From: a virus
Lineage: Duplodnaviria > Caudoviricetes
Reading direction: 5' to 3' (one strand)
IMG/VR virus record: IMGVR_UViG_3300037461_001099
Location: 1-29,496 of that record
DNA length: 29,496 nucleotides
Notes under the pieces: model-generated
Told to the model about the DNA's origin: nothing
Databases searched by the model: none
The model's input: only the letters and a program-made list of their open reading frames with translations
Part shown: in pieces, positions 1 through 29,496 of the stretch
Numbering within the stretch: position 1 is the stretch's first letter
Layout of the letters: each line of letters begins with the position of its first letter
Position numbers and translations under genes: made by a program

Positions 1-270
1 GTGTTCCTTTAAGATTCTCCAACAAGCCGCTTTAATCGAAAATAAAGAACATTGACGTCCATACGGTTCGTGTGAAATCTCTTCCCATGGATGGTTGTCG
101 TTTACAAGGCGAACGCGCATTTCCCATATAGCAATGTAAGAATGGTCAATTTTTTCTTGTAAACGGTCTGCCCACTGATCAACCGCAATATCATCCAAGA
201 ACAGAGCTATTGGGCCGAACGTAAAGGACATAATCTTCCGAATGTTATTTATTTGCTCTTTTGTTCTCAT
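1..270 (-). CDS. Hypothetical protein, runs off the window edge (MRTKEQINNIRKIMSFTFGPIALFLDDIAVDQWADRLQEK...)
   Basis: Translated by hand: ATG at 270 preceded by GAAAGGAGAG, open to position 1; absent from the ORF track because it has no stop in the window. Confidence 0.7.
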   Translation of the reverse strand, partial: MRTKEQINNIRKIMSFTFGPIALFLDDIAVDQWADRLQEKIDHSYIAIWEMRVRLVNDNHPWEEISHEPYGRQCSLFSIKAACWRILKEH

Positions 271-294
271 TTTCTCTCCTTTCAAAAGAAATTG

Positions 295-795
295 TCAAAA
301 TCTTTCATCCAAGTACTCGGCTAATTGATACCAAAGTTCTGCTTCCCGTTGGTCCCGTTTAGCATTTTTTAATGGAAATAGACCCCCCTCACCATAGTAA
401 GTGTATCGGCGGTTAATCAGGTTTTGAGACAGGGAATTCCAATGAATATTCCTTAGCTCTGTATAACCAACGTTATCTATGACCTCCCAGAATAAATCAC
501 TTAGTTCTACTTCTTCGCCAATTATGTCGCTTATTGCTCTTTCAAGCAAAGCCACGATCATTTCTAAGAGAGAACACGGTTGAATAATTAAGGAATCTGC
601 ATTTATATCTTCTTCCTCTTCAAAAGCTAAACGAAGTTTTTCTCCGTCAATCACTCGATTATCATCATTTGGTTGGATGCTTACAAATGTAGTTGAATGA
701 AGATGAGAAAGAATTTCTTTATTACTTCTCGATCCTTTTACTTTTTTAGAAAGCCATTTGAAATATGCTTTCTCAATTCCCGTCTCCATCTTCAT
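295..795 (-). CDS. Conserved phage hypothetical protein (166 aa)
   Basis: ORF track; GAGGA RBS 8 nt upstream; overlaps the stop of the upstream gene; NDDNRxxDG and GxGGLFPL motifs resemble proteins of this phage group. Confidence 0.75.
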   Translation of the reverse strand: MKMETGIEKAYFKWLSKKVKGSRSNKEILSHLHSTTFVSIQPNDDNRVIDGEKLRLAFEEEEDINADSLIIQPCSLLEMIVALLERAISDIIGEEVELSDLFWEVIDNVGYTELRNIHWNSLSQNLINRRYTYYGEGGLFPLKNAKRDQREAELWYQLAEYLDERF

Positions 796-1339
796 CTGTT
801 AAATCCTCTTTTCTAGTTTTCTTCACCGCTTTTTCTTTCGGTTTACCTTTTGGCTTTTCTTCGATTCCGAGAACTTCTTTTTTATAAGTCCCCTTTTCCC
901 TAATGATTTCGTAATCGATTTCCAGTCGGGAATTTCTAATATATACCACATCTGGGTCTGCACTTTCCTCGCCAAAGTGAAGATGAGCATTAGCACCGAT
1001 TAGCGTTTGCGGGTGATCGATTTGTTCAGAATTCTCGTCGGCGTATACCCCATCCTCAAAGTAATAGAGTGTTTGATGGTCATTCATAGCGGCCTCAAAC
1101 TGGTCCCATGAAATAATCAAAGTATCAGGATCTTTTTTGTACTTTGAAGCTAACTCATCCAATTTGGGTTTTTCTTCTTTAGAAGGAATAAAAGGAATAA
1201 AGTCTCCTTTATGTTCTTCTTCCTCCTTTTTCTTCTCCAATTTATCAACAATTAAGCCACTACCAAAATAACCGCTTAAGCCCCCAACAAGTGCAGCAAT
1301 AATAAGAGCTGCAATCTTTTTTCCTGTAAAGGTAATCAT
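773..1339 (-). CDS. Membrane-anchored hypothetical protein (188 aa)
   Basis: N-terminal hydrophobic helix IAALIIAALVGGLSGYFGSGLIV followed by a charged soluble domain; AAGGAG RBS. Confidence 0.75.
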   Translation of the reverse strand: MITFTGKKIAALIIAALVGGLSGYFGSGLIVDKLEKKKEEEEHKGDFIPFIPSKEEKPKLDELASKYKKDPDTLIISWDQFEAAMNDHQTLYYFEDGVYADENSEQIDHPQTLIGANAHLHFGEESADPDVVYIRNSRLEIDYEIIREKGTYKKEVLGIEEKPKGKPKEKAVKKTRKEDLTDEDGDGN

Positions 1340-1363
1340 CTTTTATCTCCTTATTTTTGAATT

Positions 1364-1398
1364 CCCAACCTCCCGTTATCATAGACGAGGAGGTCGGG
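1364..1398 (-). other. Intergenic GC-rich RNA hairpin without a U-tract
   Basis: Minus strand CCCGACCUCC-U-CGU/CUAUGAUA/ACG-GGAGGUUGGG; the G-U pair forms only on the minus strand. Confidence 0.5.
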
Positions 1399-1452
1399 GT
1401 CTTTGTCTAGTTCGTGCAAATAATCAAGATCATTTTCAAACAATGCGTTCAG

Positions 1453-2364
1453 TCAAATGGCATCAAATATGACCCCGTCCACATTAAAATCCAAAACGAA
1501 TGGGGGGTTTGTCAATCCATTTGGATAATAGTTCCGGATTTCTTCCGGAGCATTGCGAATCCCAAATGAAATAAACTTTGTCGGCTCCGTTGATCCAGAT
1601 TTAATCCATCCAGTAATCGCGCCGGCTTTTGTTCTTTGAAGCCCTAATAGATCCATGACTTCGTTATAAAAGACATGTCCTTTCAAGTCCAGCATGAAAT
1701 TTGCTTGACGTTCTTGGGCTTCCAAGAACCAAAGATTTCTTTGGTGGTCATTCTGCCAATTGGTTGTTGTGTCTTCTCCATAAATTTTAATAAATTCATT
1801 TTGCGGATCGAATCGAGCGATAGCAACACTTGGATTTGTTTCTTTTATTTCTTCTTCTTCTAACTTTACTGTTCTTGAGGAAAGACGAAGTTCATTATCG
1901 TAGTCCTCTCCATGTTCTTCTTTTACTCGCTTTCTATACTCTTTATAAGAATTATCTAGAATTTTATAAGCGGAGGCAAGAGCCGCCACCCGTCCAGTCA
2001 TAATATAATGCCCTCCTGTTAGAAGAGCAATTGATGCAAGCATCACGCCCCCAGCAGGCAAATATAACTTGACTAATTTAACAATTGACTGCGAATTTAC
2101 GATAGTGAGATCTTGCTGATAATGCTCGATAGAGTACTCATCACTAGTAAGTTTAGCTCGTTCGTCGTCAATATATTCAATAAGATCTTCTTTTTCTTTC
2201 AGAACATCGTCGATTTTTAAAGTTGCCTTACAAGCAAGATATGTTGTTAATGGAATTCCCACGATTCCAGCTCCGAACATAATATGCGGCAAATTTTTCT
2301 TAAACCATAATTTTGCGATGCCGTATACTGGCACAGCCATCGACTTAATAGCCAAAATATTCAT
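1453..2364 (-). CDS. DUF6353-like phage protein, paralog 2 (303 aa, N-terminal hydrophobic segments)
   Basis: NLPHIMFGAGIVG...ACKATLK, ALASAY...YKEYRKRV, GHVFYNEVMDLLGL...GW, LDFNVDGVI motifs; paralogous to 4139-4897. Confidence 0.7.
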   Translation of the reverse strand: MNILAIKSMAVPVYGIAKLWFKKNLPHIMFGAGIVGIPLTTYLACKATLKIDDVLKEKEDLIEYIDDERAKLTSDEYSIEHYQQDLTIVNSQSIVKLVKLYLPAGGVMLASIALLTGGHYIMTGRVAALASAYKILDNSYKEYRKRVKEEHGEDYDNELRLSSRTVKLEEEEIKETNPSVAIARFDPQNEFIKIYGEDTTTNWQNDHQRNLWFLEAQERQANFMLDLKGHVFYNEVMDLLGLQRTKAGAITGWIKSGSTEPTKFISFGIRNAPEEIRNYYPNGLTNPPFVLDFNVDGVIFDAI

Positions 2365-2379
2365 TTTATAATCTCCTTT

Positions 2380-2961
2380 TCAATTTAATGGCTTTGGTTT
2401 AGGCAGATCTAAGATCCACCCATTACGAACAGATCGATAACCAGCTTGTGAGAGATTTGTCCACCCCCACTTCTGGTCTACATACTCGTCTCCCTTACCA
2501 ACTATATCATAAAGCTCAGAAACTGATACTTTACCATAGTCATCGATAAGGTCAATGAGCTGACCAAGAATATCTTCACAATCTTGGCGAGTTGGCATCA
2601 CGATGTCGTCAAACTCATAACGACTTTTTCGAGCATAGTAGTGTTCTGTTTTACCTCGATCTCGATCGCCATAATACTGAGTATAGCTAACCTTTGAACG
2701 ATCTCCTCGATCACGTGAACCTCGCCTAGGTTCACCATAAAATAGCATCTCAATAGAATTCGATATTATATCGGTTATAGTCGACTTTAATGCAGGGATA
2801 AGAACTTCCCATAACGCATAGTCAGCAATCTCATCCGAGTGAGACCCGATTAGTCTCTCCCAGAAACGCGGCTTTTTTTCAATGATAATCGCGTTAACTT
2901 TTCGAATTCTTTGAGTTTGAGGAGGTTCATAATCACTTTTAGTAATTCTAATTTCTTCCAC
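2380..2961 (-). CDS. Conserved phage hypothetical protein (193 aa, GTG start)
   Basis: GGAG RBS; C-terminal YGKVSVSELYDIVG...WGW motif resembles the C-terminal motif of the two DUF6353-like proteins. Confidence 0.7.
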   Translation of the reverse strand: MEEIRITKSDYEPPQTQRIRKVNAIIIEKKPRFWERLIGSHSDEIADYALWEVLIPALKSTITDIISNSIEMLFYGEPRRGSRDRGDRSKVSYTQYYGDRDRGKTEHYYARKSRYEFDDIVMPTRQDCEDILGQLIDLIDDYGKVSVSELYDIVGKGDEYVDQKWGWTNLSQAGYRSVRNGWILDLPKPKPLN

Positions 2962-2970
2962 TTAATACTC

Positions 2971-3234
2971 CTATCTATAGATTAGAGTTCCATTTTTTCT
3001 AAAGCCATAACATGTATAGTATTCAATATCATAAAGCTCGCTTTTCCTATCAAATTCTATTACCATGACCTCTTTTTTACCAAATCCAAAAACGGCGTCC
3101 CATCCACGAGGATATCTATCGAATATCCAAATATCTGTCATTGGCTTTATTTTTAAATCTTTGAGGAGTTCTTTCATGGCGAAATATTCTTTCGGAAAAT
3201 AAAGCTTACTCGCTTGGATTCTCCTCATACTCAT
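2971..3234 (-). CDS. Hypothetical protein (87 aa)
   Basis: ORF track; GAAAGGAG RBS; fills the operon without overlap. Confidence 0.65.
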   Translation of the reverse strand: MSMRRIQASKLYFPKEYFAMKELLKDLKIKPMTDIWIFDRYPRGWDAVFGFGKKEVMVIEFDRKSELYDIEYYTCYGFRKNGTLIYR

Positions 3235-3247
3235 GGATATTCTCCTT

Positions 3248-3526
3248 TCAAGAAGAAAATGATCCTATTGCTTTAACTGCTAAAAATGGCATCTCCCTTT
3301 TTATATCAATTAAAGTTTTTCTTTTTAGTTGATCATATTTTTTCCGCCAATAGTCTTTATCTCCAACCATATTGGATGCTTGTACCATAGTATAAAAATG
3401 ATCAAAATCGACATATAACTTAGGATTATAGGCACCGCAAACTTCGCAGTGCCATTTTCCATCAATAAAGACATGATCTGAATGTGTCATGCAGATCGGG
3501 CACCATGTCCATATTTTGTTTTCCAT
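3248..3526 (-). CDS. Zinc-ribbon protein (92 aa)
   Basis: CPIC...CEVC pair near the N-terminus; AGGAG RBS. Confidence 0.65.
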   Translation of the reverse strand: MENKIWTWCPICMTHSDHVFIDGKWHCEVCGAYNPKLYVDFDHFYTMVQASNMVGDKDYWRKKYDQLKRKTLIDIKREMPFLAVKAIGSFSS

Positions 3527-3544
3527 AATTCTCCTAAAAAATTA

Positions 3545-3577
3545 AAAGCTAAGTACTATGTTATAGTACTTAGCTTT
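3545..3577 (-). terminator. Cassette I hairpin
   Basis: Perfect 15-bp inverted repeat AAAGCTAAGTACTAT/ATAGTACTTAGCTTT with a 3-nt loop; T-rich downstream on the minus strand. Confidence 0.7.
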
Positions 3578-3595
3578 GTGAATGGAATGAACTGA

Positions 3596-3805
3596 TTATT
3601 CGGTTTTCTTGTTAGGGAAAACAGCCGCGACAACCAAGCCGGTCAGAACCAACCCGACGATCATCTCGCCAGCGTCGTAAAGAGCACAGACAACTTTTCC
3701 ATGCTTCTCTTCCGACGGACGAGATAACTTATCGAGTTGGGTTCCGATAAACGTGCCTGTTGAGGCCATTACACCCATTTTTAAAATGCCAGTAACAAAG
3801 TTCAT
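3596..3805 (-). CDS. Cassette I small membrane protein (69 aa)
   Basis: C-terminal TM segment MIVGLVLTGLVVAAVF; directly follows the repeat motif and RBS. Confidence 0.8.
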   Translation of the reverse strand: MNFVTGILKMGVMASTGTFIGTQLDKLSRPSEEKHGKVVCALYDAGEMIVGLVLTGLVVAAVFPNKKTE

Positions 3806-3812
3806 TTTATCC

Positions 3813-3847
3813 TTCCTTTCTAATAGAACATATGTTTTCGCTGCGAA
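3813..3847 (-). promoter_or_regulatory. Array motif copy 9 (promoter-like + RBS)
   Basis: TTCGCAGCGAAAACATATGTTCTATTAGAAAGGAA. Confidence 0.75.
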
Positions 3848-3855
3848 AGAAAAAA

Positions 3856-3885
3856 GATGAGCACTATGTTTCCATAGTGCTCATC
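3856..3885 (-). terminator. Cassette H intrinsic terminator
   Basis: 13-bp stem GATGAGCACTATG/CATAGTGCTCATC, GAAA loop, followed by a T-tract on the minus strand. Confidence 0.8.
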
Positions 3886-3900
3886 AGCCTGGGAGGCTTC

Positions 3901-4095
3901 TTACATGATCTGATTGTCTGTGGTAGCCGGTTCAACGCTTTCCAAAACCTCATTGCTTCCATCTTCCGGAAGCTGATCCAGCACATATAAGGTCCCGAGG
4001 ACCCCGAGTACTGCACCAGCAGTCGCGGAAAGACCGATAACAACTTTGGTTTTGTTATTATTGAACCAAACCCTAACCTGATCTTTCGTAACCAT
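3901..4095 (-). CDS. Cassette H small membrane protein (64 aa)
   Basis: TM segment VVIGLSATAGAVLGVLGTLYVL with an acidic tail; motif and RBS upstream. Confidence 0.8.
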   Translation of the reverse strand: MVTKDQVRVWFNNNKTKVVIGLSATAGAVLGVLGTLYVLDQLPEDGSNEVLESVEPATTDNQIM

Positions 4096-4103
4096 TTTAG
4101 TAT

Positions 4104-4138
4104 CTCCTTTCTATTAAAGTCTATGTAAATGCTGCGAC
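4104..4138 (-). promoter_or_regulatory. Array motif copy 8
   Basis: GTCGCAGCATTTACATAGACTTTAATAGAAAGGAG, starting immediately after the upstream stop codon. Confidence 0.75.
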
Positions 4139-4897
4139 CTACCAAATCTTAGTTGGCACATTCTTGAAATCTAACACGATACAAGGAATTCCGCCCTCAG
4201 CAATCTTTGATGAGAAGTGAATATCTAGCAGCCCATTATCTATATTCCACCCCAGAGACTTACCCAATTCAGTCCCTTCAAGCCCAATCTCGTAATATAA
4301 CTCATTAATGGACATGCACATTTCTCTAAGTAAACGCGCATTAAAATCGTTCTGAATCTTTCTAACTGCTTCAATTTCGGTTTTAAAATATCGCCCCGAC
4401 AAAGAATCATAGAATAAAGTATCCCCCTTACCCAAAACAATAATATCCTTCTTAGATAAAGGATCTTTATTTAAGTGATCTTGAGAAATGGCGTCACGTA
4501 TTTTCTCTTCCTTTCGCTCTCCAATCGTTTCGATAACTTTATGCTTATACTCATTTAACGCCTTCTCTGATAAAGCATATAACCCAGACAAAGCGGCATT
4601 GCGACGCAAAGAAATATTATTCGATCCTATATTTGTTGAAATACTAATAATTGTAAAAAATGCCGTTGGAATATAGCATTTCCAGGTAACTTTCAGCTTC
4701 TCAAAATTAGAAAGATCTGGATTTCGAGTTTCCTCATCTTGAATGAGATATAGTGCTTTAGGAGTTGCACTAATTCCGGATACCACAGCCCAAACCGTCG
4801 TTAATGCACTAATGCCCGTTAAAATACTAGAAGAATTTTTAGTTCCAAACTCAATCCCTTTTCTAATTCCGATTTTTAATAATGGTATAATATTCAT
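4139..4897 (-). CDS. DUF6353-like phage protein, paralog 1 (252 aa)
   Basis: KNSSSILTGI...ATPKA, TWKCYIP, RRNAALSGLY, FYDSLSGRYF, SINELYYEIGL...LGW motifs; AAGGAG RBS. Confidence 0.75.
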   Translation of the reverse strand: MNIIPLLKIGIRKGIEFGTKNSSSILTGISALTTVWAVVSGISATPKALYLIQDEETRNPDLSNFEKLKVTWKCYIPTAFFTIISISTNIGSNNISLRRNAALSGLYALSEKALNEYKHKVIETIGERKEEKIRDAISQDHLNKDPLSKKDIIVLGKGDTLFYDSLSGRYFKTEIEAVRKIQNDFNARLLREMCMSINELYYEIGLEGTELGKSLGWNIDNGLLDIHFSSKIAEGGIPCIVLDFKNVPTKIW

Positions 4898-4922
4898 AAT
4901 TTTCTCCTTTTAAAAAATATAA

Positions 4923-4940
4923 TCCTATGTTTCCATAGGA
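4923..4940 (-). terminator. Cassette G hairpin (weak)
   Basis: TCCTATG-GAAA-CATAGGA followed by TTATATTTTT. Confidence 0.6.
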
Positions 4941-5020
4941 CTATTATTCCGGGGATGCACCGGTAGTAACAACGCAACTACCAGCAACAATACCCCTGTG
5001 ATCACGGTTGTTATTTCCAT
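4925..5020 (-). CDS. Cassette G micropeptide, 31 aa: MEITTVITGVLLLVVALLLPVHPRNNSPMET
   Basis: Translated by hand; motif and GAAAGGAG RBS upstream; single TM segment; TAG lies inside the downstream hairpin. Confidence 0.75.
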   Translation of the reverse strand: MEITTVITGVLLLVVALLLPVHPRNNSPMET

Positions 5021-5025
5021 TTTAT

Positions 5026-5060
5026 CTCCTTTCTATTAAAGGAGATGTTTTCGCTGCGAA
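5026..5060 (-). promoter_or_regulatory. Array motif copy 7
   Basis: TTCGCAGCGAAAACATCTCCTTTAATAGAAAGGAG, identical to copies 2 and 4. Confidence 0.8.
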
Positions 5061-5067
5061 GCGAAAA

Positions 5068-5095
5068 GATAAAGCTACTTTTCAGTAGCTTTATC
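5068..5095 (-). terminator. Cassette F terminator
   Basis: 12-bp stem GATAAAGCTACT/AGTAGCTTTATC, GAAA loop, then TTTT. Confidence 0.75.
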
Positions 5096-5188
5096 AAGCA
5101 AAACAGACGTCAACGCGATAGCCAAACTTGACAACGCGACAAAACAGACTCCTAAGTCTATTAAGGCGTTTACAAAAATTTCATCCAT
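5075..5188 (-). CDS. Cassette F micropeptide, 37 aa: MDEIFVNALIDLGVCFVALSSLAIALTSVLLDKATEK
   Basis: Translated by hand; motif and RBS upstream; single TM segment; stop inside the hairpin. Confidence 0.75.
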   Translation of the reverse strand: MDEIFVNALIDLGVCFVALSSLAIALTSVLLDKATEK

Positions 5189-5194
5189 TTTAGT

Positions 5195-5229
5195 CTCCTT
5201 TCTATTATATGCCATGTTTTTCGTGCGAA
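5195..5229 (-). promoter_or_regulatory. Array motif copy 6
   Basis: TTCGCACGAAAAACATGGCATATAATAGAAAGGAG (contains perfect TATAAT). Confidence 0.8.
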
Positions 5230-5234
5230 AGAAA

Positions 5235-5268
5235 AAAGAGCATGCCATGATTCCATGACATACTCTTT
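5235..5268 (-). terminator. Cassette E terminator
   Basis: AAAGAGUAUGUCAUG-GAAU-CAUGGCAUGCUCUUU with two G-U pairs specific to the minus strand, then a U-tract. Confidence 0.75.
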
Positions 5269-5273
5269 AAAAC

Positions 5274-5435
5274 CTAATCGTCACTGAAGCTCTTTTTAAA
5301 AAGATCCGCAACGATTTCTAAGTACTTGTCCATCATTTTGACAATCATCCTTGCCGTGATCAAATCGCAGGTGCGATTCGTAATCACTACAATAACAATA
5401 GCCAACATTAGCTGAGCAAACGCATCGAAATTCAT
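5274..5435 (-). CDS. Cassette E small membrane protein (53 aa, MNFDAFAQLMLAIVIVVIT...)
   Basis: Start moved from 5459 to ATG 5435, which follows AAAGGAG; N-terminal hydrophobic segment. Confidence 0.75.
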   Translation of the reverse strand: MNFDAFAQLMLAIVIVVITNRTCDLITARMIVKMMDKYLEIVADLFKKSFSDD

Positions 5436-5472
5436 TTTAGTCTCCTTTTCCGAAAACATAGTTTGAATAGTG

Positions 5473-5502
5473 TTCTATTATATACTATGTATTTCGTGCG
5501 AA
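5473..5502 (-). promoter_or_regulatory. Array motif copy 5 (RBS displaced downstream)
   Basis: TTCGCACGAAATACATAGTATATAATAGAA, then an extra leader before AAAGGAG. Confidence 0.75.
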
Positions 5503-5546
5503 ATGATTTTCGATTTATTCCCCCGGGGTATTTTTAAAAGAAAAAA

Positions 5547-5572
5547 GGAAAGCCCTGTTACCAGGGCGATCC
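5547..5572 (-). terminator. Cassette D terminator
   Basis: GGA-TC-GCCCTG-GTAA-CAGGGC-TT-TCC then TTTTTT; the ORF stop TAA lies in the loop. Confidence 0.7.
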
Positions 5573-5731
5573 AGCTAAAATGAGATCATATATTTTTCTG
5601 TAGACGAGAACTAAATCGTCGGAATAAACAACATTAATTATAACAAGCACCAGCATAAAGATGGCGTTAATTATAACAAAGCGTTTAAATTCGGCGAAGT
5701 CGGTTTCGTTCATATCTAAAAATTTTTTCAT
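5558..5731 (-). CDS. Cassette D small membrane protein (57 aa, MKKFLDMNETDFAEFKRFVIINAIFMLVLVIINVVY...)
   Basis: Start moved from 5842 to ATG 5731, which follows the motif and RBS; one TM segment. Confidence 0.75.
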   Translation of the reverse strand: MKKFLDMNETDFAEFKRFVIINAIFMLVLVIINVVYSDDLVLVYRKIYDLILAGSPW

Positions 5732-5817
5732 TTTAATCTCCTTTCTATTAAAGGAGATGTTTTCGCTGCGAAGCGAAAAAAGGAAAGCTGTGTTTCCACA
5801 GCAGTCCTTTTTGAAAA
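5724..5817. repeat. 94-bp exact direct repeat, copy 1 (terminator + motif copy 4 at 5738-5772 + RBS + ATG)
   Basis: Base-by-base identical to 6189-6282; 44 bp of it recur at 5024-5067. Confidence 0.95.
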
Positions 5818-5819
5818 GA

Positions 5820-5909
5820 TTACTTTTTTGGAATAAATCCAAAAACCAAAATAATCCATGCTAGGATACTAACACAAATTACTAAGACGTTATTTATTTT
5901 CTCATCCAT
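5820..5909 (-). CDS. Cassette C micropeptide, 29 aa: MDEKINNVLVICVSILAWIILVFGFIPKK
   Basis: Translated by hand; motif and GAAAGGAG RBS upstream; single TM segment with a basic C-terminus. Confidence 0.75.
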   Translation of the reverse strand: MDEKINNVLVICVSILAWIILVFGFIPKK

Positions 5910-5915
5910 TTTAAT

Positions 5916-5950
5916 CTCCTTTCTATAATACTAAATGTTTCTCATGCGAA
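5916..5950 (-). promoter_or_regulatory. Array motif copy 3
   Basis: TTCGCATGAGAAACATTTAGTATTATAGAAAGGAG. Confidence 0.8.
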
Positions 5951-5987
5951 AAAAAGGAAAGCTGTGTTTCCACAGCGATCCTTTTTT
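5950..5987 (-). terminator. Cassette B terminator
   Basis: AAAAAAGGA-TC-GCTGTG-GAAA-CACAGC-TT-TCCTTTTTT. Confidence 0.75.
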
Positions 5988-5989
5988 AA

Positions 5990-6196
5990 TTACAGGATTT
6001 CGAAATATTTTAATACAACTTCCATTTTAAAAAGCTCCATTTCACGAAGAAAACGTCTATGTTCCTCTTCTAAGGCGAGAAATCCATCCTCTCTTACTCG
6101 ATTATTATTTCCCGCCATTATTTCTTTAAACATGCGTATTTGCGCTTCGTGGCGATAGAGCATTTCATAATACTTTTGATATAAAATATTTTTCAT
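5990..6196 (-). CDS. Cassette B small soluble helical protein (68 aa)
   Basis: ORF track; motif and RBS upstream; charged, with no clear TM segment. Confidence 0.75.
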   Translation of the reverse strand: MKNILYQKYYEMLYRHEAQIRMFKEIMAGNNNRVREDGFLALEEEHRRFLREMELFKMEVVLKYFEIL

Positions 6197-6282
6197 TTTA
6201 ATCTCCTTTCTATTAAAGGAGATGTTTTCGCTGCGAAGCGAAAAAAGGAAAGCTGTGTTTCCACAGCAGTCCTTTTTGAAAA
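6189..6282. repeat. 94-bp exact direct repeat, copy 2 (terminator 6242-6277 + motif copy 2 at 6203-6237 + RBS + ATG)
   Basis: Identical to 5724-5817 at an offset of 465 bp. Confidence 0.95.
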
Positions 6283-6540
6283 CTAATTTTTTCTAAGAAA
6301 ACTAACAGCTTTTGAAACCACAATGTCCGTTTTCTCAAAGTACAATACCAGTAGCAAACCGCCAATATAAAACATGCCATTAATAATCAAATCCGCTGAT
6401 ATGAGACTCAAGTTTTTACTTCGAGCCTCATATAGCGTTTTCAAATTATCGCAAGCCATTTTATATTCTTGACTGCTTGGATCTGTAACCTCAAGAAAAT
6501 CTTCTATCTCAGATATTCTAGCTTTGATTTTCTTATCCAT
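6283..6540 (-). CDS. Cassette A small membrane protein (85 aa)
   Basis: N-terminal helical hairpin plus TM segment LIINGMFYIGGLLLVLYF, then EK...SKA; motif and RBS upstream. Confidence 0.8.
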   Translation of the reverse strand: MDKKIKARISEIEDFLEVTDPSSQEYKMACDNLKTLYEARSKNLSLISADLIINGMFYIGGLLLVLYFEKTDIVVSKAVSFLRKN

Positions 6541-6547
6541 AATAAAT

Positions 6548-6581
6548 CTCCTTTCACATAAATCTATGTTTTCTATGCGAA
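6548..6581 (-). promoter_or_regulatory. Array motif copy 1
   Basis: TTCGCATAGAAAACATAGATTTATGTGAAAGGAG, 5 nt after the holin stop. Confidence 0.7.
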
Positions 6582-6586
6582 AGGAA

Positions 6587-7096
6587 TTAACTCACTAACT
6601 TATTTGGTGAAACGGCCTTATATGCTTTAGTGCTTACCCCAAGCATAATACCAGCAAAAGCAGTAATTGAAGCGATCGTGCCTACAATTTCTTGGCCATA
6701 TGGAAAACCCCAAATTTCAGACAGTGCAAAATATAATGCTCCAATAGCTGGCATAAAAATAATAACAACCCACTTTACAATATTATATGTTTTTGAATCC
6801 ATAGCTAATAGTGGAGAAAGACTATTGGGTGTTTCTTTTTCCTCAGCAAGATATGTTAGCTGATTGTATCCATCAAAAGCGCGATTAAAGTCTTTTTGCA
6901 TAGCTTTATACTGGATATTACTTAACCCAAGTAATGCACCAAGAAAAACATTCACCGCAACAATCGTTCCTACAACCTGCTCAGGTAAAGGTAATGCCCA
7001 AATCTGTGAAAGAGCAAAGTAAAAAGTCGCCAAAGCTGGAAGAGCGATTTGCGCCATAAACTTACAAATATCATAAACTTTATTGGGGAGAATCAT
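6587..7096 (-). CDS. Holin, Dp-1 family, with two tandem holin domains
   Basis: NKVYDICKFMAQIALPALATFYFALSQIW...GTIVAVNVFLGALLGLS...Y repeated as SKTYNIVKWVVIIFMPAIGALYFALSEIW...GTIASITAFAGIMLGVS...Y; located at the end of the tail operon. Confidence 0.85.
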   Translation of the reverse strand: MILPNKVYDICKFMAQIALPALATFYFALSQIWALPLPEQVVGTIVAVNVFLGALLGLSNIQYKAMQKDFNRAFDGYNQLTYLAEEKETPNSLSPLLAMDSKTYNIVKWVVIIFMPAIGALYFALSEIWGFPYGQEIVGTIASITAFAGIMLGVSTKAYKAVSPNKLVS

Positions 7097-7424
7097 TTTT
7101 TGTTCCTTTCGAAATTTTCTTATTTATAGGTAGTTTTTTAACTTCATCGAACAATCTTAATGCCGTTCCATTACCTCCAATATCAAAGTACGGTTTACAT
7201 AAAAAATGCAAGTTTTCATATTCGTCTTGCGAAATGGTTCCATTTTCTATATATTTAATACTTAAATATACAATTCTATCATGAGCCAACGCAAGTAATA
7301 GGCGTTTATTACAATCGGATACTTCCGTTTTTTTACTAATAAACATCCAAAAACCGCTAGAAGCCATAACAGAAATAAATATAGTTAAAACAAATTCTAT
7401 AAAAGTCATATGCTCTGATGTCAT
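7080..7424 (-). CDS. Holin-associated membrane protein (114 aa)
   Basis: N-terminal TM segment ending ASSGFW; HDRI...EYENL...PY..GGNG motif typical of genes preceding phage holins. Confidence 0.7.
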   Translation of the reverse strand: MTSEHMTFIEFVLTIFISVMASSGFWMFISKKTEVSDCNKRLLLALAHDRIVYLSIKYIENGTISQDEYENLHFLCKPYFDIGGNGTALRLFDEVKKLPINKKISKGTKNDSPQ

Positions 7425-7849
7425 GTATTTCTCCGTATAAATACACGTTTAATATATCTTGGAAGATGAGAAACACTATTAGTGTTTCCAATTGTATGCG
7501 AATGTCCACCACCATTTTGAATTGCAATGCTAATCGAGTGAGTATGAGATGAAGATGCGGCTGTAACACCACTTCCAGTTGTAGTATATATGGTTCCTCC
7601 ATTACCTAAACCACCGCTAACACTGCCGCCATGATTATGATCTGCTACAGAATCTGAATTCGGATTCTCATGATAATGGGCGTCGTTGCCACCAGTATTT
7701 CGTAAAACACCATCATCTGCCGCCCCTCTAACAAACTTATCAACTAAATTTGGTGTTCCATTATTACCATCGCATACAAACCATCCAGAAGGAATGGATG
7801 TGTTACCCCATGCAATAATTGTACCAATTGGCATATTCATTAATGTCAT
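7421..7849 (-). CDS. Short tail fibre: collar domain + HxH needle
   Basis: PIGTIIAW...IPSGWFVCDGNNGTPNLVDKFVRGA collar motif; four HxH motifs; HLPRY...FIRR C-terminus. Confidence 0.8.
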   Translation of the reverse strand: MTLMNMPIGTIIAWGNTSIPSGWFVCDGNNGTPNLVDKFVRGAADDGVLRNTGGNDAHYHENPNSDSVADHNHGGSVSGGLGNGGTIYTTTGSGVTAASSSHTHSISIAIQNGGGHSHTIGNTNSVSHLPRYIKRVFIRRNT

Positions 7850-7850
7850 T

Positions 7851-8723
7851 TTACACCGTCCTCATAATGAAATAAAGAAGCAAGTACGATGGCAAATGGT
7901 ATTCACTTTGAGTGTTTCCAATTGTGTGAGAGTGATTTCCACTAGCGCTTGTAGTTAAATCCACAGAGTGACTATGACCACCAGCAGCTACATAAACACC
8001 AGCACTACCTGAAGCATCATTAGAACTTGCCGCTCCACCAATACTAGGAGAAGCCTGATGTGTATGATCTCCATTAGATGAAGTACCAGAATTAACATGA
8101 GTATGTAAATCTGATCCACCAGTTGCGCCAACATCGCCATCAGCTGCAGCTCCATAAATAAACTTATCAATCAAGTTTGGCGTTCCATTGCTACCATTAC
8201 AAAGTTGTGTTCCTTCTGGACGATTATTAGAAAGATTATCCCACATAACAATTCCACCAATTGGAAACTCGCAATCTGTGTTTGCTTTGATCCAATATAG
8301 TTTGGCATATGATGGGTAAATAGTAACAGATTCGGGCGCGCTTATTGTATGATTATGAGCCGCATTACTACTAGAAGATGTAGTGCCTATTGTGTGGTTA
8401 TGAGCTTTAGCTAAATTTTGTCCGGATGTATCAAAAACTACAGTGGTTCCACTAGAGTTTCCTGTACTACCTCCACCAATAGTATGCGCATGATCAAGAG
8501 CCGAATCAACAGATGCCGGATTTGTATGAGTATGACTTAGTGCACCAGCAATTGTATCAGAAGCTTGGCCTTGGCTAGCCCCTCTAACAAAAACATCATA
8601 AGCTGTGGTATCAATAGAAAAACCAGCAGGTACATTAGCTGCAATTCCATACCATAGAATATAACTTCCAGATGGAATTAAATAGCCACCAACACCATCT
8701 CTTTTCTTTTGTAACAATATCAT
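7851..8723 (-). CDS. Tail fibre with two tandem collar + HxH needle modules
   Basis: IPSGSYILW...VPAGF...FVRGA and PIGGIVMW...LCNGSNGTPNLIDKFIYGA, each followed by four HxH motifs. Confidence 0.8.
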   Translation of the reverse strand: MILLQKKRDGVGGYLIPSGSYILWYGIAANVPAGFSIDTTAYDVFVRGASQGQASDTIAGALSHTHTNPASVDSALDHAHTIGGGSTGNSSGTTVVFDTSGQNLAKAHNHTIGTTSSSSNAAHNHTISAPESVTIYPSYAKLYWIKANTDCEFPIGGIVMWDNLSNNRPEGTQLCNGSNGTPNLIDKFIYGAAADGDVGATGGSDLHTHVNSGTSSNGDHTHQASPSIGGAASSNDASGSAGVYVAAGGHSHSVDLTTSASGNHSHTIGNTQSEYHLPSYLLLYFIMRTV

Positions 8724-9607
8724 GTTTGTTTCTCCACCATAATAAACACGTCAAGACCTTTTGTTCCGGTTCCTGATATATCAACATCAATTCTTAGAAA
8801 ATCACCGGGATTTATATCAGGATATGCGATTACTGGTTGAGTGGCAGCATTATAACTACTATATTCACCAACATCAATAGTTATACGAGTACTTAAGATA
8901 TCTGTTCCAGTTGCACCAGGGTTTGATCCGCAATTAGCAATTTGAACCGTTGGGAGACCACTTGTACTCGGAGTGATTACGCACATGTCAACATCTGTAA
9001 TAGCCCCTTCCAAATATGAAGGCACGTAAAAGAAAAGTTTTCCATTACCACTACTAACATCTTCATCATTCCAGAAGACCTTAAAATATAATAGCTCTTC
9101 ATATTTAATCGTGGCTAAAGGACCCGAAACATATGGACAAAGAATCGTTCCAACTTTATTACTAATCATATCAGAAGTAATAGTAGTAGTATTTTTTGGA
9201 ATCGTAACATATGCTAGTGGATATTGTTTAACTGTTGAAGTATTAGACAATGGCGGAGGGCTTGGGTTAGAAGCGGCCGTTCCCTTTATAATTTTTAAAC
9301 TATTTGCTCTTACTGCAAGTTCATAATTTGTTTCAAGAGCGACAATATCAATTCTTGTATAATTGGTATCAGCTGCAGAATGAGTTAAATTATAATCTGT
9401 ATCATTATAAGTCCAAGTGTGATCAAACCAAGCGCGCCCAGTCCCAACAGTTACTGTTAGACCAGAATATGGTTCAACAAAGAATTTGTCTCCAATTGAG
9501 GGGAAAATTCCATCCTCAATAACTCCGTCCATAATTCGTCCCATATGTTCGGCATTGTATACTCTATCGCCACTCGAAGAATTAAAAAAACCATATGACA
9601 AAGTCAT
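8720..9607 (-). CDS. Minor tail / upper baseplate protein
   Basis: YGFFNS..GDRVYNA, VTVGTGRAW, RIDIV, YPLAYV motifs; position after the hub gene. Confidence 0.75.
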   Translation of the reverse strand: MTLSYGFFNSSSGDRVYNAEHMGRIMDGVIEDGIFPSIGDKFFVEPYSGLTVTVGTGRAWFDHTWTYNDTDYNLTHSAADTNYTRIDIVALETNYELAVRANSLKIIKGTAASNPSPPPLSNTSTVKQYPLAYVTIPKNTTTITSDMISNKVGTILCPYVSGPLATIKYEELLYFKVFWNDEDVSSGNGKLFFYVPSYLEGAITDVDMCVITPSTSGLPTVQIANCGSNPGATGTDILSTRITIDVGEYSSYNAATQPVIAYPDINPGDFLRIDVDISGTGTKGLDVFIMVEKQT

Positions 9608-9616
9608 GAAAACCTC

Positions 9617-10690
9617 CTAAATCTTTGAAAATGTTGGAACCATTTTAATTTCACTAGAATCTTGAAAATAAACCATTTCGCTTACTCTTGAATTCGCCTC
9701 ATGACCGTATTCATTGGCTACTTGAACGATGTCTCCCATAAAAAAATCCTGTCCATAAATATAAATCGTACTAGACTCTAATTGGCCTTCGAAAGTTTCA
9801 ACAGTTTGATTTTCACTAAGTTTATTATACCCTTCCTCTTCCAAAACTAATGAATAATCAGAATCGGATAATGATTCTTCTTCTCCATATCCAGTTCGTG
9901 TTATTGATTGAGCATCCACGAAGATTTCTCGTCTATTTAGATCTGTTAAATCAGAAGGATATTCTACACTCGTAAATGTTCTAATATTTCCAACCCCCTT
10001 TTCACCACCAATTAAAGCATTTGTTTTTAGATTTTCAGTGGAAATCCAATAATCCCCATTTAATAAATTATCAAAATTTGGAGAAAACACAACATAAGGA
10101 TTTGTTGATTGATTATATGAGCGATCCGCTCCCACATACAACTGAAAAGAAAATTTACCAAGATCAGTTAATACAATTTTAAACCCAATACCATAAGAAA
10201 TACATAAAGATGAAATAACATCATATAAATATTCCCCTAGTAATTCAATTTTAACAGTTAATGCGGTAATTGCCGGATCTGTAGAAGCTAAAAATTCTAA
10301 TTTATTAATTTTTCTATCAGTGTCTGTTGGATTTATAGCATTATCATTAAGAATTGTTTCTATCCCATCTTGTAAACTACCATCCAAAACTATTGGATCC
10401 CAAACAATCCTATAATAAAGAATGGATTCTAAACTTCTACCCTTTATGAATAGCTCGTTTCCATTAAGAGGATCTGTTTTAATTCTTATAGATTCTAAAA
10501 CCATAATGTGTTCTGACTCTTTTATACAAATATATTTCGTATTCGACAATGATGATAAAATCATATTATTTGGAAATTCAACAATTTCAAATTCTCCAAA
10601 TTCTTGATACTTATCAGTCCACAAAAATGATTTAAAAACATCCAGAAAACCTATAACTTCTAAATCAGAATTTAACAACGTTGCTTCCAT
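9617..10690 (-). CDS. Baseplate hub / tail protein, ReqiPepy6 gp37-like
   Basis: FKSFLWTDKYQEFGEFEI, GRSLESIL, RREIFVDA, YGQDFFMGDIVQV motifs; second gene after the tape measure. Confidence 0.8.
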   Translation of the reverse strand: MEATLLNSDLEVIGFLDVFKSFLWTDKYQEFGEFEIVEFPNNMILSSLSNTKYICIKESEHIMVLESIRIKTDPLNGNELFIKGRSLESILYYRIVWDPIVLDGSLQDGIETILNDNAINPTDTDRKINKLEFLASTDPAITALTVKIELLGEYLYDVISSLCISYGIGFKIVLTDLGKFSFQLYVGADRSYNQSTNPYVVFSPNFDNLLNGDYWISTENLKTNALIGGEKGVGNIRTFTSVEYPSDLTDLNRREIFVDAQSITRTGYGEEESLSDSDYSLVLEEEGYNKLSENQTVETFEGQLESSTIYIYGQDFFMGDIVQVANEYGHEANSRVSEMVYFQDSSEIKMVPTFSKI

Positions 10691-10692
10691 TA

Positions 10693-11598
10693 TTAAACTC
10701 CTTCATAAACAACTCGATTTTGTGTTGTGAATTGCAAATTAGTCAGCCCCGTTTCTGCCGAATAAGTGAATAGATTATCTCCTTTTTCTAAAACAAACCA
10801 TTCTGGATGTTTCCCAATAGCATTTAATATATTATATTCGACATCTGATCGTATTAAAACAGCGTACTTTTCTCCAATAACAGTCGATATAATGATATCA
10901 TCTCCGGACTGAATTCCGCTTCCAACAATAGAAGCTAGAATTGTAGTATTTATTGAGATTGTTTGATTTGTTATTACTTTTTCAATTTCAATATTAGTAG
11001 CTGCTCCTAATGCATGAATGATAAAAACAATTCCAACGGACGCATCGCCTTCATATATAATATTCTTTGTAGGCTCTAAGATAATATTACCAAAATTTAT
11101 TAAATTAGAGACAGTTGATTCATTAGAAAATGGAAATTGAAAAAGGGAAGTCAATGAACCAAAAACATTAATAACATCGTTTTTTTCATAGAAATACGAA
11201 TCTGTAGAGACAACCGATATTACTGTACCTTGTTGCTTAGAAAAAATGACAGGTTCGTTTGATTCTATATAGCCATTAACTATAGCATTTCGTTCATCTG
11301 TTTCTAATTCTAATGTAATTTGTTTTTTTATTGGAAAATATTTATATGATTGTAAACGAATCTTTTCAATTGTCGGAAATTCCAAAAATATTAATGAAAG
11401 ACGAATGTTTCTAGAAGTAGCTCTAGAAGAATTAAAAAATGATCCATCTAATACTGCAACTTCTGTTTTATTAATATCTGCTTTTGGAGGACCTAGTCCC
11501 TCTATGTTATAAATGAGAAACCCGGATTTCTCCGGGCTTCCCAATTCCATAATTAAAGATTCGCCTAAATAATTAGTTACTTTTAAAGATTTTATCAT
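10693..11598 (-). CDS. Distal tail protein (Dit-like)
   Basis: Immediately after the tape measure; IEGLGPPKADIN, DGS...RNI, LEKGDNLF, YEGV motifs. Confidence 0.8.
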   Translation of the reverse strand: MIKSLKVTNYLGESLIMELGSPEKSGFLIYNIEGLGPPKADINKTEVAVLDGSFFNSSRATSRNIRLSLIFLEFPTIEKIRLQSYKYFPIKKQITLELETDERNAIVNGYIESNEPVIFSKQQGTVISVVSTDSYFYEKNDVINVFGSLTSLFQFPFSNESTVSNLINFGNIILEPTKNIIYEGDASVGIVFIIHALGAATNIEIEKVITNQTISINTTILASIVGSGIQSGDDIIISTVIGEKYAVLIRSDVEYNILNAIGKHPEWFVLEKGDNLFTYSAETGLTNLQFTTQNRVVYEGV

Positions 11599-14500
11599 GT
11601 TTTAATTAACCCTTTCAAAGATGCTAATTGATTTCGCGTTTGACGATAAACTTCTAATCTATCTAAAGCTTTTGGCGAATAATTGTTTTGATTAAAAACT
11701 ATTGAAGAAGTTACTGCTTGAGAACTACTTCCATTTTGATTGTCCTCTTTAGATGTTGCACCAATCTTAGAAACTTTAGCTAAAGTTGATGATAGATCTA
11801 ATGTCTTTGCTCCAAACAGTTTATTAATTACCTTTCCAGAATTAGTAACGTCCGTGAGATCTACAACAGGACGTATAACTGGAACCATATCTAAATCACT
11901 GCTTAAAGTACTAGCTATATCATCAATAACCTTATTGATACCGCTAATAGCGCTTTCTCCAAGAGCTTCTGTAGATTTAGCTACTGTACTAGACATTGCT
12001 AAGATACCATTACCGAATCCTTCTCCCGTATACTCGCCAAGTTCTGTAAATACCCTAGAAGGTGAAAAGATACCTAAAAGATCTTTAAGAGCATCTATTG
12101 CACCCCCAGCGAGTTTACTAATAGCATCAACAACACTTCCTACTCCATTAGAGATTCCATCACTTAAGCCCTTTACAATTGCTGATGCCAAGTTTCCAAT
12201 AGCTGCATTTATTTCTGGCCCTTTTTCTTCAACTGCTGTTGCTAATCCATTAATAAAAGATATAATAACATCATAGCCAGCCAATATGATATCTGGTAAT
12301 TTTTCAGTAATACCTTTAAGAAATTCTACAATAATATCCGCAACTGTAGTTACTATTTCAAACATATTATCTTTAATGCCTTTAAGAAATGCTATTAATA
12401 TGTCCATACCAGCTTGGACCATTTCGTCAGCATTATCTGCTAAAGATTTATAGATTTCTGTTAATATGTTTAAAACAACATCAATAAATTTTGGAATCAA
12501 TCTTTCTAAAGAATCAAGTAAAGAAAAGATTATAGTTTCTAAAGTTGCAATTAACTCAGGGCCAACTACTTTTATAGTATCAATAAAGGCAAGTAATAAA
12601 TCTTGAAACCCTTTTGCTATTTCTGGAGCATTTTTAGAAAGAGAAACACTAAAAGCAGCCATCCCATCTGCTATTGCTGTTGCAACTAACGGTATTAAAG
12701 CAATAAGGCCCATTACTATTAAAGTTATTGTAGCTATAGCACCAGCACCAAGAGTTGATAACAGGATTAAACCCATAGCAAATTTAAAAACAGAAGCGCC
12801 AACTAAGAAAGCTGCTAAACCAAATATAAACATTGCCGCAGATAAAGCTAATAATACTGGGACCGCTGAAGATAAAGCCCATGAAGCATAACCAAAAATC
12901 AAAAAAACTCCGGCAATAGCAGCAAGAGATGTTGCTAAACTTTCCCAACTCATCTCTCCTAATAGCATAATTGCTGGAACTAACGTGTTTATCGCAATCG
13001 CCATTATTAACATCGCAACCGATGCACCAATTGCTTTTGTTCCATTAAGTAATTTAAGAGCTCCAACAATCCCAGCTAAAGCTAAACCAGCCCACATTAA
13101 ACCATTCCAAGCTACATCCCATGGTATATTTCCAAATGATGCTACTGCTAAAGCTAAAAGCAATAAGGAACCAGATAAGATAGTAACGGCTATAGAGGCA
13201 GATATTAAATCTTTATTCTTTGGTAAGGTGTTATAAAAAGCCGTAATTCCTAGTAGAGCTAAACCAGCCCACATTAAGCCATTCCAAGCTTGTTCCCATG
13301 GTATGAGACCAAAGGATGTTATTGCTAAGGCTAAAAGCAATAAGGAAGCAGATAAGATAGTTACCGATATAGCTGATGCTATTAAATTTTTATTGCTTGG
13401 CAGAGTATTATAAAAAGCTGTAATCCCCACTAAAGCTATACCAGCCCACATTAATCCATTCCAAGCTACCTCCCATGGTATAAGACCAAAGGATGTTATT
13501 GCTAAGGCTAATGCTATTAATGAAATACTTAATAAACCTATAGAAATAGAAGCTTTTATAATAGCTTTGTCCTTTGGCATTATGTGGAAAAAAGCAACAA
13601 TTCCTAGTAGAGCTATACCAGCCCACATTAAGCCATTCCAAGCTTGTTCCCATGGTATAGTTCCAAGCGATCTTATTGCTAAAGATAAAAACATTAGAGA
13701 AATACTTAATGCTATAATGCCAATAGAGACTTTAATTAATCCTGGTGCGCCATCTTTTAATAATTTAGAATAAGAAAATATTGGAATTATCATGGCCTGT
13801 ACAATAACAAGACCGCGGCCAATTTCCTCTACATCTAATTTTGCTAATAAAGAAATTGCAAGTGCTAAAAACATTAAAGCTAAAGCTAATCCAATAAGCA
13901 TTAAAGCCATCTGTGCTCCACCACCACCTGGTATTTTATTAATTGCAGATAAAGAAATAACTAATTGAGCAAACATCCCACTTATTGCAGCCATACTAGT
14001 TGCTAATTTAGTGGGATCTACCAATGATATCGCAATTATCGCAATTGCTAAAATTGCAACTGCCGCGGCTATTTGAAGAAGTGATTTAGCTTTTAATGCG
14101 GTTTGCCAAGCTGTAAGTGATTCTTTTACACCATCTAAAACGCCAACCACACCACCTAATAAATCTTTTGCTCCAACAGCAACAGAACCTAAATCCTTTA
14201 AAAATTTAATAAAAGATATAATTAAAGCAGTAAATCCGCCAAGTGTAACGCCAGCAAAAATCTTTCCAAAATCTATTTTTTTAATATTTTCTGTTATTTT
14301 TGAAAAATCAAAAAAACTAAAAATTTTAGAAAAATCTATTTTATTAAAAAAGTCTTTAATAGCTTCTTTAATGCCATTAATTGTTTTTTTTAAATTTGAA
14401 AATTTACTATTAGTACCTTCTGCTATCTTTGGTAATCCACTAAATAAATTTTTAATAGAATTTGAAACTTCGTTAAAAGCAGTTTTAATATTATTAATAA

Positions 14501-16235
14501 AATTAAAAAACCATGTAAAATCTAGTTTATTAAAAAATTCAGTAATATTATTTTTAACTTTTTTAAAAGTTTCTAAAACTTTAAGAAAAATTCCTTTAAA
14601 ATCGATTTTATCAAAAGTATCAGCTAACTTACTTTTGATTTCATTAAAGAAATTAATAACGGATTTAATAAATGGAGTTATAAAAATGCCAATTTGTTTT
14701 ATATACTCTGCAAGTTTCTTAAAAGCTTTATTTATCTTTTCAGTGATATTTAAAGATTTTTCAAATTCTATAAACTTTGATGATAGATTAGTAAAAAAAG
14801 AAAGAACGTCTCCCCCAGAAGCCGGTATTAATCCGAAAAGAATCCCAATACCCTTAATTAAACCAAAAACAACATCAATAACGAATTTAAAAATTGTAAA
14901 TATACCCTTAAATGTTATTTTTAACTTCTCAGCAGTATCTTTTCCAATTATTAATTTTGCTGTTAAATCTCTAATAGCTACAGTAATTAATTTAAGACGC
15001 TGGCCAGTAATTGGAGGAAAAATATCTCGAAATGCTTCTCCAATTGGTGTTATAATACTAAGAACTCCTTGAAAAGTATTTCTAAGAGCATCTATTAGTG
15101 CTACACGTCCGCCAAACTTTTTCCAATCTTCTAAAACTTTATTACGAGCATCTGATGAAGCTCCAATTAATCCGCCTAAAGTATCACTAATTTCGGTAAA
15201 TAAAACTTTAGCTTCTTCAAAATCACCAAAAATAATTTGCCAAGATCTAGCCCATCCAGATCCCATTGCTTCTTGTAATGTACTCTGCAGTTGCGTTAAA
15301 GTTTTAACTTTTGTAGCGGCATCATTTGCAGTCGTCGCAAGTTCCATAATTGATTTTACTTGCTGATCCGTATAACCCAAAGCTTTTAACTGTTCTGTAC
15401 TTAAATCGCCAGTAAATTTAGCTAAAGTTTCGGTCATTATATCAGCAGTTAACCAACCCTCTGAAAGACTATCCCTAAAGCTTCCATTTTTAGCAATTAA
15501 ATCATCAACAGCAACTCCATGAACTCTAGCGGTTTCCATTAAAGAATTTTTAAAAGCTTCTCCGCCAAGACCAGCATTTTGCACTGAATTCCAATCCATT
15601 AAACGAACTGTACCACTAGAGATTGCCTGAGATAATTGGTACATCGCTCTTGCTGCGTCTTCGTTTTTAACACCAGACATTGCGGCTAAATTAGCAATAC
15701 CTTTAATAGAAGTCGCCGAAGTTTCAAGATCAACACCAGCAGCCGTAAATAATCCCATATTTTTAGTCATTTGACTAAAATTATAAATTGTATTATCAGC
15801 ATAAGCATTTAGTTCAGCTAGCGTGTTATTAACGTCTTCTAGCGTTGTCCCTTTTGATTGGGTATTAGCCAGCATTGTCTGAATAGCGTCCATTTGAGTT
15901 TCGTACTCTTGAAAGCCACTCTTTGCAGGAGCGACGAAACTATTTAGCATTTGCTTTCCTAAATTTATAACCGCAGTAGTAAGATTTTGAAAAACCGTTA
16001 ATCCTACCGCACCCAAAGCAGAAAATTTAGAAGAAATATGATCAACGCCAGAAGCTATCGTATTTAAAGAAAACGTTTTTGCATAATCTGCAAGATTTTT
16101 TAAACCGATTTGAGCTCCTTCTAACTTTAAACCATTTTTTAAATTTAAAAGAGACTCTAAAGATGTTTTTACACCTTGCTCGAATTGCTTATTATCAAAT
16201 CCCATTTGAACGAGTCTTGTATCTACTATTCTCAT
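11595..16235 (-). CDS. Tape measure protein (about 1546 aa)
   Basis: Longest ORF, helical and Ala/Leu/Ile-rich; tape-measure domain LNAYADNTIYNF...; LGIFSPSRVF motif; start at ATG 16235 with GGAGG RBS and ATGA overlap with the upstream stop. Confidence 0.92.
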   Translation of the reverse strand: MRIVDTRLVQMGFDNKQFEQGVKTSLESLLNLKNGLKLEGAQIGLKNLADYAKTFSLNTIASGVDHISSKFSALGAVGLTVFQNLTTAVINLGKQMLNSFVAPAKSGFQEYETQMDAIQTMLANTQSKGTTLEDVNNTLAELNAYADNTIYNFSQMTKNMGLFTAAGVDLETSATSIKGIANLAAMSGVKNEDAARAMYQLSQAISSGTVRLMDWNSVQNAGLGGEAFKNSLMETARVHGVAVDDLIAKNGSFRDSLSEGWLTADIMTETLAKFTGDLSTEQLKALGYTDQQVKSIMELATTANDAATKVKTLTQLQSTLQEAMGSGWARSWQIIFGDFEEAKVLFTEISDTLGGLIGASSDARNKVLEDWKKFGGRVALIDALRNTFQGVLSIITPIGEAFRDIFPPITGQRLKLITVAIRDLTAKLIIGKDTAEKLKITFKGIFTIFKFVIDVVFGLIKGIGILFGLIPASGGDVLSFFTNLSSKFIEFEKSLNITEKINKAFKKLAEYIKQIGIFITPFIKSVINFFNEIKSKLADTFDKIDFKGIFLKVLETFKKVKNNITEFFNKLDFTWFFNFINNIKTAFNEVSNSIKNLFSGLPKIAEGTNSKFSNLKKTINGIKEAIKDFFNKIDFSKIFSFFDFSKITENIKKIDFGKIFAGVTLGGFTALIISFIKFLKDLGSVAVGAKDLLGGVVGVLDGVKESLTAWQTALKAKSLLQIAAAVAILAIAIIAISLVDPTKLATSMAAISGMFAQLVISLSAINKIPGGGGAQMALMLIGLALALMFLALAISLLAKLDVEEIGRGLVIVQAMIIPIFSYSKLLKDGAPGLIKVSIGIIALSISLMFLSLAIRSLGTIPWEQAWNGLMWAGIALLGIVAFFHIMPKDKAIIKASISIGLLSISLIALALAITSFGLIPWEVAWNGLMWAGIALVGITAFYNTLPSNKNLIASAISVTILSASLLLLALAITSFGLIPWEQAWNGLMWAGLALLGITAFYNTLPKNKDLISASIAVTILSGSLLLLALAVASFGNIPWDVAWNGLMWAGLALAGIVGALKLLNGTKAIGASVAMLIMAIAINTLVPAIMLLGEMSWESLATSLAAIAGVFLIFGYASWALSSAVPVLLALSAAMFIFGLAAFLVGASVFKFAMGLILLSTLGAGAIATITLIVMGLIALIPLVATAIADGMAAFSVSLSKNAPEIAKGFQDLLLAFIDTIKVVGPELIATLETIIFSLLDSLERLIPKFIDVVLNILTEIYKSLADNADEMVQAGMDILIAFLKGIKDNMFEIVTTVADIIVEFLKGITEKLPDIILAGYDVIISFINGLATAVEEKGPEINAAIGNLASAIVKGLSDGISNGVGSVVDAISKLAGGAIDALKDLLGIFSPSRVFTELGEYTGEGFGNGILAMSSTVAKSTEALGESAISGINKVIDDIASTLSSDLDMVPVIRPVVDLTDVTNSGKVINKLFGAKTLDLSSTLAKVSKIGATSKEDNQNGSSSQAVTSSIVFNQNNYSPKALDRLEVYRQTRNQLASLKGLIKT
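13030..13738 (-). repeat. Four 177-bp (59-aa) tandem repeats within the tape measure gene
   Basis: ccagcccacatt at 13087, 13264, 13441 and 13618; IPWxxAWNGLMWAG four times; outer boundaries approximate. Confidence 0.85.
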
Positions 16236-16612
16236 AAAGAAGTTACCTCCTTCCAAAGATTTTCTGCTATTTTATCAAATATAGGTTTCATTACTGGATT
16301 TATATAATCAATTCCATAAACAAAAGTGCCAGATCTTGTTCCGTGACCGTATTGGATTAACATGGCTATAGATACGTTATCCTTTACGTTGGTGTTAATC
16401 CAATTAATTCTATAATTACCATACTTAGTTAGAATTATTTCATAATCCCACGAATCTGCTGTTTTTCCAGTATCCCTTGGGGTTGCATTAGACAACGCAT
16501 TAACGCCTTCTATTGCATATTTTCTTAATATTGATTTAATATTAAGTTTTTGAGCTGATGTTAAAAACTTTTCAGTTTTATTAAAATTTCCGCTATGTTT
16601 AAATGTTATCAT
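16232..16612 (-). CDS. HK97 gp10-like tail completion / neck protein
   Basis: TPRDTGKTADSW and IQYGHGT motifs. Confidence 0.7.
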   Translation of the reverse strand: MITFKHSGNFNKTEKFLTSAQKLNIKSILRKYAIEGVNALSNATPRDTGKTADSWDYEIILTKYGNYRINWINTNVKDNVSIAMLIQYGHGTRSGTFVYGIDYINPVMKPIFDKIAENLWKEVTSL

Positions 16613-16617
16613 ATTAT

Positions 16618-17160
16618 TTATCCTGAAGTATTTAACTCAGCTCTTCGAGCAGCATTAAGAGCATAATTATTTTTCAATAACGCTCTTTTATTAAATTTCT
16701 TTTTAGGTTGATTTTCAATGTTACAAATTTTTATTAAAGTTAACAACCTATTTAGATGCCATTTTTCGCATTCAAATGGTATTTGAAGAGTGACCATCCA
16801 ATAATAAATAACTTCTGATGTTATTATTTTTCTAGAAATTTTATCATTTGAATCTTTACTAAATGTCGTAGCAGTCATTGAATCTTCAATATACAAACTT
16901 ACCTTCTCGAGAATGTCATTATTTATAAATTTATATATATTCGGATCAACATCTTGCCTAATAACCATGAATTTAATATAATCAATAGATTCATCTAATG
17001 TTTTTTCTTCTTTTGATAAGAATGCTTTCTTCCATTTTGATTCCCATTTAGACATGGAGATTAGAGAATGCTCTAATTGTATAGTTTGTCCTTTAACAAG
17101 AATAAACTCATTTCTTTCTTCATCATATAACTCTCCAGATGGAATAATTATTTGCAACAT
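16618..17160 (-). CDS. Tail assembly chaperone-like protein 2 (180 aa)
   Basis: Own GGAG RBS and ATG at 17160 (MLQIIIP...); LEHSLISMSKWESKW and WHLNRLLTLI motifs; position before the tape measure. Confidence 0.6.
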   Translation of the reverse strand: MLQIIIPSGELYDEERNEFILVKGQTIQLEHSLISMSKWESKWKKAFLSKEEKTLDESIDYIKFMVIRQDVDPNIYKFINNDILEKVSLYIEDSMTATTFSKDSNDKISRKIITSEVIYYWMVTLQIPFECEKWHLNRLLTLIKICNIENQPKKKFNKRALLKNNYALNAARRAELNTSG

Positions 17161-17191
17161 CTTCTCTAATCTCCAGTTTAAATGACAAAAA

Positions 17192-17554
17192 TTAAATCTT
17201 TTTAGGAAGAACCCCATTAAAGAAAGCAACAGCTTTGTCTGCATCACTAGACAATTCCATATAAAGTTCTACAAAAGCTTCTGTTTGAGAAAAAGCCTCG
17301 CTAAGTTCTTTGGATTTAATAAAACGTTTTCCATCTGGTGTCTTTTCACCATAAGCTAACAAAATTACTTCCTTAAAAAGTCTTAGTAATTCACCGGCAT
17401 CTTTTTCTTCAGTAATTTTTTCTATGAACTTAACAAAACCTCCTTCTTTTGAAACCTCAAGCTCTGCTACTTCTACCTTAGAGATATTAAAACGAAAAAC
17501 CTCTTCTCGTTCAATACCTTCATAGTCTACGTATTTAATTTTCTTTTCTAACAC
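17192..17554 (-). CDS. Tail assembly chaperone (120 aa)
   Basis: Acidic small protein in the tail operon; AYGEKTPDGKRFIKS motif; AAAGGAG RBS. Confidence 0.65.
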   Translation of the reverse strand: MLEKKIKYVDYEGIEREEVFRFNISKVEVAELEVSKEGGFVKFIEKITEEKDAGELLRLFKEVILLAYGEKTPDGKRFIKSKELSEAFSQTEAFVELYMELSSDADKAVAFFNGVLPKKI

Positions 17555-17566
17555 ATTTATCTCCTT

Positions 17567-17842
17567 TCATTCAGGTTTAATAATAAATAAAGCGGATTTC
17601 GTATCTACCCGCCCTTGTGATGTAACGATTGAACAACTGATAATTCCTTCAGAATTTGGATCACCTCCTGAGACCATGGCTTTAACCTTAGATCCAATGA
17701 CCTCGTACGAATCAACAACTAAAGTGTTCGTTGTATCAAACGCAATCGTGGATAGGGAATCTCCAGGAGTCATCCATTTTGTCCAATCCCAATAATAATC
17801 CTTCACTGCTGAAGGATCTTTGTTCCATGTTTTCATATTCAC
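17567..17842 (-). CDS. Fibre adaptor-like small protein (91 aa)
   Basis: KDPSAVKDYYWDW...SGG...IVTSQGRVD pattern typical of small Ig-like phage fibre adaptors. Confidence 0.6.
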   Translation of the reverse strand: MNMKTWNKDPSAVKDYYWDWTKWMTPGDSLSTIAFDTTNTLVVDSYEVIGSKVKAMVSGGDPNSEGIISCSIVTSQGRVDTKSALFIIKPE

Positions 17843-19360
17843 CTATCCGATTTCATATACTCGATCTTCCCATTCTATGATTAAAATTCGATCTTCAATA
17901 TCAATGATATAAGTTCTATCTTCTGGTGAAGTAATTTCTCCCATATATGGTTTATCGGCAAAAGGAATACCACTGTAAGCATCTAATGGTACTAAGTTAT
18001 GTACTTGACCGATAACTGGTCTATCAACAACTGGAATGCCACTGTAGGCATCTAACGGCACTAGTTCATGTATTTGACCTAATACGGGCTTATCAACAAC
18101 TGGGATACCACTGTAAGCGTCTAATGGGTCTAAACTGTGTGTTTGGCCTAGTACCGGCTTATCAACAACTGGAACGCCACTGTAGGCATCTAGCAGAGTT
18201 AAGACGTGAGTTTGTCCGATTACCGGCTTATCAACAACTGGAATACCACTGTAAGTGTCTAACGGCACTAGTTCGTGTGTTTGACCTAATACGGGCTTAT
18301 CAACAACTGGAATACCACTGTAAGCGTCTAATGGGTCTAAGTTGTGGGTTGCACCGCTATACAATACAGGCTTATCAACAACTGGAATGCCACTGTAGGC
18401 ATCTAATGGCACTAGTTCATGTGTTTGACCTAATACGGGCTTATCAACAACTGGGATACCACTGTAAGCGTCTAATGGGTCTAAGCTGTGTGTTTGGCCT
18501 AGTACCGGCTTATCAACAACTGGAACACCACTGTAAGCATCTAACGGCACTAGTTCGTGTGTTTGGCCTAGTATCGGCTTATCAACAACTGGAATACCAC
18601 TGTAAGCATCTAATGGATCTAAATTGTGAGTTGTGCCGCTGTACAATACCGGCTTATCAACAACTGGGATACCACTGTAAGCGTCTAATGGGTCTAAGCT
18701 GTGTGTTTGGCCTAGTATCGGCTTATCAACAACTGGAACACCACTGTAAGCATCTAACGGCACTAGTTCGTGTGTTTGGCCTAGTATCGGCTTATCAACA
18801 ACTGGAATACCACTGTAAGCATCTAACGGCACTAAGTTGTGAGCGGGACTTTCTGTATAATATACTGTAATGCGAATAAAATCGACGTATGCATCTGAAT
18901 CTGTCCCATTAGCTTGACAAGCAAAATGAGCGCCAAAATTACTATTATTAATTTCTTCAGCGGTCCATGTCGTTCCCCATAAATTATTCGCATCACCAAA
19001 AGTTACTACTGTATCGCTTGTTGTCCAGTTAGCCCCAGCGCTTTTATTATCCCCAATGCCTGTAAGATAATCTGCTTTTGATAATTGTACTAGCGCATCC
19101 TTAACAATACCATTAGCATAACGTCGTTCTACTTCAACAACAATCCCATTAATGGTTGCTCCTGTTGGAATAGAAAACCCATAAGTATAAGATAAAATCT
19201 TATAAGAGTAATCTGGAGAATCGAATGTTGGAGCAGTAATACTAGCATATACTCCATCATTCGCTTTAGTATTATCGTGATTTGTCCAACCATTGTTGTT
19301 GTAGGGGGCAACGGCATAATCAGTAGTTACAGTTGCATATCGAGGTCCTTGACTAGCCAT
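17843..19360 (-). CDS. Repeat-stalk fibre/adhesin: N-terminal beta-sandwich head, 13 tandem repeats, C-terminal EDR triplet
   Basis: GGAGGT RBS; YGFSIPTGATINGIVVEVE...VDFIRITVYY head; (HxLxPLDAYSGxPVVDKPxLGQT) x13. Confidence 0.75.
   Translation of the reverse strand: MASQGPRYATVTTDYAVAPYNNNGWTNHDNTKANDGVYASITAPTFDSPDYSYKILSYTYGFSIPTGATINGIVVEVERRYANGIVKDALVQLSKADYLTGIGDNKSAGANWTTSDTVVTFGDANNLWGTTWTAEEINNSNFGAHFACQANGTDSDAYVDFIRITVYYTESPAHNLVPLDAYSGIPVVDKPILGQTHELVPLDAYSGVPVVDKPILGQTHSLDPLDAYSGIPVVDKPVLYSGTTHNLDPLDAYSGIPVVDKPILGQTHELVPLDAYSGVPVVDKPVLGQTHSLDPLDAYSGIPVVDKPVLGQTHELVPLDAYSGIPVVDKPVLYSGATHNLDPLDAYSGIPVVDKPVLGQTHELVPLDTYSGIPVVDKPVIGQTHVLTLLDAYSGVPVVDKPVLGQTHSLDPLDAYSGIPVVDKPVLGQIHELVPLDAYSGIPVVDRPVIGQVHNLVPLDAYSGIPFADKPYMGEITSPEDRTYIIDIEDRILIIEWEDRVYEIG
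17933..18841 (-). repeat. 13 tandem coding repeats (11 x 69 bp + 2 x 75 bp)
   Basis: Recurrent ggcttatcaacaactgg...ccactgta; unit lengths sum to 909 bp. Confidence 0.95.
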
Positions 19361-19378
19361 CTAAGCACCTCCAAATTA

Positions 19379-19753
19379 TTATGCTGTAGGTGCAGGAATT
19401 CCAACCTTATGTAAAGTAGTAGTAAAAGGATTTCCAGCAGTTACAACCTGAGAAGTATCAAGTGCTTGAGAAACTAGCATTTTTGATGCGCTATCATCGA
19501 GCAAAGCAAAATGCGTTGCTGTTCCATTAACAGTAACGGTTCCATTAGTAATAGCAGCAATACTAATTTCTCGCCCACCACCAGATTTATCTGTTGGGCC
19601 AGTGATAGATGGTGCAGCTTTTGTTCCAAGTTTATACGTTTGGGCTTCAGCATAAGTAGTTGGCTGGGCCGAACAAATTACAAGATTCTCAACGATAGTC
19701 GTCAACTGAGAAATACCACTATCATAAATATCATTATGAAAAATAGCAGGCAT
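19379..19753 (-). CDS. Small virion structural protein (124 aa), probable fibre-system component
   Basis: ICSAQPTTYAEA...GTATHFALLD...VTAGNPFT beta-rich pattern; AAGGAG RBS; first gene of the three-gene cassette. Confidence 0.6.
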   Translation of the reverse strand: MPAIFHNDIYDSGISQLTTIVENLVICSAQPTTYAEAQTYKLGTKAAPSITGPTDKSGGGREISIAAITNGTVTVNGTATHFALLDDSASKMLVSQALDTSQVVTAGNPFTTTLHKVGIPAPTA

Positions 19754-19776
19754 GTTGTCTCCTTATGAAAAGAATT

Positions 19777-19804
19777 GAGCCCTGAAAGAACTCTTTCAGG
19801 GCTC
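19777..19804 (-). terminator. Terminator/attenuator after the major tail gene
   Basis: 13-bp inverted repeat GAGCCCTGAAAGA/TCTTTCAGGGCTC followed by AATTCTTTT. Confidence 0.7.
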
Positions 19805-19819
19805 GTAAGTGTGAAAATA

Positions 19820-20476
19820 TTATGCGGGAGTCATCAGAGTGATAACTTCATTAGGAAGAGGAAGCTCGGGATCAACGGCGGTTGCTCCGTACAAAATAAC
19901 CTCAAGAGCTGCCAACTTAGTAGCATTAGCAACAGTCGAATCAATCACAATCAAAGAAGTCGGTTTAAAACCAGTAACAGTTGGAGGGGTGGTTGATACC
20001 TCCCAGGAAAAAGTAATAGCTTCTGGACTATCATTAATTGACTGATACCCTCTCTCAGATGGAGCAGCAAGACAACCATAAACCAAATGGAGCTTATATC
20101 CATGATCTTCTCCATCAACATCATTGCCGAGTTTAGTCCTATAGCACAAACCAAACTTTTTACGCGCCTGCTGTCCAAGATTTACACCAAGAACGGCTTC
20201 TTTACTACCATCACATTCCGCAAACTCTTCTGGATAAGTAAATGCTTCAATGGTCAGACCAAGTTCTTCCCCAGACATAAGTGTAAGGTACTTAATATTA
20301 TCAGCATATAAAGGAGTTGGTTCAGCTCCACTTGGAGTTTCAGTAACACTAACCAAACCATTCCAAGGAACCCCAAGTGGATAAGCTCCTGTATTATCGA
20401 TAGGATATAAAACACCCCTATCAATACCTGTCTCATAAAAACGTTTTCCGGTATCATCCCAAACTATAGCAGTCAT
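19820..20476 (-). CDS. Major tail protein
   Basis: YETGIDRGVLY, WNGL, LYADNIKY, YKLHLVYG, INDSPEAITFSW, LPLPNEV motifs. Confidence 0.88.
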   Translation of the reverse strand: MTAIVWDDTGKRFYETGIDRGVLYPIDNTGAYPLGVPWNGLVSVTETPSGAEPTPLYADNIKYLTLMSGEELGLTIEAFTYPEEFAECDGSKEAVLGVNLGQQARKKFGLCYRTKLGNDVDGEDHGYKLHLVYGCLAAPSERGYQSINDSPEAITFSWEVSTTPPTVTGFKPTSLIVIDSTVANATKLAALEVILYGATAVDPELPLPNEVITLMTPA

Positions 20477-20487
20477 AATTTATCTCC

Positions 20488-20793
20488 TTAAAAGAAAATT
20501 GTAAAAATGTCGTGATTTAAATTATCCATTACATAATGTCTATTAAACGAAGTTTTTGGTAAACTAGCAATCTTAATTGGAATGGAACTATCTGGATCTC
20601 TATAGATTAGCATAATAGTGTATTCTATTTCATGATTATATGGAATATTATCTCCAAACCTAGTTTGAATTCTGCTTCGTTCATAAATAATACATGGATA
20701 AACTAACTTTATTGTCATTGGTGGTTGGAAATATACAGCATCTGAACCTAATATGTTTTCTAATAATACTTGTAATTCAGTTCTTTCAGCCAT
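20488..20793 (-). CDS. Tail terminator-like protein (101 aa)
   Basis: VYFQPP...YPCIIY motif; directly before the major tail gene; start at ATG 20793 after GGAG. Confidence 0.65.
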   Translation of the reverse strand: MAERTELQVLLENILGSDAVYFQPPMTIKLVYPCIIYERSRIQTRFGDNIPYNHEIEYTIMLIYRDPDSSIPIKIASLPKTSFNRHYVMDNLNHDIFTIFF

Positions 20794-21100
20794 TATAAAC
20801 TCCACCAACACTAATTATAATACGAGGTCTTTGAATCTCAAATGAAGATATACTCCATTTAATTCCTTGATATTCTATATACCTCATATATTGAAAATTT
20901 GCATAGGCGAAGGCGTCTCCAACTATACTAAAACGATTATCAATATTTAAGTTGGCATTTTGTTGCTCGCCATTTTGCCAACGAAAATTCCCACGAAGTA
21001 AATCACCTCTATATGGTCTCTCCGTGGGAATTTCCGTATGTACACCTGGCGAAGTTTCTTCGACTTTAATAAAACCTATTTTGCCGTAAAATTTCGCCAT
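20786..21100 (-). CDS. Head-tail joining (head closure/stopper) protein
   Basis: Follows the capsid gene; MAKFYGKIGF...PGV...RPR...GGVYNG. Confidence 0.65.
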   Translation of the reverse strand: MAKFYGKIGFIKVEETSPGVHTEIPTERPYRGDLLRGNFRWQNGEQQNANLNIDNRFSIVGDAFAYANFQYMRYIEYQGIKWSISSFEIQRPRIIISVGGVYNG

Positions 21101-21112
21101 ATCAAATTCTCA

Positions 21113-22855
21113 TTAAGTAGTAGCTCGTTCAATAACCAAAGCACTCTTTGGTTTAGTAAGTGCACCAGAAATACGAGTTTCATACAAATATTTTTGCTGA
21201 TTATAATCAATATCAAAATCTTGGAAGAAACTCGTTTCTCCTCCCTTATCAGCACCAACAGTATAATCTTTAAGATTTACAATAATACCAAGAAGGGTGT
21301 AATCTGTTGCCCCAGCTTCGCGGACCTGATTTTCCATAACTGGAACTTCAACAATCTTAGAAACCAAAAGAGCAGCTTCCAATTCAGCTTTAGTTTTATA
21401 AATCCGATAACCCAAACTATCTTTTAGCAACATCATTGATGTTAGGAAAGAAGGCGAAGCAAAAAGTACTGGACTCCCAGAACCTTTATAATTAACTCGA
21501 GCAGTAATGATAGCGTCGATAACATCATCTGCAGTATCATTAAGAGCTACCTGAACTTTGTGAGAATAAATATCATCGTCTTTCCAAATTGGACGAATAT
21601 GAGTTTCAACGATCTTATCTTCAACCTGAGTTACAGGATCTCGGCCATCCGAAATGAGAATGGCTCTCGCAAGTTCTTCTTTAAGCATGATCTGCATTTC
21701 TCGTTTCATCCACGCAACAACATCTAGATCTACAATATCGATGATGTCATCTCGATCCAGCTTTTGCTTTTTGTAAACGGTTTGTGGATCTGTCGTCCGC
21801 CTAAGAATACTAAAAACTTCTTCCTTCTTCAAATTGCCTTTGATATAACCCAAAGCCCTCGCGGTTTCAAGAGTAATATCTGCATACAAAGACTTAATAC
21901 GAGAAAATGGAGACTTACGAGTTGCATCAAGAACCTGAGGAACCCATTCCATATCACGAGTAACCATGTCGGGTTCATTCGTAACCGCCCTAGCATCGGG
22001 AAATAGGTAATCGATGTTATCGATACCGTAAGTTCCCGCATGAGAAATAACAGATTGTTTAAGACTTCCATTCTTCTTAGCATCAGTCATAATTGCGTCG
22101 AATTGTACTTGTGACAAAATTGGGCGTGCAATAACTTTACCAGTACCATATTCTTCAAATACGTTATGTTTCATAATAGTTTCTTCTCCTTCATTAATAT
22201 CGGTTTGTTTGATTTCTTCTTTTTCTTCCTCAGAAGGGTTTTCAATTTCTTCAGAAGATTTATCACCCATTAATTCATCTAAAATAATATAAACTGCTTC
22301 TTTTTGTTTTTCAGATAGAGTATTAAAAACATCCCCTACAGTTTCATTTTCTTTAGAATCATCCTCATGCTTAATATCGTTATTATCTAATTCAGTTCCG
22401 CTCCAAATAATAGCTTCTTCTTCTGAATTAAAAATCTCACCAGTATCATCATGTTGAATGGCAATATAATCAATCTTTGCGCCTGGATTTGCACCAGCCA
22501 TAACAAGACTAACTTCGCGAATTAGACCATGAACTACTAGTTTTGACTTTTCAATTAAACTATTAGCATAAACCGACAGCGATACAATATCTTTATGCTG
22601 AATTAATAGTTTAGAATTTTTACCATTTTCGCTATTATTAAAGAATCCATAAGAATATACGCCATCTTCCCGATTTTCTAATAAAACATGACCCAAAACG
22701 TTTCCGGGTTCATCGTGCATGTGTTGCCAAACAAGAGGAACGGTCATTCCATCTGAATCTTTAAATGCGTTTGGTAAAATCGTACGACCATCAGTACATT
22801 TTACATTAGCTTTCGTAGCATAACCGGAAAAATCAGCTTTCAATTTATCGATCAT
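21113..22855 (-). CDS. Fused prohead protease + major capsid protein (HK97 fold)
   Basis: N-terminal FSGYA, VPLVWQH, IREVSLV..GANPGA protease motifs; acidic linker; capsid C-terminus FDIDYNQQKYLYETRISGAL. Confidence 0.9.
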   Translation of the reverse strand: MIDKLKADFSGYATKANVKCTDGRTILPNAFKDSDGMTVPLVWQHMHDEPGNVLGHVLLENREDGVYSYGFFNNSENGKNSKLLIQHKDIVSLSVYANSLIEKSKLVVHGLIREVSLVMAGANPGAKIDYIAIQHDDTGEIFNSEEEAIIWSGTELDNNDIKHEDDSKENETVGDVFNTLSEKQKEAVYIILDELMGDKSSEEIENPSEEEKEEIKQTDINEGEETIMKHNVFEEYGTGKVIARPILSQVQFDAIMTDAKKNGSLKQSVISHAGTYGIDNIDYLFPDARAVTNEPDMVTRDMEWVPQVLDATRKSPFSRIKSLYADITLETARALGYIKGNLKKEEVFSILRRTTDPQTVYKKQKLDRDDIIDIVDLDVVAWMKREMQIMLKEELARAILISDGRDPVTQVEDKIVETHIRPIWKDDDIYSHKVQVALNDTADDVIDAIITARVNYKGSGSPVLFASPSFLTSMMLLKDSLGYRIYKTKAELEAALLVSKIVEVPVMENQVREAGATDYTLLGIIVNLKDYTVGADKGGETSFFQDFDIDYNQQKYLYETRISGALTKPKSALVIERATT

Positions 22856-24101
22856 TTATTTTATCTCCTTCCATTTTGATTTCTTCTTTATTATTTACGA
22901 CATTTTCTTTAGGGGGGGTCGTTGCTTCTTGAATGTTCTTATTCCTTAAATCATCCGCACCTTTTTGTTTAGAAGGTTTAAATCCTACAATACTTCTAAT
23001 TTCATTAGAACTGAGAATTTCATTCCTTGTAAACTTATCGGCAACATCCGCTATCTGAGACATTGAAACAAGTTTAAAGGGATCACGAAGGTAACCAATA
23101 GATTGGCCTTGTGATCTTGCCGTTTTTGTCAAAAAGGTTCTCTTCATACTAACAGTAATTGCCGTTAGTATTGGGTCAATGGTTCCATTATAATAATTAA
23201 TCATAGCTGCTTCTTCGGCAGTACCATCAAAAATTTCTTTAGTTAAACCCAATTGACTAAAAAGCATGTTAGTTAAATACTCAATCTGAGCTAACAAATT
23301 ATTCTCAGCTGGCCTATTTAACTGTGTTATTTTCTCTGTTCCATCAGTATAAGCTATTCCATATTTTGAACCTTGTAATTGACTCTCAATATCTTTACGT
23401 CTAGTCTCAGCTTGTTCGCGTCTAGTTTGGGTTTTAATCACATAAGGTAATTGAATAATTAAATCTAACTTTCCGCTACCACTCTGCTTATCGATAACAT
23501 CCAAAAGATTTAATTTGTCAACCAGACGTCGTAAAGTAGAATTTGGTTCATTCATTACAGAATAAAAAGGATTCTCAACAATAGCCACTAAAGATTTTGG
23601 AAGAATTAAATCTTCTTTTTGTCCTGTTACTTGATTATAAAGATTAACCTTTACATTTTCTGGATACCATTCGACAATCTTTCCAGTTCTCATGCTTAAT
23701 ATGTCATGAGTACCCGAAATTTTTGGATTGGCACTATATTCCGTTGGAACGATCCCAACAACACCCTCATCAAGCATGGACATTACAACATCATGAAAGA
23801 AACTTTGACCTGTTTGGTCAATATTAGCTTCAAGTGTCAAGCAATTATTTAAATTAGATTTAATAATTTCTAAAAATTTATCATTTTCATCAAGACGAAT
23901 ATGATTAATAGGAATAGAAGAAGCGTGAACAGCAATTTTTGTATATATTGATGATATAATGGTTCTTTCGTTTCCCAAATATAAACGTATGCGATCTGGT
24001 CTAGTAGTATAACCTACTCCTAAATCAGAATATGATAAAAATTCTTCTCCATATCTAAATATATTCCAGGCAGTCTTAATACGATCGGTTATTGATGTCA
24101 C
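22845..24101 (-). CDS. Portal protein
   Basis: 418 aa between terminase and protease/capsid; ILSSNEIRSIVG C-terminal portal motif. Confidence 0.9.
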   Translation of the reverse strand: MTSITDRIKTAWNIFRYGEEFLSYSDLGVGYTTRPDRIRLYLGNERTIISSIYTKIAVHASSIPINHIRLDENDKFLEIIKSNLNNCLTLEANIDQTGQSFFHDVVMSMLDEGVVGIVPTEYSANPKISGTHDILSMRTGKIVEWYPENVKVNLYNQVTGQKEDLILPKSLVAIVENPFYSVMNEPNSTLRRLVDKLNLLDVIDKQSGSGKLDLIIQLPYVIKTQTRREQAETRRKDIESQLQGSKYGIAYTDGTEKITQLNRPAENNLLAQIEYLTNMLFSQLGLTKEIFDGTAEEAAMINYYNGTIDPILTAITVSMKRTFLTKTARSQGQSIGYLRDPFKLVSMSQIADVADKFTRNEILSSNEIRSIVGFKPSKQKGADDLRNKNIQEATTPPKENVVNNKEEIKMEGDKINDR

Positions 24102-24113
24102 ATACTTTTCCTC

Positions 24114-25859
24114 CTATTCAAAAGCTTCTTTAAAACTCTTATATGATATATAAGCATCCATAAGAGCTGCTACGGGATCTATTTTTTGTTCATAACGTCT
24201 TTTCAATAACTTCCTGTTACCATTTGTGTCTTCTATTGTAATTGCGTTTCCCATAGCAAAGGACATGAGTTCTTGATCAAATATCAGCATTCTTTCTTCT
24301 GCTAAATCTTTCAGTTCTCCTAAAGGAACAGATTCGGTTTTAGCACCCTGAGGAACTTTCTCAATTCCATAAGGACCATTTTCTCTTTCCCAACGTTCAA
24401 CAAACTCTCTAGCATTATAAGGATCAAACCCAACACAACGAACGTCAAATCTAGAATCTTCTATGAATTTTTCTAGATCATCGAATACCTCCATCATATC
24501 TAAAACAGTGCACTCAAGAACTTGTAAGCTCGTCTCGTTTAAGAAATCTTCATACTTGTTTCTCATTGCACTTGGAAGTTTTTTAAGAGTCAAAGAGGAA
24601 ATATAGCATCTAGTCTTTATGCCAAAATTACCATTTGATAATGGGAACAAAAAAGTAAACGCACAAAAATCATCTCCTTGAGAAAGATCGAATCCCAATG
24701 CACATGGAAGGTTCCAAAAATCTCTTTTTCTATGAGGTATTGTCTCTTCATAAGTAAAATAATATGTAAACCCCTCCATCGGGATTCCAAATCTTTTAGC
24801 AAGTATGTCGTTTCGCGCGGCTGGTACTTTTTCGGCTCGTTCAACATCAAGTTGATAAGTTTCATATGAAACAGTCTTACCAAGATTGGGATTTGCCTTT
24901 ATCCAAACATCTGGATTAGAAACTTCTTTAACGTCGTCTAAACGATAATACCAAATAGATACATGGGGGTTAACATAATCACCTTTAAGAATATTCAACA
25001 ATTCCATTTTGATTGAGTCACCAGAACTATTACGAATCGTTCCCTCAGAAGACATGGCTATAATCAAATAATTATCAAGTTTAGATGCTCCCTGCTCAAT
25101 TGCACCAACAACATCTTCACGAATATCGCCTGATAGCCATTCATCAATTGTAGAAACAAATGGTCGTAATCCCTGTAGTTTATTAATCGTCATTGGACGA
25201 ATTTCAAGTAAAGAACCTGTAAGAAAGTTTTCAATACCCTTCTTTGTTGATGCTAATTTAACTCTGTTAATTCTAGATCCGGTTGTATTTTGTATAGAAC
25301 CTTCTGTGAGAAAGCTAAAAAGTGGACCTCTAGATCTAATAATAGAAGTTCTAATTGGACTAAGAACTTCTTCGGCTTGTTTCATTGTGGGAGCTGTTGT
25401 GATCTGATGAGTTGTTGCGGTTTCTACGTTTAGAAAATAATTTTGTATACATGAACCGTACATCGATTTTGCTGCGCCACGAGCAACTATTAAATATTGT
25501 TTATTAATTAGCCGCTTTTTAATACGTTTTCTAATATAATGACCGCCACGACCGTTTTTATTCGGTTCATAAATACTTCGTTCAACAAAATAATACCAAC
25601 CGAAAATTTGCTCAGCCCATAATTTAAAACTATCTAATAAAGTCAAATCACTTCCATCAGTAAGGGTTAACTCATTCTCACAAAAGTTAATAAACCCATC
25701 AACAGCCTCATCATCGTAATAAATTCCAGGATTTTTAATCAAATCATCAATTCGATTCATTTCCATGGAAATTTCACGACAAATTGGAATTTCTCCACGC
25801 ATGACTTTATCACGAAATTCTTTATAATATTTTGGAATTGCTTTATTTGATAAAGTCAT
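24114..25859 (-). CDS. terL: Terminase large subunit
   Basis: Walker A VARGAAKS, Walker B STIDE, nuclease GFDLS, FDPYNA, KIDPVAALMDA. Confidence 0.93.
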   Translation of the reverse strand: MTLSNKAIPKYYKEFRDKVMRGEIPICREISMEMNRIDDLIKNPGIYYDDEAVDGFINFCENELTLTDGSDLTLLDSFKLWAEQIFGWYYFVERSIYEPNKNGRGGHYIRKRIKKRLINKQYLIVARGAAKSMYGSCIQNYFLNVETATTHQITTAPTMKQAEEVLSPIRTSIIRSRGPLFSFLTEGSIQNTTGSRINRVKLASTKKGIENFLTGSLLEIRPMTINKLQGLRPFVSTIDEWLSGDIREDVVGAIEQGASKLDNYLIIAMSSEGTIRNSSGDSIKMELLNILKGDYVNPHVSIWYYRLDDVKEVSNPDVWIKANPNLGKTVSYETYQLDVERAEKVPAARNDILAKRFGIPMEGFTYYFTYEETIPHRKRDFWNLPCALGFDLSQGDDFCAFTFLFPLSNGNFGIKTRCYISSLTLKKLPSAMRNKYEDFLNETSLQVLECTVLDMMEVFDDLEKFIEDSRFDVRCVGFDPYNAREFVERWERENGPYGIEKVPQGAKTESVPLGELKDLAEERMLIFDQELMSFAMGNAITIEDTNGNRKLLKRRYEQKIDPVAALMDAYISYKSFKEAFE

Positions 25860-25867
25860 AAAATAAT

Positions 25868-26257
25868 TTATCCTTTTCCAGCTGGAGAAGCAGCTAATAG
25901 ATATTTGTAAACGGCTTTACTTCCTCCGCGTTCTTTATAAGCTTCTTTAATAATTTCTTTTCCAACGGTTAAAAGCGCTTTACTCAATTGACTTTTAATT
26001 GCGTCAGATCGAGTTTTTGTTAATTGCTTATATTGAACTTGTGACTGTATTCGAGTATTTAGAAACTGAATTTCTGCGTTGGATAATTCGCTAATTTTTT
26101 TCTTTCTAAGTTCTACCATTTTAGCATGATCGTCACTTAGACTATTTCTTTTTTTTTCTGAAGAAGTTTTATTTGTTGAGGAAGATCTTCCGTTTCGTCT
26201 AACTCCCCAACGCATTCCTAAAACTCCAGAATGTTCTAATACATTAATAAAGTTCAT
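25868..26257 (-). CDS. HxGxxGMRWGVRR-motif phage protein (129 aa)
   Basis: LEHSGVLGMRWGVRR N-terminus and LSNAEI...R helix, characteristic of head-region genes in this phage group. Confidence 0.7.
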   Translation of the reverse strand: MNFINVLEHSGVLGMRWGVRRNGRSSSTNKTSSEKKRNSLSDDHAKMVELRKKKISELSNAEIQFLNTRIQSQVQYKQLTKTRSDAIKSQLSKALLTVGKEIIKEAYKERGGSKAVYKYLLAASPAGKG

Positions 26258-26616
26258 ACAACCTCCTCTTCCTCATCTGGTATTTCTGGATCTTTATAAA
26301 TCATCATACGCCATTCAAGCTCTTTAATTTGATTAGACAAAGCAGTATTCATATGTTCTGATGATGGAGGATCAAAAAACATGCGCGTTTTTAATAAAAT
26401 ATAATTTTTAACTATTTCAAGATCTGTTGCAGTATCTAAAAAATCAGTCCAAACCTCATCAATTCCTGAAATACTAAAAATATCAGTTGGTCCTATACCC
26501 AATTGATTAATATTAAAAAATGCCCCATTAATTCCAATTTTAATATCCTCATCAAAACCATCATACTCAGAATCTATACTTAAAGCTTTTTTAATTGACA
26601 ATAAAATACTTTCCAT
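26254..26616 (-). CDS. Putative head-tail connector/adaptor (120 aa)
   Basis: Start at ATG 26616 after GGAGGA; SILLSIKK...FD..I...IN...QLGIGP...FDPPSS...ELEWR. Confidence 0.6.
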   Translation of the reverse strand: MESILLSIKKALSIDSEYDGFDEDIKIGINGAFFNINQLGIGPTDIFSISGIDEVWTDFLDTATDLEIVKNYILLKTRMFFDPPSSEHMNTALSNQIKELEWRMMIYKDPEIPDEEEEVV

Positions 26617-26623
26617 AATCCTC

Positions 26624-27052
26624 CTATTTCCAAGGAACTGTATCATTAAGTTGACGAATAACTGGAGGTTTTTCTAAAAGAGATTCATCGCCATAATGTA
26701 TAGCTCTATGAGTTCTACTAGATGTTGTAATTAAAAATTCTGGATCAAATATGTCATTATTATCACTTTCAATGTCTTCTATAGATATAGGATTCATGTG
26801 ATGTATGATTAAACCATTATGTATAATATAACCAAGACATGCGAGATCGCACCCCTCATCTCTTAAAATGATTTTTTCGCGAAGACTTCGCCATCTTCTA
26901 GATCTATATAGCATTTGATTCAAATATCTATCAAATCCAAATGTTTCTTCTCCAATATGACCAACTAATTTAAGATAATTAAAACGATTTTCAAACAAAT
27001 TAATTTGTTTCAACTCACTGTATGTTCTAATCTTGTTCACTATCTTCTTCAT
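26624..27052 (-). CDS. HNH endonuclease (terminase-associated)
   Basis: ILRDEGCDL...IHHMNP...THRAIH. Confidence 0.8.
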   Translation of the reverse strand: MKKIVNKIRTYSELKQINLFENRFNYLKLVGHIGEETFGFDRYLNQMLYRSRRWRSLREKIILRDEGCDLACLGYIIHNGLIIHHMNPISIEDIESDNNDIFDPEFLITTSSRTHRAIHYGDESLLEKPPVIRQLNDTVPWK

Positions 27053-27365
27053 CCTTTTGGCCTGAATAATTTCTCATTGCTTTCAAGGCATTAGAATAAA
27101 GTTCTTCAATTTTCTTTGCAGATTGAAGGGCTTCTGTTTTTGCTCTAAGAAGTTCATTTTCTCTAGCTAATTTCTCTTTTTCAAGCCGTTCTTTAGTAGA
27201 CCCAAGTTTTAAATAATGAGTTATCACCATCGCTGACGCAGTTCCCTCAGTGAGTTGTCTTTCAGCAAGGTCAACAGCTTTAGAAATCATTTGATTTTCT
27301 CTAGATTCTACAGTTGACCCAGGAACCGATTTTCTTTTCTTTTTTGGAATTTCTGCGTCGCTCAT
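27027..27365 (-). CDS. Putative terminase small subunit (112 aa)
   Basis: Basic helical/coiled-coil protein upstream of HNH and terL; GTASAMVITHYLKLGS motif; function inferred from position. Confidence 0.5.
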   Translation of the reverse strand: MSDAEIPKKKRKSVPGSTVESRENQMISKAVDLAERQLTEGTASAMVITHYLKLGSTKERLEKEKLARENELLRAKTEALQSAKKIEELYSNALKAMRNYSGQKDEEDSEQD

Positions 27366-27369
27366 AAAT

Positions 27370-28275
27370 TTATACCCCTAATTCTGGAAATAAGTAAGAA
27401 TGTTCTTTAACTAAGCGAGCAAGAATTGTTTCATTAGAAAGTTTTACAGTTTCAAATGAATTATTATTCCACTTTGGAGTTTTTTTCAAAGCTTCCCAAG
27501 GATCTGGATTTTTATAAGCTTGATCTAACACCCACCACGAAATCCCTTTAATATTTCGTCCTTGTAAGTTTTCATATCGAACTTTAGCATCAAAAGCAGT
27601 AATAGCTAAATCATTAATATAACCAGCATCACCTGTATATGCTCTTCCAATCGGAGTCATAGGATAATAGCCAATTGTATCCCATACTCCTAAAGATCTT
27701 TGAATATAATTCAAAGCATCAAATACTGTTTTTCCTCCCCAGTAAATCATTGGAAGTAATACATCTACGGTTTCAAGCCAAGCTTTACCAACTTTAACAG
27801 GATGCCACTCATTTTGCAATTTTTCCGGATTCTTTGGAAGGGCCCACCAACATAATCCTTGAGGAATTTCTGGATATTCTTTTCTTAAACCTTTTGCAAG
27901 ATAATGCGCGTTTTCAATGGCTTTTGTTTTTTCATCAAAACGAGATTCTGCATCCCAAATATATCCATCTGGTCGAAAATTTCTGCAAAGAGATAAAGCA
28001 ATTTTAAGTTCGCCAACAGGGTCGATCCCATAAAGAAAAGACCAAATATAAACTTTTAGTCCATACCCACGCAAAGCTTGTACTAGATCGATTTTAATAT
28101 TTTCTCCCCATGTTCGAAAAGAACCAAAAAGGCTTTGTTTAAAAATTGTATTACCTTCTCCGCCTTTTAAACAAACACCATCGAAACCAGCATCATGAAT
28201 AAGTTTTGCAAAATCATTTGGATTTCCTTTCATTATGTCGGGAATATTCCAAGCAAAAATAGTTTTACCAAACAT
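27370..28275 (-). CDS. Putative endolysin, glycoside-hydrolase TIM-barrel-like (301 aa)
   Basis: GFDGVCLKGGEG, GLKVYIW, DGYIWDAE (DxE), LPMIYW, GISWW strand pattern reminiscent of GH25-like muramidases; no other lysin in the window. Confidence 0.6.
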   Translation of the reverse strand: MFGKTIFAWNIPDIMKGNPNDFAKLIHDAGFDGVCLKGGEGNTIFKQSLFGSFRTWGENIKIDLVQALRGYGLKVYIWSFLYGIDPVGELKIALSLCRNFRPDGYIWDAESRFDEKTKAIENAHYLAKGLRKEYPEIPQGLCWWALPKNPEKLQNEWHPVKVGKAWLETVDVLLPMIYWGGKTVFDALNYIQRSLGVWDTIGYYPMTPIGRAYTGDAGYINDLAITAFDAKVRYENLQGRNIKGISWWVLDQAYKNPDPWEALKKTPKWNNNSFETVKLSNETILARLVKEHSYLFPELGV

Positions 28276-28291
28276 GTTAACTCCTTAATTC

Positions 28292-28399
28292 TCCAAGCAC
28301 TTAAAGAAGAGACAATGCCAGTATGAGGTTTCTTGAAAGGAGGAAACGAGTACCTTGCCTGGTATATATAACACATTGTCTCTTCTTTAAGTGCTTGGA
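28292..28399. ncRNA. Candidate structured RNA / long hairpin
   Basis: Perfect 26-bp inverted repeat (28292-28317 / 28374-28399) around 56 nt with inner pairings CCAG/CTGG and GTTTC/GAAAC. Confidence 0.5.
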
Positions 28400-28406
28400 A
28401 ATATTT

Positions 28407-28940
28407 CTAACTAACAAACTTAAACCAAAATTCTGGAGAATATGCCGCAGCATAGGATATAATTAATTGACCACCAGAAGATTGATTAGCCATTAACTCA
28501 ACATAATCTCCGGAATTTAAATAATAAAAAGATGAAATTACTAATGAGGTTACAACTGTGCTTTCGCTAATTGCCATTCGACTATCTGAAGCAATGTAAT
28601 TTGACCCATTTAGCCTAATTCCAATATTCCTTCTTCCAGTTCCATTGGCAGCAAATTGGAAACCACCTCCAATAAGATAATAACCAGCTAAAGGGGCTAT
28701 TAAATATCCGCTATTAACAGATGTACTATGAGCGGCATGTGTATCAAATCTCTCAGAGTTGAATGTTAGTGCCTGCCAAGTTCCAGATGTTTGATGCGTT
28801 ATGTTTGCATTATTGTAAACTCTAGCTGAAGGGGTCAAAACAAGACCAAACGAGTCAATTAAATCTTCATAATGCGTTTGATTTGGCACTTTTCCGTTTT
28901 GAAAATATCCTTTTAAGACTGACTTATCTACTACTGCCAT
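28407..28940 (-). CDS. C1q/TNF-like domain virion protein (177 aa)
   Basis: ARVY...LTFNSERFD...APLAGYYLI...YLNSGDYVEL jelly-roll pattern; N-terminal LKGYF..G.VP....EDLIDS docking-type motif. Confidence 0.65.
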   Translation of the reverse strand: MAVVDKSVLKGYFQNGKVPNQTHYEDLIDSFGLVLTPSARVYNNANITHQTSGTWQALTFNSERFDTHAAHSTSVNSGYLIAPLAGYYLIGGGFQFAANGTGRRNIGIRLNGSNYIASDSRMAISESTVVTSLVISSFYYLNSGDYVELMANQSSGGQLIISYAAAYSPEFWFKFVS

Positions 28941-28963
28941 AAACTTAAATCCTTTATAAGATT

Positions 28964-29003
28964 TTATTTCCCCGGAGAAATGTTAAATCCTCCGGGGAAA
29001 TAA
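28964..29003. terminator. 14-bp inverted repeat between the two rightmost genes
   Basis: TTATTTCCCCGGAG-N12-CTCCGGGGAAATAA; no U-tract on the minus strand, so a terminator role is uncertain. Confidence 0.4.
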
Positions 29004-29004
29004 T

Positions 29005-29358
29005 TTAGTCATTCGCCATCTTTTTAAAAGTCAGCACAATGGTAACATTCTGAGCTGCAGTTCCAGAAGAACCATCATAATCCAACGTCATTAAAAATAC
29101 GGTATCTTTTGGGATGTAGGGATTTCTGGAATTAACAAAATTAGATTTTGTCTTTACTACGGGAACTCCGCTATCTCCAATTGCTCCTTCAACTAAATAG
29201 GCATCATCATCTGTTGAATTACCAAGCTTAAGAGTAGCAGAACTATCATTTGATGCAACTGCACTAACGTGAGTAAGCATACAATTTCGATCTACGGTCC
29301 ACTTTGCAACGTGATTTGCAGCTAAAGTTCCATTAAAATGAAAAGTTTGTTTAAACAT
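29005..29358 (-). CDS. Small beta-rich protein, possible capsid decoration protein (117 aa)
   Basis: AAAGGA RBS; alternating beta-strand pattern, ATLKLGNSTDDDAYL. Confidence 0.55.
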   Translation of the reverse strand: MFKQTFHFNGTLAANHVAKWTVDRNCMLTHVSAVASNDSSATLKLGNSTDDDAYLVEGAIGDSGVPVVKTKSNFVNSRNPYIPKDTVFLMTLDYDGSSGTAAQNVTIVLTFKKMAND

Positions 29359-29496
29359 AATAATCCTTTCTAAGTTTTTAAACAGTTTTTAATAAAATTA
29401 TACTAGTATTAACAAATTTATTATTCTTTTTTCCTCCTTTTTATAAACTTTTTATAAGAAAGTTATAACTTTTAACCCCCCGGAGAAATTTTTAAG

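Follow-up and report, generated by a model that had tools for sequence, protein, structure and literature searches.

How nine small genes came to stand in a row on a phage genome, each between a copy of one sequence motif and a stable hairpin, and which enzyme reads them, is the question raised by positions 3545 to 6581 of the viral sequence analysed here (29,496 nt, the window). The record is the left half of a genome (49% complete) and belongs to the 1706/ReqiPepy6/AU-AM-AW-BI-CC-DJ-EL lineage: its genes lie on one strand and include a protease-capsid fusion (phrog_3270), a ReqiPepy6 Gp37-like tail protein (PF14594) and two PF19880 genes. We favour, with moderate confidence, a row of units whose joints coincide with the gain and loss of whole units in relatives, with homologous recombination as the likely mechanism, and in which the motif is likely a promoter of the lineage RNA polymerase (RNAP), with a predicted +1 at the purine right after the hexamer.

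The pattern TCGCA-N6-ACAT has exactly nine matches in the window, all on the minus strand, with the first T at 6580, 6236, 5949, 5771, 5501, 5228, 5059, 4137 and 3846. In 300 dinucleotide shuffles the mean was 0.15 and the maximum two, which bears out the nine copies of the original prediction. Its nine sites were also correct, except that its numbers marked the RBS end of each unit and the first T lies elsewhere. The array follows directly on a holin gene with two Dp-1-type domains (6587..7096, minus strand; PF16938, E 3e-47; phrog_9233), the last gene of the tail-lysis module. All further features are on the minus strand and are given 5′ to 3′, motif copies being placed by sequence scan and hairpins by folding.

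Copy 1 (TTATGT) and its RBS occupy 6548..6580, with a +1 predicted near 6555 from the geometry of leaders and RNA cargos. Cargo 1 (6283..6540; 85 aa, one hydrophobic segment) affiliates with phrog_5818 (E 3e-11). Junction 2 (6189..6282) comprises a hairpin, a U-tract, copy 2 (6203-6236), an RBS and the first codons of cargo 2 (5990..6196; 68 aa), a soluble orphan. Junction 3 (5916..5987; hairpin and copy 3 at 5916-5949) leads to cargo 3 (5820..5909; 29 aa, hydrophobic, no family match), and junction 4 (5724..5817; hairpin and copy 4 at 5738-5771), identical to junction 2 over 94 nt, leads to cargo 4 (5558..5731; 57 aa, hydrophobic), whose stop codon is overlapped by a hairpin core (5552-5567). 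Copy 5 (5473..5501; TATAAT) has a longer leader, its RBS lying ~27 nt further downstream than in the other copies, and precedes cargo 5 (5274..5435; 53 aa, hydrophobic N-terminus). Junction 6 (5195..5268; hairpin 5235-5268, copy 6 at 5195-5228) is followed by cargo 6 (5075..5188; 37 aa), which, like cargo 5, was assigned from ORF and hydropathy and is hydrophobic. Junction 7 (5026..5095; hairpin 5068-5095, copy 7 at 5026-5059), delimited also by identity, is followed by cargo 7 (4925..5020; 31 aa, hydrophobic), with a hairpin (4919-4944) over its 3′ end. Here the row is broken by a core gene of 252 aa (DUF6353, 4139..4897; PF19880, E 6e-66) with matches in 237 lineage records; it has no PWM match of its own, and its expression therefore probably depends on transcripts that read through from copy 7. 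Copy 8 (4104..4137) stands immediately after it, a position common to many relatives, and is followed by cargo 8 (3901..4095; 64 aa, one hydrophobic segment; Atlas matches all <0.9), junction 9 (3813..3885; hairpin 3856-3885, copy 9 at 3813-3846, TCTATT), cargo 9 (3596..3805; 69 aa, a hydrophobic orphan) and the last hairpin (3545..3577). The expected succession of motif, ORF, hairpin and next motif was thus recovered as units, but not as an unbroken row, since the DUF6353 gene interrupts it and copies 1 and 8 have no hairpin directly before them. For the genes downstream of the last hairpin (3526 to 295), no motif copy was found in the window.

The repeats vary in length: junction 7 has 44 nt in common with both junction 2 and junction 4, and all remaining pairs have identity stretches of less than 25 nt. 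In DNA run X1, the probable source, repeat unitigs reach a read depth of 21-30 and unique parts 10-13, so the repeats are not an assembly artefact; no variant arrays were seen in this run. Six of the nine hexamers lack A at position 2 (A-11 in sigma-70 terms). Degenerate hexamers had been reported for copies 1, 3 and 9, a description that does not hold for copy 3, whose TATTAT, at 70 of 341 sites, ranks second among the family variants.

The units themselves proved to be self-contained, as had been proposed. A single ORF within the predicted range of 29-85 aa follows each copy, and every one keeps a strong RBS. The TM-like segment claimed for eight of the nine products was recovered as a 19-residue Kyte-Doolittle window of at least 1.77, cargo 2 reaching 0.52. 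All nine downstream hairpins are stable (folding z -4.2 to -8.1; 0 of 200 shuffles as stable); the two stretches before copies 1 and 8, taken as controls, show no such stability (z 0.22 and -1.36). The motif is very likely a promoter, and the hairpin a terminator or attenuator.

The suspected family-wide occurrence was confirmed by a motif scan of related phages: 59 of 61 sequences carry the motif, at 341 distinct sites altogether, and the reversed control gave none. The consensus TCGCR-N6-ACAH-N4-TWTWAT-RR marks the whole 1706/ReqiPepy6/AU-AM-BI-DJ lineage, with hosts among Actinomycetota and Bacillota, and recurs in Gordonia, Arthrobacter, Streptomyces, Rhodococcus, Lactococcus and gut phages. 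It yields 188 one-strand matches in 20 of 20 whole genomes (five for the reversed pattern) and 820 distinct sites in 243 loci, none of which has matches on both strands; in IMG/VR about 960 stretches, as estimated from 8 of 64 parts, carry the motif against 27 for the reversed pattern. It is nearly confined to the lineage (45 of 47 contigs) and missing from the head-tail (structural) module, and single copies also stand outside the array.

No close relative was found for this genome, and gain, loss and reordering of units were seen in relatives only. There, 12 of 26 distinct indels both start and finish in a joint, joints making up ~16% of the zone; five have one end at a joint and nine neither, and some are nested. 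Several show an overlap of 29-30 nt, equal to the motif, and several end precisely at it, with crossover points spread between -57 and +58 relative to the motif. Cargo order conflicts in AU and DJ phages. The predicted swapping of cargo at the repeats, and the variable content and order expected from aligning homologous loci, were seen in relatives for the repeat-to-repeat indels and order changes, and fail for the nine indels with breakpoints away from repeats. Full exchangeability is not supported, on account of the same nine and because cargo 1 is fixed as the first array gene in relatives; Gravy gp34 is of the same family, and tblastn matched loci L001, L010 and L011, Mudcat and Pepy6. Short-homology recombination without an integrase, possibly by a phage single-strand annealing protein, is highly probable. 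Joints serving as sites of a dedicated, integron-like site-specific recombinase, with the expression signals secondary, would agree with constant repeats, variable cargo and indels ending precisely at the motif. We regard this as very improbable, given the spread of crossovers, the single copies outside the array and the lack of any match in all five shuffling-lineage genomes in a search restricted to tyrosine integrases (PF00589). The attC consensus is RYYYAAC ... GTTRRRY; the array holds no such core pair and one lone GTTRRRY near copy 8.

These results also do not support the supposed likeness to an integron or CRISPR array. Integron cassettes are promoterless, whereas each unit here has its own motif. 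A CRISPR array, with near-identical repeats and short, even spacers, does not fit: successive copies are 169-922 nt apart, the units hold ORFs, and Rfam gave no match in the array at E 0.1 or better. Judged by its sequence organization, the array works like the PeSL cassettes of T4-like phages (Arbiol 2010, PMC2839356; Comeau 2014, PMC4122927) and not like the other two, because relatives show repeat-to-repeat indels and changed cargo order. In both, joints of stem-loop, promoter(-like) sequence and RBS flank orphan genes in a variable region, and genomes differ by units exchanged at joints (here in relatives). In contrast, PeSL promoters follow the sigma-70 consensus and are active in uninfected E. 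coli, whereas the array motif has no -35 box at normal spacing, is likely used by a phage RNAP and occurs in a siphovirus lineage of Gram-positive hosts.

With the PeSL cassettes and the AU and DJ repeats in print, the layout is not novel; repeat and shuffling are already published for these two clusters, the motif being read there as a sigma-70 -10 box. The 32-bp boundary repeat of Arthrobacter cluster AU (Giantsbane preprint, 10.1101/2020.01.10.891226) is almost certainly the same element: the PWM places six copies flanking Giantsbane genes 37-41, and the AU translocations were reproduced here. That preprint regards it as marking where recombination takes place, within a single cluster, and has zero mentions of promoters and none of the RNAP. 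The 43-50-bp TATAAT motif of Gordonia cluster DJ (Vardy PMC9671010; Conley PMC10868162) is the same repeated motif in the same region, with terminators and membrane genes nearby, described in single genomes as a host sigma-70 -10 box, with no shuffling analysis, cross-phylum range or RNAP link. The small membrane-gene arrays of ReqiPepy6/Poco6 and clusters AM and AU share genomic position and cargo type, and appear in the available part of that source as gene clusters without cassette structure (Klyczek 2017, PMC5513430).

The sigma-70 -10 reading fits poorly to the sequences, because there is no -35 box, A-11 is absent from six of nine copies, and Shine-Dalgarno (SD) or tRNA-like starts lie 1-6 nt past the hexamer. 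No site has a -35 match above 4/6, and for 309 of the 341 the best match is 3/6 at most; TG occurs in 16 of 341. The hexamer tolerates T at position 2 and is invariant at position 3 (T in 99%), and the next two bases are purines in 100%. Among 387 sites, 61 have a GGAG that begins no more than 6 nt past the hexamer, four of these at nt 2; 18 of 23 tRNA-like cargos start at nt 1-5, and the closing stems of RNA cargos begin at nt 1 (10 of 43) or -1 to -3 (13 of 43); of 820 sites, only four have an ATG at nt 6-8 that opens at least 40 aa. GGAG lies at nt 5-6 in the majority of short-leader sites, and an unusually short host discriminator could still fit. Pairing of U-tracts with purine-rich starts can arise by chance. 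Ordinary strong host promoters used by host RNA polymerase alone (true PeSLs), the published reading for DJ phages (PMC9671010; PMC10868162), have little probability: TTCGCA resembles TTGACA at 4/6 positions but lies just 14 nt away from the hexamer, a -35 box is absent at 16-18 nt, TG is almost never present, and one nearly lineage-confined motif spans many host genera.

The lineage encodes a ~900-aa protein of two-barrel RNAP fold with HTH domains (phrog_4291). It occurs in 36 of 47 motif-picked contigs and 18 of 19 near-complete ones (one marginal match in 24 controls), in 250 GenBank phage records and in 19 of 20 motif-bearing named records, counts that are not independent events as motif and RNAP co-occur inside one lineage. 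Besides the fold, the protein has the DxDGD catalytic loop (D[FY]DGD in 46 of 46 lineage RNAPs) and R-x-P motif of two-barrel RNAPs. A structure model (pLDDT 80.8) matched QDE-1 (E 2.7e-9) and Thermus phage RNAPs in Foldseek at low TM-scores (0.25-0.35), and HTH and sigma-70 region 4 matches lie at both ends. This HTH-RdRP-like protein, a lineage signature, was predicted in print as a 1706-type, YonO-like single-chain RNAP (PHROG 4291; Ruprich-Robert 2010, PMC2919709; Koert et al., 10.1101/842583); the available portions of these sources propose no promoter, and no activity test was found. Its gene is not within the window's left-half record; relatives carry it at the right genome end. Its N-terminal tag profile matched no window protein significantly (best E 0.75).

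This phage RNAP is probably the reader of the motif. Its HTHs would bind the two boxes TCGC and ACA, which face the same side of the helix at a distance of 11 bp, the AT-rich hexamer would melt at -6 to -1, and transcription would start at the purine directly after; with its own start and stop signal, a newly landed gene could be expressed at once anywhere. A weak motif copy lies ~950 nt upstream of the RNAP gene or operon in 17 of 20 loci, and the enzyme would therefore need virion delivery or host priming. An unlikely alternative assigns TATAAT as -10 box to the host sigma-A holoenzyme, with a MotA-like phage activator, possibly the RNAP HTHs, binding TCGCA/ACA in place of the -35 box, as in the promoter geometry of T4 MotA. 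Phage RNAP would then serve late genes, as does YonO. TATAAT being the commonest hexamer (166 of 341 sites), the motif ahead of the RNAP operon and its lack in the structural module, and a second conserved element at the genome left end suit this arrangement, but the SD and tRNA-like 5′ ends 1-6 nt past the hexamer, the tolerant position 2 beside an invariant position 3, the purine run directly after, and the lack of a separate activator family among 25 Gravy proteins scanned do not. YonO, the only tested relative, transcribes late genes, and its promoter sequence was not determined (PMC5467207), whereas the array motif is missing from the head-tail module. Returning to the phage RNAP as reader, we tentatively extend it, at slightly below even chances, to the lineage (at least 8000 RNAP clusters; Actinomycetota and Bacillota): a sigma-independent single-chain two-barrel RNAP with built-in HTHs, perhaps virion-delivered, would read a 29-bp promoter, starting right after TATAAT, and this promoter would also be the joint at which a plug-in array for membrane peptides and tRNA mimics recombines.

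Among the cargo, 46 families are common to different relatives and 88 of 170 families have a TM-like window; relatives also carry tRNA-like and other non-coding RNAs as cargo. The cargo may possibly comprise early host-facing membrane peptides and small RNAs for competitor exclusion or counter-defence. It is rather improbable that most of the short ORFs arose neutrally as cassettes were duplicated in AT-rich DNA and serve no selected function: AT-rich ORFs are hydrophobic through composition, the loci searched contain no relative of eight of the nine window cargos, and cargo 2 (among 5.8 billion proteins) and cargo 9 (protein search) match only themselves, but the shared families, the RBS of every window ORF and the conservation of cargo 1 across host phyla speak against this reading.

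The repeat offers a ready substrate for a class of predicted minimal two-barrel RNA polymerases. If the phage enzyme reads it, a YonO-like enzyme would for the first time have a defined promoter, and this would amount to a compact system for orthogonal expression in Gram-positive hosts and a model of how promoters are recognized when sigma is absent; the gene labelled HTH DNA-binding protein in many records would need re-annotation, and accessory genes that are swapped freely yet expressed independently of the host would go some way to explain how the lineage crosses host phyla. The array also singles out small orphan membrane proteins and tRNA-like RNAs, in their hundreds, as likely candidates for early, host-facing roles. 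The second conserved element, palindromic and of CCCCGGGG type, lies in the array between hairpin 4 and copy 5 (5513..5538, minus strand), and also at the contig left end and in relatives.

The array is a real feature of a phage that belongs to the Lactococcus 1706/ReqiPepy6/AU-AM-BI-DJ lineage. The window represents the left half of a siphovirus genome, from the terminase to DUF6353 (record 49% complete), and the array is located after the holin. As originally noted, the window (29.5 kb) contains nine copies of TCGCA-N6-ACAT, always on the minus strand and between 3846 and 6580; 300 shuffles averaged 0.15 copies and never yielded more than 2. Four bases after the motif follow an AT-rich hexamer, a purine run, one ORF of 29–85 aa and a hairpin, and in eight of the nine copies the purine run leads directly into the RBS. 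The hairpins claimed for every unit were recovered, 9/9 being more stable than 200/200 shuffles, and two control stretches failed the same test. A hydrophobic window in eight of the nine ORFs agrees with the TM-like cargo described before. The row of units is broken between units 7 and 8 by the DUF6353 gene.

The joints between units consist of hairpin, motif and RBS. Joints 2 and 4 have 94 identical bases in common and joint 7 shares 44, and read depth on these repeats was two to three times higher in the DNA sequencing run X1, the likely source of the sequence. An X1 joint of 5938 to 6204 (32-nt side) was set aside, as it probably reflects cross-mapping between repeats. At a loose end at 5907, an X1 contig piece holds the RBS-ATG of unit 3 followed by 255 unlike letters absent from the window; this may reflect another motif copy, either in the half of the genome outside the record or in a sibling phage. 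RNA contigs cover 3569–3808, 3840–4068, 4367–4551 and 8758–8908 (run X2) as well as 4119–4269 and 4275–4425 (run X3). The X2 gap at motif 9 is consistent with separate units and was not counted, since the contigs reveal neither ends nor strand nor level, and DNA was possibly present.

The suspected family-wide occurrence was borne out. A PWM built up from fetched related loci (forward strand for training, two loci turned by hand) located 341 distinct sites, spread over 59 of the 61 sequences, with 411 forward matches, a single reverse match in a locus stored backwards and none in reversed controls. An enlarged set contained 820 sites in 243 loci, no locus having sites on both strands. A fixed pattern matched 188 times in 20/20 whole genomes, on a single strand per genome, against 5 matches for a control pattern; among the 150 of these 188 places listed, matches in annotated records begin only past the tail-lysis module. 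In IMG/VR, a strict pattern was present in about 960 stretches versus 27 for its reverse, as estimated from 8 of 64 parts. Among 47 motif-picked contigs (out of 61 distinct among 80 listed loci, the 11 shortest left out; controls, 24 of 27 contigs), 44 encoded DUF6353, 36 the RNA polymerase-like family phrog_4291 and 45 one or both. Lactococcus phage CHPC971 (L060, 5746–6324) has tandem near-duplicate units with TCACA ... TATAGT, a natural specificity variant of the motif.

Host sigma-70 promoters have a -35 element at 16–18 nt, a near-essential A-11 and a +1 about 7 nt past the hexamer. The motif fits this geometry poorly, although its most frequent hexamer is TATAAT. The -35 match never exceeded 4/6 at any of the 341 sites, and TG was present at 16/341. 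A separate sigma-70 scan gave no excess (32 vs 30.9). Hexamer position 3 is T in 99% of sites and position 2 is A in only 86%, and the two bases after the hexamer are purines at every site. In 61/387 sites GGAG starts 6 nt or less past the hexamer, and 18/23 tRNA-like cargos, many of them mutually related, start at nt 1–5, nt 1 being the first base after the hexamer. A long-range stem was found in 43/352 sites; 10 of these stems begin at nt 1 and 13 at -1 to -3, and the others begin further upstream (9) or downstream (11). The base bias of the hexamer, the GGAG position, the tRNA-like 5' ends and the stem starts together suggest that transcription would begin at or near nt 1.

The alternative candidate reader is a protein of about 900 amino acids encoded by the lineage; it carries RxP and DFDGD motifs, and HTH domains lie at each of its ends. 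This RNA polymerase-like family (RNAP) comprises 250 phage records and at least 8000 clusters, and occurs in 19/20 named records. It was detected in 18/19 near-complete motif-picked contigs, the controls giving one marginal match in 24. MT835485, with the motif and no RNAP, was dismissed as a true exception: this scaffold joins a prophage to host DNA, and its phage portion is cut off by the end of the record. A model built from 94 sequences (pLDDT 80.8; only 43 for a single-sequence fold) resembles QDE-1 and the RNA polymerases of Thermus phages, at low TM-scores; a PDB sequence search with RNAP gave no match, and a related-locus search returned only the query itself. Given the poor sigma-70 fit, the predicted start near nt 1, the co-occurrence and the model matches, the phage RNAP is favoured over the host enzyme and is probably the reader of the motif. 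This assignment is weakened by the co-occurrence lying entirely within one lineage, by the TATAAT hexamer, by a weak motif copy upstream of the RNAP operon itself (17/20 loci) and by YonO, which serves late genes according to PMC5467207. The N-terminal part of the RNAP profile matches small proteins elsewhere in three genomes. A profile of this N-terminus, taken as a putative head-loading tag, gave nothing significant against the window proteins; a basic 129-aa protein with an N-terminal DUF7211 (25868–26257) loosely resembles it at a non-significant E of 2.8.

The motif has been in print as a sigma-70 -10 box of DJ phages (PMC9671010, PMC10868162). For phage Giantsbane, 10.1101/2020.01.10.891226 describes a 32-bp boundary repeat, together with deletions and translocations, and our PWM placed six motif copies at the repeat-bounded genes. 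Koert et al. (10.1101/842583) predicted the lineage protein as an RNAP, the word 'promoter' being absent from the accessible portion. Repeat and shuffling are hence already partly published, and Summer 2011, Garneau 2008 and Pope 2017 may also describe these repeats; further background came from PMC2839356, PMC4122927, PMC5513430, PMC13313380, PMC7302621, PMC2919709, 10.1101/2022.12.01.518664 and PMC5883640. No paper tying the motif to RNAP was found in a literature search whose coverage excluded most subscription journals. The array works like the promoter-stem-loop (PeSL) cassettes of T4-like phages; unlike these, the window units do not fit the sigma-70 consensus. The testable part is the proposed pairing of motif and polymerase.

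Exchange of cargo at the repeats was seen in relatives, as gain, loss and changed order, whereas no variant array was seen for the window genome itself; the relatives and the identical joints suggest that shuffling may occur there too. Close relatives of the window phage were not found (the holin as query gave two distant loci, DUF6353 loci at 39–48% identity). In nine groups of mutually close relatives, 22/52 pairwise clean indels had both ends inside a joint, the joint being about 16% of the zone compared. Collapsed to 26 distinct and in part nested indels, 12 had both ends, 5 one end and 9 neither end in a joint; binomial P values, which assume independent events, were set aside. Examples are L026 versus L018 (243 and 254 nt, overlap 29–30 nt) and Poco6 versus Pepy6 (282 nt). 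Cargo order varies among AU phages and in the DJ phage Secretariat, within a partly fixed frame: phrog_5818, the cargo 1 family, takes first place and a motif copy often directly follows DUF6353. The integron analogy did not hold, tyrosine integrase being found in 0/5 genomes tested and attC cores being absent. Phage Gravy encodes a single-strand annealing protein, hence short-homology recombination is the likely route of exchange.

Pfam matched none of the nine cargos and PHROG only cargo 1, apart from a weak match (0.006) for cargo 7. Cargo 1 is kept across host phyla, and a large protein search with cargos 2 and 9 returned each sequence itself alone. Across the lineage, 369 cargo ORFs fell into 170 families (124 singletons; 88 TM-like). 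From size, hydrophobicity, position and turnover, our guess is a host-facing role. Cargo also includes RNAs in phages from the gut and of Gordonia, Rhodococcus and Arthrobacter. These RNAs, mostly unannotated, are tRNA-like or T-loop hairpins with unusual anticodon arms and are possibly tRNA mimics or decoys (L018 4064–4141, L032 6823–6896, L058 6351–6423, L052 from 4116, and in L136, L184 and L191).

Elsewhere in the window, the holin (6587–7096) comprises two tandem Dp-1-type domains within one ORF. No endolysin was identified beside it, and a 301-aa ORF (27370–28275) has no family match. A 505-aa tail-module protein (17843–19360) is built of 69-nt and 144-nt repeats. Close to the left end, a perfect inverted repeat of 26 nt, its arms 56 nt apart, separates two genes (28292–28399). 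Another palindromic element (AAAAWTYCCCGGGG-like), also lineage-wide, occupies genome left ends and often occurs once inside the accessory array: at 29470–29495, 28962–28987 and 5513–5538 in the window, and in relatives at the left end of Gravy (L042, 1–27), L053 3059, L057 2810, L058 4498 and L015 5192. It is a candidate late promoter or packaging-protein site. The right genome ends in L061–L079 have a G-run/C-run inverted repeat, often with TCGCA in the loop.
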